Shown: positions 1 through 64,000 of the stretch, in pieces
Layout: the number at the start of each line of letters is the position of its first letter
Numbering within the stretch: the first letter of the stretch is position 1
DNA from: Bdellovibrionota bacterium
GTDB taxonomy: Bacteria > Bdellovibrionota_C > UBA2361 > CALJRW01
Length of the DNA stretch: 64,000 nt
Assembly (NCBI GenBank): GCA_041740355.1
Contig: JBGSMD010000009.1
Span: 1-64,000 of the forward strand
Direction: 5' to 3'
The notes under the pieces: model-generated
The model's database searches: none
What the model was told of the DNA's origin: nothing
What the model saw: only the letters and a program-made list of their open reading frames with translations
Made by a program: the position numbers and the translations under genes

Positions 1-24
1 CGTGGTGGAAATTCTAGATATTAA
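1..24 (+). CDS. Possible 3' end of an upstream gene (…RGGNSRY*), Gly/Arg-rich tail
   Basis: Frame 1 reads cgt ggt gga aat tct aga tat taa and is followed by a terminator. Only 7 codons are visible. Confidence 0.3.
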   Translation, partial: RGGNSRY

Positions 25-44
25 TCTAGGTTTTACCAATTAAT

Positions 45-83
45 AAAATGCTCATAGTCCTTTAGGATTATGAGCATTTTTTT
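45..83. terminator. Intrinsic terminator, probably bidirectional
   Basis: AAAATGCTCATAGTCC-TTTA-GGATTATGAGCATTTT followed by TTT, with A and T tracts on both sides. Confidence 0.8.
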
Positions 84-140
84 TATCTAAAAAATAATGT
101 ATTTTAGAAAGTCTTGCACCCTCCATTATCGACATAAAAA

Positions 141-752
141 CTAGCGGGGACTAAATGCCGGTAATCGAATCTTCCAAATAATTGCAGAAATTCGTACTAA
201 AAGAATTAGTGCAATGCCAAATAAGCTAGCGAGATCTCCGCCAATTTCTAAACTTTTACAGCAAAGATATCCAACAATTCCAATAATTGCTGCTGAGGAA
301 TAAAGATTCTCCTTAGGACTAAAAAGAAGTGGAGTTTCATGAGTTAACACATCACGCATAACTCCTCCCACCGTACCCGTAATCACCCCCATTAAAACAA
401 TTACGATACTAGAGGAGGAATATTGTTCGGCAATTTGAGCGCCTGAAATAGAAAACAATGCTAAACCAAAGGCATCAGCATATAACAAAAGATTATGTGG
501 TGCCTGAAAGTATCGGGCATAAATTAGAATTACGACAGCAGAGATAAATACTGTCCAAAGATAACTTGGATCCATAACCCAAAATATTGTAGGAGTATTA
601 AGCAAGATGTCCCTTAGGGTTCCACCTCCAATCGCAGTAACAAATGCAATTGCAAAAACACCTATCCAATCATAGCTTTTATAGCCAGCGGCTAATGCTC
701 CGCTAATAGCAAAGACACTAACTCCAATAATACTTAATGAGTAGATCAACAT
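141..752 (-). CDS. Trimeric intracellular cation channel (TRIC/UPF0126) family membrane protein
   Basis: Duplicated motifs FAISGA…TAIGGGTLRDILL and DAFGLALFS…GTVGGVMRDVL; about 7 TM helices. Confidence 0.9.
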   Translation of the reverse strand: MLIYSLSIIGVSVFAISGALAAGYKSYDWIGVFAIAFVTAIGGGTLRDILLNTPTIFWVMDPSYLWTVFISAVVILIYARYFQAPHNLLLYADAFGLALFSISGAQIAEQYSSSSIVIVLMGVITGTVGGVMRDVLTHETPLLFSPKENLYSSAAIIGIVGYLCCKSLEIGGDLASLFGIALILLVRISAIIWKIRLPAFSPR

Positions 753-793
753 AAATATCTGTAATATTTTAGATGTTTTATGTCATAATGAAA

Positions 794-990
794 TTAATGT
801 AATACTAAATCAAGTGAATTTTCATATGTACAAACTCCAGTACATTTTCCAATAACGATTTGATCTATAGGACCAATTGGATTAGGGCCACCAAGAACAG
901 AAAAAGAATTAGCCTTGCGATGGTATGCACCACCATTTATCGTTAGATTATTATATCCTGAATTAAATATTGGTTATAGATTGTGGCCAT
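794..990 (-). pseudogene. Possible frameshifted small ORF or gene remnant coupled to the ftsK stop
   Basis: ATG overlaps the ftsK stop (TAATG) and reads MATIYN. A one-base shift continues into a stop-free 59-codon frame, PIFNSGYNNLTINGGAYHRKAN…KCTGVCTYENSLDLVLH*. Confidence 0.25.
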
Positions 991-3524
991 TAACGACTAA
1001 ACCCTGCCTCATCGTTCATTTTCATTAAAACTTCTCGCGGCTTAGCCCCATCCATTGGCCCAATAACACCTTCCCGCTCTAAAGAATCCATAATTCGAGC
1101 AGCACGGTTATAACCAATTCTATAATTACGCTGAATCATAGAAGTAGATGCTTGCCCCTTCTCTACAACGAATTCCAAGACCTGATCATAAAGCTCATCA
1201 TAATCAAGCTCATTCCCCTTCTCATCAGACTTCTTATCTTCTTCCATGGCACGGGCACAATAGTCCATGATCTCTTCATCATACTGTGGCTTAGATCCTT
1301 CTTTTAGTTTGGCAATAACATTGTTAACTTCTTGATCGGAAACAAAAGCACCATGAACACGTTTTAAATGGTGTGCCCCTGGCATCATCATCAACATATC
1401 TCCTTTTCCAAGAAGTCTTTCTGCCCCCATTGAATCTAAAATAGTACGGGAGTCAATCCGACTAGTTACACGGAATGAAATACGAGCAGGAAAGTTTGCT
1501 TTAATTAAACCAGTAATTACATCAACCGAGGGTCTTTGTGTCGCCAAAATCATATGAATTCCTGCCGCACGTGCTTTCTGTGCTAGGCGAGCCACCAAAT
1601 CTTCAATGTCTCGACCGACCGATAACATTAAATCAGCCATTTCATCAATTACAATTACAATTTTCGGAAGAGTTTGTAGCTCTTCGGAAATAGAAACTTC
1701 TTCAACTTCATTTGCAGTATCATTTAGATCTATATCCGTTTTCCCTAAAGCAATTACCTGCTCTGCTTGTAAATTAATCACACCGGGAATTTTTTTCTTA
1801 GGAGTGCCCTGTTGATCATCTAAACCTCGAACCATCCGGTTATAACCATCAATATTACGAACACCATGTTTCTGCATCATGCGATAACGGCTATTCATTT
1901 CTTTAACTGCCCATTCTAAAACAGCCTTAGCCTGTTTAGGAACTGTTACAACAGGAGCACGTAAGTGTGGAATCCCATCATAGACGCTAAGTTCAAGAAT
2001 CTTCGGATCAATTAAAATTAGACCTAAATCTTCTGGCGAAGAACGAAACAGTAAACTTAAAAGAATTGTATTTATGCAAACCGACTTACCAGCACCGGTT
2101 GCCCCTGCCAGAAGTAAGTGTGGCATGCTAGCAACATCAACTACTACTGGCTCGCCATAAATATCCTTACCAAGTGCAATGCTTAAATCCTTCTCTTCTT
2201 GTAGGAAATCAGGTGATTCAAAAACTTCTCGTAAACGAACAATATCTCGATGAATATTTGGAACTTCAATTCCAACCGTTCCCTTATTCGGAATTGGGGC
2301 TATTATTCGAATCGCACTAGCTTTCAAACTCATAGCTAAGTCATCCTGCAAGGAGGCAATCTTACCAACCTTAACACCAGCAGCTGGCTCAAACTCGAAC
2401 ATAGTAATTACTGGTCCAGGATGAACTTCAGTGACTTTACCAGCGATATTAAAGTCCGAAAGTTTCTCTTCGATCAGTGCCGACATCTGAATGAGTAATT
2501 GATCATCCTCCATTCCGCCAGAACTATCTCCCGGAGTTAAAATATCAAAATCAGGTGGGCAATAGCTATCAAATACCGGTCGTTTTCGCTTCTTTAACTG
2601 CTTACTAACTCCCTGAATATCACGTCGGCGAACGATAACCTCTCTTGTATCTTCTTCCTCTTCGAACTCCTCTTCAATTTCTTCAATAATTTTTGTTTCA
2701 ATTTCAGCTTTGCGGGATGTTTTTTTAGGCTCAGCAAGAAGCTTCTCAATAACGAATTCATTCTTTTTAGTAACTCGAGTTTTTTTTTGCTCAGGAACTT
2801 GCAGGTCAATTGCAAAATTCCCTGCCACTGCTAGCTCCCTTCGTTCATCACGATAGTTAGCAAAATCCTGCCAAGTACTTCCCACATATTCAAAGGCATA
2901 CTTAGGAATATTCCAACATAAAAACTTGCTAGAGGTAGTAAATAATCTTGTGCCAAAACCAAGGATCTCTGCAATTGTCAGGCGACTTAAATGGGCAATA
3001 ATTAAAATGGCTAAACTACCCTGAACAAGTACAGCTCCACTAAAATTAAAATAACGAATTAACGGATTAGAGATCAATCCACCGATTTCACCACCACCGA
3101 TATCTTGAAAATATGTAAAATTTAATCCAGCAATTAATAATCCAGCAAGTAATAATGAAAAAAGACTACTTGGTTTAAAATACCAAGAAAAATCCTGATC
3201 GCGATAAAAAGCGTTATAGGTTGCTAATAGAAAACAGCTAATTGGAAGAAACATTGCCGACCAACCAAATGCTCCATTAATTAGGACAGCAAAATAATGC
3301 CCTAATGGACCCATCATATTATTTTCTGATGATTCTTGGAGAGTTGAATCTAGTGGGAGATCCGAAATATAAAACTGCAAGGATAGAAATGCTACAGTGG
3401 CAAAGATTCCCGTAGCGAAGAGAACTATCGCAATAAAATCTCCAAAACCTTTGTTTTTTTCAGGAACGACGACCTCAGCTTTTGTCTTTCTACGACTAGC
3501 CATATTATTACCTTTTAACTTCAA
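990..3524 (-). CDS. ftsK: DNA translocase FtsK
   Basis: N-terminal 4TM domain; Walker A GATGAGKS; IDEMADLM; LAQKARAAGIH; ATQRPSVDVITG; gamma domain IQRNYRIGYNRAAR. The start may be the ATG at 3503. Confidence 0.97.
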   Translation of the reverse strand: MKLKGNNMASRRKTKAEVVVPEKNKGFGDFIAIVLFATGIFATVAFLSLQFYISDLPLDSTLQESSENNMMGPLGHYFAVLINGAFGWSAMFLPISCFLLATYNAFYRDQDFSWYFKPSSLFSLLLAGLLIAGLNFTYFQDIGGGEIGGLISNPLIRYFNFSGAVLVQGSLAILIIAHLSRLTIAEILGFGTRLFTTSSKFLCWNIPKYAFEYVGSTWQDFANYRDERRELAVAGNFAIDLQVPEQKKTRVTKKNEFVIEKLLAEPKKTSRKAEIETKIIEEIEEEFEEEEDTREVIVRRRDIQGVSKQLKKRKRPVFDSYCPPDFDILTPGDSSGGMEDDQLLIQMSALIEEKLSDFNIAGKVTEVHPGPVITMFEFEPAAGVKVGKIASLQDDLAMSLKASAIRIIAPIPNKGTVGIEVPNIHRDIVRLREVFESPDFLQEEKDLSIALGKDIYGEPVVVDVASMPHLLLAGATGAGKSVCINTILLSLLFRSSPEDLGLILIDPKILELSVYDGIPHLRAPVVTVPKQAKAVLEWAVKEMNSRYRMMQKHGVRNIDGYNRMVRGLDDQQGTPKKKIPGVINLQAEQVIALGKTDIDLNDTANEVEEVSISEELQTLPKIVIVIDEMADLMLSVGRDIEDLVARLAQKARAAGIHMILATQRPSVDVITGLIKANFPARISFRVTSRIDSRTILDSMGAERLLGKGDMLMMMPGAHHLKRVHGAFVSDQEVNNVIAKLKEGSKPQYDEEIMDYCARAMEEDKKSDEKGNELDYDELYDQVLEFVVEKGQASTSMIQRNYRIGYNRAARIMDSLEREGVIGPMDGAKPREVLMKMNDEAGFSR

Positions 3525-3780
3525 AAAAACCTACAGAGTTAGCTTCAAAAAAACGCTAACAATAATACCTGTAATATAGTTAAATTTATCACTTTTAAAA
3601 AGAGGCTAATTAAGCAAATTTCTGAGGAAATCAATAGTGTTTTAATCAAATTTTGACTTATCTAGAATCAATAACCTAAAATTTGGCATCCCAAATACGA
3701 AATTAAAGTAACTTCTAGAGTAATTTTCAAAAAAATTTCGGAATTACTCCTAGTTAGACTATATAGCTTGTTTTTTTATT

Positions 3781-3835
3781 TAAACTTGGATATCCGCCTT
3801 AGCCAAAGCTTTAGCGTCATAAGAATCCAAAATTT
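3781..3835 (+). repeat. REP-like element inside the AAACTTGGAT…ATCCAA(A/G)ATTT hairpin
   Basis: TATCCGCCTTAGCCAAAGCTTTAGCG with the same flanks as the copies at 62014-62067 and 41152-41195 (reverse). Confidence 0.55.
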
Positions 3836-4103
3836 AAACGGTCTTGAGCCCTCAAAGATAATTACCTAGAGGAAAATTAGTTTTTGGCCCCTCTATAGTC
3901 TTAATGTCTCAAGACTGCTAAAGTAAAATAACAAATTATAATAAAATATCACTTAGCTTATTTTATTAGGATGAAAGATGAAAAACTTCATTTTTCGTTC
4001 CTAGCAAAGTGTAGTTTTCTTGTGCGATTTCCCCCTTTTCTTTAATTTCAAAATATTGCATAAGATCACATGAACAATACAAAACTTTATAATAAATAAT
4101 TTT

Positions 4104-4505
4104 ATGGCTAAACCAGTTGATAAAATCATGGAAGCTCTAACACTTCTAATGGAAGGCTTTCAAGAACTACAATCCAAAATCGCTGAAGAACATACGGACG
4201 AGGACGAAGAGCTCGAAGAAGAAAGCCCTGAGGTTGAATCAGAAGTTATTAATGAAACTCGCTTGGCATTAGAGGGAGTGATTGATAGCGAAGATTATTC
4301 AACAGAAGAAATTGCTTCCGTAATTGCCCACCTGATGGAGGCTATTCAAGAAATCGATCCTGACGTTTTTGATGAAGACGAAGAAGATCATTCCGAAGAA
4401 GATGATCCCGAAGAGGACGATGAGTTACTATTCGATGAAGACTTAGAAGACTTGGAAACTCTAGAAGAAGATTCTGAGGACGAAGAAGACGAAGAAACTT
4501 ATTAA
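4104..4505 (+). CDS. Hypothetical, extremely acidic protein
   Basis: 59 of 133 residues are Asp/Glu and only 4 are Lys/Arg (hand count). Confidence 0.8.
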   Translation: MAKPVDKIMEALTLLMEGFQELQSKIAEEHTDEDEELEEESPEVESEVINETRLALEGVIDSEDYSTEEIASVIAHLMEAIQEIDPDVFDEDEEDHSEEDDPEEDDELLFDEDLEDLETLEEDSEDEEDEETY

Positions 4506-4518
4506 TCCAATTACTTAA

Positions 4519-4551
4519 AACAGTTAAGCAGAGGGCCTCTGCTTAACTGTT
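4519..4551. terminator. Perfect palindrome between convergent genes (terminator-like)
   Basis: AACAGTTAAGCAGAGG-G-CCTCTGCTTAACTGTT. Confidence 0.7.
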
Positions 4552-4563
4552 CCACTAAGACTA

Positions 4564-5784
4564 TTACTCTCCAATCAAACGGTATTCACCAAACGTTTCA
4601 AAATTTATATTATTTAAAAAACTAACAATATCTTTTGTTTGGACGGCATTTACTTTAGCAATTGTCTCGTGAATTGTTTCTGTCTTTCCATGATACAAAA
4701 AATTTTCAGACAGATTAATCATCCGATTATAAGGCATTTCCGCCGATATCGCTAAGCGACTTGCAAGTTTCGTTTTTGATCTTTCTAATTCCTGCTCTGA
4801 GAAATTTAATTTGGCGGTTAAATAAGATTTAACTTTTTTAGTAACCTCTTCTAAATTCTTTGGATCGCAAGAAGCATAAACCAAAATTGATCCTGCTTGG
4901 TCATTTGCATCAACCCAGAGGTAACAGGATTCAACTGTTCCCGGTTCCAGCAGATCCCAATATATCTTAGATCCAGTTTGATCCCCAATAATATTAGCCC
5001 AAAGATTTGCCGGATAATAATTAGCATCTTGTGCAGAAGGACCAGGCAAAACTAATAACAAATGAGTCATGTTTAACTTATCGCGCTTAAAGTCTTTCTG
5101 AACTGAAGAAAATTTTAACTCTGGGTAAACTCTAGCTGTTTCCCGAAGTTTCCAATTAGCAGTTAACTGTTCTGCTTCGATACAAATCTTTTCCCAATCA
5201 AAATTACCCGCGACACTAAGAACCATATTTTTAGTTTGGTAACGTCGTTCCCAATAATCGCGCATCTGCTGAACAGTGATTGCTGAAACTGATTCCACTG
5301 ACCCAAGTACGGAATTACCTAATGGGTGACTTGCAAAATAATCGGCAACCGTTTCCATATAGAAAAAAGAACTAGGGTCGTCATTCTTTCGAGCAATCTC
5401 CTCTAGGATTACCTTTTTCTCCATATCAAATTCATCAGAATCTAATTTTGGTTGTAACATATCTAAAAGCAATTCTAGATAACCGGATTGGAATTCGGGC
5501 AAAATAGTCGCGTAATAGGTTGTATGCTCAACCGAGGTATAAGCATTCGCTTGCGCCCCCAGCTCTCCTAAACAATCATTAACTTCCTTAGCCGAACGCT
5601 TAAAAGTTCCTTTAAACATCATATGTTCTAAAAAATGCGAAATACCACTTTCTGCTACAGTCTCATCCCTAGAACCAGTATTGACCATAACCCCGATCGA
5701 ACAGGAATTTGCCGAAGATAAATATTCACCAACAATCTGCAAACCATTTGCTAACTTATGCGACAACAAAGAATTATTACTCAT
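4564..5784 (-). CDS. M16B zinc peptidase, catalytic subunit
   Basis: GSRDE…GISHFLEHMMFKGT (HXXEH), NAYTS, EKKVILEE. Confidence 0.93.
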   Translation of the reverse strand: MSNNSLLSHKLANGLQIVGEYLSSANSCSIGVMVNTGSRDETVAESGISHFLEHMMFKGTFKRSAKEVNDCLGELGAQANAYTSVEHTTYYATILPEFQSGYLELLLDMLQPKLDSDEFDMEKKVILEEIARKNDDPSSFFYMETVADYFASHPLGNSVLGSVESVSAITVQQMRDYWERRYQTKNMVLSVAGNFDWEKICIEAEQLTANWKLRETARVYPELKFSSVQKDFKRDKLNMTHLLLVLPGPSAQDANYYPANLWANIIGDQTGSKIYWDLLEPGTVESCYLWVDANDQAGSILVYASCDPKNLEEVTKKVKSYLTAKLNFSEQELERSKTKLASRLAISAEMPYNRMINLSENFLYHGKTETIHETIAKVNAVQTKDIVSFLNNINFETFGEYRLIGE

Positions 5785-5806
5785 ACTATTAATTATTTAA
5801 AATCTA

Positions 5807-7033
5807 TTACTGAATCTTAACTTTTCCTAATGTTAGGATTGATGGATTCTGAAATGGTGATCTAGCCAAATATTGGTTCAGATGATTAATGCCGATCTCA
5901 CTAATGTTTGTTTTAATTTCATCAAGGCTCCTAACACGCCCAAAATTCTCATAGTCATTGGCATAGCTAATGGCTTTTGACAAAGAAGATTCTCTTGAAA
6001 TTACTAATGATGAAAGAATATCTGTTTTAACACGTTTTAGTTCTTCTTCTGTAATTGTATTTAGTAGACTTACTAACACTTCTTGAATTACATCCAACGT
6101 TGCTCGAGCCCTTTCGGTCGTAGTGCCAGAATAGCAGATTAGTCGACCATACTTTGGGTGTGCCGTGTAGCTGGAATAGACACTGTAACAAAGCCCCCTT
6201 TTTTCTCTGACTTCTAAAAATAATCGTCCAAACATTCCACCAGATAACAAACCGTTTACAAGTCTCATTGGATAATAATCAGGAGAACTAATAGCTGGCG
6301 CGGGATAAGCTAATAAGATTTGAGTTTGGGCCGAGTCGAAATCTAAATGATCTTGAAATTGGGCCGGGAAATCATTCCAAGGAATTTCATCTTCTGGTGT
6401 TGTCGTTCCTTTACACTTCAAAAATGGAGCTACAGCATTTTCAATTTCCGTAAAATCTAGATTGGCAACAATAGAAAGAATTGCACCGGAAACATGATAC
6501 TGATCTTGATATACTTGCTCAAGATCGGTAACAGTCGTTGCTGTGATCCCAGCGAGTTCACCCATTAAAGATCGATTATAAGGACTTGGAAAATATCTTT
6601 GATTAAATTCACGGCCCACTAGTTTGGAAGGTTCATCTTGTACACTAAGAATTTCTTGAAGTAGTAATTCTTTAACTTTTGGTAATCCCTCTTCTCCGAT
6701 AACTGGTTCAGAAAAAAGTAGATAAAGTAACCTGAGCGCCTCCGCTAATTTAGATGACAAGCAACTACCTTGGAATTGAAATCGCTCTAACTTGGCACTC
6801 TCGCCATGGGAAATTCCATTACCATCGAAAAGATCGGATAACTCCTGAGGAGAATACTGAGCCGCTTGTCGACCTGTTAACTCACTGAGAATTAAACTTG
6901 CTCCAACTCGTGATTCTGAATCAGCGACGACCCCACTGCCAAAATTTAAATTATAAGCAGCAGAGCTAATGTCTTTTACTTGTTGATAAATCAACGTAAG
7001 TCCATTAGGGTATGTTTTAATATTAATTTGCAT
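5807..7033 (-). CDS. M16B peptidase, non-catalytic partner subunit
   Basis: M16 fold with GGMFGRLFLEVREKRGLCY but no HXXEH; adjacent to the catalytic subunit. Confidence 0.88.
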   Translation of the reverse strand: MQINIKTYPNGLTLIYQQVKDISSAAYNLNFGSGVVADSESRVGASLILSELTGRQAAQYSPQELSDLFDGNGISHGESAKLERFQFQGSCLSSKLAEALRLLYLLFSEPVIGEEGLPKVKELLLQEILSVQDEPSKLVGREFNQRYFPSPYNRSLMGELAGITATTVTDLEQVYQDQYHVSGAILSIVANLDFTEIENAVAPFLKCKGTTTPEDEIPWNDFPAQFQDHLDFDSAQTQILLAYPAPAISSPDYYPMRLVNGLLSGGMFGRLFLEVREKRGLCYSVYSSYTAHPKYGRLICYSGTTTERARATLDVIQEVLVSLLNTITEEELKRVKTDILSSLVISRESSLSKAISYANDYENFGRVRSLDEIKTNISEIGINHLNQYLARSPFQNPSILTLGKVKIQ

Positions 7034-7063
7034 CGATTAAGTGTCTATATTAATAGTTTGAAT

Positions 7064-7208
7064 TATAGTTATGACAAAAAGTATTTTCCGAATATTTAAA
7101 AGTAAGCTTTGTGTTTTTGTCATAACCGTATGATTTTATAACGCTTGCGGGGGAAAGTAAGCCCCAAAAAGTAATTTCCCTAGGAAATTACTTTTTGGAC
7201 TCACTATA
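7064..7208 (+). mobile_element. ~145-bp MITE-like element, copy 1
   Basis: Imperfect TIRs TATAGTTATGACAAAAAGT…ACTTTTTGGACTCACTATA with TA ends; alignable to 41195-41340 and 51669-51811 (reverse). Confidence 0.75.
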
Positions 7209-7288
7209 TATACTCACTTTTTTCATTTTTTATCAAAAATAAAAAAAGTGACTGAGCAAAATCCTGGCGAATTATCCTCTGAAGTTAT

Positions 7289-7317
7289 TTGTCCGCCGTA
7301 GCTTTAGCGTAGGAGGA
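7289..7317 (+). repeat. REP-like palindromic repeat
   Basis: TTGTCCGCCGTAGCTTTAGCGTAGGAGGA; family recurs about 10 times in intergenic DNA. Confidence 0.75.
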
Positions 7318-7374
7318 TTAATTGCCGCAAACAATAACACCAACCATTCTTTATTTAATTTGATATTTTAAAAA

Positions 7375-7677
7375 ATGAACAGTAGCGAGTTTAATTATCA
7401 GTGTTACAAATGCAATCGTCAAGTTACTGTTAATGAAAACCAGAAGATTTCCTTTCGAGATTCCTGCTTAGGATGCCGGGAGGACCTACATATCTGCAAA
7501 AATTGTCGCTTCTACGACCAAACATTAAATAATGAATGCGCGGAGAATCAAGCAGAAAAAGTAACTGAAAAAAATCGTAGCAATCGTTGTGAGTTCTTTC
7601 GTTTTAAAGAATCAGCCAATTCCATTAATAGCGATAAGCAAAATAGTCTTAAGAAATTGGAAGATCTTTTCAAGTAA
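7375..7677 (+). CDS. Small Cys-rich, probable zinc-binding hypothetical protein
   Basis: CYKC, CLGC, CKNC plus two further Cys; C-terminal LEDLFK. Confidence 0.8.
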   Translation: MNSSEFNYQCYKCNRQVTVNENQKISFRDSCLGCREDLHICKNCRFYDQTLNNECAENQAEKVTEKNRSNRCEFFRFKESANSINSDKQNSLKKLEDLFK

Positions 7678-7766
7678 ATTACACGTTTCAGATTTTTTAA
7701 GAAGTGATTTGGAACTATTTGATAATTACAATTATTGATTGACAGAGAAAAGCAAGTAAATCTTGA

Positions 7767-9158
7767 TTAGGAAACCTTAATCCCTAACTTATCCATTTTA
7801 TATTTTAAAATTCTTCGACTAATTCCAAGTAAATCAGCGGCCTTAGTTTGAACATTATTTGTTTTCAGCAAAGCTTTTTCGATCATCGCCTTTTCAAACT
7901 CCTGTCCTGCTTCCAGCAAATCTAATTGATCAGAACTTACTTCTATTGATGTATTTAGTTTATGACTTAGTAAATGTGGTCGAATTCTAGCTGGCAAGTG
8001 TTCTAGCTCAATCACATTACTATTACTAAGAGCATAAGCTCCCTCTAAAACGTTTTCTAACTCACGAACATTTCCTGGCCAAGCATAGCTCTTAAATACA
8101 TCTGATGATTCCGGAGAAAAGGTTAGTATAGGTTTTTGATATTTGTAAGAAAATTTATTATGAAAATAATCCGCAATTAATTCCCAATCATTTCCCCTAG
8201 ATCGAAGCGCTGGTAATTCTAAATGCACCACATTAATTCGATAAAATAAATCTTGTCGAAAGGTTCCCTGCTCTACCATTTTTTCTAAATTTTGATTTGT
8301 CGCGGTAATGATTCGTACATCTACCTTGCGAACCTTAGAAGATCCCAGCCTAAAGAATTCCTGTCCTTGTAAAAAACGTAAGAGCTTGACCTGTAAATTT
8401 AATGGGAGTTCCCCAATTTCATCAAGAAATAGTGTTCCTTGATCGGCCATTTCAACTAAACCAAGTTTGACTTGATCTGCTCCGGTGAAAGCTCCCTTTT
8501 CATATCCAAACAATTCCGCTTCTATTAGGTTTTCGGGTATAGCTGCACAATTTAAAGCAATAAAAGGTGCCTCTGAATTGGCACTGTAATTATGGATCTG
8601 TCTTGCAATCAGCTCCTTGCCAGTTCCCGACTCTCCCGAAATCAAAGCTGTCGTCTTATGACCAGAAATTAACTTAACTTTATCCAAAACTGCTAAGATA
8701 GCTGGCGATTTACCAATAATCTCAACACTCGAAGATACTTTATGTTGATTTGATTCAGGTAAAGATTTTTCCGTTGATTTTATTAAAAAAATATTAGCGA
8801 TTAACTCACTTAATTCTTCGACATCAAATGGTTTATGTACGTAATCCACAGCTCCCAACTTCATTGAGGTTACAGCGCTTTTTACTGTGTTACTTCCTGA
8901 TAACATGACCACTGGGACTTGATTGTCCATCGCTTTTAGCTTCTTTAGTGTTTCTAAACCATCCATTCCAGGTAAAATTAAATCCAAGAAAACTAGATCT
9001 GGATTAATTTCAACGATTTGCCCCAAGAGCTCTTCTCCGGATGTCAATGTTTCTATTTCAAAGCTATTCTTTAATAATAGTGACAGTGTGTCACGAATCA
9101 TTTGCTCGTCATCTACAACTAAGATTTTCTTGCGATTTACTTCAATCATTAAGCCCAA
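7767..9158 (-). CDS. Sigma54-dependent response regulator (NtrC/AtoC family)
   Basis: Receiver domain (VVDD, FLDL, KPF), GESGTGKE, GAFTGA, LFLDEIGE, WPGNVRELEN, Fis-type HTH. Confidence 0.95.
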   Translation of the reverse strand: MGLMIEVNRKKILVVDDEQMIRDTLSLLLKNSFEIETLTSGEELLGQIVEINPDLVFLDLILPGMDGLETLKKLKAMDNQVPVVMLSGSNTVKSAVTSMKLGAVDYVHKPFDVEELSELIANIFLIKSTEKSLPESNQHKVSSSVEIIGKSPAILAVLDKVKLISGHKTTALISGESGTGKELIARQIHNYSANSEAPFIALNCAAIPENLIEAELFGYEKGAFTGADQVKLGLVEMADQGTLFLDEIGELPLNLQVKLLRFLQGQEFFRLGSSKVRKVDVRIITATNQNLEKMVEQGTFRQDLFYRINVVHLELPALRSRGNDWELIADYFHNKFSYKYQKPILTFSPESSDVFKSYAWPGNVRELENVLEGAYALSNSNVIELEHLPARIRPHLLSHKLNTSIEVSSDQLDLLEAGQEFEKAMIEKALLKTNNVQTKAADLLGISRRILKYKMDKLGIKVS

Positions 9159-9287
9159 TATTTGTAATTTTGAATGCTAAAAATATGCATTAGATTTTGT
9201 AATGAAAGCGCAGTAATAAGCCCACGACTTTAGAATTTAGATGCTGATAAACAATAATTAGTTGTATAAAAATATGAATATAGTAAG

Positions 9288-10190
9288 ATGCCGATAATAA
9301 TGGATATTTTACCTCAACTTCTGATAAATTCCTTAATTACAGGCAGTATTTATGCCCTCGTTTGCTGTGGAATTTCGCTAGTCTATGGATTGTTGCGAAT
9401 ATTGAATTTCGCGCATGGGCACATCTTAATGCTCGGAGCCTACTCTTATTATTTATTTAACAGTACACTCGGAATTAACTTCTACTGTTCTTTTGCTCTA
9501 AGTTTTATATTTATTGCCTTTTTTGCGGCCATTACCTTTAAAGTCTTTGTTGGACCCTTTCTCAACTATAATCCGATTCTAGTCTTCGTCACTACCTTAG
9601 CATTATCAATTATGTTGGAGTCATTAGTTTCGATTGGCTTTGGAGTGAATGTTAAATCTCTAGATGCCGGCGAATTATTAAACAGTGTGGAAATTGGGAG
9701 TGTCTATATCACTCCGATTCAAATGATTATAATTAGTAGTGCCTTGTTTATCCTATTGCTTGTTGCACTAGTGATCCATAAGACTGTAATCGGTCGCTTA
9801 ATTCGGGCACTTTCGGAGAACTCCTCTGCTGGTCAAAGCTTGGGAATTAATAGCCACTATGTTTATTACGGAGTTTTTATTTTTGGCTCACTGGTTGCAG
9901 CTTTTAGTGGAATTATGCTGGCTTATGAAACTAACCTCCAGCCACTTATGGGAAACTCTTACACGATTAAAGCATTTGCAGCGATGATCCTCGGAGGCCT
10001 TGGAAATCTATGGGGAACAATTATTGGGGCCTTTCTACTTGGCTTGGTAGAGAATCTGAGTATTGGCTTAGACTTTGGTGGTTATAGTTTACCTGCCGGA
10101 TATAAAGACGCTTTTGCCTTTTTAATTATCTTACTTATCCTCGTTATTCGACCTCAGGGATTATTTGGCAGAACATATAGGAAAGCTTAA
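9288..10190 (+). CDS. livH: Branched-chain amino acid ABC permease
   Basis: GSIYAL…G…ILNFAHG and AMILGGLGN…G motifs. Confidence 0.9.
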   Translation: MPIIMDILPQLLINSLITGSIYALVCCGISLVYGLLRILNFAHGHILMLGAYSYYLFNSTLGINFYCSFALSFIFIAFFAAITFKVFVGPFLNYNPILVFVTTLALSIMLESLVSIGFGVNVKSLDAGELLNSVEIGSVYITPIQMIIISSALFILLLVALVIHKTVIGRLIRALSENSSAGQSLGINSHYVYYGVFIFGSLVAAFSGIMLAYETNLQPLMGNSYTIKAFAAMILGGLGNLWGTIIGAFLLGLVENLSIGLDFGGYSLPAGYKDAFAFLIILLILVIRPQGLFGRTYRKA

Positions 10191-10195
10191 AGCAA

Positions 10196-11137
10196 ATGGA
10201 ATATTACTTACATTTAGCAATTATCACTTGCATTTACCTGATATTGGCACAGGCTCTAAATCTAAACTTTGGATTGGGCGGAATGTTTAACTTAGCGCAT
10301 GTAGCATGTTACGCTATTGGTGCTTATACGACAGCAATCCTTGCTGTTGATTATCAATACTCATTCTTAATTTGTATTCTATATAGCGGATTGGTTGCCT
10401 CCCTACTCTCGCTAATTCTTGGTGCAATATCTCTTAGACTAGCCCTTGACTACTTTGCTATTGGAACTCTCTCTTTTAGTTTTATTATCTCAGCTTTACT
10501 GATTAATTGGAAAGAATTAACCCGAGGGGTATTAGGAATTCCAGGAATTCCGCGACCGGAAATTTACTTCTTTGATCTACCAAGCTTTAATCACTTTATA
10601 ACAATCGACTTCTCTAGTAATTATAATTTCCTAATATTAGTATTTTGTTTTGCAGTAATCACTAATCTGATTTTCTATTTTATCTTTAAAGCTCCATACT
10701 CCCGAGCGCTTCGTGCACAATCAGAATTTGTTCATGCCTCGCAGACGTTAGCAATTAATTCCACAGCTGTTAGACTATGGAGTTTTACGATTAGTTCTTT
10801 TTTTGCTGGGATTGCGGGTTCCTTTTTCGCTTACTATATTAATTATATTGACCCTTCCTCTTTCTCTCTTCAAGAGATGCTCTTTGTATTTTCCATAATT
10901 ATTGTTGGTCGACCAGGATCTTTTTGGGGAGTAATTGCAGCTTCAATTTTCTTGGTACTACTTCCTGAAGGCTTAAGGTTTATTAAAATACTGGAGTTTA
11001 CCAATGAGGGCTGGATTTGGATTCCAATACCTTCCAGCGTCCTTGGTCCAATGCGCCAATTTCTATATGCTTTTATTTTGTTTACTACTGTTTACATTAA
11101 CAAAGGGGTACTATTCCCAACTCAAAGGAAAATTTGA
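10196..11137 (+). CDS. livM: Branched-chain amino acid ABC permease
   Basis: LNLNFGLGGMFNLAH…IGAY, LDYFAIGTL, LTRG. Confidence 0.88.
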   Translation: MEYYLHLAIITCIYLILAQALNLNFGLGGMFNLAHVACYAIGAYTTAILAVDYQYSFLICILYSGLVASLLSLILGAISLRLALDYFAIGTLSFSFIISALLINWKELTRGVLGIPGIPRPEIYFFDLPSFNHFITIDFSSNYNFLILVFCFAVITNLIFYFIFKAPYSRALRAQSEFVHASQTLAINSTAVRLWSFTISSFFAGIAGSFFAYYINYIDPSSFSLQEMLFVFSIIIVGRPGSFWGVIAASIFLVLLPEGLRFIKILEFTNEGWIWIPIPSSVLGPMRQFLYAFILFTTVYINKGVLFPTQRKI

Positions 11138-11140
11138 TCT

Positions 11141-11881
11141 ATGTTAGACATTCAAGGACTACATCTTACGTTAAACAAGCTTCACATCCTGAAAGGTATT
11201 GATATCGAAATCAATTCTGGAGAAACTGTTGGGATTATTGGACCAAATGGAAGCGGCAAAACTACATTGTTCAACAGTATTTCCGGCTTTCATCAAAGTA
11301 ATGATGGCAAGATAATTTTTAATGGTGCCGATTTAACTAAACTTGCACCCTACCGTCGGGCTCGCTTAGGCATTGGTCGCGTTTTTCAGAACTTTGGGAT
11401 TTTCAGAGAACAGTCTTTGGTGGAAAATATCTTGATTGCCTTAGAAACGAAGCAATCTTTCTGGGCTACGCTTTGGCCTTGGTCTAAGCAAAACCGCATA
11501 AATAAAATCAGAGCGCTTGGATTTTTACGTAAAGTAAAACTACATGAAAAAGCAAACGAAAAGGCAGCAAGTCTTTCGGGTGGGCAAATGCGACTTCTAG
11601 AAATTATTAGAACCCTTGCCTTTGGTGCAGATTTATTTTTACTGGATGAACCGACTGCCGGTGTTTCCCCTAAAATGAAAGCTGAAATTTCCGAGATTAT
11701 AAAAAAGTTAAAAAAGCGTCAGAAGACTGTTTTAATTATTGAACACGACATCAACTTCATTTATGGCTTTTGTGATCGCGTGATTGTACTTGATGCCGGT
11801 CGGGTTGTAATGGACGATACCCCAGAAAATGTACGTAAAAATCCTAAGTTGCAAGAAATTTATTTTGGAACCAAAGCTTAA
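11141..11881 (+). CDS. livG: Branched-chain amino acid ABC ATPase (LivG-like)
   Basis: GPNGSGKTTLFN, RARLGIGRVFQ, LSGGQ, LLDEPTAG, IEHD. Confidence 0.85.
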   Translation: MLDIQGLHLTLNKLHILKGIDIEINSGETVGIIGPNGSGKTTLFNSISGFHQSNDGKIIFNGADLTKLAPYRRARLGIGRVFQNFGIFREQSLVENILIALETKQSFWATLWPWSKQNRINKIRALGFLRKVKLHEKANEKAASLSGGQMRLLEIIRTLAFGADLFLLDEPTAGVSPKMKAEISEIIKKLKKRQKTVLIIEHDINFIYGFCDRVIVLDAGRVVMDDTPENVRKNPKLQEIYFGTKA

Positions 11882-12262
11882 ATTTCTTTAAACAATGATT
11901 ATGATTTGGGAACTCGTTCCTAGAGTCTAAAACAATAATTTTAATTAAACCTACCAAAATTCCGAAATGTTTTTTGGAAAAGTCTACTATTGTTAATATT
12001 TTTAGCAACATAAGTACTAAAGTAATCTGGCCTTGGCCCTCCAAAGCACATCTCAACTTAGTAATTTAGTTTTTAATTGGCCTAGACTGCTTTAATATCC
12101 CTTAAAATGGTGAAACAGACCGGTTTATTTCGATTTATGGGATTATTTAATGATACTCTAGCGCATCTGCCTAAAATTTATTAAATATTTAAAGTTATTG
12201 AATTTTATTCCGATATTAATCAAGTACCAAAGAATATCAGATCAGTCTCAAGAAATTAATGT

Positions 12263-14146
12263 ATGAAGATAATTAAAAGATATACTGATCGCAACCTTTG
12301 CCAAGAAAAAGGTTATGCCATGATGATGGCCATGATGTTAATAGTCGTGATGGGTGCAATTCTAACCACTTATCATTTGCTTACCTCTGTAGAGTTAGCA
12401 AGTATTGGCGCTTCAGCTCGTCAGGAGAAATCTTTTTATTCTGCGGAGGCAGCTCTAAACGTCAGGATCGAAGATTTTCGTAAAACATTTAATAATTACA
12501 ACATGCCTACAGGTACGCCACCTAGTACCACTAATCCTTGCGTTGGTGGCAATAATGGATCAGGTGATTTTAGGTGTATCGAATATACATTTGGCAATAA
12601 CACCATCCAAACATATGTTGTCGACAATGCGGGAAATCCTACAAGAGTAACGATTCCTATGTGGGAGTCTTATGGAGGTTTATATGCCTTTCAAAATAGG
12701 TATTCAGTCTTTGCCCGGGCAGTGAGAAGTGATGGTTCTACCGGGTCAATTTTAGGACTTAGCATGAGAAGTCGATCTGTCCCAATTTATCAATTTGCCT
12801 TGTTTTCAGACGTCACTAACACATTTGCTCCTTACACCATGGATATTGGCGGACCAATACACATGAATGGTGATTTTATTGTTGGCTGTGACAATGAATT
12901 AAATATTTATGGCTCGGTCAGTGTTTCCGGTGAAATTAGACGCATGTCTTGTCCACTAGGTGGAATTATCAGGATGCCCGATGTGATTGCGACGCTTCCC
13001 TATAATATTGGTATGTTAACAGAGTTAAATGGTCTTTATGGCTGTGATCCTAGTTATGAAACGCATTTTGCTGGGCTACCTTTTACTGAGTGGAATCAGT
13101 TGGTAAAACAAGATGTCGCTAGTATTGATGTACCCGAAATTAAAGAACTTGATCCTGTGGCAGGAAATAATTTTTGGGATGGTGCAGACCTCCGCTTTGC
13201 ATTAAAAGTTAATGCCTCAGCTGAACCGAACTTAACTTACGCACCAAATACAGGAATTGAAGTTAGGAATCAAAATGGTTCAGTAAATGTTGGATTAACT
13301 AGTATTATTGATTCATGTACTAATCCTACTGGGGCCAGTCGCTTTCAAAATCATCCCCTGGCAATTACTAGCTCTGCTTCTGGTGCAGGAAACAAAGCAA
13401 ATCAAATGTATAATCCGGCTGAACTGAGCATTATCACTATGTTAGAAGTTGATTTGCGAAGCTTGCTTAATTGTCTTCATAGTAATTCAATTTTAGCTTT
13501 AGATGAAACCACCAATGATGGGCTAGTGCTTTATTTTACAGTGGAAGGCCCATATAGCTCCGGACTAAATACGTATGGGGTCAGAATTGCTAATGCCGAG
13601 GAACTCGCTGCTACCGTTGGAGGGGCTCCACGTCCGGAAGGTTTGACAATAGTAACAAATCAGGCTCTTTATACTTATGGAAATTATAATATCACTAATA
13701 AAATCCCCGCTTCTTTAATCTCTGACTCTTATAATGTCTTATCTTCTAATTGGAATGATTTAATCTCACATAACCATAACCCGAGCATTTTAGCCTCTGG
13801 TTACGCCAATAGAATACCAGTAAATACTACTATTAATGCTGCAATCATTTCAGGAACAAGATTAGAGAGTGGTATGGAGAACATTTCCCGGATGAGCGAG
13901 GATTGGAGTGGCCCACCCCTTAAAACCCTAACATTACTAGGGTCAATAATCACTGCAGGGACTCCAGTTCATACCAATAACTATCCGCAAGATTTGGGGG
14001 ATGTTCCAGTTGGAGCAACTTATACACCACCATTTAGTAACATTAATTTTGATCCTACTTTTAATACTCCAGGACTTTTACCCCCTCTTACACCAAGGTT
14101 TACCTATATTCGTCAGACATTGTTTGATCAGGAGTTTGAACAGTAG
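12263..14146 (+). CDS. PilX-like N-terminal domain protein (pilus-associated minor subunit/adhesin)
   Basis: Prepilin-like EKG|YAMMMAMMLIVVM; FYSAEAAL; YQFALF; PIHMNG; C-terminal YTPP…FDP…LPPLTP. Confidence 0.7.
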   Translation: MKIIKRYTDRNLCQEKGYAMMMAMMLIVVMGAILTTYHLLTSVELASIGASARQEKSFYSAEAALNVRIEDFRKTFNNYNMPTGTPPSTTNPCVGGNNGSGDFRCIEYTFGNNTIQTYVVDNAGNPTRVTIPMWESYGGLYAFQNRYSVFARAVRSDGSTGSILGLSMRSRSVPIYQFALFSDVTNTFAPYTMDIGGPIHMNGDFIVGCDNELNIYGSVSVSGEIRRMSCPLGGIIRMPDVIATLPYNIGMLTELNGLYGCDPSYETHFAGLPFTEWNQLVKQDVASIDVPEIKELDPVAGNNFWDGADLRFALKVNASAEPNLTYAPNTGIEVRNQNGSVNVGLTSIIDSCTNPTGASRFQNHPLAITSSASGAGNKANQMYNPAELSIITMLEVDLRSLLNCLHSNSILALDETTNDGLVLYFTVEGPYSSGLNTYGVRIANAEELAATVGGAPRPEGLTIVTNQALYTYGNYNITNKIPASLISDSYNVLSSNWNDLISHNHNPSILASGYANRIPVNTTINAAIISGTRLESGMENISRMSEDWSGPPLKTLTLLGSIITAGTPVHTNNYPQDLGDVPVGATYTPPFSNINFDPTFNTPGLLPPLTPRFTYIRQTLFDQEFEQ

Positions 14147-14166
14147 TGTATTAGTTAAATCAATTT

Positions 14167-15054
14167 TTAGTATGTCAGATTCAAATCCTTAATTCGTTTA
14201 AGCATTCCACATTGATTAGCGATTTGAATCGAAAGACCCGGCCGAGCATTAGCTTCTAATAGAAGTGGTCCTAATTTTTCATCCAGTACCAGATCGACAC
14301 CCATGTAACCTAGCTTAAAAACTTCGTAGCACTTCTCGGCATAAGTGATTATCTTTTCCCACTCATTAATCTTAATTCCCGAAAGCTTGGCTTTCGTATC
14401 CGGATGATACTCAATCAAGCTACTGCCTTGAATGGCAAAAGTTGTCATCCCTGTTTCTAGATCAATTCCAACTCCAACGGCACCCTGGTGTAAGTTTGCT
14501 TTATTACCTGACTGTTGAGTTGGCAAGCGCATCATCGACATCACTGGCTGTCCTTTAAGAATAATAATTCTTAAATCTGGTGTGCCTTGAAAACTTAAAT
14601 TGCTATGTTGCGGATCGAAATCAACTTTATATTCAACAAAAGCGCGGTCCGGCTGGCCACCAAGACTATATAAACCGGAAAGTGTGTTCCCCAGATGTTC
14701 TTTGATTTTTTCTAAGCCTACTTCTTCTCCAGATAGTTTAAAAAACTTACCGTCTTTTTGATTTAAAACAATGATCCCTTTACCACCTGAACCGTGCTCT
14801 GGTTTAATTACAAAGCTAGCATATTTGGATAGTACTTCATGAATATTTTTAATCTGAAAATAGGATTCGATCACATAGTACAATTCCGGAACGGGAATAC
14901 CAACTTGCTGTGCTAACAACTTACTCTTAAGCTTACTATCAACATTTGGAAAATATTTACGGCGATTGTACTTCTGAATGAAGTCAATGTTACGGCGATT
15001 GATTCCCAGAATCCCTGCTTCTCTTAATTGCTTTAAAGTATTCAAAAAGAACAT
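14167..15054 (-). CDS. Alpha-L-glutamate ligase-like ATP-grasp protein (RimK-related)
   Basis: GILGINRRN, FVIKPEHGSGGKGI, MRLPT…KANLHQGA, LEANARPGLSIQIAN. Confidence 0.92.
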   Translation of the reverse strand: MFFLNTLKQLREAGILGINRRNIDFIQKYNRRKYFPNVDSKLKSKLLAQQVGIPVPELYYVIESYFQIKNIHEVLSKYASFVIKPEHGSGGKGIIVLNQKDGKFFKLSGEEVGLEKIKEHLGNTLSGLYSLGGQPDRAFVEYKVDFDPQHSNLSFQGTPDLRIIILKGQPVMSMMRLPTQQSGNKANLHQGAVGVGIDLETGMTTFAIQGSSLIEYHPDTKAKLSGIKINEWEKIITYAEKCYEVFKLGYMGVDLVLDEKLGPLLLEANARPGLSIQIANQCGMLKRIKDLNLTY

Positions 15055-15059
15055 AGCTG

Positions 15060-16571
15060 CTATTTATTAACTAAATTGCGAAAACGAAATAATTCACTTA
15101 AGCGATATCCGTTATATCTACCAATCAACATTAATAAGCCCATTATCACAATATGCATTTCCCAGAAACTAAAGCTCCAGTACTGAACAATCTTTGTTGT
15201 CATTATTAAATGAATAATAGAAGACATAATGATTGTATTTATTAAGTTTTTAATTGTTGGTTTAATTCCAGCCTCCTCGATCATAATCGACATTCGCTCA
15301 ATGATCATAGAAATTACAATAATGGGGAAAAGTGTGGCAGAAAAACCTTCGACTAAGTTAAAGTTCCAAGAAATCTTGCTAATTACAGCAATCGACATAA
15401 TTACAAAGATCAAAGTGCATGAAATTCTGGCAACGGAAAGCAGCCGCATCTTACTCATTAGTCCTCGAAAGATTAATCCTGCAACAATCATAATTAGTAA
15501 CAATGACAGCCCCACTTTAAGTCCTACCTGATTAAAGGAAAGTGCCACAAGCACGGACATGAAAGTTCCAAATGCCGAAACTCCAATAATAATTCGAGTA
15601 AAGGCAACTATTAAAGCACCCAGTGGTATCAACAACATGACCCGATAAACTACTTGTACAGATGCTGGTAAATCATGGAGCGAAATCAAGTCAAAGAACT
15701 TACTATGTAGAACTTCTTTTTGTGGCTTTAAAAAATTATAATTTTCATCAGGTAACATCGAGTAATGCATGTTTACTGGATTTGAAATTTGATTTAACTC
15801 ATCCAGAAAATCCCAAAATAGTACTTGTTGGCCATTACTAATTTCAGAATCAAGGAAAACGTTATACGTTTTTTGTTCCTTTTCTGCTCTAACCCAATAA
15901 ATGAAATTTGTATCTTTAGTAGGCTTTTCCGGATAAAAACCTCGTGCAATGGCTGCTTTAAAATTATTCTGTCTTAAAACATTAACTAATAAAATAGCTT
16001 TTTTACGTATCGATATAGATTTAGTAATGCCTGTATTAGATTCTAAGCATTTAGACTTTGCAAAGCATTCTCCTAGCTCTAAAGCGACATTCTTCTTTGC
16101 TTGTTTAATCTCACGAATATACTTTGTTAATAACTCCGGTTGATAATCTGGAAAATCAGCAACTAAATCCACTGATAATTGCGATAAATTGCTGGGAATT
16201 TCAATTCCACTTGTTCCTTGTTGCAATACAACGGAATAATTAAAGGCCTTCTCTGGGATTGAATTCTCAACTCCCCGATTAGACCAAACTAATGTTCTTA
16301 TTCCATTACTTTCATAAACTGTCATTCCCTGGACAGTCTGACTATAGCCTTCCTGAATAATTCTAGCTTTGCTTAGGGTACTAGGAATGTTTAATTTAAT
16401 TACCTTATTTGAAGCTAATTCCTCAGCATCAACTGTGACTTCCAACTTCCAAGTATCATTTGTAATTACAGGTAAGAACTCCGCCTTCAATACGAAATGA
16501 CGATATGCCAACATTCCAATGGCGATGGCAAATAACAGATAAGGTACAATTAAAAATTTATTTTTCATCAA
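15060..16571 (-). CDS. Inactive transglutaminase fused to a 7TM domain (UUP1/RloB-like)
   Basis: IPLGAL…IIGVSAFGTFM, FPIIVISMIIER, GRYNGYRLSELFRF; canonical neighbour of the ATP-grasp gene. Confidence 0.88.
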   Translation of the reverse strand: MMKNKFLIVPYLLFAIAIGMLAYRHFVLKAEFLPVITNDTWKLEVTVDAEELASNKVIKLNIPSTLSKARIIQEGYSQTVQGMTVYESNGIRTLVWSNRGVENSIPEKAFNYSVVLQQGTSGIEIPSNLSQLSVDLVADFPDYQPELLTKYIREIKQAKKNVALELGECFAKSKCLESNTGITKSISIRKKAILLVNVLRQNNFKAAIARGFYPEKPTKDTNFIYWVRAEKEQKTYNVFLDSEISNGQQVLFWDFLDELNQISNPVNMHYSMLPDENYNFLKPQKEVLHSKFFDLISLHDLPASVQVVYRVMLLIPLGALIVAFTRIIIGVSAFGTFMSVLVALSFNQVGLKVGLSLLLIMIVAGLIFRGLMSKMRLLSVARISCTLIFVIMSIAVISKISWNFNLVEGFSATLFPIIVISMIIERMSIMIEEAGIKPTIKNLINTIIMSSIIHLIMTTKIVQYWSFSFWEMHIVIMGLLMLIGRYNGYRLSELFRFRNLVNK

Positions 16572-16573
16572 TA

Positions 16574-17083
16574 TTACTTTTCTTTTAAATCACAACTTGG
16601 TTCAGAATTGTAGGTTTCTGAGGAATTTACCAAAAAATGTCCTGCTAGAAAATTTCTTCCAACAAGGACTGGATAATCAAAATTAGAACGATCCACTAAA
16701 TTACAGGCGACATACTCTAAATAATCATCGATACATAATCCTAAATTGACCACAGGCCTGATATGATAACCACCATCCTTGTTTTTTATTTTAGTCATTC
16801 GGAGAACTTTACGCTCTACTTTCTTGATTTCCCCATAGCGATTCGCCATTTTAAAACGGACATACTGTGTTTTATTTTTTTTAAAACTTTCGATGTCCTC
16901 AGCATGAACCGAACAAGTATCCGCTCCGGTATCAACTTTGGAATCAAGTTGCATGTTAAAGGGATAGATCTGTACTCGCTCCACCCAACCAATGCTTCTT
17001 ACCTTAGGAGCATTAACCTCAGATACTGAACATCCCGAGCTAATTACCAAAAATATGAAAAGAAATCTTTTTGAATACATCAC
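16574..17083 (-). CDS. Retropepsin-like aspartic peptidase (RimK-associated 'ATP-dependent zinc protease' family), probable lipoprotein
   Basis: IGWVE, KVDTGADTCSVHA, LVDRSNFDYPVLVGRNFL; lipobox-like SSGC. Confidence 0.88.
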   Translation of the reverse strand: MMYSKRFLFIFLVISSGCSVSEVNAPKVRSIGWVERVQIYPFNMQLDSKVDTGADTCSVHAEDIESFKKNKTQYVRFKMANRYGEIKKVERKVLRMTKIKNKDGGYHIRPVVNLGLCIDDYLEYVACNLVDRSNFDYPVLVGRNFLAGHFLVNSSETYNSEPSCDLKEK

Positions 17084-17096
17084 TAAACTTTAGAAA

Positions 17097-17837
17097 TTAC
17101 TTACAACTTGGAACAGAGATTTTTGTAAGGCCTGGATCGATGATGAAATGACCTGCTAAACTATCACGTCCAATTCTTGCTGAATGCTCAAAATCACTTC
17201 GATTACTAACAATAAAATCTAACTTAAAATGCTGCATGTTAAGACAAAATTCTAAAGTGACTTTATATTGATTATCTTTTGGGTCACTCTTTTCTCTCAT
17301 ACTAATAACTTTTTTGTGAAACCTTACAGTCCGACCTAATTTATCAGTCACATCAAAATCTAGCCATTTTGCATCACCTTTCTTGATGCTCATTACAATA
17401 TTATCGGCATGCAATGCGTTCCCAGCTGTTCCGGGTGTTAACTTAGCATCCACTGATAATCCTTTTTGGCCCAATAAGATTGGTTCAACCCACCCCAAAA
17501 TAATTCGTTCCTTTGATTTAGAATTTAGATTCACGGTATTAGCCGGTGGCACAGAGGTAACGTCCTCAGTCTTGCCTATTATTTCTTCGTTAATAATGTC
17601 TTCACGAGCATCTTCCTCGGTCTCTGCTTTAATATTTTTAGCTGCTGGCTCCGCTACGATTGTAGCTGAAGGCTCGGGAGTCTCAGGAGTTGGCGCAACT
17701 TCAATAGTAGTATCTTTTGAATCAACGACGAGCTCCACAGTTGCTTCTGGAACTATGGTTTCGTTATCAGCAAATACTTGTAAGGAAAGAAAGAAGAAAC
17801 TAGAAATGAATAAGAAAAGTAAGAAATGTTTTTTCAT
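17097..17837 (-). CDS. Secreted paralog of the retropepsin-like peptidase with a degenerate active site
   Basis: Signal peptide from MKKHFLLFLF (ATG at 17837), then a Glu/Pro/Thr/Ala linker, LGWVE, AKLTPGT (replaces DTG), NRSDFE…IGRDSLAG. Confidence 0.75.
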   Translation of the reverse strand: MKKHFLLFLFISSFFFLSLQVFADNETIVPEATVELVVDSKDTTIEVAPTPETPEPSATIVAEPAAKNIKAETEEDAREDIINEEIIGKTEDVTSVPPANTVNLNSKSKERIILGWVEPILLGQKGLSVDAKLTPGTAGNALHADNIVMSIKKGDAKWLDFDVTDKLGRTVRFHKKVISMREKSDPKDNQYKVTLEFCLNMQHFKLDFIVSNRSDFEHSARIGRDSLAGHFIIDPGLTKISVPSCK

Positions 17838-18097
17838 TTTATCAAAGCTAATAAAAATCTGTGCGTGAGTATGCCTCTTTTTGGCCACCTTCATCTCTTG
17901 GCTATTACAATTGCTTTGATTGCAATCGAATAATCCAAGATTCAGAGTAATCCTTAAATACAAATTTAACGATCAATATTTATCTAAAAAATATTTTCTC
18001 AAAACCTTTATCTAATGATCGAACTAATGTATCCTAGTCAGTTCAGAAGTTTATCTGAAAAAATCACAAATATCTCAACAGCAAAAATCGAGAACAA

Positions 18098-18829
18098 ATG
18101 ACCCAAAGTAAAACTATCACATCCTTTAATTTTAAATCTGGAGAAAGAGTAGCAGATAAATACTATATTACTAATAAAATTGGTAGTGGCTGGGAGGGTG
18201 AGGTCTATATAGTTAAAGAACTTTCCACTAAGATTGAACGGGGGGCTAAATTCTTCTTTCCGCACCGTAACTTACAAATGAAGACCTCAAAAGCTGCTGC
18301 TAGGAAACTTCATAAGCTCCGAGATTGTCAGGTCTTAATACCCTTTCATAGCCATGAGATTATCTCTTTTCAGGAGCAAAAAGTTGTTATGTTAGTGTCA
18401 GACTTTGTGACAGGTGAATCTCTTAGCGAGTTTCTAAGTAAACAACCGGGTAAGCGTTTATCAGTTTATCAAGGGCTTCACTTGTTACATTCACTTGCTT
18501 TAGGCATTGCTGAAATTCAAAATCATCAGGAGTATCATGGGGATCTGCATACTGACAATATTATCATTAAAAGATACGGCCTAGGCTTTGATTTAAAATT
18601 TATTGATTTTTTTAATTGGAGTCATCCCCGTCATCAGAACATGAAGGATGATCTATTCGATTTAATTAAGATTTTCTATGATGCCATTGGTGGTAGTAAG
18701 CACTACAGTAAACACCCCGAAGAAGTAAAAGCGATCTGTAACGGGCTACGAAAAAATCTGATTCATAAGCGCTTTAAATCCGCTGATGCCTTAATTAAGT
18801 ACATCGAGAATATAAACTGGGCTTGTTAA
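18098..18829 (+). CDS. Stand-alone Hanks-type Ser/Thr kinase-like protein
   Basis: IGSGWEGEVY, GAKFF, HGDLHTDNII, IDFF. Confidence 0.85.
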   Translation: MTQSKTITSFNFKSGERVADKYYITNKIGSGWEGEVYIVKELSTKIERGAKFFFPHRNLQMKTSKAAARKLHKLRDCQVLIPFHSHEIISFQEQKVVMLVSDFVTGESLSEFLSKQPGKRLSVYQGLHLLHSLALGIAEIQNHQEYHGDLHTDNIIIKRYGLGFDLKFIDFFNWSHPRHQNMKDDLFDLIKIFYDAIGGSKHYSKHPEEVKAICNGLRKNLIHKRFKSADALIKYIENINWAC

Positions 18830-18837
18830 TAGAGAAA

Positions 18838-19215
18838 TTAATTAGACTTGAATGCTACCCAAGCCTGAAAAAAGATCACTAAGATCATGATTGTTCCACC
18901 TATTGGTGTAATTGCTCCTAACCACTTGATACCAGTGATTGCTAATAAATATAAGCTACCTGAAAAAATAAAACTGCCCACTAACAGCAAAATCACACTT
19001 ACCTTAAGGTGACTTACTTGAGCTAAACATAAAATTAAAACGGTAAAAGCAATTACAAAATGATAAAAATTTGCTTTAAAGAAAACGTCTTTCCCATATT
19101 CATCAAGGATATCTTTAAGTCCATGAGCACCGAAAGCACCAATCACAATTGCTAATCCAAGTGATAGTAAACCGAAAGCAAAACAGTAATTTTGAGGCAG
19201 GATTTGATTATTCAT
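18838..19215 (-). CDS. DUF423 family membrane protein
   Basis: GAFGAHGL, IFSGSLY, GAITPIGG. Confidence 0.93.
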   Translation of the reverse strand: MNNQILPQNYCFAFGLLSLGLAIVIGAFGAHGLKDILDEYGKDVFFKANFYHFVIAFTVLILCLAQVSHLKVSVILLLVGSFIFSGSLYLLAITGIKWLGAITPIGGTIMILVIFFQAWVAFKSN

Positions 19216-19305
19216 GAGAAGACTATATTTATTATCTAAATGACTGTAAAGATTAATGACAAAATCATGTCCAACAAAGTTCCTTATCTAATTGATTAAG
19301 AAATA

Positions 19306-20292
19306 ATGATCATTAAAACAGTAAACCTCTCGAAACAGTTTTTAATCCCACAGAAGGAACCTGGGCTAATCTCTGCCTTCTGTTCTCTCTGGAAGCCAAA
19401 TTATCAGACTAAAATCGCTATCCAGGACTTCAATTTAGAAATTAATCGAGGTGAATTTGTGGGACTACTAGGGCCCAATGGTGCGGGCAAAACAACCTTA
19501 ATAAAAATGTTGACCGGTATTATTGCTCCTAGCTCAGGACTAGCGGAAGTTTTAGGGCATACACCTTTTAAACGTCCAATGGATTTTCGCAAAAACATTG
19601 CCTTAGTAATGGGACAGAAGTCTCAACTTTGGTGGGATATTCCAGCAATCGATTCTTTCAATTTATTGGCTACTTATTACGAGCTGGACCCCAAAGTCTA
19701 TCAAAATAGACTTGCTGAGTTAACAGAGAAACTAAATTTAACGGGTATTTTAAATACTCCTATTCGTAAGTTATCCTTGGGAGAAAGAATGAAGATGGAA
19801 CTTAGCGCCTGCTTACTCCATAACCCACAGGTTATTTTTTTGGATGAACCGACAATCGGGCTTGATGTAGTTGCGCAAGAAAACATTCGTGAATTCTTGA
19901 AAAATTACCAAAATGAAAGTAACTGCACAATTATTCTCACCTCTCATTACATGGCAGACATTACTGCCCTCTGTCGCCGAATTGTCTTAGTACTTGATGG
20001 TAAAAAGGATTTTGATGGGCCACTGGATGATTTTATAAATATCCTTGGGAATAAGAAACTAGTAAGTCTTAGATTTACGAATCCCCCGGATCAGCATCAT
20101 TTGATTTGGAACGATTTCTTACCTGAATGGGACACCGATGGTTTAAGTGTGGAACTACAAGTTCCAATTGATAATTTAAATTCAGAAATGATTAAGATTA
20201 TGAGTACTTTTCCAATCCAGGATTTTCAAACGGAGAAATTACCAATTGAAAAAGTGATGAAGATATTACTTAGCAAAGAAAGAAATGTCTGA
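19306..20292 (+). CDS. ABC-2 type exporter ATP-binding protein
   Basis: GPNGAGKTT, VMGQKSQLWWD, LSLGERMK, LDEPTIGLD. Confidence 0.93.
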   Translation: MIIKTVNLSKQFLIPQKEPGLISAFCSLWKPNYQTKIAIQDFNLEINRGEFVGLLGPNGAGKTTLIKMLTGIIAPSSGLAEVLGHTPFKRPMDFRKNIALVMGQKSQLWWDIPAIDSFNLLATYYELDPKVYQNRLAELTEKLNLTGILNTPIRKLSLGERMKMELSACLLHNPQVIFLDEPTIGLDVVAQENIREFLKNYQNESNCTIILTSHYMADITALCRRIVLVLDGKKDFDGPLDDFINILGNKKLVSLRFTNPPDQHHLIWNDFLPEWDTDGLSVELQVPIDNLNSEMIKIMSTFPIQDFQTEKLPIEKVMKILLSKERNV

Positions 20293-21085
20293 AAAAATTA
20301 AGTGGATTGCCACCATCAAAACTAACTGGAACCAGTACTTAGCCTATAAGGCTGATTTTCTATCCCTAGCAATCATTCCGGCAATTTTGTTTTTAGCAAT
20401 TAAATACAACCTTTTCTCGGTTATCTACCAAAGCAATTCAAATCCAATGATTGCAGGTTTTACTTTGGAAATGATGCTTCGCTACCAATGCTGGATATTA
20501 GTCTTTTCCCTTTTAACAAGTTCCTACAGTGAGCGAAGCTTAGCAGAGGATATTCGATTGGGAAGAATTAGTTCTTACCTTATTTACCCTTTTAGTTTTT
20601 GGAAATTTCATTTTGCTAGTTTTTTGGCATTTAGTTCTCTCCAATTAGTTATTGCCTTAATTTCAATTATTATTTTCTATGTTCTTGAAATGATTACAAT
20701 TGAACCAATTAGCCTAATAATTTTTTTAGCTATTAGTATTTTTGTTTCAATTCTTTGGTTCTTTTTAAGATTTGCCATAGGACTAATTGCTTTTTGGTTA
20801 GAAGAAACTTGGACTTTTCGAATTATCCTAGTAACACTTGTAAACTTACTATCGGGTGCAATTTTTCCAATCGATATGTTCCCAAAGGCGATTCAACAAA
20901 TCCTTTACCTTACTCCTTTCCCATTTATGACATATTTCCCTGTTAAAATTGGCATGGGACTTGCCAGTAATGCTGAAATTATTAATTGTTTTATTGCGGT
21001 GATTGCTTGGTCTTTAATTTGCTTGCTATTCTGTAATTTCCTCTGGAAACGTGGCTTAAAACTTTATACAGCATCGGGAATGTGA
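20285..21085 (+). CDS. ABC-2 family permease (DUF990-like)
   Basis: Overlaps the ATPase gene; IRLGRISSYLIYP, LSGAIFP; C-terminal GLKLYTASG. Confidence 0.85.
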   Translation: MSEKIKWIATIKTNWNQYLAYKADFLSLAIIPAILFLAIKYNLFSVIYQSNSNPMIAGFTLEMMLRYQCWILVFSLLTSSYSERSLAEDIRLGRISSYLIYPFSFWKFHFASFLAFSSLQLVIALISIIIFYVLEMITIEPISLIIFLAISIFVSILWFFLRFAIGLIAFWLEETWTFRIILVTLVNLLSGAIFPIDMFPKAIQQILYLTPFPFMTYFPVKIGMGLASNAEIINCFIAVIAWSLICLLFCNFLWKRGLKLYTASGM

Positions 21086-21123
21086 TTTTTAATAATTTAA
21101 CGAAGTTAAATTATTAAAAATCA
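21083..21123. repeat. Perfect 19-bp stem with C-GAA-G triloop
   Basis: TGATTTTTAATAATTTAAC-GAA-GTTAAATTATTAAAAATCA. Confidence 0.8.
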
Positions 21124-21257
21124 TCCGCCATAGCTTACGCGAGGCGAAAGCGACGGTGGATTGTTTGCAGTAGATTAAACTTTTTAGTTTATCGAAGATA
21201 AACCATTAATAATCATCGACCTTCGCTTCCACCTTTGCTAAAGCTACGGCGGACAAG
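21123..21257. repeat. Inverted pair of REP-like repeats inside the ABC operon
   Basis: ATCCGCCATAGCTTACGC…CGACGGTGGAT and, in reverse, TTCCACCTTTGCTAAAGCTACGGCGGACAAG. Confidence 0.7.
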
Positions 21258-21322
21258 AATGCTACTGAAGACATATAAATATAAAACTTTATAAATAAAA
21301 TTTTGATAATCGATATTACGGC

Positions 21323-22114
21323 ATGAGCATCCCCCATAACTACAAAATCTGGAAACAGTTCCTTGCAATTAACTTAATTAAGACGCTAAGTTTTCGGACA
21401 AACTTTTTTATGGGGATCCTAGAAGAAATTATTTTTTATGGTACGCAACTGCTAACGATTGAGGTTCTATTTAATAATGTGAAAGAAATAAGTGGTTGGA
21501 GTCGAGAAGAGTTTATTTTCTTTTGGGCTTTTTCAGTATTTGCGATGGATCTTTTTTACACATTTGTAGTTGGTAATCTTTGGAGATTTTCAGAAGATGA
21601 TTTAAAACGCGGACAACTAGATTTTAAATTATTAAAACCAGCTCCAGAGATCTTATCGGTATTTTTTAGCTATATCTCAGCAGGTTCATTATTGATTCTT
21701 TGGTTTCCTATCGGAATACTGATATATGCAGCTTGGCAAGTAAACCTTTCCTTGATTAGTTGGCTGTTACTTCCAGTATTAGCTATTTTTGCCGGTGTAT
21801 TTGTATCTACTCTACTGATTTTAATTACACTACTATCATTCTGGACTATTCAAGGTCATGGCTTAAATTATCTTCGTTATCAAGTTTCCCAGTTTGTCTT
21901 TTGGCCAGATTTTGTATTCCAAAATAAAACTAGATTTCTATTGTTATACCTTATTCCAATCTTACTAGTTGCCTCTGGACCCGTTCGATTCTTACTCAAT
22001 TTTAATGATTTTCAGATGTTCCTAACTATGTTAATAACTTTTGTTGTGATGGTCTTTTTAGTAAAAATTGTTTGGAGAATGGGCCTTCGGAACTATTCCT
22101 CTGCATCGAGCTAA
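21323..22114 (+). CDS. ABC-2 family permease (DUF990-like)
   Basis: SFRTNF, ISGWS, GQLDFKLLKP; C-terminal GLRNYSSASS. Confidence 0.87.
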   Translation: MSIPHNYKIWKQFLAINLIKTLSFRTNFFMGILEEIIFYGTQLLTIEVLFNNVKEISGWSREEFIFFWAFSVFAMDLFYTFVVGNLWRFSEDDLKRGQLDFKLLKPAPEILSVFFSYISAGSLLILWFPIGILIYAAWQVNLSLISWLLLPVLAIFAGVFVSTLLILITLLSFWTIQGHGLNYLRYQVSQFVFWPDFVFQNKTRFLLLYLIPILLVASGPVRFLLNFNDFQMFLTMLITFVVMVFLVKIVWRMGLRNYSSASS

Positions 22115-22204
22115 GGCAGTTTTTATTAAAAAAAATCATTTTCCTTTAGAGAAAACTATTCTAATCTAATAAAAATTAATTGTTTTATATAATTTAGATA
22201 TCTG

Positions 22205-22849
22205 ATGGATATAGTTCAAAAACTGATATTACGATACAATAAGCTTCAAAGAAATCTTCCGATTCAGGACAAAAAACAACTTTTTAAATTAGCTAATAAT
22301 CAAAATCCAGAAATACTTCTCATAACTTGTTCCGATTCTCGAGTTGAACCATATTTTTTGATGGGTGCTAAACCGGGAGAAGTTTTTGTTGTTAGAAATG
22401 CCGGAAATATAATTACATCCCCCTATGAAGGACATTGTGGTTCGCTTGGGTCAATAGAATTTGCCGTGGAAATCTTAAAAGTTAAACACATAATTATTTG
22501 TGGCCATTCCGACTGTGGGGCCGTTAAAGCAATTCTTAATCCAAAAAAATTAGTTAAGTATCAAGAGATTTATAAATGGCTAGAAGTTGGCTCCGGCGAT
22601 AAAGATCTAAACCCTAAAAGACCTCTTTTATACAACGTCCAACACCATGTGATGAACCAAATCAATAAACTTAAAGAAATTGATTTTATTGCCAAGAAAA
22701 TTAAAGCAAATAAGATCAAACTTCACGCTTGGTACTTAGATATTCCAACCTATAGCCTCAAAGCCTACTGTGAAACCAATCATCAGTGGGGTCCAATAAA
22801 TCATACTTATCTTATGAATACGACAGCAGCTGTAGAGCTTGATGATTAA
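22205..22849 (+). CDS. Beta-class carbonic anhydrase (copy 1)
   Basis: CSDSR, RNAGN, CGHSDCGA. Confidence 0.95.
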   Translation: MDIVQKLILRYNKLQRNLPIQDKKQLFKLANNQNPEILLITCSDSRVEPYFLMGAKPGEVFVVRNAGNIITSPYEGHCGSLGSIEFAVEILKVKHIIICGHSDCGAVKAILNPKKLVKYQEIYKWLEVGSGDKDLNPKRPLLYNVQHHVMNQINKLKEIDFIAKKIKANKIKLHAWYLDIPTYSLKAYCETNHQWGPINHTYLMNTTAAVELDD

Positions 22850-22870
22850 TCATAATCTCCAATTTAGGTC

Positions 22871-22919
22871 TTGAAATCTACCAACTTTAGTCTTATATTA
22901 ACAAATATTAATATATTAA
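22871..22919 (+). promoter_or_regulatory. Sigma70 promoter overlapped by a palindromic, putative ArsR operator
   Basis: TTGAAA-17 bp-TATATT; ATATTAA-N6-TTAATAT palindrome at 22895-22914. Confidence 0.65.
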
Positions 22920-22932
22920 AATAAGTAGCAAT

Positions 22933-23301
22933 ATGAGTGAACGTTTATTAGTAGCTAAGGAATTAGGTAATCTTTTCTCAACGATTGCCCACCAAGATCG
23001 AATCCGAATAATTGAAGAACTTGGTGTAGGTGAAAAGGATGTGCAATCTCTGTCAGAACTTATTGGAATATCTTCCTCTAGGATGTCGCAACATCTATCA
23101 AAACTTAAATCAATCAAACTTGTGGAAGAGCGTCGAGATCAAAAACATCATTTCTATCGACTTCAAAATCCAAGTTTTGCTAATTGGATCTTATCAGGTC
23201 TTGAATATTCGGAACTTTCAGTCGTCAACCCTGAGAAGCTTAATCAGGTAGCAAATAAAGCTAAAAACAAGTGGCTTAAGCCTAAATCAAGTCTAAAATA
23301 G
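22933..23301 (+). CDS. ArsR/SmtB family transcriptional repressor (no Cys)
   Basis: IAHQDRIRIIEEL, SRMSQHLSKLK, VEERRD…FYRL. Confidence 0.92.
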   Translation: MSERLLVAKELGNLFSTIAHQDRIRIIEELGVGEKDVQSLSELIGISSSRMSQHLSKLKSIKLVEERRDQKHHFYRLQNPSFANWILSGLEYSELSVVNPEKLNQVANKAKNKWLKPKSSLK

Positions 23302-23338
23302 AATAACTATTCTAATTAAGGAAATTGAATTTGTTTTC

Positions 23339-23363
23339 ATATTAATAATTCTTTATATATTAA
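23339..23363 (+). promoter_or_regulatory. Second copy of the putative ArsR operator, upstream of sulP
   Basis: ATATTAATAATTCTTTATATATTAA matches 22895-22919 at 21 of 25 positions. Confidence 0.55.
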
Positions 23364-23372
23364 TGTATTCAA

Positions 23373-24950
23373 ATGAAATTAGATAAAACAATCACTAAAG
23401 ATATCCTAGCATCCTTTGTAGTTTTTCTTGTTGCTCTTCCACTATGCATGGGTATTGCTGTAGCCTCAGGCTTGTCTCCTGAAAAGGGATTAATTACAGG
23501 AATTATTGGTGGTTTAGTGGTTGGACTACTTGCCGGTAGTCCATTACAAGTCAGCGGTCCGGCGGCCGGACTTGTTGTGCTAGTTTGGGAGATCTTTAAT
23601 AAGTTTGGACTGCAAGGATTAGCTCTAATCACTTTGCTGGCAGGTGGATTACAAATTCTTGCTGGGGTTTTAAGATTTGGACAGATATTTCGAGCCGTAT
23701 CACCCTCCGTAATTTATGGAATGCTCTCAGGAATTGGAATTCTAATTTTTAGTTCACAATTTCATTTAATGATCGATGAACAACCATTAGCCAAAGGATA
23801 TCAAAACCTCTTAGCAATTCCCAATTCACTATTTAAAATTATAAATTTCAAAAATCTTGATGCTCATATTTTTGCAGCTATAATTGGAATAAGCACAATT
23901 TCGGCAATTCTGATTTGGGATAAATTCAAACCAAACACACTTCGTTTATTACCAGGAGCCCTCTTTGGAATTGTCTTAGCTTCAATCCTTAGCGCCTCAT
24001 TTGATTTCTCAATTAAACATATCGAGGCACCAAAAAATCTACTTAATAATCTCAGTTTGCTCGCCATTAATCCAGAACTAATTAACAACATCCTTTCTTG
24101 GACTGGAATCACAATGATCTTTAGTATGTTCCTAATTGCTAGTGCCGAAACGCTTCTTTCCGCTAGTGCTGTTGATAAAATGCATAACGGTCCAAGAACA
24201 AATCATAATCGAGAGTTACTGGCACAAGGAGTGGGCAACATGCTTTGTGGCCTGCTTCAAGCCCTACCAATGACAGGAGTAATAGTTAGAAGTTCAGCCA
24301 ATGTAAATGCTGGAGCAAAAACCAGACTTTCAGCTACGCTACATGGTGCTTGGTTGCTGGGCTTTATAGTCTTACTTCCTGACTTACTGGCTTTTGTTCC
24401 CAGCGCAAGTTTAGCAGCCTTATTAGTGTTAATTGGTTACAAGTTAATCAATTTTTCCTTGATTAAAACTATTTATAAAAAAGGAACTGATGAATTAATT
24501 ATTTTTCTTATGACAGTAAGCTTTATTGTCCTCTTTGATTTACTAACAGGAATAATTATTGGTTTTTTAGGAACTATCGTTCAGCTAGTTTATAAACTTA
24601 CGCATCTTCAAGTTAGTATTAGTAAAAACTCTGAAAATGAATATCTAATTGAATTTTCGGGAGCAGCCACCTTTCTTAGACTTCCAACACTAAGTGATGC
24701 ACTGGAAAGTATTCCAAAAAATTCCCATGTTTGTTTAAAACTTACTAAGCTTAATTACATTGATCATGCCTGTCTAGAACAAATTTTTAGCTGGGAGCAC
24801 CAATATCAGCAAGCTGGTGGATATGTTCGCCTTGAAAATGAGATGTTAAATCCAATAATTAAAGAGTCGACCCAACTCTCAATTGATGGAAATCAGATGG
24901 AAGTAGAATTTTTAAGTAAAAGTGAAGATCGACAAGTATCATCACAATAA
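23373..24950 (+). CDS. SulP/SLC26 anion (probably bicarbonate) transporter with STAS-like C-terminus
   Basis: VFLVALPLCMGIAVASG, VSGPAAGL, ELLAQGVGN, LPMTGVIVRSSAN, YIDHAC. Confidence 0.93.
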   Translation: MKLDKTITKDILASFVVFLVALPLCMGIAVASGLSPEKGLITGIIGGLVVGLLAGSPLQVSGPAAGLVVLVWEIFNKFGLQGLALITLLAGGLQILAGVLRFGQIFRAVSPSVIYGMLSGIGILIFSSQFHLMIDEQPLAKGYQNLLAIPNSLFKIINFKNLDAHIFAAIIGISTISAILIWDKFKPNTLRLLPGALFGIVLASILSASFDFSIKHIEAPKNLLNNLSLLAINPELINNILSWTGITMIFSMFLIASAETLLSASAVDKMHNGPRTNHNRELLAQGVGNMLCGLLQALPMTGVIVRSSANVNAGAKTRLSATLHGAWLLGFIVLLPDLLAFVPSASLAALLVLIGYKLINFSLIKTIYKKGTDELIIFLMTVSFIVLFDLLTGIIIGFLGTIVQLVYKLTHLQVSISKNSENEYLIEFSGAATFLRLPTLSDALESIPKNSHVCLKLTKLNYIDHACLEQIFSWEHQYQQAGGYVRLENEMLNPIIKESTQLSIDGNQMEVEFLSKSEDRQVSSQ

Positions 24951-24977
24951 ATTTAATTTTATTAAAAGGAATATATC

Positions 24978-25616
24978 ATGGACATAATTAGCAAACTTAA
25001 AACTGGACACGAAGATTTTCACAATAATTTGACCCCAGAACTTCGAGCTAATCTTGTAAATTTAGCCAATGGCCAAAGCCCGGAAGTGCTATTTATAACC
25101 TGCTCGGATTCTAGATTGGATCCGAATTTATTTACTAATACTCAACCCGGAGAATTGTTTATCATGCGCAATGCTGGGAATATTGTACCTGCCAGCAACG
25201 ATCACACAAGCGGCGAACTTGGAACAATTCAGTTTGCAGTGGAAGTCCTAAAAGTGAAACATATTATTGTTTGTGGTCACTCAGATTGTGGCGCCGTTAA
25301 AGGGATGTTAGATCTACAAGCAATAAAAAGATTTCGAGCTTTGACTAAATTCTTAAAAAGAACTCATGTGAAACACAAGCTTAATCCTAAACTTGATTTA
25401 CCAACAAATGTTTGTAACCACGCTCTAAATCAAATCGATCGTTTAAAGAAAATTCCTTTTATCAAAGAGCGAGTCAAATCCAAGAAGTTAGAATTACATG
25501 CTTGGAAACTTGATCTAGAAACTTATGCTTTAATGGAATATTCCAAACCCGAAAAGAAATGGGTGGCAATTAGTTCCGAATACAAACCAAGACACCTACA
25601 GGTAATTAACAGTTAG
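24978..25616 (+). CDS. Beta-class carbonic anhydrase (copy 2)
   Basis: CSDSR, RNAGN, CGHSDCGA. Confidence 0.95.
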   Translation: MDIISKLKTGHEDFHNNLTPELRANLVNLANGQSPEVLFITCSDSRLDPNLFTNTQPGELFIMRNAGNIVPASNDHTSGELGTIQFAVEVLKVKHIIVCGHSDCGAVKGMLDLQAIKRFRALTKFLKRTHVKHKLNPKLDLPTNVCNHALNQIDRLKKIPFIKERVKSKKLELHAWKLDLETYALMEYSKPEKKWVAISSEYKPRHLQVINS

Positions 25617-26000
25617 ATCTAACTCAATCTCTGGGTGTAGACTGTGATGAACTGGGCAATTTTTTAGTGCCTCTTCATATGCCTCTCTAGACTCCTCTGG
25701 TATTGAAGTTGGTAAGTTGATTTTTAAAATTAGTTTTCCAATACGACGTGGATTAGACTGCATAATCTTTTCAATCTCGTAATGCGCCCCTTCTAAAGAA
25801 TGATTCTCGCGAGAAGCTTTAATTCCACAAATGGTTAGCATACAAGAAGCTAGCGCTGCTGCTAATGTATCTGTTGGAGAAAAAGAACTACCATCACCAT
25901 TGTTATCCTTCGGTGCTACTGTCGTTAACTTAGTTCCTGAATCTAAATGAGTTGATTCAACTTTAAGACCTGTGATGTATTTACCTGAAATTTTTGTCAT
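25596..26000 (-). CDS. OsmC/Ohr family protein
   Basis: APKDNNGDGSSFSPTD…LASC, CPVHHSL. Confidence 0.9.
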   Translation of the reverse strand: MTKISGKYITGLKVESTHLDSGTKLTTVAPKDNNGDGSSFSPTDTLAAALASCMLTICGIKASRENHSLEGAHYEIEKIMQSNPRRIGKLILKINLPTSIPEESREAYEEALKNCPVHHSLHPEIELDLTVNYL

Positions 26001-26123
26001 TATAAGATTTTATATATAAAGAGATGCATACTTAAAAGTATAACAAAATCAGTGCAATAATTCAAAATTTGAGTTAGAGGTGGCTTGCCCGAACTATTCA
26101 TTAAGTTTATAAACTAAGGCAGA

Positions 26124-27266
26124 ATGGATCTTACAAAAACCTTTTCACAAGAAGATATTAAAAATTTTAGCTCTGAGCTTGAAGTTATCAAGAAGCGCAT
26201 TTACTCAGCAATTTCTGAAAAAGATTTTCAACACTTAAAAAAAATTGAAAGATATGGACGCGTAGCTACTTTTTTGGGCTACTTAACTGCATGGATTATT
26301 CCTAATCCGATTAGTGCTTTTCTTCTGAGCCTGGGACAATTCACTCGTTGGTTATTAGCACATCACATCTTACACCGTGGTTATGACCGAGTTCCAAATA
26401 TTCCTAAACGTTACACAAGCAAAGGCTTTGCCCAAGGTAAGCGAAGATTTATTGACTGGTTTGATTGGATTCACCCCAAAGCTTGGGACTACGAACATAA
26501 TATCTTACATCATTACCATACCGGCGAACATCAAGATCCCGATCTTGTGGAGCGAAATGCAGAGTTTTTGCGAACGGCAAGAATTCCAAAATGCTTAAAA
26601 TACTTTTTCATGTTCTTATTTGGAATTAGTTGGAAATTTACTTACTACGCACCTACTACAATTAGTTGTCTTGATGAAAAAAATAATCGCGTTAATAAAG
26701 ATGATCTAAATTTTTTATATCTTCGCGACATATTTAAGTTTAATAGCCCCCAAGTGAGACGACTTTGGACGCATTGTTATTTACCTTATTTTACAGTTCA
26801 TTTCTTGGCCATTCCTTCCATCTTCTTACTAATTAGTCCCACAGCTGCATTGTTTGTACTAATCAATAAAATCTTGGCTGAATTTATTACAAATTTCCAT
26901 TCCTTTCTAATCGTTGGACCAAATCATGCGGGCGAGGATTTACATCGTTATGAATTTCACTATGACAATAAAGAGGAGTTTTACTTAACACAGGTCTTAA
27001 CCTCAGTTAATTATAATTGTGGTAAAGAATTGCAAGACTACATGCAAATCTGGCTCAATTATCAGATCGAGCATCACCTCTTTCCAGATTTACCGATGCT
27101 TAAATACCGAGAAGTGCAACCAGATGTTAAAGCACTTTGTAAGAAATATAATATTCCCTATATCCAAGAGAGTGTCTTTCTAAGATTTAGAAAAATGTTG
27201 CGTATTTGCGTTGGTAGTGAACAGATGATTTCTACTAAATCTTACCCTTCAATTGTTCCAATATAA
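26124..27266 (+). CDS. Membrane fatty acid desaturase (front-end/DesA3-like)
   Basis: His boxes HHILH, HNILHH and QIEHH. Confidence 0.9.
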   Translation: MDLTKTFSQEDIKNFSSELEVIKKRIYSAISEKDFQHLKKIERYGRVATFLGYLTAWIIPNPISAFLLSLGQFTRWLLAHHILHRGYDRVPNIPKRYTSKGFAQGKRRFIDWFDWIHPKAWDYEHNILHHYHTGEHQDPDLVERNAEFLRTARIPKCLKYFFMFLFGISWKFTYYAPTTISCLDEKNNRVNKDDLNFLYLRDIFKFNSPQVRRLWTHCYLPYFTVHFLAIPSIFLLISPTAALFVLINKILAEFITNFHSFLIVGPNHAGEDLHRYEFHYDNKEEFYLTQVLTSVNYNCGKELQDYMQIWLNYQIEHHLFPDLPMLKYREVQPDVKALCKKYNIPYIQESVFLRFRKMLRICVGSEQMISTKSYPSIVPI

Positions 27267-27296
27267 TTTTTTATTACCTAAGTGCAACAGGATTAT

Positions 27297-27863
27297 CTAA
27301 TCGCAGTTTGAAAATGGAAGCGTCATTGTACTAGAACTTCCGATTTGCGAACTTATTGTAAATCTTTTTCTGGAAAGGTATGAATATGCAGGATTTATAC
27401 TGCCGTCACCTTCTTCGCTTTCTGGAATGTTTACCATTTCAGACGAACCCTTACAATGATAAACCGAGGCATAGAATTGGATATTATTTGGTGTGTTAAT
27501 CACCTTACTGAAAGAACTTGTTGCTCTGATATCTGGATTGTTAACATAACCGGGAAAAAGTTCTTCAACTGAGTAATTAAGTGCATTTGGAACACTCCCC
27601 TGTCCGCGTTGGGTTCCACTTCGCAAAAAAGTTACACTAAATGAGCCAGCACCACTATTACCCCTAAAAGCTTCTTGATATTTTCCTGCATTCATTGCGG
27701 TATAAAGACTTTTAACCGCTACCGCAGCACTAGCGTCATGTGCCTTGGCTCGAAATTCCTCCATCTGACTAACTCCAATTGCTGCCATTATTCCGATTGT
27801 AGCTACTGTAACTAAAAGTTCCACTAATGTGAAACCGGAATCTATCTGAAAGTAATTAGACAT
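27297..27863 (-). CDS. Type IV pilin-like protein
   Basis: Prepilin SG|FTLVELLVTVATIGIMAAI; two C-terminal Cys. Confidence 0.88.
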   Translation of the reverse strand: MSNYFQIDSGFTLVELLVTVATIGIMAAIGVSQMEEFRAKAHDASAAVAVKSLYTAMNAGKYQEAFRGNSGAGSFSVTFLRSGTQRGQGSVPNALNYSVEELFPGYVNNPDIRATSSFSKVINTPNNIQFYASVYHCKGSSEMVNIPESEEGDGSINPAYSYLSRKRFTISSQIGSSSTMTLPFSNCD

Positions 27864-28229
27864 TAAGAATTAGAATTAAATTGGCAAAATGTATATGTAT
27901 TTAATATTCGTCTAAATTACTAAATAAGTTGAATATTTATCTTACTATATCGTTAGTCTGAATGAATATTCTAAGATTAGTCAGATAACTTATGGTAATT
28001 TAAAAAACTTAACTTAAATATAGTAAGTAGAGATACAAGCAAATCTCCTAGCTAGTTTTCTTGGCTATTCTCAAAATGACCGTTCTAAATTTTCTCAAGT
28101 ATAATGTTACTCAAAATTCTAACAATCAATTTTTTGTTGTGAGGTAGGAATAATGCATTTTTTGACGTGATCTATATTAACTAAGTGAAACTGCTTAAAA
28201 ACAAAACTAGTAAGTATTCATCAAATAAT

Positions 28230-28796
28230 CTAATCACATGGATATGGAGCTACGGACATAGAGTCAAATGAACCTATTTGTGAGGTAATAACAAATCTTC
28301 TTCTTGTCAGGTATGAATATTCTGGGTTTATATTTCCATCTTCTTCTTGGCTTTCGGGAATTGTTACATTTGATGCTGAACCCTTGCAATGTGTTGTGGC
28401 GGCATACATTTGAATATTATTAGGTGCGTTAGTTACCGTACTAAAAATTCCTACTGCCCTAATATCTGGATTGTTAACATAACCAGGATAGAGTTCTTCA
28501 ACTGAAAAGTTTAGTGAATTAGGAACACTTCCTTGCCCTCGATCCGTTCCACTTTGTAAAAACCCTACGCCAAAAGCACGAGCTCCACTAGACCCCTCAA
28601 ATGCTTCTTGAAACTTCCCTGCGTTCATTGCAGTATAAAGACTTTTAACAGCTACTGCAGCAATAGCATCATTTGCCTTGGCACTAAATTCATTATACTG
28701 ACCTACTCCCATTGATGCTAGTATACCAACTATGGCCACGGTAACTAAAAGTTCCACTAAGGTGAAACCAGAATCTTTCTGAAGTAAATTAGGCAT
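28230..28796 (-). CDS. Type IV pilin-like protein (tandem paralog)
   Basis: SG|FTLVELLVTVAIVGILA; same length as its neighbour and shares sequence blocks with it. Confidence 0.88.
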   Translation of the reverse strand: MPNLLQKDSGFTLVELLVTVAIVGILASMGVGQYNEFSAKANDAIAAVAVKSLYTAMNAGKFQEAFEGSSGARAFGVGFLQSGTDRGQGSVPNSLNFSVEELYPGYVNNPDIRAVGIFSTVTNAPNNIQMYAATTHCKGSASNVTIPESQEEDGNINPEYSYLTRRRFVITSQIGSFDSMSVAPYPCD

Positions 28797-29033
28797 TTTA
28801 AAAGTCTTATTAGGATGATCGTATAATTATGATTTATTCTTCGACTTGAATTGAAAATTAGTTAAGTTTTTGTTTTTTTTAATTTTTGATAAGAATAATT
28901 ATTCTAATGGTGATTTCATTTTTTTATAAAGCTTAACCTGAACTTTGAGCCTCCTAAGAATATCCAATTAGGCAGTATTAAAATGAAACTCATTTTATGT
29001 AATAGTTTCAAGTTAAGAAAGAAATAACTAAGA

Positions 29034-29531
29034 TTAGTAACTAACTCGCTTCTTGAAACTGGTTCTTAGGCATAAAGCAGATAAAATAAATCCAATCAGT
29101 AAATAGATCCCGACTCTTCTCCAAGGATTCTCTAATTCAATCTGTCTGAGTTTTTGAATATTACTATTAAGGTACGAAAACTTCACAACATCCCCCGTTT
29201 TATAAATTGGTCGACCAATTTCACCCACTAAAACCCCTCGAACCTGTTGTTGATTGCGGTCTTGAAAATCAATTTGATAATGTGGTGGATATTCTATGGT
29301 AATATTCTTAGGATCCGTATTGGAAGCAATATTATTATTTGGACTGTTTTGCTTACCTGGTACTCGATCGGAATGCGTTTCGGGAATCTCAATTGAAGTT
29401 ACAATTCCCTCAGAAGTTACAGAAAAATATTTAAAATAGTAAAAATCTACAACAATAAAAGCTGAAAAGATGTAGAATATTGCTGAAACAATTACGGCAA
29501 ATGCAGTTAATAAGATTCTAATATTTCTCAT
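29034..29531 (-). CDS. Two-TM membrane protein, DUF3592-like
   Basis: TM…GIVTSIE…YQIDF…YKTGDVVKFSY…TM. Confidence 0.6.
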   Translation of the reverse strand: MRNIRILLTAFAVIVSAIFYIFSAFIVVDFYYFKYFSVTSEGIVTSIEIPETHSDRVPGKQNSPNNNIASNTDPKNITIEYPPHYQIDFQDRNQQQVRGVLVGEIGRPIYKTGDVVKFSYLNSNIQKLRQIELENPWRRVGIYLLIGFILSALCLRTSFKKRVSY

Positions 29532-29553
29532 AACTTAAAACCTGAATAGACAG

Positions 29554-29586
29554 AATTCTATAGCTAGCAATGCTAGCTATAGAATT
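29554..29586 (-). terminator. Perfect palindrome after typA
   Basis: AATTCTATAGCTAGCA-A-TGCTAGCTATAGAATT. Confidence 0.65.
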
Positions 29587-29591
29587 TACTA

Positions 29592-31403
29592 CTACAAGCG
29601 ATCTTTTCTCATGTTTGGAGAAAGATGTTTTTTTCGTAGGCGAACATTTTTAGGTGTAACTTCTACTAATTCATCCTCACGAATTAATTCGATAGCTCTT
29701 TCTAAGCTCATCTTAGTTACCGGAGTAAGTAAAATGTTATCATCCTTACCCGCCGTTCTCATGTTACTTAATTTCTTAGCTTTGCATGGGTTTACGTTAA
29801 GGTCATTATAACGAGCGTGCTCACCAATGATCATCCCTTCATAAACAGCATCCCCAGGACTAACTAACATTCTTCCACGATCTTCTAAATGGAATAAACC
29901 GTAAGCAACTGCTACACCAGCTCTATCAGAAACTAATGAGCCATTTTGACGACTTTCAAAATCTCCGCGGTATTCTTCATAACCTTCTACGTAAGAATTC
30001 AGCATACCGTTACCTTTGGTGTCTGTCATAAACTCATTACGGAATCCAATTAAAGCACGCGATGGTACAGAGAACTCTAAACGAACACGACCTGAACCAT
30101 GATTTACAAGGTTAGACATTCGCCCCTTACGCTTAGATAGCTTCTCACTAATTACACCAACGTGCTCTTCACCACAGTCAATCATCAAATGTTCAATTGG
30201 CTCAAGACGCAAGCCATTTTCTTCTTTGAAAATAATCTCTGGTCGACCAACCGTTAATTCAAAACCTTCACGACGCATAGTTTCAATTAAGATCGCCATT
30301 TGAAGTTCACCACGGCCTTTAACTACAAAAGAATCATCGTCTTCACTTTTTTCAATTTTAAGAGCTACGTTATAAAGCGACTCTTTCATTAAGCGATCAC
30401 CAATTTTTTGAGCTTGTACAATAGTACCTTCTTGACCACATAGCGGTGAAGTATTAGCAAAAAATTTCATGGATACAGTTGGTGGATCAATTAAAATTCT
30501 TGTAATGACTTTTGGATTTTCCGCTGAACAAATAGTATCTCCGATTTTGACATCTTCCATACCAGAAACTACTACAATTTCCCCCGCTGCCGCAGTTGTA
30601 TCTAATTTCTTAATACCGATTCCTTCATAAACCTGTACTACAACAGACTTAAGATTAGTTACTTGATCACTTTCATCAATTCTAGCTAATTTATCTCCGG
30701 GATTAATAACTCCATTAGAGATACGACCGATTGCTAATTTACCAAGAAACTCTGAATAACTAACGTTAGCTACAAGCAATCCAAAAGGCTCATTTTCGTC
30801 ATACTTAGGGGCTGGTAAGTAATTAATAATTTCATCAAAAAGCGGATCTAAATTGACGCTTTCATCAGTCAAATTACGCTTGGCAATACCCTCACGAGCA
30901 ATCGCGTAAAGCACTGGGAAATCTAATTGATCTTCATTAGCATCAAGATCAATAAACAAATCATAAATCTCATTTAATACTTCAGCAGGCCTGGCATCTT
31001 GGCGATCAATCTTGTTTAAAACAACAATAATCGGAAGACCTCTTTCTAAAGACTTCTTAAGTACGAATCGAGTTTGTGGAAGCGGACCTTCCGCAGCATC
31101 CACTAACAGAATAACTCCATCCACCATCATCAGAGCTCGCTCTACTTCACCACCGAAATCGGCGTGACCTGGCGTATCAAGAATATTGATCTTTGTTTTA
31201 CCGCGTTTTACGGAACAGTTCTTAGCGGTGATTGTAATCCCACGCTCTTTTTCTAAGTCACCACTATCCATGGCACGTTCTTCCACGTTTTGGTTTTCAC
31301 GGAACAATCCACTCTGTTTGAACAGAAAGTCTACTAAAGTTGTTTTCCCATGGTCAACGTGGGCAATAATGGCGATATTACGGATTTCTTCGTTTTGTTT
31401 CAC
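29592..31403 (-). CDS. typA: Translational GTPase TypA/BipA
   Basis: [52 protein letters not shown]; GTG start. Confidence 0.97.
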
Positions 31404-31610
31404 AGATAGTCAATTTTTAAAATGTTAGCGTCTGTACTTATTGGCACAGATTTTGCTTGCATCCTTTTATAATAATTCTTTAAGTAAGTAAAATTAAAGT
31501 CTTTTTAGTGGATCAACACTTTTTGAATGTGGTATTTTTTGCGTTTTCAAGAGCTTAGGATTATTATTAATCTTAGATAACTGCAGTCTAAGCATTCATT
31601 TCCAAATATT

Positions 31611-32777
31611 ATGGCTAAGCGCTCATCAATAATTCAACTAAAGGGCATTGTTCAAGAATATGATTGGGGCAAGGACTCCACATCTATCATCTCTGCAAAT
31701 TTTGGATACAAGTCTGCCTCAGGCAAATTCGCCGAGCTTTGGTTTGGCACGCATCCAAAGGCTCCAGCTATAATCTCTCAGACCAGCAAGAATTTATTAG
31801 AAGAAATTGAGACTTATCCTCAGATCCTAGGAACTAAAGTACTAGAAAAATTTGGTAAAAATCTTCCGTTCCTATTTAAATTATTATCTGTAAGTGAGGC
31901 TCTTTCAATCCAAGCACATCCCGATGGCGAGAGGGCCCCACTCCTACACGCTAAAGATCCGAGAAACTATCCTGACAAATTTCCAAAACCGGAAGTAGGT
32001 ATCGCCATTTCTCCAGTTAAATTACTTTATGGATTTAGACCGCTTACTGAAATTACTAATTTTTTGAATCCGGAACACAAAGATTTTGTACCTGAATATC
32101 AAGAAATACTTAAAAAACTAGCGGATCTTAGTTATCAAAAGATTTACCAAGAACTAGTAACCGCAGATCCAAACCTTGTTAAGCAAGCTTCAAAAAGTTT
32201 AATACTAAGACTTACCCAGAAAGAAGTGCCTTCTGAGTTAGAATTAGAAATCATCAAATTAAAAAAACAATATCCCGATGGAGATCTTGGAGTCTTCTGT
32301 TTTTATTTACTTAATTTTATTACGGTTCAACCAGGTGAGGCTCTCTATATCGATTCCAACATCCCACATGCTTACCTGAAAGGCGAACTATTAGAATGTA
32401 TGGCACCATCGGATAATGTAGTGCGCGGTGGTCTAACAAATAAATATATTGATCAAGAAACACTGCTTTCAATGCTAGATTTTCAAGAACATCAAGCAAA
32501 GATTTTAACAATCACTGGCAAATCTGATTTAAATTTCTACCAAACTCCCGATAATGGTTTTTTTAAGATTGGGAAATTTGCTAAGACAGTTGACCAGTTA
32601 TTTGCAACCGATGGAAATCCTCAATTGCTCTTCTGCTTATCTGGAGAAGCCAGTATCCTTATTGATTATGAAGTTTATCCAATCCCTCCTGGACAAGCGG
32701 TTTTGGTACCAGCGGACCTAAAAGATTTTCAAATCAAGACTAACGAGGCTGATTTATTTTTAGTCACTTACCATTAA
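31611..32777 (+). CDS. manA: Mannose-6-phosphate isomerase, class I
   Basis: YDWG, AELWFGTHP, LPFLFK, LSIQAHP, PHAYLKG, SDNVVRGGLT. Confidence 0.95.
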   Translation: MAKRSSIIQLKGIVQEYDWGKDSTSIISANFGYKSASGKFAELWFGTHPKAPAIISQTSKNLLEEIETYPQILGTKVLEKFGKNLPFLFKLLSVSEALSIQAHPDGERAPLLHAKDPRNYPDKFPKPEVGIAISPVKLLYGFRPLTEITNFLNPEHKDFVPEYQEILKKLADLSYQKIYQELVTADPNLVKQASKSLILRLTQKEVPSELELEIIKLKKQYPDGDLGVFCFYLLNFITVQPGEALYIDSNIPHAYLKGELLECMAPSDNVVRGGLTNKYIDQETLLSMLDFQEHQAKILTITGKSDLNFYQTPDNGFFKIGKFAKTVDQLFATDGNPQLLFCLSGEASILIDYEVYPIPPGQAVLVPADLKDFQIKTNEADLFLVTYH

Positions 32778-32854
32778 TCACTTATTGTTTAATTAATCCC
32801 GTGATTAATAAAAAATAGTTCCGAAGAATTAGTAAATCGCTTATAATCATAATA

Positions 32855-34354
32855 ATGCGGTTACCAAGGGATCTCCAAAATCAACTAGGCTTATCAACCT
32901 TCGGATTTCGTCGCCAATCACGGGAAGATCAACAAGTGATTGACCTTCGATTACAATTAACTGAGGCAATTGGACTTAGCATTAAAACATACCAAGTAAG
33001 TGATCCCAAGACCAAACAAAAGTTAAAAATATATGCGATCGAACTTCCCGATTTGGAAGAGAACCGCCAACTAGTGAAGGCTTTTAATTTGCGAAAAATT
33101 AATTTGATTCCCGATCAGATGGCTTTTTTTCGAATTATGAAAAGCCCGGCTGAATTTGATTATCGAATATCAAGTGATGAGGCCAATGAACTTTATCAAA
33201 AACTATTTATTGAATCTGTTAAGCCAGTTAATTTTTATCGGCATAAACTTAAATTTGTCGATTTGCAGGAATTACCTTTCATTTCAATCGACTCTGATGG
33301 AGTAAGAGACGAGCAGGATCTCCCAGTTTATGGTGATTATGATGATGTACTTTATGTTCGCTCTAAGCGCGATCACTTTGAAGTCTACGTTGGATTTGCT
33401 GACATTACCCCCTACTTTAATCTGAGTTTAGATGATCCTTTAATTAGAAATGCTAGTCGTTTTGGATACACACTCTATGGTAGTCATGGTCACCAACCAA
33501 TGATTGGAGATAATGTCGAAAAAGAAACTAGCTTACTAGAGGGGCAAGCTCGGTTTGCCTGGATTATCAAATTCCAAATTCCTCTAACCGGAACAATTGA
33601 TTTAAAAAAAGTAAAAATCTTTCGTGCCAAAATAATTAATCGCAGGCAATTAGATTTTTATCATGAACCACAACAAGTTAGCGATTTAATCCTGCGAACA
33701 AATCTAGAAAACATTCGAATTGTGGGATCGTTTATTCAGAATCGTAATAACCCAGAGTTTCTAGATAAGCTGGCCTATTTAGAACTTTCAAATTATCAAC
33801 AGACTAATAACTCAAATGCGGTGCGAGAACTGATGACTTTTACTCGTCACTTAATGGGTAAATATGCTGTGAACAAAGGACTTCCCGGAATTTATCGTAT
33901 CCAAGCTTTTAATCCCACACCTGATCAACTTGGAAAATGGATTGAGAAATTTAATGCCGAGGGATATTTAGCCAAACCTTCAGATCTCACTTCCCCCCAA
34001 CGTCTATCTCGTTTAATTTTATCAATGGCAAATAGTAATAATCCAAAACTTATCAGTCTTAGTGCTGATTTCTTTGCTTACTTAACAGGTCAGTCTGTTT
34101 ACTCGACAACTCCCGCAATTCATGGCGACTTAAATTTTGAGCCCTACATGGACATTAAAGGACTAAGAAAACTTGTGGGATTAGTTAACCAAATGATTTT
34201 TAGTGCAGATTTTGATCCCGAGCATACGCCCAAAATAGATCCTCAAGTTGTGGAGAAAATTTGTGCTCGGGCAAATGCAGCTAAGTCTGTAATTGATTTA
34301 AACAGTGCTTACCTAAACTTTCTTCAAAATAGAATTCTGCGAAGGGAAGATTAA
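32855..34354 (+). CDS. Divergent RNB-domain (RNase II/R-like) protein
   Basis: ISIDSDG…DYDD, VGFADIT, TLY, SLLEGQAR, ELM, GIYRIQ, HGDL. Confidence 0.65.
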   Translation: MRLPRDLQNQLGLSTFGFRRQSREDQQVIDLRLQLTEAIGLSIKTYQVSDPKTKQKLKIYAIELPDLEENRQLVKAFNLRKINLIPDQMAFFRIMKSPAEFDYRISSDEANELYQKLFIESVKPVNFYRHKLKFVDLQELPFISIDSDGVRDEQDLPVYGDYDDVLYVRSKRDHFEVYVGFADITPYFNLSLDDPLIRNASRFGYTLYGSHGHQPMIGDNVEKETSLLEGQARFAWIIKFQIPLTGTIDLKKVKIFRAKIINRRQLDFYHEPQQVSDLILRTNLENIRIVGSFIQNRNNPEFLDKLAYLELSNYQQTNNSNAVRELMTFTRHLMGKYAVNKGLPGIYRIQAFNPTPDQLGKWIEKFNAEGYLAKPSDLTSPQRLSRLILSMANSNNPKLISLSADFFAYLTGQSVYSTTPAIHGDLNFEPYMDIKGLRKLVGLVNQMIFSADFDPEHTPKIDPQVVEKICARANAAKSVIDLNSAYLNFLQNRILRRED

Positions 34355-34388
34355 TCTAGCGAGATTTGCAAAGCAAATCTCGCTAGAT
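34354..34388. terminator. Perfect hairpin between convergent genes
   Basis: ATCTAGCGAGATTTGC-AAA-GCAAATCTCGCTAGAT. Confidence 0.7.
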
Positions 34389-34395
34389 AATTTAA

Positions 34396-35733
34396 TTATG
34401 GAGTTACATCTAAACGAGAAGCGGCAGATTTTTCTTCCTGAACTTTACCTAGGTATTTAGGCAGATCAATCCCTGCCATTCCGGCGACATCATGGAGAGC
34501 AGGTAAAGAATTAACCATACTGCTCATAAAGTTAGCAGTAGAGCTTCCCTTTTCACTATTACCACTATCCCAAACAGTAATCTTATCAATTTTAATATTT
34601 CGAATAGCTTCAGTTTGAAGTTTTACAATCTCTTCTAATTTCTCAACAAGAAGCATTGTCGCTGCTTCTTTTGGATCATTAGAACAGGCCAAAACAAGTC
34701 GCTTGTAACCTTCTGCTTTAGCATCAAGAACTTTCTGAATACCTTCTGCTGTAGCAGTTTGAACCAACAAGATAGAATCGGCCTCCCCGGAAGCTTCCTT
34801 CCGAAGTTTTTGAGCTTCAGCTTCAGCTTGGATTTCAATTTTACGTTTATCTATTTCCATTTGAACAATCTCTTCAGCTTCCAACCGACGATGTTCTGCT
34901 TTAGCTTTTTCAATTTGAATTTCAGTGATTGCTTTTTGATTGGCGACTTCACCTTTCTGATGGGCAATAGCTTCACGCTCTTCTAATTCGGCATTGTAAT
35001 CGGCAATCTTAGCTTTAGCGTTATTTTCTCCTTCAACTGCTTGCGAATCAAACATGGCAACTTGAACGCGACGATCGCGGTCGGCTTCAGACTTACCAAT
35101 TTCTCCTTTCTTCTCTTGTTCGGCAACGTCGATTTTAGCTTGGTTAATTGCTGTTGCCGCGGCTTTCTTACCAATACTCTCAATATAACCAGACTCGTCA
35201 GTAATATCCGTAATGTTTACGTTAATTAAATATAAACCAATCTTACGAAGTTCCGGATCAATATTGTTTTTAATTGACTCTAAAAATCTTTCCCGATCTT
35301 GGTTAATTTCTTCAATTCGTAGAGAAGCAATTGTTAAACGAAGCTGACCAAAAATAATTTCATTTGCCATTAACTCAATTTCACGAGGCCCTAAATCAAG
35401 CAATCGAACAGCAGCATTGTTCATGGTCTCACGACTAGTATCAACTGCGATTGTAAAGGTGCTAGGTACGTTCACCCGAATATTCTGTAAGGACAGCGCG
35501 CCTTTTAGAGGAATATTAATTGTTAATGGTGTTAAATCCAAAAATGAAGCTTGTTGAATTAAAGGCCAAACAAATGTAGCGCCCCCATGATAACATTTAA
35601 CAGCTTGTCCTTCTCCAACCTTACCTTGGACCACAAGAATTTGGTTACCTGGACAACGAACATAGCGCGAGGCAACAAACACAATAAAAACAAATGCAAT
35701 TACAACAAATCCAACAATTAACCAAAGAGTCAT
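34396..35733 (-). CDS. Flotillin (SPFH) family protein
   Basis: N-terminal TM, GGATFVWP, SPFH domain, Ala/Glu coiled coil, IDKITVWD. Confidence 0.93.
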   Translation of the reverse strand: MTLWLIVGFVVIAFVFIVFVASRYVRCPGNQILVVQGKVGEGQAVKCYHGGATFVWPLIQQASFLDLTPLTINIPLKGALSLQNIRVNVPSTFTIAVDTSRETMNNAAVRLLDLGPREIELMANEIIFGQLRLTIASLRIEEINQDRERFLESIKNNIDPELRKIGLYLINVNITDITDESGYIESIGKKAAATAINQAKIDVAEQEKKGEIGKSEADRDRRVQVAMFDSQAVEGENNAKAKIADYNAELEEREAIAHQKGEVANQKAITEIQIEKAKAEHRRLEAEEIVQMEIDKRKIEIQAEAEAQKLRKEASGEADSILLVQTATAEGIQKVLDAKAEGYKRLVLACSNDPKEAATMLLVEKLEEIVKLQTEAIRNIKIDKITVWDSGNSEKGSSTANFMSSMVNSLPALHDVAGMAGIDLPKYLGKVQEEKSAASRLDVTP

Positions 35734-35797
35734 TTTTTTTCCTTAAAGTCACCGTTTAGCCTTTGGCGAATCTCGAAAGAAAATATTTAGCAAAATA

Positions 35798-35829
35798 CTT
35801 CCACCTTCGCAAAAGCTACGGAGGACAGG
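35798..35829 (-). repeat. REP-like repeat
   Basis: CTTCCACCTTCGCAAAAGCTACGGAGGACAGG is the reverse of the family consensus. Confidence 0.7.
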
Positions 35830-35953
35830 CTGTTGTACTTCTAGTACACCTGCGTTTTTGTTAAATATTTAAATTCGACCTTCACTCAAACTCTAATCGG
35901 TTAAGTTTTATGCAAGCTATTCAACCTAGCGCTAAAAGCTTACTGTTTAAAAT

Positions 35954-36535
35954 TTATTTTTCTGTAGGTAAGACTTTTACCGAAACAGTATCAGGACTTA
36001 ATAAGCTGACAACTTCAACTTTCTGATGTGAGGCTATTTCTATCCCCTCAGCACTACTTGCATCCATTTCTCTAATTAATCCACCGACATTTATTTGAAT
36101 TCGACCTGTGCCTTCCACAGGAATTCGTGAATATACTTCGGCCGAAAGCCCGATTATATCTTTCTCTGAAAATTCGGCTCCGCCACTGTGCAATTTCATG
36201 GCATATTTAAAAACCATGGCGATGATCAAGACTGCAATCACACCAATTACAATTGCTAAAATGACAGCTGCTGCCAAGCTCAACTGATACTGTTTGATAG
36301 CAACTAATCCACCCCAACCAAACATCATTAAGAAAGTAGTGATTCCAGTAAGTGATAAGAACTTAAAAGCAATTATTGCCCCAGCATTATCTAAACCATG
36401 CAGATCACTACCATCATCAATGTCAATATTGAATTGGTCCCCCATTCCTAAAAACATTGCAGCAGTTTTTAAGATAAAAAATGTCGATCCGACAACTGCC
36501 GAGATCCAAAAAATTGTTTCTAGATTAAATTCCAT
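35954..36535 (-). CDS. NfeD-like (short form) flotillin partner
   Basis: Three TM helices plus a C-terminal OB fold (VYSRIP…GRIQI); lies upstream of the flotillin gene. Confidence 0.85.
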   Translation of the reverse strand: MEFNLETIFWISAVVGSTFFILKTAAMFLGMGDQFNIDIDDGSDLHGLDNAGAIIAFKFLSLTGITTFLMMFGWGGLVAIKQYQLSLAAAVILAIVIGVIAVLIIAMVFKYAMKLHSGGAEFSEKDIIGLSAEVYSRIPVEGTGRIQINVGGLIREMDASSAEGIEIASHQKVEVVSLLSPDTVSVKVLPTEK

Positions 36536-36689
36536 GAATAGCCTTATAACACATTAGCCATTTTAGATGTAAGAACTATTTAACGGGATTCAGAATTAGA
36601 TAGTAGCGCTAAGTTATTGAAACTAGGCATTAAACAAAGAAGCCAAAAAGCGGAAATCTACTCTCTTTTCTTTATAAATATAAAAGAAA

Positions 36690-37664
36690 TTATTTAATTC
36701 CTGAAATTAGAATATTAGAACGGTTCAGAATTGTAGGTAGTTCTTCAAACTTCACAATTAAAGGATCGCTATTCGGGCTGATGTTAATCACGGCGGATCC
36801 ACCAAATCCCAGACTGCGGTTAAGGAATAAGAAAATCTCTTCGGTACTTAATCCAGACTGCAATTCTGTCATTTCGAAGTTTCTGATCGGCATAATATTC
36901 TGCTTAACAAAATACTTACTACCTTTAAGAATCGATCGCTCTTGATCTTCTCGATCAATTGTTTCTAAAACAGAATGACGTTCAAATTCAAAGGTAGCGG
37001 AATCAGCTTTCAACCATTCTTTACTAAAACTTGCCTTAATAAAATCATTATTTAGAGGACTTTCTCTTTGAGAAACAGTCTCTTGTTGGATTGTAGAATA
37101 AAACTGACGCGCAAAAATAAAATTACAATTTGTAATAGCTACTCGATCAAAATCAGAGCAGTCTAGATAAATAGCATCTGCCAAATTAAAGACTCCTTTC
37201 TCCAGTGAGCGGTCAAATAGACGAGTAGTTCCAGAAATAACAACTTCAAGTTCTGAAAATCTAGTAGCTAACCATCTTGCTAACCAAGCCGCACTAGCAC
37301 TTTCCGCCTCGCGGGAGTATGAATAACCGGCATCAATTTCTAATACCCTTAACCTACCATCTGGTGCTAAATTACCTTCATTCTTAGCCGTAACAAAGTT
37401 TTCAAATAATTTTTCTAAAATTAGTTGATCATGTTCTCGCACTCCACTTCTAATCGAGAATTCACCACTATCAATTGAATAACCAGCATTAATTTTGTAC
37501 TCAGCTAATTTTTTTTCGATAATTGGAAGGTACTGATTACAAAAAGGAATAAAGTCTTCATTATACAGAGCGATTAAATGAGAGGAATCGGTAATATCTG
37601 AAAATTTTGGAATGGATGTTAAGGGAGATTTGCTGAGTAGAGAATGATCTGGCAATACAAACAT
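36690..37664 (-). CDS. Hypothetical protein (possible degenerate Rossmann/methyltransferase fold)
   Basis: Long ORF; LRVLEIDAG resembles SAM motif I. Confidence 0.55.
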   Translation of the reverse strand: MFVLPDHSLLSKSPLTSIPKFSDITDSSHLIALYNEDFIPFCNQYLPIIEKKLAEYKINAGYSIDSGEFSIRSGVREHDQLILEKLFENFVTAKNEGNLAPDGRLRVLEIDAGYSYSREAESASAAWLARWLATRFSELEVVISGTTRLFDRSLEKGVFNLADAIYLDCSDFDRVAITNCNFIFARQFYSTIQQETVSQRESPLNNDFIKASFSKEWLKADSATFEFERHSVLETIDREDQERSILKGSKYFVKQNIMPIRNFEMTELQSGLSTEEIFLFLNRSLGFGGSAVINISPNSDPLIVKFEELPTILNRSNILISGIK

Positions 37665-37734
37665 TTACAACTTGTTACTAAACTACATTGTAAAATATAT
37701 TTTATTTAAGGAGCTTAATCAAATATAATTTAAG

Positions 37735-38061
37735 TTAATACTTAAAAATTCGATGGGGTCTTCGTAAATCTAAATCTGCCTGCTCAATTAGCTCTGGTCC
37801 ATGTGTACCAAAACAAACTTTGCCTTTTGGCAGTTGCTTAAGATCGTTTATGGTATCAGCTTGCACATGCGCTCTGATTTCAGGCAATAACTTTCCATCG
37901 ATCCCAAAAGTTAGAGTAGCGAAGCCACTAGGTTTCTCAACGGTAAGGATTATTTCACCCGCAGAATTTCGAGGCTCTGCTCGAAATTTAAGTCCTGTTC
38001 TTGAAACTTTAGTGAATGATGATATTGAAAGGCAAACAACTGCCTCTGCTAACTTACTCAT
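37735..38061 (-). CDS. Hypothetical protein
   Basis: 108-aa ORF with ATG start in otherwise unoccupied space. Confidence 0.55.
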   Translation of the reverse strand: MSKLAEAVVCLSISSFTKVSRTGLKFRAEPRNSAGEIILTVEKPSGFATLTFGIDGKLLPEIRAHVQADTINDLKQLPKGKVCFGTHGPELIEQADLDLRRPHRIFKY

Positions 38062-38163
38062 ATAATTATATTATTACTATTTAAAGGAAATTGTTTCTGA
38101 TTCTGAACTATGAAGAATAGTTGCAATCTTAAAACGTGAGACAGTATATCTTAATTTAATTCC

Positions 38164-39210
38164 TTAACCAATGGCTAGCATCCTTTCCACTGATCTTAGC
38201 GCTCTAATCCTAATATCCTCCGGAATGGTAATAACGGTCTTGTTATGTTCTAAGGCATAGAGGGTGTCTTCCAAAGTAATTTGGTTCATATGGGGGCATC
38301 TGACATGACACATGCGTAGTGCTTCCTTATCTGGATTATCAGCAATAATATTATCCCCCATGCTACATTCTGTTAAAATCAAAAATCTACTTGCCGGGGA
38401 ATTTTTAACGTAAGAATTCATCACACTGGTACTACCACTAAAATCAGAGGCTGCAACTACTTCAGGTCGGGATTCCGGATGTGTAATTACGACAACATCG
38501 GGATATTGCTTTCGCGCTATCTGAATATCTTCAACTGTGAATTTATCATGTACCTCGCAACACCCCTTCCACCCAATAATCGAAACTCCATCTTTCAGTT
38601 CAGGATAATTGTGAGGACTAGCAATTGCTACTTTACGGCCTAATTCCTCGGCAACATTTTTAGCAAGATACTCATCTGGTAAGAAGATTATTGCTTGATC
38701 TCCCAGAGACTGAACAAGTTTCACGGCATTTCCTGAGGTACAACAATAATCAATTTCTGCTTTTACATCGGCATAAGTATTCACATAGGCTACGATTGGC
38801 AGGCCTGGATAAGCGACTCTTAAATCACGAACATCCTGAGCCGTAATAGCAGCAGCTAATGAACAACCAGCCTTACCTCTTGTTGGTAACAAAACGGTTT
38901 TGTTTGGATTCAAAATCTTGGCTGTCTCGGCCATAAAGCGAACGCCACAAAAAATAATAATATCAGCTGTAGTTTTGGCGGCTTCCCTGGAAAGCTGTAA
39001 GGAGTCCCCTACTATGTCAGGAATAGTATGAAAAAGAGCAGGCTCCATATAATTGTGACCCAGGATCACTACATTCTTCTCTTTCTTTAATTGATTGATC
39101 TTAAAAACCAGTTCTGCTTTGTAAGGAATTTCAATCTCAGGAACAACACGAGATAATTTTTTAAGCATTTGTTCTTTAGTTTCTGCTAGAGTGCTACAAT
39201 TAATACCCAT
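38164..39210 (-). CDS. nadA: Quinolinate synthase
   Basis: GHNYM, VGDSL, FCGVRFMAETAK, AGCSLA, CTSGNA, CEVH, CPHM. Confidence 0.97.
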   Translation of the reverse strand: MGINCSTLAETKEQMLKKLSRVVPEIEIPYKAELVFKINQLKKEKNVVILGHNYMEPALFHTIPDIVGDSLQLSREAAKTTADIIIFCGVRFMAETAKILNPNKTVLLPTRGKAGCSLAAAITAQDVRDLRVAYPGLPIVAYVNTYADVKAEIDYCCTSGNAVKLVQSLGDQAIIFLPDEYLAKNVAEELGRKVAIASPHNYPELKDGVSIIGWKGCCEVHDKFTVEDIQIARKQYPDVVVITHPESRPEVVAASDFSGSTSVMNSYVKNSPASRFLILTECSMGDNIIADNPDKEALRMCHVRCPHMNQITLEDTLYALEHNKTVITIPEDIRIRALRSVERMLAIG

Positions 39211-39332
39211 GGATTTTATAAATTGAAAAGTTTAGTTAAATTTACAGTCTAGTAGATTGCATTTAGTGGGATAGACCCAAAATGCTAAGTGTTTTATATT
39301 TATATTTACGATTTTAATTTAATTAGTAAACT

Positions 39333-40934
39333 TTGTCCAAAGTAAGTAACTCATATTCTAATTATAATTTCCTTGTTATTGGTGGCGGAATAGCTGGGCT
39401 TTCTTACGCCCTAAAAGTCGCTGAACACGGAACCGTGGCAGTACTATTTAAAAAATCTACTAAGGAATCATCCACGGCCTGGGCTCAAGGCGGAATTGCC
39501 GCGGTTCAAACCGAAGACGACTCTTTCGAATTACACATTCAAGATACAATTAATGCCGGTGCTGGATTAGTTAATCCCGAGATTGCCCGAATTGTTGTTT
39601 CAGAGGGGCCCGAAAGAGTTCAAGAATTAATTGATTTTGGAGCTAATTTTGATCGTTTAGCTGATAGTGCTTGCTATGAATTACATCAGGAAGGTGGACA
39701 CTCCACAAGAAGAATTTTGCATAATGCTGATGCCACTGGTTGGGAAATTCAAAAAACTTTACTAGCTGCTTGCGAAAAAAACTCCAACATCAATTTTTTT
39801 CCAAATTACAATGCAGTAGATTTAATCACTACACACAAACTTAACTTTGAAACAAACCTGAATAATCGAGTTCTAGGTGCTTATGTCTTAAATCCCGAAG
39901 GGCATGTCGAAATCTTCACTGCGGAAAGAGTCTTGATGGCTACAGGGGGCGCTGGAAAAGTTTATCTTTACACATCAAATCCTGATGTAGCTTCAGGAGA
40001 TGGAATCGCCATGTGCTACCGTGCCGGGGTGTCAGTTGCCAACATGGAATTCTTTCAATTTCACCCAACTTGTCTTTATCATCCACAAGCTAAATCATTC
40101 TTAATTACCGAGGCAATGCGTGGTGAAGGCGCAATCTTAACAAGAATTAATGGCAAGCGATTTATGGATCAATATTCCTCGCAGGCTGAGCTGGCACCAA
40201 GAGATATTGTAGCACGAGCGATTGATAATGAAATGAAAGCTCATGGAGAAGATCATGTATTATTAGATATTCGACATCGAGGTGAGGATTTCATTAAAGA
40301 ACACTTCCCTAACATTTATGAAAACTGTTTAAATTTTGGAATTGATATTACGAAACAAGCGATTCCTGTTGTTCCAGCAGCACACTATTGTTGCGGAGGG
40401 GTGGTAGTAGATGAAAACTCCGCCACAACTATTGAAAATTTGTATGTGGCTGGTGAAGCTTCTCACACCGGACTTCATGGAGCAAACCGGCTAGCCTCGA
40501 ATTCCTTACTGGAAGGTTTAGTTTTTGCTCATCGAGCTGCTATACGCTCAATTGAAAATTTGGAAAGTAAAGGAGATTGCCCTAGCATACCTACCTGGAA
40601 TATTGGTACAGCCAAAGATAGTAATGAAGCTGTTGTAATCACTCAAAACTGGGATGAGATTCGCCGATTTATGTGGAATTTTGTGGGAATCGTTCGTAGT
40701 GATAAAAGATTAGAGCGAGCCCTAGAAAGAAGTAACTTACTTGAAAGAGAAATTAAACAATACTACTGGGATTTTAAATTAACTTCTGATCTACTTGAGC
40801 TAAGAAATCTTAGCCTGGTTGCAAACTTAGTTATTCGTTCGGCGATGCTTAGAAAAGAAAGCCGCGGACTTCATTATAACATAGACCACCTAGCAACATT
40901 AGATAATCTACAAAGTGATACAGTTTTAAATTAA
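39333..40934 (+). CDS. nadB: L-aspartate oxidase
   Basis: GGGIAGL, WAQGGIA, EGGHS, QFHPT, LAPRDIVARAI, HGANRLASNSL, ESRGLH; divergent from nadA. Confidence 0.97.
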   Translation: MSKVSNSYSNYNFLVIGGGIAGLSYALKVAEHGTVAVLFKKSTKESSTAWAQGGIAAVQTEDDSFELHIQDTINAGAGLVNPEIARIVVSEGPERVQELIDFGANFDRLADSACYELHQEGGHSTRRILHNADATGWEIQKTLLAACEKNSNINFFPNYNAVDLITTHKLNFETNLNNRVLGAYVLNPEGHVEIFTAERVLMATGGAGKVYLYTSNPDVASGDGIAMCYRAGVSVANMEFFQFHPTCLYHPQAKSFLITEAMRGEGAILTRINGKRFMDQYSSQAELAPRDIVARAIDNEMKAHGEDHVLLDIRHRGEDFIKEHFPNIYENCLNFGIDITKQAIPVVPAAHYCCGGVVVDENSATTIENLYVAGEASHTGLHGANRLASNSLLEGLVFAHRAAIRSIENLESKGDCPSIPTWNIGTAKDSNEAVVITQNWDEIRRFMWNFVGIVRSDKRLERALERSNLLEREIKQYYWDFKLTSDLLELRNLSLVANLVIRSAMLRKESRGLHYNIDHLATLDNLQSDTVLN

Positions 40935-41086
40935 GCCAATTCTTAATTTGGTTTAATTTTTTAAACAGCTGAAAATTAGTAAATCCAAGAATAAATTTCC
41001 TATAAAAACTTACACTGACTGCTTATAGCTTAATCTAGGAACGAAAATAATCATGAATTATATTAATGACAAAAAATAATTTACTG

Positions 41087-41195
41087 CCTGCCTAGCCGAA
41101 GCTTCAGCGAAGGCTGGTTAGTAAATTAAAGATGGTCACTAAAGCTAAAGTAAATCTTGGATTCCTGCTTCGCCAAAACAAAAGCTACGACGGAT
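41087..41195. repeat. Two REP-like repeats in opposite orientation
   Basis: CCTAGCCGAAGCTTCAGCGAAGGCTGG and CTTCGCCAAAACAAAAGCTACGACGGATA. Confidence 0.7.
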
Positions 41196-41340
41196 ATAGT
41201 TATGACAAAAAGTAATTTCCGAATATTGAAAAGTTAGTTTTGTGATTTTTATCATAACTATATGATTTTATTGTCCCTCTGGGGGATAGTGAACCCCAAA
41301 AAGTAATTCCCTACGGAAATTACTTTTTGGACTCACTATA
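41195..41340 (+). mobile_element. ~145-bp MITE-like element, copy 2
   Basis: Same TIRs and internal blocks as 7064-7208. Confidence 0.75.
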
Positions 41341-41565
41341 TAAAGCTGAACACTCAAACAATCCTATAAATTAATTTAATTAGAAGTTAATTAAGAAATT
41401 CAAATTCTCCAAGCTTAAAGTCTAAATTCGGAGCCTTATACTTTAATATTGTGATTTTTAGATTTAAAATATTAGTATTAATCCTAAGCCTATAAATAAT
41501 TAATTTAGTTTGACTAAGAATTAATTAGTTATACAATATTATCCAATTCAAATATTTTCCAACAC

Positions 41566-41964
41566 ATGACAAGTTTATTTTGTTTAGAATCTCCAAGCGG
41601 GCGCTTACCATTTAGTCCAGAAGCGTTTCTTAATACTTGGAAAAGTCGTGTCGGATTTAGAAACAGCCAAACTTCCCAAGCTCTTAAGTTCCTTGAAGGC
41701 CTTGAATCCAAACGGGTGATGGTCTGCGAAAATGCACCTGACAGTAGTGTTGATGGTTTAAAATGGTCAATTTATCAAGACCAAAATAGACCAGAATTAT
41801 TTGTTGTGCTTGGATCTTTAAGTGGAAAAGAATTTGGGACAGTTCAATATCTTCCTGAAAAATCACGAATTCTAGAACGCGACGGTTTCACTTATCAACG
41901 ACTTGGACAATTTCGTGCAGTCACAGAACAGATGAAAGATGAATTTTTAGGTATAAAAAAATAA
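41566..41964 (+). CDS. Hypothetical protein
   Basis: 132-aa ORF; no recognisable motif. Confidence 0.6.
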   Translation: MTSLFCLESPSGRLPFSPEAFLNTWKSRVGFRNSQTSQALKFLEGLESKRVMVCENAPDSSVDGLKWSIYQDQNRPELFVVLGSLSGKEFGTVQYLPEKSRILERDGFTYQRLGQFRAVTEQMKDEFLGIKK

Positions 41965-42058
41965 GGTTATAATCATAATAATTGTTTTTCCCTGTAAAAT
42001 ATCACATTGTTTTTTAGTTTGCTAATAACTCCTTTTATACTTATTAGTTTAGGAAATT

Positions 42059-43012
42059 ATGGATACACTTATACATTCCCCGATTAAGCCAGCTGAATTG
42101 CTCAAAGATTTAGGTCACTTTCTAACTTCAGGGACGATAGAGCCAATACGCTCGGCGAGAGCTTGGGTAAAATTGGAAAGATTTATTCTGACGGGAGATG
42201 TTGCCGATACCCTCGTGGCAGGAATAATAGATCTTGCTAAGCTAACTCCAAGCTTTAGATCGGCCCTAGCTCTAAATCATCAAAATGGACGACTCTCCAT
42301 AGGTGACTTAATCCATAAGACCCCTTATGACAGCTTAGCAGACAAACTAGAACAAATAGATCCTAATGAACAAGCAACTAAGAAACAGCAAATTAAAACT
42401 GTCTGCGAAGCTCCCGCAAGATTTTCTAAGATTGACCTTAGTGGATCTGACTTGAATGGTTTGTATGATAAACTCGTTGATTATGATCTAAAGCTTTCTA
42501 GAATTGAATCACCAGACTTGAAGCCTTTTAGAGAAGATAGTTCAGCATCAGTAAATCTTTTTAAACTTCATCGCGAAATTTGGAAAGAACGTGCCGATGT
42601 TTTGTTAAAATTAGATCAAGCTTGGGAGATCGTTGATCCTGTTGAATTTAAAAAGAGTGTAGAAAATCAAATCTACCATGCATTTGTAAGTTATCAAGGT
42701 TCTACAGGCTATTTGAAACCTAGTTATGAAAACCGATTAGCAGAATTTGTTTCTCATAGCACAAATATCCGAGAAGACTTAAAACCAGGGGCAAATGGAA
42801 GATCAGATCTAGCGACGTTAACCAGAGACTTAATTGCGCAAGGAGATTGGAGACCAGATTATCGCTATCAACCAACTGGCTATCAGTGCGAAAGAGCAGA
42901 ATATCGAGCTCTTTTTCCAGAATTACATTTTAAGACAGAGGATCCAGAACTATATGCAAAGATGGCAGAACGCGCTGCTAAAGCAAGATTAAAATTGATT
43001 GGGGAAAAGTAA
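42059..43012 (+). CDS. Hypothetical protein
   Basis: 317-aa ORF preceded by AGGA; no recognisable motif. Confidence 0.7.
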   Translation: MDTLIHSPIKPAELLKDLGHFLTSGTIEPIRSARAWVKLERFILTGDVADTLVAGIIDLAKLTPSFRSALALNHQNGRLSIGDLIHKTPYDSLADKLEQIDPNEQATKKQQIKTVCEAPARFSKIDLSGSDLNGLYDKLVDYDLKLSRIESPDLKPFREDSSASVNLFKLHREIWKERADVLLKLDQAWEIVDPVEFKKSVENQIYHAFVSYQGSTGYLKPSYENRLAEFVSHSTNIREDLKPGANGRSDLATLTRDLIAQGDWRPDYRYQPTGYQCERAEYRALFPELHFKTEDPELYAKMAERAAKARLKLIGEK

Positions 43013-43033
43013 GTCCCCTAACAAGGTTAGTTT

Positions 43034-43888
43034 TTAGCTTAGCTTTAAGACCATTCTAACTTGGGCAGTGTAGTCATCGCCGGATTCAGCTTTCAGTTCT
43101 AGTCTCCCACGAGCCTTACCCGTCAGAGCAGTAGATTCTCTATATATATTGTAATCAATATTAGCTCGTGTTCCTTGATACCCATAAGCACTTCCATAGT
43201 TTGCTAGTACATCAGGAAAAGTTGGCCTAATAGTTTCGTAGTTTAAATCAATTGTAGATGTTTGAAATCCACTAGTAACGCAGGGAAGTCGTTTTTGAAT
43301 TCTCATTTCACCATAGTCGGCGAATGTGAACTGCTGCACAGTCCGAGTTGCCGCATCACCCCAAGCTCCATTAGTTGTTGCCGTATCTGAAATAGCCATC
43401 ATTCGATAATACCCTTGATTAACCTCCCAACCATCGGTTGGTACTGTTTCACCTCCAGAGTATACAATTCTTTGATTATATCTTGGCTCGATTGTGTAAT
43501 GAAGAAGTAACCAATTACCATCATTACTGCCCCAACTCTTTTGCGTATGTCCTGAGTCTGCTGCTACCAAAGTACTAAAACTTACACCAAATTGGTTAAG
43601 AAAATAATCTAAGGCTAATTGTCTTTGAGCAACCTGTGAGGCAACATTTCGTAACATGATATCAATATCAAAACGATCACCATCAATTTCAGTATTAACC
43701 GTAGGATCAAATGTATTTAAAGCTGGATCGTTAAAAGTATCTTCCGATGACAAAACAAAAAAATTAGTTAATCCCGCTGGTGTCGTCTGATTTCTGGAAG
43801 TATCCACCCCCCCAATACAAGCCTGCGCCATTACATTGATAGAGAATGTCAGCGAAAGACCAAGAAAAACTAAAAACCTGAAAAGCAT
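43034..43888 (-). CDS. Secreted protein made of a single unnamed domain
   Basis: Signal peptide; shares motifs with the C-terminus of 46413-50081. Confidence 0.75.
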   Translation of the reverse strand: MLFRFLVFLGLSLTFSINVMAQACIGGVDTSRNQTTPAGLTNFFVLSSEDTFNDPALNTFDPTVNTEIDGDRFDIDIMLRNVASQVAQRQLALDYFLNQFGVSFSTLVAADSGHTQKSWGSNDGNWLLLHYTIEPRYNQRIVYSGGETVPTDGWEVNQGYYRMMAISDTATTNGAWGDAATRTVQQFTFADYGEMRIQKRLPCVTSGFQTSTIDLNYETIRPTFPDVLANYGSAYGYQGTRANIDYNIYRESTALTGKARGRLELKAESGDDYTAQVRMVLKLS

Positions 43889-43972
43889 ATTTAAATATCG
43901 GTAGAAAAGGATATAAGCTTTAGATTATAGACGAAATAAAGCGATTCAAAAAGATCTAAAAGTCTTAAAAAG

Positions 43973-45181
43973 CTAGGGATTAAGCTCTCTTAGGTTCGTT
44001 TTCCCATTACATAAAACAGGCCAGTCTAGAACTTCACGAAACTCAGGTTGCAAATAAACTGCCAAGTTAGCCTTAGACCATTCTTCTAGCTCTTGGACGT
44101 TAGCTACACCTTGGTAAAAACAAATAACTCGTTCCCCAAAGCTATCATCAGAAAATTTGAGGCAAGTCAGATGCTGAAATTCAAATTCCTGGCTAATTTT
44201 GCGTTCCAAAAATCCTAATTCAAATTTAAAACCACCGCGATTTACAAATGTTTTTTTTCGGCTAATTGATTTGATTTGAGAATCTGAAATTAACTCCACA
44301 AAGTCATTTGTCGGTATTGTAATTTTATGATCATGCTCTAAGCGCTCAATAATTAATTGCCCAGAATTTTGAAGTGACACATCCTCCTGCTTTTCAATCT
44401 TAAAAGTATATTCAGGTAAACCTTGATAAAAATCTTCGAAAATGTTTTTACAAGCAACTGTTCCGCCAGCCTCGGTTAGGGCATAGGTTAAAACGACTGG
44501 TAGGTTATAGTCTTGGATAATTTTTTCAGAAACTGGGTCTAGTGGCTCACCACCAAGAAAGATAATTTGTGCTGCTTCTAACTTCTGAATCAAATCAAGA
44601 TTACTCTTGTGCCAAAGCCTTAACTGAGTTGGAAATAAAGAGACTACCGTATCTTCAAAACTAAGGGCCTCTTCTAATTCAAACTCAATACTCCCCTGTG
44701 ACTGCCAAGCTCGAAGCAGAAGATTTAAGCCGGCAATTGAAGCAAAGGAAATTGATAGGATGAAATTTGCATTTCCTAATTCAAAGTGATCAACAAATAA
44801 CTTAGCCCGTAAAAACAGATCTTTAAGATTAAATGTCCAAAGCTTTAAATTCTCAGTACCAGAGCTTAAAATTGAAACTCTTGCTTTAAATTCAGGTTGT
44901 GTTTCTTGATCAACATGACGTGGTAGAAAGATTTTCTCAGGTTTAAGTGAGTCGATCCCTTCCAAATCAGATAAATTTGTTATTACTAAATCTAACCTTT
45001 GCTGTGAATTGATTTCGTAAATCTTAGTTACTAATTCCCGCGGATTTAAAAAAATTAAATTTAAATCTTTCTGACCTAAATATTGAATCAATTCAACATA
45101 GGTAAGTGAATTTTCCAGATGAAGTAAAATCGTTTTAACTGGATTGCTGACTAAATATGCTTCTAAATCAATTAGTTTCAA
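43973..45181 (-). CDS. menE: Divergent o-succinylbenzoate-CoA ligase (AMP-binding enzyme)
   Basis: SSGT, FLGGE, YALTEAGG, NRGG, FGER, NGK; directly downstream of menB. Confidence 0.65.
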   Translation of the reverse strand: MKLIDLEAYLVSNPVKTILLHLENSLTYVELIQYLGQKDLNLIFLNPRELVTKIYEINSQQRLDLVITNLSDLEGIDSLKPEKIFLPRHVDQETQPEFKARVSILSSGTENLKLWTFNLKDLFLRAKLFVDHFELGNANFILSISFASIAGLNLLLRAWQSQGSIEFELEEALSFEDTVVSLFPTQLRLWHKSNLDLIQKLEAAQIIFLGGEPLDPVSEKIIQDYNLPVVLTYALTEAGGTVACKNIFEDFYQGLPEYTFKIEKQEDVSLQNSGQLIIERLEHDHKITIPTNDFVELISDSQIKSISRKKTFVNRGGFKFELGFLERKISQEFEFQHLTCLKFSDDSFGERVICFYQGVANVQELEEWSKANLAVYLQPEFREVLDWPVLCNGKTNLRELNP

Positions 45182-45194
45182 CGTCTAAAAATGT

Positions 45195-46007
45195 TTAAAA
45201 TTTTGAGAAATCAGGGTTTCGTTTTTGCACGAAAGCATCTCGCCCTTCTTGTGCTTCGGCTGTTTGGTAAAACAACATTGTAGCATTCCCGGCAAGTTCC
45301 TGAATACCAGCTTGTCCATCAAGCTCAGCATTAAATGAAGACTTTAATAATCTTAGTGCAGTTGGGCTATGTTTCACAATATCCTTACACCAATCTAATA
45401 CTTCCTGTTCTAATTCAGCTAAAGGAACAACTTTATTCACTAAGCCCATTTCATAAGCTTCAGCAGCATTGTACTGCCGGCAAAGATACCAAATCTCTCG
45501 AGCTTTTTTCTGACCAACAATTCGAGCTAAGTAGCTTGCCCCAAATCCACCATCAAAAGAACCAACCTTAGGCCCCGTTTGACCAAAAATTGCATTATCC
45601 GCAGCAATGCTTAAATCACAAATCACATGCAAAACATGCCCACCACCAATCGCAAATCCAGCGATCATGGCAATGACTGGCTTTGGGATTGTCCGAATAA
45701 TTCTTTGAAGTTCCAAAACATTTAGAGTTTCTCCACCTTGTTCGGTTCTATATCCAGCATGCCCCCTAATTTTCTGATCTCCTCCTGCACAAAAAGCCAT
45801 ATCACCTGCTCCTGTTAAGATAATAGTTTTTACCGCAGGATTAGACCAACAAGCCATAAAAGCTTCTTGTAATTGGTTTACAGTTTCAGGACGAAAAGCA
45901 TTGCGTCGCTCAGGGCGATTAATTGTAATCTTGGCAACTCCTTGCGGCATTTCACCACCAGAAATTTCAAATAGAATATCCGAGTATTCTTTAACTGAGT
46001 TCCACAT
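45195..46007 (-). CDS. menB: 1,4-dihydroxy-2-naphthoyl-CoA synthase
   Basis: [49 protein letters not shown]. The ATG at 46007 is preferred over the TTG at 46019, which lies inside the repeat. Confidence 0.97.
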
Positions 46008-46015
46008 AAAATATT

Positions 46016-46320
46016 CCAAAAAATGTACGCGAAGCGTACTAATAAAAACTAATATTTTATCACGCCCCTGCCATTAACAACTTCTAGCAGCATGATAACT
46101 TCTAGCAGGGTGCGGATTGTTTGCATTAGCTTGCGCCTCTGCTCCAAAAAATATACGCGAAGCGTACTAATAAATACTGATATTTTATCACGCCCCTGCC
46201 ATTAACAACTTCTAGCAGCATGATAACTTCTAGCAGGGTGCGGATTGTTTGCATTAGCTTGCGCCTCTGCACCAAAAAATGTACGCGAAGCGTACATAAA
46301 AAACTGGCACTTTATCGCGC
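46016..46320. repeat. 128-bp tandem repeat (two full copies plus a partial third)
   Basis: Units start at 46016, 46144 and 46272 with CCAAAAAAT(G/A)TACGCGAAGCGTAC. Confidence 0.92.
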
Positions 46321-46323
46321 CAG

Positions 46324-46355
46324 CTTGTCCTCCGAAGCTTTAGCGAAGGTGGAAG
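46324..46355 (+). repeat. REP-like repeat
   Basis: CTTGTCCTCCGAAGCTTTAGCGAAGGTGGAAG. Confidence 0.75.
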
Positions 46356-46412
46356 TAAATATCAGCTAAGCTATAAATAATTGCAAGTGAAAGATCTTAA
46401 TGATTTAGAGTA

Positions 46413-49400
46413 CTATGGAAGGACTGTTAAAGTAATATTTGAAATAGCAGTAACTTGATCCGTTATTGAATCCTGACGAATCTCAGTTCTTCCAGTAATT
46501 TCTCCCCCAATTAAGCTAGGATTAGTTGAGTCAATAATATCATATTCAAATAATTGTGGAGTATCTAAAAACTGACCTTGATTCTCTTGGTTAAAATCTG
46601 CCAGACTAGGTTTTTGGCTTTGAAAAGTTACTAATGTGCTTTGATTAAGAACCTGATCAAAATCAATTCCGTCAAAACATTTATAGAATAGATCAAGTTC
46701 ATATTCACCATACTCCAGAACAGTTCCAAAAGGCACAAGCGTTCCAGCGCCACCCCATGCTCCGGTTAAATTAGTGCCACCCAATCCAGTATCATAAGTA
46801 ATTACTTGGTATATACCTGCACGATAAGTCCCAAGTGAGTCATCTAAAAGGTAACCACTAGCGGCGCTAATTTTTGCTCCAAAATCATCATCATAACTTA
46901 TATGTCTTAATAATACCTTCGGCACAGCATTCTCATAGATAAAAATCCCTTCGGGCTCGACAACTCCATCATTGGCAAAATCAAGTCCATACTGACTTAG
47001 AAAGAAATCGTAAGCCGCGTCTCGTTTTTGATCCTTTTGAGTTTGGTTGCGACCCAAATAATCATCAAAATCATCACCACTCGGTAATTGATAAGTTCCA
47101 GGAACAGATGGTGTAAAAGTAGATTCAAAACCAAATGAGTAATAATGAGTCATCCCATGAGGAGCTGGCCAATTAGGAAAGGAAACATTTGTAGAAATAT
47201 TAGAAGTATCACCCAAGTTATTAGGACTAGCTGGCACTGGCGAATTAACGCGATCGTTATTATTAGAATCACTAACTAATTCAGCGGAAATACTTACCAC
47301 AGTTAGATCCGCGGTATCTTGACCACTACAAGAAGTTCCAATCGTGTAAACACCGGAAATTTCATTACCATTAATATTATTTAAGACTACAACGGCACCG
47401 TTACTGAGTGTCACTGTTAGGGTTCCACCAGGAATAACTGCCTCATCATAAACAGCTCTAATTACAATCTGTGAACCTGTACCATAAGATCCATTCGGTG
47501 TCGTAGAATAAAAACTCGTTAACCTTGGAGGAGCATCATCAACACAGATATCTATGGAACGACTGTCAGCAAAACCACTTGCTACAACAGTTGTAATTCC
47601 TCCTACCCCACTTGCCAAAGCTCTTTGAATGACACCATTAGTGTGAACCCAAAAAAGATTATCAGTGTTTTTATTATAAACAATATCTCGCATCTGATCC
47701 CCAGGGGCGGTAAGAGTACGAAGGGTCACTAGATCTGTTCCATCAGTATCAATTTTACGAATCGTTTGCGAGTTGAAATCAACAAAAAAGAGACGATCTC
47801 CAGGAGGATCGATCGTTAAGTTGTAAGCTAAAGCTAAGCCAGTATTAGCAATAGTAGTTAAGGTAATCGGACTACAATTTCCATCAGTTGTAGTTCTAGC
47901 AAGACTTGCTGGAGCATTTAATCCGAAATAAACAAAAAGTCTTCCCGTATTTTTATCAATTTGCATTCCAGTTGGATAATTGAGTCCTGTAGCAATTGCT
48001 ACAGGTGTTCCTGTTCCATCTAAGTTGGCACAAAAAATATTAGCAGTATTTGCTGCCCAATCAGTCCAATAAATTTTGCCTTGGTTTTGATTAATCGTGA
48101 CCTGAAATGGTGGATTTGGAGAATAAAGAGCAGTATTAAAAAGTGTTATTTCTCCAGTTCCGTCAAAATTGGCTCTAGTGATTCTTAAGTTTCCATAAGA
48201 AGCCAAATAGCGATAATTGTTATCAGGATCGATAATCATTTCAAAGTTTTGAGTAAAGGCCGAGGTCGAAGTACTCTGATAAACTCCGGAAATATTATAA
48301 GTGTTAACATCACCACTAGCTAACTCAGTCGTAAATAATCTTTCTTGACCGTCACAAGCATTATTAGTCGGTTCATCATCGGTAATGTTAACAGTTACTT
48401 GTTGCACTCCATTTTCAGTTCCACCACCACTGACGGAGGTAATGTCAGTGATCACACTCTCCGATCCTTCACTAAAAGCATCATCTTGAGCAGTGATTGT
48501 TATGGATCCACTAAGAGAACTAGCAGGTATGGTGATTGAAGTTCCAGAACGAACATAATCTGTCAAATTATTAGCTGATCCACTAAAGCCCAAATTTACT
48601 ATAACTGGAGATGTCCAAATATTACTAAGAGTAGCAGTTAAAGTTGCGATTCCTCCATTTTCGATAATTGTAGCAGCATTCGTGGTTAAAGTTACCGTTG
48701 GTGGAGTTAAACTAACTAAGGTAACAAGTGTGAAATAATCGTCCCCGGTGAAATCAACGTTATTAAAAGTTACGATACCTCCAGAATAGGACGCAGCATT
48801 AATTTGTGTTGCACCTGCTGTAAAATCACTATTGGCTGAATCAACTAACAATCTAAAGTCAGCTGCTGTTGTTCCTGAAACTGGAATTCCATTTAAATTA
48901 AAAGAAATTGAGACCGTTCCCACATCACCAGTTTGATCGACTCTCCAAACTCGATCTGTTCGAGCAAATAGGCCTCCTGGTAAACCTGTATAGATCTCCT
49001 GAATTACACCATTATCATCATTATCATTGCCCCAAAGCAAGGATTCCGTATTCGCCATGGCTGACGCCGTAGACATAGTAACTATAGCATCGGTATTAAC
49101 TGATTTAGATTGCGTTTGATTTAGAGCTGAGTTGGTATCGACCATAATCCCAGCAATATCATTACGATAGGAATTATGGGTTCCTGTAGCATTATAAATA
49201 ACAGTGCCGGCACTGTTGGTATAATTTTGAGCAACTGTTTGGTTTAGTGTTACACCATATTTTACAGCCAAATAAGATTCGATCTTATTTCTATCAGCCG
49301 CAGAGTGAGCCGCGTTGTAATAGGCAATTTCTGCCATATCAACTACGGAATAATCGGTGTTAGCATTGCCTACCTGTACACCTTCATAATTTGTCCTTAA

Positions 49401-50081
49401 CTGGCGAGCTCCAATATTTGATGTTGCATTCACAGATTGAATTTGTCCAACTCCAGTAAGATTTCCATATTGAAAACTGTTTATGTAACAAGCAATCGTA
49501 CCTGCATTAGCCGCCGTGCCATTCATTATAAAACTAATTATGTATGTAGTATTGGGAACTGCAGGAGTATTTGCTCCCTTCCATGGCCATGTCGGAGCGG
49601 TATTAGTTTTAAAAGCTGAACAATAAAGGTTACCGTTAAATAAATATAAGTTAAAACCACTTTGATGATTTCGTTCTTTATAGATTAACTGGCGGGTAGG
49701 ACTAACTACACTACTCCCTGTTCGAAATGTATAGTAAACAGACTTGGTTAAACTATTAACTTGGTTAATGCTTGTATTGCTTGTAATTCCAAAAACATCA
49801 TTAACCCCATCAAAGCGAATGTAGGGGTTAAAGTTCATTGGTGTAAGATTCTTATAGAATGGACGATTAGCCAAAGTTGCTTGGGTTGCACTATTTGTCC
49901 CTCCAAGTGCAGTTGCTTGATCCGTCCAAGTCTGAACTCCAACCCCATCAGTGGTTGTGGAGGTGCCAGCATTCGCCTTTAACCAAAGGGGAAACGTAGC
50001 CGTTACATTCCCTGGCGCTTGAGCTTCCAAGATGTTAGTGAGTAATAACAGAAAAATTATAAAAAACGACTTCTGAGACAT
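46413..50081 (-). CDS. Large secreted multidomain surface protein (LamG-like, Calx-beta-like, YWTD beta-propeller, unnamed C-terminal domain)
   Basis: Signal peptide; LWLKAN…WTDQ…AEIAYYN…IESYLAVKYGVTL; TIIENGG…DDAFSEGSE…ITDD; KIYWTD…ANLDGT repeats. Confidence 0.8.
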   Translation of the reverse strand: MSQKSFFIIFLLLLTNILEAQAPGNVTATFPLWLKANAGTSTTTDGVGVQTWTDQATALGGTNSATQATLANRPFYKNLTPMNFNPYIRFDGVNDVFGITSNTSINQVNSLTKSVYYTFRTGSSVVSPTRQLIYKERNHQSGFNLYLFNGNLYCSAFKTNTAPTWPWKGANTPAVPNTTYIISFIMNGTAANAGTIACYINSFQYGNLTGVGQIQSVNATSNIGARQLRTNYEGVQVGNANTDYSVVDMAEIAYYNAAHSAADRNKIESYLAVKYGVTLNQTVAQNYTNSAGTVIYNATGTHNSYRNDIAGIMVDTNSALNQTQSKSVNTDAIVTMSTASAMANTESLLWGNDNDDNGVIQEIYTGLPGGLFARTDRVWRVDQTGDVGTVSISFNLNGIPVSGTTAADFRLLVDSANSDFTAGATQINAASYSGGIVTFNNVDFTGDDYFTLVTLVSLTPPTVTLTTNAATIIENGGIATLTATLSNIWTSPVIVNLGFSGSANNLTDYVRSGTSITIPASSLSGSITITAQDDAFSEGSESVITDITSVSGGGTENGVQQVTVNITDDEPTNNACDGQERLFTTELASGDVNTYNISGVYQSTSTSAFTQNFEMIIDPDNNYRYLASYGNLRITRANFDGTGEITLFNTALYSPNPPFQVTINQNQGKIYWTDWAANTANIFCANLDGTGTPVAIATGLNYPTGMQIDKNTGRLFVYFGLNAPASLARTTTDGNCSPITLTTIANTGLALAYNLTIDPPGDRLFFVDFNSQTIRKIDTDGTDLVTLRTLTAPGDQMRDIVYNKNTDNLFWVHTNGVIQRALASGVGGITTVVASGFADSRSIDICVDDAPPRLTSFYSTTPNGSYGTGSQIVIRAVYDEAVIPGGTLTVTLSNGAVVVLNNINGNEISGVYTIGTSCSGQDTADLTVVSISAELVSDSNNNDRVNSPVPASPNNLGDTSNISTNVSFPNWPAPHGMTHYYSFGFESTFTPSVPGTYQLPSGDDFDDYLGRNQTQKDQKRDAAYDFFLSQYGLDFANDGVVEPEGIFIYENAVPKVLLRHISYDDDFGAKISAASGYLLDDSLGTYRAGIYQVITYDTGLGGTNLTGAWGGAGTLVPFGTVLEYGEYELDLFYKCFDGIDFDQVLNQSTLVTFQSQKPSLADFNQENQGQFLDTPQLFEYDIIDSTNPSLIGGEITGRTEIRQDSITDQVTAISNITLTVLP

Positions 50082-50199
50082 TATACAGTAATGACTTTCG
50101 ACTTAATTAAAGCAATACTTTAGATTATACACTGTAATCTTAGGTTCTAACAATAAATATTATTTAATAAACTAAATTAGTAAGCTATAATCAATTCAA

Positions 50200-50985
50200 G
50201 TGAACATTACCCTTAAATACATCTTTCCATTACTCCTAGTCTTAAATCTTAGCCTTCTAGCTGAAGATCAGCGAATTGCTACGATCAGTAAAAACAAATC
50301 CTATTTTTGCAAAGAAAACACTAACTCAATTTTGCTTAAGAGCTACACGCCAACTGGACAAGAAAAGAATGTTCAAGAATTAACCAATAAAAAAGCCTTA
50401 ACGCTTCGAAAAAATCTAGTTAAGCAAATTAAAAGCTTAAAGAAAGAATTAAAATCAGAAACTAACAAAAAGAAACTTAAAAAACTTGAACAACAAATAG
50501 CGATTAAACAACTAGTAAGAGATGGTATTAAAAATTGCTTAGAAGCAACGCTAACGTTTGCTTCTGATATCAACTTATCCACAGACCCTCTTCCTGTAGA
50601 CTTGATTTTACCTCCAACATACAACGAAACAAATACTATCACAGGAGCATTTAGTGGAAGCTGTGAGCTAAAAGGTAAACATATCCCAGCCTATCAAGCT
50701 GGCTCAGATCAAGCACTTTTTGCCCCACAAAGTGGTCAGTTGTTTTGTAATTTTACGACTACAGACACTGATTATCAAAGCTTGCTTCTAAAAGTTTTTA
50801 GGCAAGGAAGTCCAAGCGAAATCCTCTTTACAAAAACTATTAATAGAGCAGATATTAAAGAAGACTTAAGTTTTACAGTAGCCCTCTGTCCAGAATTTCC
50901 AGGTTGTTTTAACGCTAACATTATTGCAAAAGCAATATCCGAAGATGGCATTGATATCTCTTTAGAAAAGTACCCAACAGAATAA
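50200..50985 (+). CDS. Secreted hypothetical protein with a Lys-rich coiled segment
   Basis: Signal peptide, six Cys; ends 8 bp before the PqqD gene; GTG start. Confidence 0.7.
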   Translation: MNITLKYIFPLLLVLNLSLLAEDQRIATISKNKSYFCKENTNSILLKSYTPTGQEKNVQELTNKKALTLRKNLVKQIKSLKKELKSETNKKKLKKLEQQIAIKQLVRDGIKNCLEATLTFASDINLSTDPLPVDLILPPTYNETNTITGAFSGSCELKGKHIPAYQAGSDQALFAPQSGQLFCNFTTTDTDYQSLLLKVFRQGSPSEILFTKTINRADIKEDLSFTVALCPEFPGCFNANIIAKAISEDGIDISLEKYPTE

Positions 50986-50993
50986 ATCACCCG

Positions 50994-51290
50994 ATGACTG
51001 ATATTATTAATTTTCGAGATCAAGTGATCCCTGTTTCCGATGTTCTTTTAAAACAGGTAGAAGATTCCTGTGTTTTACTTAATCTAAAAAACAATAATTA
51101 CTATGGTCTAGACCCTGTTGGGCATCACTGTTATTCTAGACTGATAGAAGCCGATTCAATTCAGGATGCTTTTGAAAGACTAACCAATGAATATCAAGTT
51201 GAGGCCCAAGAGCTAAAAGAAGATTTAATTATATTAATCGAAAGCCTAATTAAAGCTGAAGTAGTCTACTTAAAGCCTAAAGAACGTTAA
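50994..51290 (+). CDS. Stand-alone PqqD-family RiPP recognition element (lasso B1-like)
   Basis: VLLKQVEDSCVLLNLKNNNYYGLDPVG…LTNEYQVE…LKEDL…L, a typical RRE pattern. Confidence 0.9.
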   Translation: MTDIINFRDQVIPVSDVLLKQVEDSCVLLNLKNNNYYGLDPVGHHCYSRLIEADSIQDAFERLTNEYQVEAQELKEDLIILIESLIKAEVVYLKPKER

Positions 51291-51300
51291 GAATAAGTAC

Positions 51301-51329
51301 TTCTCAATATTTGAGCTTTAGTGTATAAT
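51301..51329 (+). promoter_or_regulatory. Putative sigma70 promoter for the precursor (possibly leaderless mRNA)
   Basis: TTCTCA-17 bp-TATAAT, 6 nt before the ATG at 51336; no Shine-Dalgarno. Confidence 0.45.
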
Positions 51330-51335
51330 AAATCC

Positions 51336-51476
51336 ATGGAAGATAAGAAAACCGACGAGTCAAAAAAAGAAAAAAAGACTTATCAAAAACCAAAATTGAT
51401 TAAATATGGTTCGCTCAAAGAACTAACTAAATTTGGTGGCTCAATGGCTGCTGACTTTTTTGGTATGCAAACTTAG
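51336..51476 (+). CDS. Lasso-type RiPP precursor peptide, 46 aa (MEDKKTDESKKEKKTYQKPKLIKYGSLKELTK-FGGSMAADFFGMQT)
   Basis: Hand-translated (below the ORF-track cut-off). Leader motif YxxPxLxxxGxxxxxT; Asp at core position 8; 45 bp downstream of the RRE gene. Confidence 0.88.
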   Translation: MEDKKTDESKKEKKTYQKPKLIKYGSLKELTKFGGSMAADFFGMQT

Positions 51477-51668
51477 TTCTAGCTCTATAAGTTCCTATTT
51501 GTATAACTCAAAATCCCTTCTGACATAAATTCAGGAATAATTAGTTCGATTCAAAATGCGATAATTAGATCAAGCAAATTAATCTTGTTTCTATATTGTG
51601 GTTGTATCTACAATCAATTAAATTTTCAGTATATTTGCCCTTTGGTCAGGTGTCTTTGGACTGTAATA

Positions 51669-51811
51669 ATAGACAGTCCAAAAAATAATTTACGTAAGTA
51701 ATTTTTTGGGGTCTATCTATCCCCCAGAGGGATGATAAAATCATATAATTATTACAAAAAGCAGGTAAATTGATTTTATTTATACGTAATTTATTTTTTG
51801 GAATAACTATA
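51669..51811 (-). mobile_element. ~145-bp MITE-like element, copy 3 (inverted)
   Basis: Reverse complement reads TATAGTTATTCCAAAAAA…TATGATTTTATCATCCCTCTGGGGGATAG…CCCCAAAAAA…TTTTTGGACTGTCTAT. Confidence 0.7.
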
Positions 51812-51816
51812 AATCA

Positions 51817-52791
51817 ATGAATCAATATACTCCTCAAAATTTCGCTCAAATGCTAGCCGATCCTGTAAGGGTTCCAGCTTTTATTAATGCCCTCAAAGAA
51901 TTAATCACACCGGATACAGTTGTTTTAGACTTAGGTGCAGGAACTGGCGGGTTTACTCTACTCGCTTGTAGCCTTGGAGCAAAGAAAGTCATAGCAGTTG
52001 AGCCAAACGAAGCAATATTAATTGCGAAAGAACTTATCAAAGAGAATCGATTTGAAGATCGAGTGGAGTTCTATCAAGAGAAAATAGAAAATCTAAATTT
52101 ATTGCCAGTTGATCTGATAATCGCCGACCTAAGAGGCAAACTTCCTTTTTATCAACAGAATCTTCCGATTATGCAATTAGCCAAAAGTAAATTTTTAAAA
52201 GCGACTGGTGCGCTACTGCCTTCTAAGGACAAAATCTATTTAGCACTTTGCTCAGATGCCGATCTTTACCAAAAAAAGATTCACCCACTAGCCAAACAAT
52301 CGATTAAATTTTCAACAAAATCTTACGAAAAATATTTAACAAATTCTTTTTATCCAACAAACTTTAAAGCTAAGCAATTAGCCAGCAAGGCGGAAATCTG
52401 GTGTTCCCTAGATTACAACCAGATTAAAGATTATTCTTACAGTGCTTCCGTTACTTTCTCAACTCTCAAGCAAAAACTGTTTGGCTTTTATGCCTGGTTT
52501 GATTGTGAATTAACACCGAATGTCAGCTATTCTTGTGGAGCAGACTCAGAGGCGCTAGTCTATGGAAGTGTCTTTTTTCCGTTTGAACAAGAAATTGAAT
52601 TAAAAGATAATCAAGTTCTGGAAATTGAGCTATCAGCTAGATATATTGATGAGGATTATATCTGGAGGTGGAAAACTTACCTAGTCGATCTAGCAAGCAA
52701 TTCCAAGAAGATATTATTCGATCAATCAACTTTTTATGGTGTAATATTTTCTAAGAATTTATTAGATCAAAAAATTTCCCCAGAAATTTAA
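51817..52791 (+). CDS. Class I SAM methyltransferase with PRMT-like architecture (putative RiPP tailoring enzyme)
   Basis: MLADPVR, VVLDLGAGTG, VIAVE, VDLIIADLRG, FLKATGALLP, GFYAWFD. Confidence 0.85.
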   Translation: MNQYTPQNFAQMLADPVRVPAFINALKELITPDTVVLDLGAGTGGFTLLACSLGAKKVIAVEPNEAILIAKELIKENRFEDRVEFYQEKIENLNLLPVDLIIADLRGKLPFYQQNLPIMQLAKSKFLKATGALLPSKDKIYLALCSDADLYQKKIHPLAKQSIKFSTKSYEKYLTNSFYPTNFKAKQLASKAEIWCSLDYNQIKDYSYSASVTFSTLKQKLFGFYAWFDCELTPNVSYSCGADSEALVYGSVFFPFEQEIELKDNQVLEIELSARYIDEDYIWRWKTYLVDLASNSKKILFDQSTFYGVIFSKNLLDQKISPEI

Positions 52792-52815
52792 CTTTCTAAT
52801 AATAGAACATCACCC

Positions 52816-55800
52816 TTGTCAGAACAAAAACATTTTCATCTTACACTTACAGGTCTCAAGGAGAACAATCTAAAGGACTTGGATATTACTCTGGAGCATG
52901 ATCAGTTAATCGCGGTAACTGGACTATCGGGATCTGGCAAATCAACTTTAGCTTTTGATACTGTTTACGCCGAAGGTCAACGAAGGTACTTAGAAACATT
53001 TTCTTCTTATGTTCGTCAATTCTTAGATAAAGTTAAAAAACCAGATCTGGAAAGTAGTGAAAATGTACGCCCAGCAATCGCCATTGAACAAAAGAATAAA
53101 ATTCACTCTAGTCGCTCCACCGTTGGAACACTTACTGACTTAAATGATTACTTAGGAATACTATTTGCTAATTTCGCACTACCCTACTCTCCAATTAGTA
53201 ATCAGCTGCTTAGAAAATATTCGCCCAACGAAGTTGCCGAAGCCGCTAGTAAAATAGAATTCAATGTTGATTACTTCTTTATCTGCGCACCTTGCCCATT
53301 AACCGCAACAAAAAAAGGTATAACTAAAAAACTAACTAAGAAGGACCTAGCAGAACAGGTAAATAATCTTCAATTAATGGGATATAATCGCTTTTTAATT
53401 CCTGGATCAGCTACTGTTTATAAATTAGCGGAAGATCTTTCGGAGCTAGCTACTCAGGAATTAATTTATATTTTAATTGATCGACTAAAACCTGCTCAAG
53501 CTAAGACTCACCGCTTAATTGAAGCTGTAGAGCAGGCCTACCAACTGGGCAAAGGTGTTGCTTATCTCGCTATCCCCGAAGCGGAGCTAATTCAATTTCA
53601 TCGATTTACATCTTTCTATTCGGATCCCTCACAAGATAACTTAGAACTCAAAATTCCACTGCCAAAACCCGGACTATTTTCTCCAAATAATCCATTAGGT
53701 GCTTGCCCTCACTGTAAGGGTTTTGGAGCAAATTTAATTGCCGATCCTAAAAGAATCATTCTTAACCCAGAATTATCGCTAACAGAGAACGCGGTCGATT
53801 GCTGGAAAGGTCCCGCCGTTCAAAATTTAAAAGAAAAGTTAATTAAGTTTGCAACTGAAAATAAAATTAAAGCTAATCTTCCTTGGAGTAAACTTACTAG
53901 CGAACAACAAGATTTGATATTTAACCATAGCGGTAAGAGTTACTTGGGGCTAAGTCCTTGGTTTAAAAAAATCGAGAAGAAATCTTATAAGGCTTACGTT
54001 CGAATTTACTTAACCAAGTATCGCTCTCCTGTTACTTGTGAAGAATGCCAAGGAAGTGGAAGCAAAGCTGATGCCCTACTTTTTCGTTTAAATAATAAAA
54101 ATATTTCAGAACTTAGGGAACTAGCAATTAGCGAACTAGCTGATTGGATAGCAGGATTAAAAACTCAAGTAACAAAATCTAAATCCTTAGAGCTTCAAAC
54201 TGTATTTGGGCAAAGTACTTCTCGGACCAAACAAATGTTAAATCTCGGCTTGGACTACTTAAGTTTAAGTCGCCCTGCCAAAACACTTTCTGGTGGTGAA
54301 ACTCAACGGGTTAATTTAGTTTCTGCCATTGGAAGCGAACTAGTTTCCACTCAATTTGTTTTAGATGAGCCTTCCGTTGGATTACACCCTAGAGACTCTG
54401 ATCGTTTAATGCAAGCAATTAAAGAATTAAAGAATCGCGGAAATAGTATTTTAATGGTGGAACATGATCCTGATTGTATCTTAGCAGCAGATCAAATCCT
54501 CCACCTTGGACCAAAAGCTGGTAGCCAGGGAGGAGAAGTTATTTACTATGGTACTCCTAATAATTGGAAACATAAATTTATTCCAGTTAGTCCTCAAAAA
54601 CTTAAACCACAATCAGCTAGCGAACTAATAGTTAAAGCTGATAATATCCGGAATTTAAAAAAAATAGATCTACGAATTCCTCTTTCATGTTTAGTGGTAC
54701 TATCCGGTGTTTCCGGAAGTGGCAAAAGTAGTCTAGCAAGAGAAGTAATTTTAAAAGCTTACCAAGAGAATTGTAGCCAAGATCCTTTTGGAAATTATTC
54801 TGTTTTAGGTTTAGAGCAGTTTGGTCAAGTACTAGCAGTCGATCAAAGCTCATTGGTGAAGAGTCCGCGTTCAAACATTGCAACTTATAGCAAACTTTGG
54901 GAGATAATTCGGGAGGAGTTAGCAGACGATCCGCTGGCAAAACAAAAACTTTTTACTAAATCAACTTTCTCGTTTAACGTGGAAGGTGGACGTTGTCCTC
55001 ATTGTAAGGGAGCTGGATACCTCAAAGAAGAAATGCAATTTCTAAGTGATGTATATGTTACGTGTGACCTGTGCTTGGGACAAAGATTTCAGGATTCAGT
55101 TCTAGATGTTACCTATTTAGACAAAAATGTAGCCGAATGGTTAAAAACAACGGTTCTGGAATGTCAGAGTTTATTAGTTAATAACTTAGAAGCATTTTCT
55201 ATCTGCCAAAACATCAACAAGCTTGGTCTGGGCCACTTAACTCTCGGTCATCCTTTAAGTCAGCTTTCAGGTGGTGAAGCACAACGTCTAAAACTGGTTC
55301 CCTTTATTCAAAGAGCTACTCGGGGTGATTCCTTACTAATCTTTGATGAGCCCTCAACTGGACTTAGCCAAGAAGATGTTAAGAACCTACTAATTGTTTT
55401 TCAAGAACTAATTTCAGCAGGTCACTCAATTCTCTGCATTGAACATAATCAAGATATTATTCTTGCAGCCGATCATGTAATCGACCTAGGACCCGAAGGT
55501 GGTAAAAATGGTGGCGAAGTGGTCTTACAAGGCACACCTACTGAATTTTTAAATAAAAAAAATCAATCAAAATCTCTGACTGCTAAATACCTACAAGCCT
55601 ATCTAGATCGTTACCAATCTGGAAAAATCAAATTTGAAAAAGAAAAAGAAGTTAAGCATGACTCTAGTAAGTTAAAAATCTTTGCTGCTAATGAACATAA
55701 CTTAAAGAATATCGACTTAGAAATCCCTCATAACGAAATTGTTGTTTTCACAGGAGTATCAGGATCTGGAAAATCAACCATCGCGAAGGATATTGTTTAC

Positions 55801-58077
55801 GCCGAAGGACAGCGAAAATACTTAGACTGTCTTTCTCCTTATGCTCGACAATTTATTAAAGAGTTAGCTAAACCTCAAATTGCTAGTATTGAAAACCTCC
55901 GACCAACAATTTGTGTCTATCAGCATACCTTCCAACCAAGTAAGCTTTCCACGCTTGGGACTGTTAGTGAAATTTATAACTTCCTTAGATTACTTTTTGC
56001 CAAAGTAGGCGTACCCTACTGTCCAGATCATCCCGAGCATGAACTAAGTAGTTCGAGCTTAGAACAGATTTTAAATAAGATTCTCCTATTTGGCGATCAG
56101 ACTGTTAAATTAATGGTTCCGGTAATTAAATCTAAAAAAGGGCATCATCGCCCAGTCTTTATTCAAGCTAGAAAATCAGAGATTGAGGAGGTTCGAGTCG
56201 ATGGTGTCTTTGGACCAGTGGGACGCTTTGAAGAAGGATTAAGTAGAAATCAGGTTCATAATATTGAATTTGTATATGCTAAGGTAGTTCCTAGTAGAAT
56301 TCCGCCTGATTTAATTATGGAAGCAATTCGTGACATTATCAGCCTTAGTGGAGGCAATATTATTGCTAACGTGGCAGGTTCCGATCAGATCTTAAGTACC
56401 CGCCGGGGTTGTCCCGAATGTGGTCGCGGATATTTAAAACCGGACCCTGAAGATTTTTCATTTAACTCTCAACGAGGACGATGCTCAAAATGTTCCGGCT
56501 CAGGTAAAACAATTACCGAGAAGATTTGTCCAAGTTGTAATGGAACAAGGATTAACAAGACCGCGTTAAATATCAAGATTAACCAAAAAAATATTTACCA
56601 ATTATCACAGTTAAATTCTGCTGAGTTAGCAAGTTTCCTAGATCAAGTTAAATTTCCTAAGCAACAGCTAGAAATTGCTAAAACAATTATTTCTGAAATT
56701 AAAATTAGAACTAATCGTTTGTTGCGTTTAGGTTTGGAATACTTACCACTCAGTAGAAGCTGTCAGGATTTATCTAAAGGTGAATTGCAACGCTTAAAAT
56801 TAGCTAACTCTATGGGCTCTCCACTAAATGGTGTTTTATATATCTTTGATGAACCAAGTGCTGGCCTCCACCCAAATGATAATCGAAAAATATTAAAAGA
56901 GTTCACCAACCTAAAGAATCAAGGCAATTCCGTCTATATAATTGAACACGACCAAGATACAATTGAGTTTGCTGATCACTTAATTGAATTAGGTCCAGGT
57001 GGCGGACGCGAAGGTGGTCAAATAATATATAATGGTAGTGTAAAAAACTATCAGCCCCATAAGATCTCCAAAATTGACTGGTCCACTAACCTAGATGAAC
57101 CTAAACATAATTTAAAAATTACTGCTGGGGCAATAAATAATATCAAGTCCCTAAGCTTAACCCTTCCACTCCAAAGATTAGTGACAATTTGTGGCGTTTC
57201 CGGATCAGGGAAAAGTACTCTACTAAACAATATTATTTTAAATTCAATTGATAATCTTAAAAACCTAGAATGGAAAAATAAACTATCCACTGTCACTTCG
57301 GATTTATTAATTGATCGATTGTTAGTTGTTGATCAATCCCCGATCGGAAAAAACTCTCGTTCCACTCCAGCTTCTTATTTAAAAATCTGGGATGAAATTA
57401 GAAAATTACTGGCGCAAATGCCACTGGCTAAGACTCGTGGCTGGGGACCAAGTTATTTTTCTTATAACTCCGCAACTGGGGGGCGTTGCCCTGAATGTAA
57501 TGGAACTGGCACTCAAAAATTAGAAATGAGTTTTTTAGCAGAAGCAAAAATTGAGTGCCCACTATGCCAAGGAAAAAGGTACACCGATGAAACACTAAGC
57601 ATTAAATACTTAGACAAAAATGCCTCAGAAATTTTCAACTTAACCTTTGAAGAAGCAAAGAATTTATTTACGAATTATCCTAAAATTTATCGCATTCTGA
57701 AAAGTGCTTGTGATTTAGGTCTAGGGTATTTAACCTTAGGTCAAACTTCCACTACTCTTTCCGGTGGCGAAGCTCAGCGTTTAAAATTAACGGAAGAATT
57801 AGCAGTTAATCCTCGGGGTCATACATTATATGTTTTTGATGAACCAAGTGTTGGTTTACACCAACAAGATGTTTTAAAACTGCTGAAAGTATTGAAAGAT
57901 TTAACTAACAGAGGCGACAGTGTGATCTTAATAGAACATGACCCCCTGATAATCAAGTATTCTGATCATTTAATAGAGATGGGTCCAGGTGCTGGAGATT
58001 TAGGTGGAGAGATTATTTATAACGGCCCTCTTTCACAAATAAAAAAATCTAAATCTCTTTGGAAAGAGTTGATTTAA
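52816..58077 (+). CDS. uvrA: Double-length excinuclease ABC subunit A
   Basis: Two tandem UvrA units: four Walker A motifs (GxSGSGKS), signatures LSGGE/LSGGE/LSKGE/LSGGE, YAEGQR twice, Zn fingers. Confidence 0.95.
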   Translation: MSEQKHFHLTLTGLKENNLKDLDITLEHDQLIAVTGLSGSGKSTLAFDTVYAEGQRRYLETFSSYVRQFLDKVKKPDLESSENVRPAIAIEQKNKIHSSRSTVGTLTDLNDYLGILFANFALPYSPISNQLLRKYSPNEVAEAASKIEFNVDYFFICAPCPLTATKKGITKKLTKKDLAEQVNNLQLMGYNRFLIPGSATVYKLAEDLSELATQELIYILIDRLKPAQAKTHRLIEAVEQAYQLGKGVAYLAIPEAELIQFHRFTSFYSDPSQDNLELKIPLPKPGLFSPNNPLGACPHCKGFGANLIADPKRIILNPELSLTENAVDCWKGPAVQNLKEKLIKFATENKIKANLPWSKLTSEQQDLIFNHSGKSYLGLSPWFKKIEKKSYKAYVRIYLTKYRSPVTCEECQGSGSKADALLFRLNNKNISELRELAISELADWIAGLKTQVTKSKSLELQTVFGQSTSRTKQMLNLGLDYLSLSRPAKTLSGGETQRVNLVSAIGSELVSTQFVLDEPSVGLHPRDSDRLMQAIKELKNRGNSILMVEHDPDCILAADQILHLGPKAGSQGGEVIYYGTPNNWKHKFIPVSPQKLKPQSASELIVKADNIRNLKKIDLRIPLSCLVVLSGVSGSGKSSLAREVILKAYQENCSQDPFGNYSVLGLEQFGQVLAVDQSSLVKSPRSNIATYSKLWEIIREELADDPLAKQKLFTKSTFSFNVEGGRCPHCKGAGYLKEEMQFLSDVYVTCDLCLGQRFQDSVLDVTYLDKNVAEWLKTTVLECQSLLVNNLEAFSICQNINKLGLGHLTLGHPLSQLSGGEAQRLKLVPFIQRATRGDSLLIFDEPSTGLSQEDVKNLLIVFQELISAGHSILCIEHNQDIILAADHVIDLGPEGGKNGGEVVLQGTPTEFLNKKNQSKSLTAKYLQAYLDRYQSGKIKFEKEKEVKHDSSKLKIFAANEHNLKNIDLEIPHNEIVVFTGVSGSGKSTIAKDIVYAEGQRKYLDCLSPYARQFIKELAKPQIASIENLRPTICVYQHTFQPSKLSTLGTVSEIYNFLRLLFAKVGVPYCPDHPEHELSSSSLEQILNKILLFGDQTVKLMVPVIKSKKGHHRPVFIQARKSEIEEVRVDGVFGPVGRFEEGLSRNQVHNIEFVYAKVVPSRIPPDLIMEAIRDIISLSGGNIIANVAGSDQILSTRRGCPECGRGYLKPDPEDFSFNSQRGRCSKCSGSGKTITEKICPSCNGTRINKTALNIKINQKNIYQLSQLNSAELASFLDQVKFPKQQLEIAKTIISEIKIRTNRLLRLGLEYLPLSRSCQDLSKGELQRLKLANSMGSPLNGVLYIFDEPSAGLHPNDNRKILKEFTNLKNQGNSVYIIEHDQDTIEFADHLIELGPGGGREGGQIIYNGSVKNYQPHKISKIDWSTNLDEPKHNLKITAGAINNIKSLSLTLPLQRLVTICGVSGSGKSTLLNNIILNSIDNLKNLEWKNKLSTVTSDLLIDRLLVVDQSPIGKNSRSTPASYLKIWDEIRKLLAQMPLAKTRGWGPSYFSYNSATGGRCPECNGTGTQKLEMSFLAEAKIECPLCQGKRYTDETLSIKYLDKNASEIFNLTFEEAKNLFTNYPKIYRILKSACDLGLGYLTLGQTSTTLSGGEAQRLKLTEELAVNPRGHTLYVFDEPSVGLHQQDVLKLLKVLKDLTNRGDSVILIEHDPLIIKYSDHLIEMGPGAGDLGGEIIYNGPLSQIKKSKSLWKELI

Positions 58078-58580
58078 GCACAGTTAGACGCAAAAGGCCC
58101 GGGGTCTGCATGGGTTCGAATATTATGATAATTACCATCGGAATTATTCTGATAATCAATATGGTTCACGCCTTCTTTGATATCACAATGAAAAATAGAA
58201 GTAGTATGAACCCAGTCACTAGTTGATGAATTTGAATTAAAACTAGAAAGAATTACAATTCTTGAATTTTTCATTGTCAGAACTTCTTGCAAAATGTTCA
58301 TGCCATTTTTTGTGTTGCACTCGATATTTTGACTGCCGGAAGTTGGATCGTAATGCCAAATACAAACTGGATTTGGAACATCACTCGATAAACTTTGCAT
58401 GATTAAAAATGAAGAATTTCGAATGTCATGGTAAGCCATGTCCATTTCAACTGTATGGGTTCGATCACGATATTGGAAAAACAGACCGAGAGACATAGAT
58501 GATAATGCCGCAGCCGTCGCAATAGTAAACATTAATTCTACTAAAGAAAATCCAGCTGAGGATTTGTTGTAGTTCTTCAT
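58074..58580 (-). CDS. Type IV pilin-like protein
   Basis: MKNYNKSSAG|FSLVELMFTIA; four Cys in the mature part; likely start at the ATG at 58580. Confidence 0.8.
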   Translation of the reverse strand: MKNYNKSSAGFSLVELMFTIATAAALSSMSLGLFFQYRDRTHTVEMDMAYHDIRNSSFLIMQSLSSDVPNPVCIWHYDPTSGSQNIECNTKNGMNILQEVLTMKNSRIVILSSFNSNSSTSDWVHTTSIFHCDIKEGVNHIDYQNNSDGNYHNIRTHADPGPFASNCA

Positions 58581-58662
58581 GGTTGCTTCCTTGCAAAAAA
58601 AACTAACCAATTACATCGCAAACTTAGTTGGATAGAACTAACTCAATTCAAATAGAACTGAA

Positions 58663-59103
58663 TTAAGACTCGTCTTCCGCTTCAAAGCTATCTTCTTCTT
58701 CGACATCTCTAAAGCTTCCCTCTTTTCGTTCCAACTCTTCCTTGGCTTCGATTGTATATTGGGCTACTGGACGTGCTCGTAAACGTGCGGAAGGAATCTC
58801 CTCTCCTGTTAACTCACATATTCCATAATCACCTGTATCGTCGCCTTCCCCAAACTTCTTTAAAGCATGGTCGATTTTTTTTAATAACTTAGTTTCACGT
58901 TTGCCGATACGAGCGGTTGTTCTTTGTTCAAGCTCAAGGGAAGCTAAGTCTACTTCATCCCCTCCGATACTGTTCATACCACTATCAGAATCACGTTCAA
59001 TTCTACGCATGTGGTCGATAATGCGCTTCTTTTCTTCAATTAAAATCTCTTTTAACTCTAATAAGTCTGCTTGACGTTGTTCTTCTTTAGATTTTCTGGC
59101 CAT
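58663..59103 (-). CDS. dksA: DksA/TraR family RNA polymerase-binding factor (single Cys)
   Basis: Coiled coil with GDEVD tip, LLKKIDHAL, YGICELTGEEIP…RLRARP…YTIEAKE. Confidence 0.88.
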   Translation of the reverse strand: MARKSKEEQRQADLLELKEILIEEKKRIIDHMRRIERDSDSGMNSIGGDEVDLASLELEQRTTARIGKRETKLLKKIDHALKKFGEGDDTGDYGICELTGEEIPSARLRARPVAQYTIEAKEELERKEGSFRDVEEEDSFEAEDES

Positions 59104-59361
59104 GGATGTAGTACTTTATAAACGATAATTAGGGGTATATTGTAGTTTTAATTAGTTAAAAAATCAAGGGAGACTTAACTCTTTGTCCTCGAATTCCAAT
59201 AAAATCCGATGTCGTATAATGTTAATTTGAGCATGCTAACTGAAGCCGATTACGTATTATTCGAATTGCTTGTAAAAAAACTGCCCCTTGCTCAGACTTA
59301 TACCATTACCTATCCTATTAGTTGACCTAAATTACAACTTCTCCGCCGACTCGTCCGCTGA

Positions 59362-59391
59362 CTTGTCCGCCGAAGCCTTGGCAAAGGTGAA
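59362..59391 (+). repeat. REP-like repeat
   Basis: CTTGTCCGCCGAAGCCTTGGCAAAGGTGAA, preceded by partial TCCGC repeats. Confidence 0.7.
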
Positions 59392-59511
59392 AGCTTTGGC
59401 CTCTTAGGTTTTAGTATATTTGTTTTCCTTCATATTTAATCTTACTTTATAAGGTTAAATACCGATGTGACCCTCTTGGGTCGCAACGCATCAGGTACTT
59501 CCTGCTTAATA

Positions 59512-59604
59512 TACTAGGTAAAAAAAATGACCAGGTAATTTCCAATGTCGCCTAGTATACTAGACATCTAGTTTATAAATGGTAATTTCAAATGACGCCT
59601 AGTA
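59512..59604. repeat. Two stacked 46-47-bp units bounded by TACTAG…CTAGTA
   Basis: Both units end in GGTAATTTC(C/A)AATG(T/A)CGCCTAGTA. Confidence 0.7.
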
Positions 59605-59740
59605 TAGTGAGTTCAAAAAATAAATTACTTTAAAAAACCAAGGATTTTGCTTGGACTCACTATTTATTTTGTTTTTAGCTATGCAAACTTGGGATTTATC
59701 CAAGATTTGCATTAGCCGTAATGTCTCTGTTTAATTTACT
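59603..59740 (+). repeat. Direct repeat A (left flank of the mevalonate genes)
   Basis: Aligns to 61935-62099; begins with the MITE-family TIR. Confidence 0.8.
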
Positions 59741-59760
59741 AACGTAAATATAATAAGCCT

Positions 59761-60771
59761 ATGAGAATAAGTTCTGCCATTGCCCACCCTAATATTGCCC
59801 TTGTTAAATACTGGGGAAAACGCGATCTAAATTTAATCTTACCACTTAACTCAAGTATTAGTGTGACCTTAGCCAATCTCGCCACTCATACGACCATTCA
59901 GATTGACCCTAGCTTTACCTCAGACTCTTTAAAGTTAAACGATATTGAGATTAGTTCTGAATCAAAGATCTTTCAGGAATACATTAATAGTTACCTAAAA
60001 ATTGTTCGTTATAAATTTAAGTTCACCGAAAAATTACGTATTATTTCAAAAAATAATTTCCCAACGAGTGCTGGACTAGCTTCTTCCGCTTCTGGCTTTG
60101 CTGCGCTTAGTGTCGCCTTAAATGATATTCTTGGACTTAACTTGGATTATAAAAAACTTAGCCAGATGGCTCGAGTCGGTTCCGGATCTGCGACTCGCTC
60201 AGTCTTAGGAGGTTTTAATTATTGGAATATGGGGCATGCCGCCGATGGCTCTGACTCCGAAATTGGCTTTATTGCAGATCAAAATCATTGGCCAGAACTT
60301 TGTATCGCCATTGCCATAACAGCAACCGGTGAAAAAATTTACTCCTCACGAGAAGGCATGCAAAGAACAGTTAAAACGTGTCCTATTTATAAAGCTGCTT
60401 GGCTTGATACTGTTAACCAAGATTTACAGGATATGGATAATGCCATTTTAACAAAAAACTTTACACTAATGGGTTCCGTTGCTGAAAAGAATGCTCTTAA
60501 AATGCACGCAACAATGCTTTCATCTACTCCACCAATTAATTATTGGAATGAAGCTACAAAATTAATTACTAATACAATTGTGGAACTTAGAGAGAATGGT
60601 CGCCTAGAATCTTATTTTACGATGGATGCTGGTCCTCAAGTAAAAATTTTATATCTTAAAAAAGATCAGCCAAAGGTAGAACATTACCTCGGAAAGTTAG
60701 AAGGCCTTAAAGAAATGGTGTTTACAAGCGTGGGTCCAAGCGCTGCTTTAATCAATCATCACTTAAGTTAA
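59761..60771 (+). CDS. mvaD: Diphosphomevalonate decarboxylase
   Basis: HPNIALVKYWGK, P.NSSISVTL, NNFPTSAGLASSASGFAAL, GSGSATRS, TMDAGPQV. Confidence 0.96.
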   Translation: MRISSAIAHPNIALVKYWGKRDLNLILPLNSSISVTLANLATHTTIQIDPSFTSDSLKLNDIEISSESKIFQEYINSYLKIVRYKFKFTEKLRIISKNNFPTSAGLASSASGFAALSVALNDILGLNLDYKKLSQMARVGSGSATRSVLGGFNYWNMGHAADGSDSEIGFIADQNHWPELCIAIAITATGEKIYSSREGMQRTVKTCPIYKAAWLDTVNQDLQDMDNAILTKNFTLMGSVAEKNALKMHATMLSSTPPINYWNEATKLITNTIVELRENGRLESYFTMDAGPQVKILYLKKDQPKVEHYLGKLEGLKEMVFTSVGPSAALINHHLS

Positions 60772-61898
60772 TGATTAACGTAAAGGCCACAGGAAAACTT
60801 GTCATTGCTGGGGAATGGTCGGTACTTGAAAGTGGCAACCCCGCTATTGTTGCTAGCGTGGATCGCTTTCTTAGCGTCAATCTAACTCCCAGAATCGATC
60901 AAAAAATAGTCCTTCGACTTCCAGATTTTCAACTGGAAATTTATGCTGAAATCAAAAATCATACACTTTTGATATCAAATGAACTAAGCACTACCTCTAA
61001 AGAACAAATTAAATTTATTAAGTCAGCGATTGAAGTTGCTTCCAAATATTTAGATATCAATTCTGGATTTGAGTTAACAACAAGCAGTGCAGATACAAAT
61101 TTTGATACGCCTGGTAGCCTGACAAAAATTGGATTTGGTTCCTCCGCGGGAATTACAGTCGCAACAATCTCAGCACTTTGCCAACTTTACCCTCCTCAAT
61201 CTTCCCAGGATATTTCTGAGGTGATCTTTAAATTAGCGATTATCAGTCATTTTCTAGCACAAGAGAAATTGGGTTCTGGCTTAGATATTGCTAGTGCAAC
61301 TTATGGTGGAATTATTCTCTACCGTTCTTTTGATGCAAAATGGCTTATATCTCAGATTGAATCTAAGACACTCCGAGAATTATTAGAGTGTCCCTGGCCT
61401 AATTGCCAAATTGAGAAATTGAACCTCCCAAAAGATTTAATTATACTTGCAGGATTTACTGGTCACTCGGCAAGTAGTTCTAAACTTATAAGTGCTATGA
61501 ATGAATTTAAAAATGATTCTCAAGTAAAAAGTATTTATCAAGCCATTGCCACTAATACGGAAGACTTAGTAATTAATTGGAAGAACGATTTTATAGAAAA
61601 AATACTAATTGGGATTAACAATAATCACTTGCTTTTAAAGCAGCTTGCCGAGACTACAAACCTACCTCTTTTCACTAAAGAGCTTGAATTATTAATCACG
61701 ACTGCTAACCGACATGGCTATGCCGCTAAGTTCTCTGGCGCTGGTGGAGGTGATTGTGGATTAGCATTTGGAAGTAATCCAGAACAGGCCAATTCAATTA
61801 GAAAATCTTGGAATAATCAGGGAATAATTCCACTTTCAATCCATTTCGCTTGCCCCTCCGATGTTACAGGAAATTCCTTTACCAAAATGCTTAAGTAA
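60771..61898 (+). CDS. mvaK2: Phosphomevalonate kinase (GHMP)
   Basis: GKLVIAGEW, KIGFGSSA, GSGLDIASATYGG, KFSGAGGGDCG; TAATG coupling to mvaD. Confidence 0.88.
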   Translation: MINVKATGKLVIAGEWSVLESGNPAIVASVDRFLSVNLTPRIDQKIVLRLPDFQLEIYAEIKNHTLLISNELSTTSKEQIKFIKSAIEVASKYLDINSGFELTTSSADTNFDTPGSLTKIGFGSSAGITVATISALCQLYPPQSSQDISEVIFKLAIISHFLAQEKLGSGLDIASATYGGIILYRSFDAKWLISQIESKTLRELLECPWPNCQIEKLNLPKDLIILAGFTGHSASSSKLISAMNEFKNDSQVKSIYQAIATNTEDLVINWKNDFIEKILIGINNNHLLLKQLAETTNLPLFTKELELLITTANRHGYAAKFSGAGGGDCGLAFGSNPEQANSIRKSWNNQGIIPLSIHFACPSDVTGNSFTKMLK

Positions 61899-61934
61899 AA
61901 AAGGCCCATTCCCATTTCAGATTTTCTGAATGCT

Positions 61935-62099
61935 TATAGTTAGTCCAAAAAAAATTACTTAAAAAACTAACGATTTTACTTGGACTCCCTATTTATGTTG
62001 TTTTTAGCTATGCAAACTTAGATATCCACCGTAGCTTTTGCTTTGGCGCGAGAGGAATCCAAGATTTGCATTATCCTTAATGAATCTGTCCAATTTACT
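61935..62099 (+). repeat. Direct repeat B (right flank), carrying an inserted REP-like unit
   Basis: Aligns to 59603-59740 with an extra CCACCGTAGCTTTTGCTTTGGCGCGAGAGG segment. Confidence 0.8.
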
Positions 62100-62129
62100 G
62101 AAGTAAATTATTTTTTGTCATTACGATAT

Positions 62130-63455
62130 TCACTTTGTGGTAAGCAACACGGTTTTTGGAAAACAAATTTTTTGAACAGTGACATAAATCATGAATGCCA
62201 TAAAAGTATTATTTATTGTCAAACCAATCCAAATTCCTTCTACTGCGTAATAACTGTAGACCACTGGAAAAAGTAATAAGGGAATGAATATTAATCTCAT
62301 GAATCCCAAAATCATTGGCCATTTTGGTCGCTTTAAAGCGAAGAATAAGGAATTACTCACTATAATCACCGAGTAAATAAATAAAAGAAACGAGGCATAA
62401 GAAAGATACTGACTGGCAATTTGAGTGACCTGGGGATCGCTTGTAAAAATTGCAATTAAATAACTTTTGAAAATAAAAACTAAGGCATAACCAATGAGTC
62501 CGATAATTACGGCAAATTTTAAGGATTGCTGATAAATCTTTTTGGCTGAATATAAATCGCCAGATCCATTGTACCTACCAGCCAAACTTTGAGTTGCCAT
62601 ACTTAGTCCAATGGCGGGTAAAAGCACAATCTGCTCAATCCTAATTCCAAGTCCATAAGCAGCAACGGCAGAGGCACCAGCTTTCGCTACAAAACTTATG
62701 ATAACATAAATACCAATACCAATAGTTAACATGTTAAGTGCCGCTAAACCGCTATGTTTAATTAATTCCATAAGCAAAAGCGGATTTGGTCTTAGATTCC
62801 TACATTCAGATAGTTGAAAAAAATTTCTCTTTCTTAAGATCATTAACAAATAAATTGCCTGCAAGGCCTCAATCAAAATTGTTGCTAAGGCAACTCCGGC
62901 TATACCCATTTTAAATGTAAACATAAAAAGTGGATTTAAAAGACAATTTAGAAATAATCCAAAAAACAAGGCATTTCTGAATTTCTTACTATCTCCTAAA
63001 GCAACAAGTGCAGCATTAAAAATATTAAAATAAATAAAACTAAAAGCTCCAATGAAAATGACTTGTAAATAACTTAAAGCATATGGAAAATAATCGGCGT
63101 CAGCACCTTGTAACCTTAATAATAATGGCGCGACTATGATGCCCAAAATTGAAATAAAAATACTGGCAAAAAAACCCAAAAAAATTGCTTGCCAAAGTAT
63201 TTTCCGAGCTTCGGTTTCCTGATTAGAACCTAATAAATTGGAAATTAAACTAGTGGTACCTGTTCCTAATCCCCCACTTACAGCAATAATTAAAAAGAAA
63301 ATCGGAAACGAGGCCGAAAGTCCGGCAAGCGCCGCGGTATTAAAAAGTCCCGCATAATAAGTATCGATCACATTAAACATTGTATGGAAAAAAAATCCGA
63401 GCGAAGCTGGGATTGCTATCGTGAGGATTTCTTTATTATATTTTTTATGCGTCAA
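62130..63455 (-). CDS. MATE family efflux transporter
   Basis: IAIPA…FNVIDT…G, GDSK, GIAGVALAT, AAYGLGIRIE; about 12 TM. Confidence 0.92.
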   Translation of the reverse strand: MTHKKYNKEILTIAIPASLGFFFHTMFNVIDTYYAGLFNTAALAGLSASFPIFFLIIAVSGGLGTGTTSLISNLLGSNQETEARKILWQAIFLGFFASIFISILGIIVAPLLLRLQGADADYFPYALSYLQVIFIGAFSFIYFNIFNAALVALGDSKKFRNALFFGLFLNCLLNPLFMFTFKMGIAGVALATILIEALQAIYLLMILRKRNFFQLSECRNLRPNPLLLMELIKHSGLAALNMLTIGIGIYVIISFVAKAGASAVAAYGLGIRIEQIVLLPAIGLSMATQSLAGRYNGSGDLYSAKKIYQQSLKFAVIIGLIGYALVFIFKSYLIAIFTSDPQVTQIASQYLSYASFLLFIYSVIIVSNSLFFALKRPKWPMILGFMRLIFIPLLLFPVVYSYYAVEGIWIGLTINNTFMAFMIYVTVQKICFPKTVLLTTK

Positions 63456-63928
63456 TTTAGATTACAAAGTGAAAATGAAAGATTAGTTAAGCACAATTAA
63501 TTAGATACCAAAACCCGAGAGAAGTAAGCTGATAAAAAGTTTTAGTAAGTTTGCCAATATTATTACCATCTTCGCTGGCAGGATTAAGAAAAATTTTTTG
63601 TAATATGCGAACCGAGTTTACTCAGATAAAGCCTATGGACCATGCTGAAGTGTTTGAATTAACTGCTAAATATTCAATTTTCTAACTACTGCTAATTTTA
63701 ATTTACAGTTGCATTTGAGCTGGCAGCACCTTTCCATTTTTGCAGCAAAGCTAAATTGCGAAAACTAAAAAGAGTGAAATATTTCTTTATAACATAATAT
63801 CAGATAGTTAAGCTTTTATCATAAAGATTGTCGACCTTCTCTACTAAGTGAATACAATTCCTTGTGGTTCTTTGTCTAGTTGGCTATAAAGTTCTGTACG
63901 AAAACTCCACTAATATTAGGACAAAAAC

Positions 63929-64000
63929 ATGAAGAAAATTACTTATGCTGGACACTCAGCAATCATACTTGAAGTTAACAACAAAGTTATTGCGATCGAT
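63929..64000 (+). CDS. 5' fragment of a metallo-beta-lactamase-fold hydrolase (UPF0173-like)
   Basis: MKKITYAGHSAIILEVNNKVIAID… preceded by AGGA; truncated by the window edge. Confidence 0.75.
   Translation, partial: MKKITYAGHSAIILEVNNKVIAID

Follow-up and report, generated by a model that had tools for sequence, protein, structure and literature searches.

The window analyzed here (the whole stretch of 64,000 nucleotides, on contig C9) probably carries one half, that of substrate and tailoring, of a lasso-peptide pathway that is split over two distant loci of the genome, with the rest encoded on contig C63. The genes do not form one contiguous cluster: the precursor, a stand-alone PqqD-family RRE (B1′), and a PRMT-fold methyltransferase (MTase) are on C9, and the B2 peptidase, a second RRE (B1), the candidate cyclase (C), the homologues of a kinase (K) and a nucleotidyltransferase (N), and an ABC exporter are on C63 (Table 1). 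An initial annotation of the window had reported a PqqD gene, a small ORF, and a methyltransferase gene. All three are located where it placed them, and the small-ORF sequence is identical. It had left the choice among a split lasso pathway, a decayed cluster, and a minimal, non-lasso methylation RiPP. The first of these readings is favored by C63, where the only B2 and the only lasso-type Asn-synthase homologue occur together with the second RRE.

Table 1 Features of the two loci (positions without a contig name are those of the window)
Feature	Position	Strand	Basis
Stand-alone PqqD-family RRE (B1′, 98 aa)	50994..51290	+	Pfam PqqD
Promoter-like site TTCTCA-17-TATAAT	51301..51329	+	consensus scan
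Lasso precursor A (46 aa)	51336..51476	+	NF033521, NF033528 profile scores
Copy of ~145-bp interspersed repeat, between precursor and methyltransferase	51664..51814	.	blastn
Methyltransferase with PRMT fold (SAM-dependent, 324 aa), candidate for lasso tailoring	51817..52791	+	Pfam, AF2, Foldseek
B2 peptidase, only one in genome	C63:155450-155855	-	Transglut_core3, lasso_biosyn_B2
Second RRE (B1)	C63:155971-156255	+	Pfam PqqD
Only lasso-type Asn-synthase homologue (candidate cyclase)	C63:156252-157838	+	Pfam Asn_synthase
HprK-like kinase homologue	C63 ~163.3-164.2 kb		single match to profile from relatives' kinases
NTP_transf_5 homologue	C63 ~168.0-169.0 kb		single match to profile from relatives' proteins
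HepA/MsbA-like ABC exporter	C63 150.5-152.3 kb		

The precursor and its neighbors in the window

The precursor scored 25.5 bits on the NCBIfam model NF033521 (lasso_leader_L3; cut-off 19) and 31.5 bits on NF033528 (lasso_cyano), just under its cut-off of 33. It was the sole lasso-leader match over cut-off in the 3.27-Mb genome, and none of 14 control genomes reached the lasso-leader cut-off. A lack of conservation in relatives had been named beforehand as a possible refutation of this ORF; in a congener (G001), it is conserved with 91% amino-acid identity and a dN/dS of 0.06 and is the best-conserved gene of the neighborhood. The leader-model score, the unique match in the genome, the control genomes, and the conservation in the congener make the small ORF more than a chance reading frame, and at the level of sequence it is confirmed as a real 46-residue lasso-peptide precursor.

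The leader spans residues 1 to 32 and contains Y16-x2-P19-x-L21-x3-G25-x5-T31, the YxxPxLxxxGxxxxxT leader motif with Thr at −2. Cleavage after K32 would leave the core FGGSMAADFFGMQT, which has Asp at core position 8. This Asp and the leader Thr at −2 are retained in the congener, and Arg and Lys are absent from the core in both species. Thr at −2 serves cleavage by B2, and the core Asp serves ring closure, which takes place on Asp or Glu at core positions 7 to 9. The usual first core residue in lasso peptides is Gly; the window core is short (14 residues) and begins with Phe. When aligned with 16 precursors from the MTase loci of relatives (18 sequences in all, the window's included), P19, Y24, G25, and T31 were invariant. 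NF033528 was matched at E ≤ 0.01 by 18 of the 18 aligned precursors, again counting that of the window, and NF033521 by 15. The cores of the relatives are longer (16–23 residues), and the window core lacks both their Gly-rich stretch and the Lys or Arg that precedes their C-terminal Thr or Ser; Gln45 occupies the Lys/Arg place of this [K/R]-[T/S] motif. Many MTase-linked cores contain Asp-Gly.

The precursor ORF starts 45 bp past the stop codon of the PqqD gene, and a spacer of 340 bp separates it from the MTase gene. The −10 hexamer of the promoter-like site ends 6 nt upstream of the precursor ATG, and in the congener, where the surrounding DNA has diverged, a TATAAT is retained 7 nt ahead of the ATG. 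From this arrangement we infer that the precursor mRNA may be leaderless or near-leaderless. Promoter-like sites in the region were not above shuffles (14 versus 10.2 ± 3.1), and a terminator scan of the region gave no excess (2 sites versus 1.6 in shuffles); of these scans, we rely solely on the retention of TATAAT between the species. An Rfam scan of positions 50000–53000 at E ≤ 1 returned no match, and there are no tRNAs within 45000–53000. A search of sequencing runs for the locus listed no RNA run; four DNA runs from a single study contain part of it, two of these with at least half of its words. By blastn, the 340-bp spacer matches the genome at 118 other places over at least 100 bp; these are spread over 32 contigs, and 21 of the matches lie at contig ends. 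The ~145-bp repeat is not present in the congener, whose spacer is ~105 bp, and its insertion may have uncoupled the transcription of the precursor and the MTase. The flanking noncoding DNA is unalignable between the window and the congener.

B1′ matched Pfam PqqD with an E-value of 6.5e-11 (42.8 bits, cut-off 23.4), and its best NCBIfam matches were lasso PqqD chaperone models, both under cut-off. Two PqqD matches exceed the Pfam cut-off genome-wide, the one on C9 (42.8 bits) and the one on C63 (41 bits). B1′ shares 41% identity with the C63 RRE and 51% with its orthologue in the congener. A tree of the RREs unites the two B1′ with the two B1 sequences (UFboot/SH-aLRT 91/92, a node not starred by the tool), at a place where long branches meet. 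An RRE duplication within the lineage is likely, as judged from this grouping.

The second locus on contig C63

Neither a cyclase nor a peptidase had been seen in the 64 kb by the initial annotation, and the Transglut_core3 and Asn_synthase searches agree, leaving C9 without a match at E ≤ 1. Extended to the whole genome, as it had proposed, the search returned one B2 peptidase and one candidate cyclase, both on C63 beside the second RRE. Transglut_core3 had one match over cut-off genome-wide (35.6 bits versus 26), and the C63 B2 scored 42.1 bits on lasso_biosyn_B2 (cut-off 33). For Asn_synthase, a single one of the five matches at E ≤ 1 was over cut-off (40.6 bits versus 21). Profiles built from the C, B2, K, and N proteins of relatives each found one match in the genome, all of them on C63 at 155.4–169.0 kb. 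The cyclase ORF overlaps the RRE stop, and in the translations from both species, the SGGLDS PP-loop of the cyclase and the Cys, His-Ala-Trp, and Asp motifs of B2 are kept. The C63 cyclase is highly divergent: it reached 57 of the 525 bits required by NF033535 and 18 of the 300 required by NF033561, whereas the cyclases of the relatives scored 283–340 bits on the NCBIfam lasso cyclase model, and a GATase domain was not detectable in it. Since the precursor is 51 kb away from the closer end of C9 and B2 and C are 49 kb away from that of C63, abutting contigs would still leave about 100 kb or more between the two loci.

B2, B1, and C are embedded in a polysaccharide gene cluster with glycosyltransferase, Wzy, acyltransferase, and sugar-epimerase genes, so another role for them is conceivable. 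The three genes of the window might then be self-sufficient and yield a methylated peptide that is linear or in some other way not a lasso, while B2, B1, and C serve something else, such as the polysaccharide locus. The window locus does have its own RRE, the C63 cyclase is far under the lasso-cyclase NCBIfam cut-offs, and the RRE–MTase–precursor complex predicted by co-folding (see below) needs no further partner. We nevertheless consider this quite unlikely. The Thr at −2 and the core Asp at position 8 are kept in both species, a leader peptidase other than B2 is not evident at the window locus, and B2, B1, and C are under purifying selection although the genome offers them no other lasso-leader substrate. 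In addition, the same MTase family occurs with a cyclase in 16 of the 18 loci of relatives, which also argues against the minimal non-lasso methylation RiPP of the initial annotation.

The two-locus layout is not peculiar to this genome. In the congener, PqqD, precursor, and MTase genes are on one contig, and B2, B1, and C genes are on another. None of the six reading frames is disrupted in either species although dS is saturated for most of the genes, and dN/dS is 0.15 for B2 and 0.12 for C; over the genes where it is measurable, it ranges from 0.06 to 0.15. Since the congener keeps this layout with its genes intact, the pathway appears to be a maintained split one, neither a product of decay nor a cyclase-free RiPP. 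It is highly improbable that one or two lasso clusters decayed and left both loci as non-functional remnants. Each locus does lack genes found in the clusters of relatives (C and K are absent from the window, and a precursor is absent from C63), a repeat element lies between the precursor and the MTase, and the cyclase is divergent. Against these points stand the reading frames and substitution rates just given, the conservation of the precursor above that of its neighborhood, and the PP-loop of the cyclase, the catalytic motifs of B2, and SAM motif I, all of which are retained. The decayed-cluster reading of the initial annotation is not supported, for the same reason: the loci are intact and evolve under purifying selection in both species, although synonymous sites are saturated.

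The methyltransferase and its family

The PRMT fold ascribed earlier to the MTase is upheld by an AF2 model (pLDDT 92.3), the top Foldseek matches of which are PRMT1, PRMT8, and CARM1 over the whole length (TM 0.80–0.85; E 1e-25 to 1e-22; 309–329 columns; 19–24% identity). The model has two domains, a SAM-binding Rossmann domain and a β-barrel. Pfam assigns class-I MTase domains, with PRMT_C at 25.3 bits, under its cut-off of 27, and the family profile matched PRMT8 at 3.5e-51. The whole-length fold and SAM motif I (VLDLGAGTG) are common to the window MTase and the type I PRMTs (PRMT1, PRMT8, and CARM1), but the arginine-binding residues of the double-E and THW loops are not found in the window enzyme. 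In place of the double-E loop of PRMT8 (SEWMG...YES), the family has an invariant Asp-Leu-Arg-Gly, in which the invariant Asp104 stands in for the first Glu; the position of the second Glu is variable and is Gln113 in the window. In the THW loop, the profile alignment places "iY" of the family opposite "HW" of PRMT8, and the conserved His is absent. Judged from these residues and from a core without Arg, the methyl acceptor is presumably not arginine. As a leading though tentative guess, the acceptor would be the C-terminal carboxylate, giving a C-terminal methyl ester. The side-chain nitrogen of Gln45 is a more doubtful candidate, as is another site on the peptide, and an acceptor that is not on the peptide at all seems unlikely.

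The lassomycin-type C-terminal carboxyl O-methyltransferases (LasF and StspM) are likewise SAM-dependent MTases in lasso pathways, and PIMT-type TceM and LihM (aspartimide) are also lasso-tailoring MTases. The window enzyme differs from both groups: it has the two-domain PRMT fold, and neither O-methyltransferase nor PCMT, the Pfam families that presumably hold StspM/LasF and TceM/LihM, is among the 13 Pfam families that it matched at E ≤ 1. At E ≤ 1e-30, a search of 1.84 billion representatives puts 483 clusters in its family, and the closest relative is 53% identical. The family is uncharacterized and is no ordinary, described lasso enzyme. Most long-form members carry a C-terminal extension of ~60 residues that is not on the window's MTase. 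An RRE domain was considered for this extension and rejected, with an hhalign probability of 1.7% against the PqqD alignment.

In 16 of 18 full-length loci of relatives in the genome_contigs set, the MTase gene lies inside a lasso cluster, typically in the order RRE-(B2)-cyclase-precursor-kinase-MTase, and a clear lasso-leader ORF lies upstream of the MTase on the same strand in 15. Uniform HMM tallies over the 18 loci were 16 for B1, 16 for C, 17 for K, 8 for B2, 12 for N, and 11 for D. Nearly all relatives carry a kinase gene between precursor and MTase; the window has none there. A metagenome scan aimed at the closest relative of the MTase gave 12 loci (24–34% identical), the contig of that relative not among them; all three with enough upstream DNA have the order cyclase-precursor-MTase, two of them with a kinase between precursor and MTase. 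According to the initial annotation, homologous loci that always contain B2 and C would make this copy a fragmented ordinary lasso cluster. Half of this holds, in that the relatives do carry C; the split, however, is conserved and seems to be functional, and the MTase is not ordinary.

Between the MTase and the precursor lie 340 bp of spacer that include an inserted repeat, the core offers no Arg or Lys to a PRMT-like enzyme, and one full-length relative, from Chloroflexota (L037), has no lasso genes nearby. The MTase could on these grounds be a housekeeping protein methyltransferase that is a mere neighbor with no part in peptide maturation. We give this very little credence: the lasso linkage extends over four phyla (Acidobacteriota, Deinococcota, Gemmatimonadota, and Cyanobacteriota), the orthologue among 40 related genomes occurs only in the congener, unlike a housekeeping distribution, and the co-fold passed its controls.

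In that prediction, the MTase against B1′ and the precursor, with SAM included, scored 0.70, and the best of three controls scored 0.02, which was also the score when the RRE was swapped for an unrelated protein. In the tool's calibration, which differs from our runs with their custom alignments and ligand, 116 of 157 solved complexes attained its mark, as did 2 of 215 mismatched pairs. The runs showed at least 59% contact agreement and a partner pLDDT of at least 89. The predicted interface includes the family-invariant Y281, W283, W285, Q303, and S304, which lie beyond the PRMT-aligned stretch. The model supports docking of the MTase on the RRE–leader complex, and the predicted interface names residues for mutation.

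Proposed pathway and relation to known systems

Here, we propose the following course for the split pathway. B1′ would bind the leader motif Y16...P19.L21...G25.....T31 and present the linear precursor to the MTase, which would dock via its family-specific C-terminal surface (residues 273–284 and 304–319) and add one methyl group to the core. B1 and B2 from C63 would then cleave after K32, with Thr31 at −2, and the cyclase would join the amine of Phe33 to the side chain of Asp40, giving an 8-residue ring in a 14-residue lasso. Calculated monoisotopic masses are 1465.601 for the linear core, 1447.590 for the lasso, and 1461.606 for the lasso plus CH2 ([M+2H]2+ 731.810). The kinase and nucleotidyltransferase homologues possibly modify the C-terminal Thr46, and export of the peptide would be the final step. 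More broadly, we tentatively suggest, as a joint proposal that goes well beyond the split itself, that the MTase is the founding member of a new class of tailoring methyltransferases for RiPPs that depend on an RRE. Its members would have lost the arginine-binding residues, gained a conserved C-terminal surface (DYIWRW and QST motifs) for docking on the PqqD–leader complex, and carry out a lasso modification not yet described. A second RRE gene, here B1′, would have been kept with the precursor–MTase pair after breakup of the cluster because the MTase strongly needed one, and the pathway would work in trans with its other half in an exopolysaccharide locus.

The phosphorylated residue in pseudomycoidin-type peptides is the C-terminal Ser. 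The paeninodin/pseudomycoidin-type clusters have split B1 and B2, an HprK-like kinase, an NTP_transf_5-type nucleotidyltransferase, and an ABC exporter, and the same gene set occurs in the MTase-bearing clusters of the relatives. The window genome has one homologue each of the relatives' cyclase, B2, kinase, and NTP_transf_5, and the window core ends in Thr. However, the paeninodin/pseudomycoidin-type clusters are without a PRMT-fold MTase and their genes are contiguous, whereas here the precursor, MTase, and extra RRE lie at least about 100 kb off. PsmK is described as a kinase, and PsmN may add hexoses onto the peptide once it is phosphorylated, according to a 2022 review (PMC9266682). According to the same review, LasF and StspM are SAM-dependent lasso MTases that act on the linear precursor before B1, B2, and C, and StspM was modeled on mitomycin 7-O-methyltransferase (PMC9266682). 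TceM and LihM are stated to act only on the threaded lasso in two reviews (PMC9266682, PMC13352647), in contrast to the window MTase, which the co-fold places on the leader-bound linear precursor. A PRMT-fold MTase is not among the lasso modifications in the available portions of these reviews of 2022 and 2026 (PMC9266682, PMC13352647). A literature search, with most subscription journals outside it, found no account of a PRMT-like MTase in a lasso cluster, nor of a lasso precursor encoded away from the B and C genes. The usual position of the MTase family after the kinase gene and its absence from the reviewed modifications point to an undescribed lasso modification, and the re-use of a PRMT scaffold with an RRE would exemplify the recruitment of leader-guided enzymes.

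Lasso mining tools seek a precursor adjoining the B and C genes. With the only precursor at least about 100 kb from the peptidase and cyclase, an arrangement kept across species, cluster-based genome mining would miss real producers, and "orphan" B2-B1-C sets need not be dead. In a genome of the same family but another genus (G002), a B2 match lies in a contig end, and lasso neighbors were not seen in the ORF list. Across the order, B2 scored over cut-off in 10 of 91 genomes, with a patchy distribution.

The precursor locus and candidate lasso enzymes on a second contig

Re-reading of the ORFs placed the PqqD-family RRE (B1'), the 46-aa precursor, and the methyltransferase exactly where the initial annotation had put them, with the same precursor sequence. 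The best NCBIfam matches of B1' are lasso PqqD chaperone models, both under their cut-offs. The precursor, whose core is short, exceeds the cut-off of the lasso leader model NF033521 (25.5 bits vs 19) and falls just under that of the lasso_cyano precursor model NF033528 (31.5 bits vs 33). It is the sole match over the lasso-leader cut-off in the assembly (3.27 Mb, 74 contigs, 97% complete). A six-frame regular-expression scan concurs, and none of 14 control genomes reached the cut-off.

Coordinates of the window genes, the C63 lasso genes, and neighboring features
Feature	Location	Strand or position	Remarks
B1', PqqD-family protein, 98 aa	window 50994–51290		Pfam PqqD 42.8 bits (cut-off 23.4)
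Precursor, 46 aa	window 51336–51476	45 bp after B1' ORF	
Class-I methyltransferase, 324 aa	window 51817–52791	340 bp past precursor	PRMT_C 25.3 bits, subthreshold (27)
B2, 134 aa	C63:155480–155773 (Transglut_core3 match)	minus	35.6 bits (cut-off 26)
RRE B1, 94 aa	C63:156043–156237 (PqqD match)	opposite B2	stop overlaps start of Asn-synthase homologue
Asn-synthase homologue (cyclase candidate), 528 aa	C63:156858–157793 (Asn_synthase match)	opposite B2	40.6 bits; start overlaps RRE stop
HepA/MsbA-like exporter	C63 150.5–152.3 kb		
Lasso genes interleaved with polysaccharide genes (L007, L114)	G000:C63:150500–173200		B2-B1-C, HprK-like gene, NTP_transf_5 gene
261-aa protein	window 50200–50985	directly 5' of B1'	signal-peptide-like N terminus
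Protein of two UvrA-like halves, 1753 aa	window 52816–58077	directly 3' of methyltransferase	
Interspersed repeat, ~145 bp	window 51664–51814	between precursor and methyltransferase	AT-rich, inverted ends
Tandem repeat, 128-bp unit	window 46015–46321	between crotonase-like gene and 1222-aa surface protein gene	2.4 copies, 92% matches
Two tandem cyclase-like frames (Gemmatimonadota)	L044:2773–6746	flank precursor	E 8e-168, 5e-171 (relatives' cyclase profile)

The initial annotation had proposed a hidden lasso-type RiPP with neither an Asn-synthase-like cyclase (C) nor a transglutaminase-like leader peptidase (B2) in the 64 kb. Genome-wide searches located candidates for both on another contig, C63. 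Transglut_core3 had a single match. Asn_synthase had five at E ≤ 1; only the one on C63 was over the cut-off, and the remaining four (C64, C30, C16, and C67) scored ≤16.7 bits. PqqD had two matches over cut-off, B1' and a second RRE (B1) on C63. The C63 genes form a divergent pair, with B2 on one strand and B1 and the cyclase candidate on the other. B2 exceeds the NCBIfam lasso_biosyn_B2 cut-off (42.1 bits vs 33), and its translation keeps the Cys, His-Ala-Trp, and Asp motifs. The cyclase candidate is very divergent on the lasso-cyclase models (57 bits vs a cut-off of 525, and 18 vs 300), and the SGGLDS PP-loop is kept in its translation. The ORF map, the regular-expression scan, and the leader-model search revealed no lasso-leader ORF near these three genes.

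Profiles built from relatives' cyclase, B2, HprK-like kinase, and NTP_transf_5 protein each matched once in this genome, all on C63 (155.4–169.0 kb), and an exporter gene lies nearby; judged by these matches, the relatives' full gene set is therefore present over two loci. The window locus comprises the precursor, the methyltransferase, and the extra RRE, and the rest of the set is dispersed over C63 within a polysaccharide gene cluster. With 51 kb of sequence between the precursor and the closer end of its contig, C9 (153,059 bp), and 49 kb between B2 and the cyclase candidate and the closer end of C63 (206,611 bp), the two loci are separated by at least about 100 kb, and the separation is no assembly artefact.

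The polysaccharide genes among the C63 lasso genes encode a sugar transferase, GT1 and GT2 glycosyltransferases, a Wzy-like ligase, two acyltransferases, and an epimerase. Such genes also flank some relatives' clusters (Wzz/tyrosine kinase in L030, NeuB and epimerase in L038, epimerase and GT4 in L043), a proximity that may be coincidental.

Conservation of the layout and lasso clusters of relatives

Among 40 related genomes, an orthologue of the methyltransferase was found only in the congener G001 (66% identity), the next-best match having 25% identity (E 8e-15). The gene order in G001 equals that around the window's precursor gene for gene: the 261-aa protein, PqqD (94 aa), the 46-aa precursor, the methyltransferase (321 aa), and the 1753-aa UvrA-like protein. 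Its B2-B1-C genes are on a separate contig, again without a precursor. Synonymous sites are saturated in most genes between the two species, yet none of the six lasso genes is disrupted. The two precursors share 91% identity (dN/dS 0.06), and the dN/dS values of B2 and C are 0.15 and 0.12. A decayed cluster was considered as an alternative. The genes are intact, dN/dS is low, and no neighboring gene is as well conserved as the precursor, while the DNA on both sides is no longer alignable; decay is therefore ruled out.

B1' and the C63 B1 share 41% identity. In a small RRE tree, the two B1' and two B1 sequences of the two species group together (support 91/92, with a long-branch warning), which fits an RRE duplication before the species split.

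A word-indexed search found 32 relatives of the methyltransferase, and an exhaustive one 483 clusters at E ≤ 1e-30. Scanning one genome per species gave 18 full-length loci in Acidobacteriota (Pyrinomonadaceae, Vicinamibacterales, and others), Trueperaceae, Chloroflexota, Gemmatimonadota, and two cyanobacteria. A lasso-leader ORF lies upstream of the methyltransferase on the same strand in 15 of the 18, mostly preceded by a GGAG-type ribosome-binding site; in the other three, the match is dubious (L047), absent (L037), or the locus ends 1.4 kb upstream of the methyltransferase (L046). All 18 aligned precursors, those of the window and G001 included, matched NF033528 at E ≤ 0.01. By Pfam scans and a uniform HMM tally, the 18 loci carry the HprK-like kinase in 17 cases, the RRE and the cyclase in 16 each, NTP_transf_5 in 12, the ABC exporter in 11, and B2 in 8. 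The commonest order is RRE-(B2)-cyclase-precursor-kinase-methyltransferase-exporter-nucleotidyltransferase. Three metagenome loci extend far enough upstream for comparison, and all show cyclase, precursor, and methyltransferase in this order; the kinase gene lies between the latter two in L117 and L122, and in L116 a homologue of the kinase precedes the cyclase.

Half of the 16 cyclase-bearing loci (L030–L034, L040, L043, and L044), including all six Pyrinomonadaceae loci, have no B2 in the DNA examined (≤8 kb each side). An unclustered B2 may be common in this cluster family beyond the window's genus.

The methyltransferase, its predicted contacts, and its possible acceptor

The AF2 model of the methyltransferase (pLDDT 92.3, pTM 0.88) matches type I PRMTs (PRMT1, PRMT8, CARM1, and PRMT2) over the whole length, with TM 0.80–0.85, E 1e-25 to 1e-22, and 19–24% identity, and a profile from 27 family members matched PRMT8 at 3.5e-51. 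The double-E loop of PRMT8 (SEWMG...YES) aligns with an invariant Ser/Ala-Asp-Leu-Arg-Gly of the family. Its second Glu falls at a variable position (Gln113 in the window), and the family has no His at the THW loop of PRMTs. Because these arginine-binding residues are gone and the window core has no Arg or Lys, the enzyme is, as judged from sequence, a PRMT scaffold with an acceptor other than arginine.

Most family members (~375–390 aa) also have a conserved C-terminal extension of ~60 residues (alignment columns ~340–420; L035, L036, L038, L039, and L041–L046), which is missing from the window's protein and the Pyrinomonadaceae proteins. It was not detectable as a PqqD/RRE domain (hhalign probability 1.7%).

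The methyltransferase was co-folded with B1' and the precursor in the presence of SAM, an alignment being supplied for every chain. The score was 0.70, the best of three controls reached 0.02, and replacement of the RRE by an unrelated protein gave 0.02. Of 157 solved complexes, 116 reached the mark used, as did 2 of 215 mismatched pairs; this calibration is rough here because own alignments and the ligand were used. Contact agreement among runs was at least 59%, and partner pLDDT at least 89. In the predicted interface, the β-strand region of the RRE (residues 18–38) and leader residues 22 and 24–35 contact methyltransferase residues 273–284 and 304–319. This stretch holds the family-invariant Y281, W283, W285, Q303, and S304, which lie past the PRMT-aligned part. 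Confident predicted contacts also include core residues 40 and 42 and methyltransferase residues 8 and 108, the last being two positions C-terminal to Arg106 in the altered double-E loop. To our knowledge, there is no solved PRMT–RRE complex. The model supports, but does not prove, leader-guided methylation of the linear precursor via B1'.

Here, we propose a mechanism based on the observed gene inventory, conservation, fold, and family linkage. B1' would present the linear precursor to the methyltransferase, the leader would be cleaved after K32, and the ring would join Phe33 to Asp40. The groups common to every linked core are Asp, the C-terminal carboxylate, Ser/Thr hydroxyls, and the backbone, with no others. 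Our first-ranked candidate acceptor is the C-terminal carboxylate, because the invariant substrate-loop Arg would suit a carboxylate and lassomycin, according to a 2022 review, has a C-terminal methyl ester (PMC9266682). Side-chain N-methylation ranks second, since in relatives the usual core ending is [K/R]-[T/S]-x(0–2), where the window's core has Gln-Thr instead.

The available portions of that review and of a 2026 review (PMC13352647) cover two kinds of lasso methylation only: LasF/StspM O-methylate the C terminus, and the PIMT-type TceM/LihM methylate an Asp, which then yields aspartimide. A literature search, mostly outside subscription journals, found neither a PRMT-like lasso enzyme nor a lasso precursor encoded apart from its B/C genes. 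We assign the locus to an established kind of system, the lasso pathway; compared with known pathways, the window's genus differs in its conserved two-locus layout, duplicated RRE, and uncharacterized PRMT-fold candidate tailoring enzyme.

Neighboring features of the window

Elsewhere in the genome, 32 contigs carry a total of 118 other matches to the ~145-bp repeat that are ≥100 bp long (mean identity 77%). It probably breaks the assembly, as 21 of the 118 sit at contig ends. It is missing from the congener's precursor–methyltransferase spacer, and the insertion is seen in the window's genome. A tRNA scan found no tRNA in the 128-bp tandem-repeat stretch.

Only four public runs, all DNA from a single study and labeled hot springs or biofilm metagenome, are listed for window 50900–52900; two of them contain half or more of its words. 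The best-matching run may be the source sample itself, so the habitat labels are not independent evidence.

The 261-aa protein matched no Pfam family; it is syntenic in the congener (72% identity) and could be part of the locus or just lie beside it. UvrA-like proteins can confer self-resistance in some natural-product clusters, and the 1753-aa UvrA-like protein has equal length and 87% identity in the congener.
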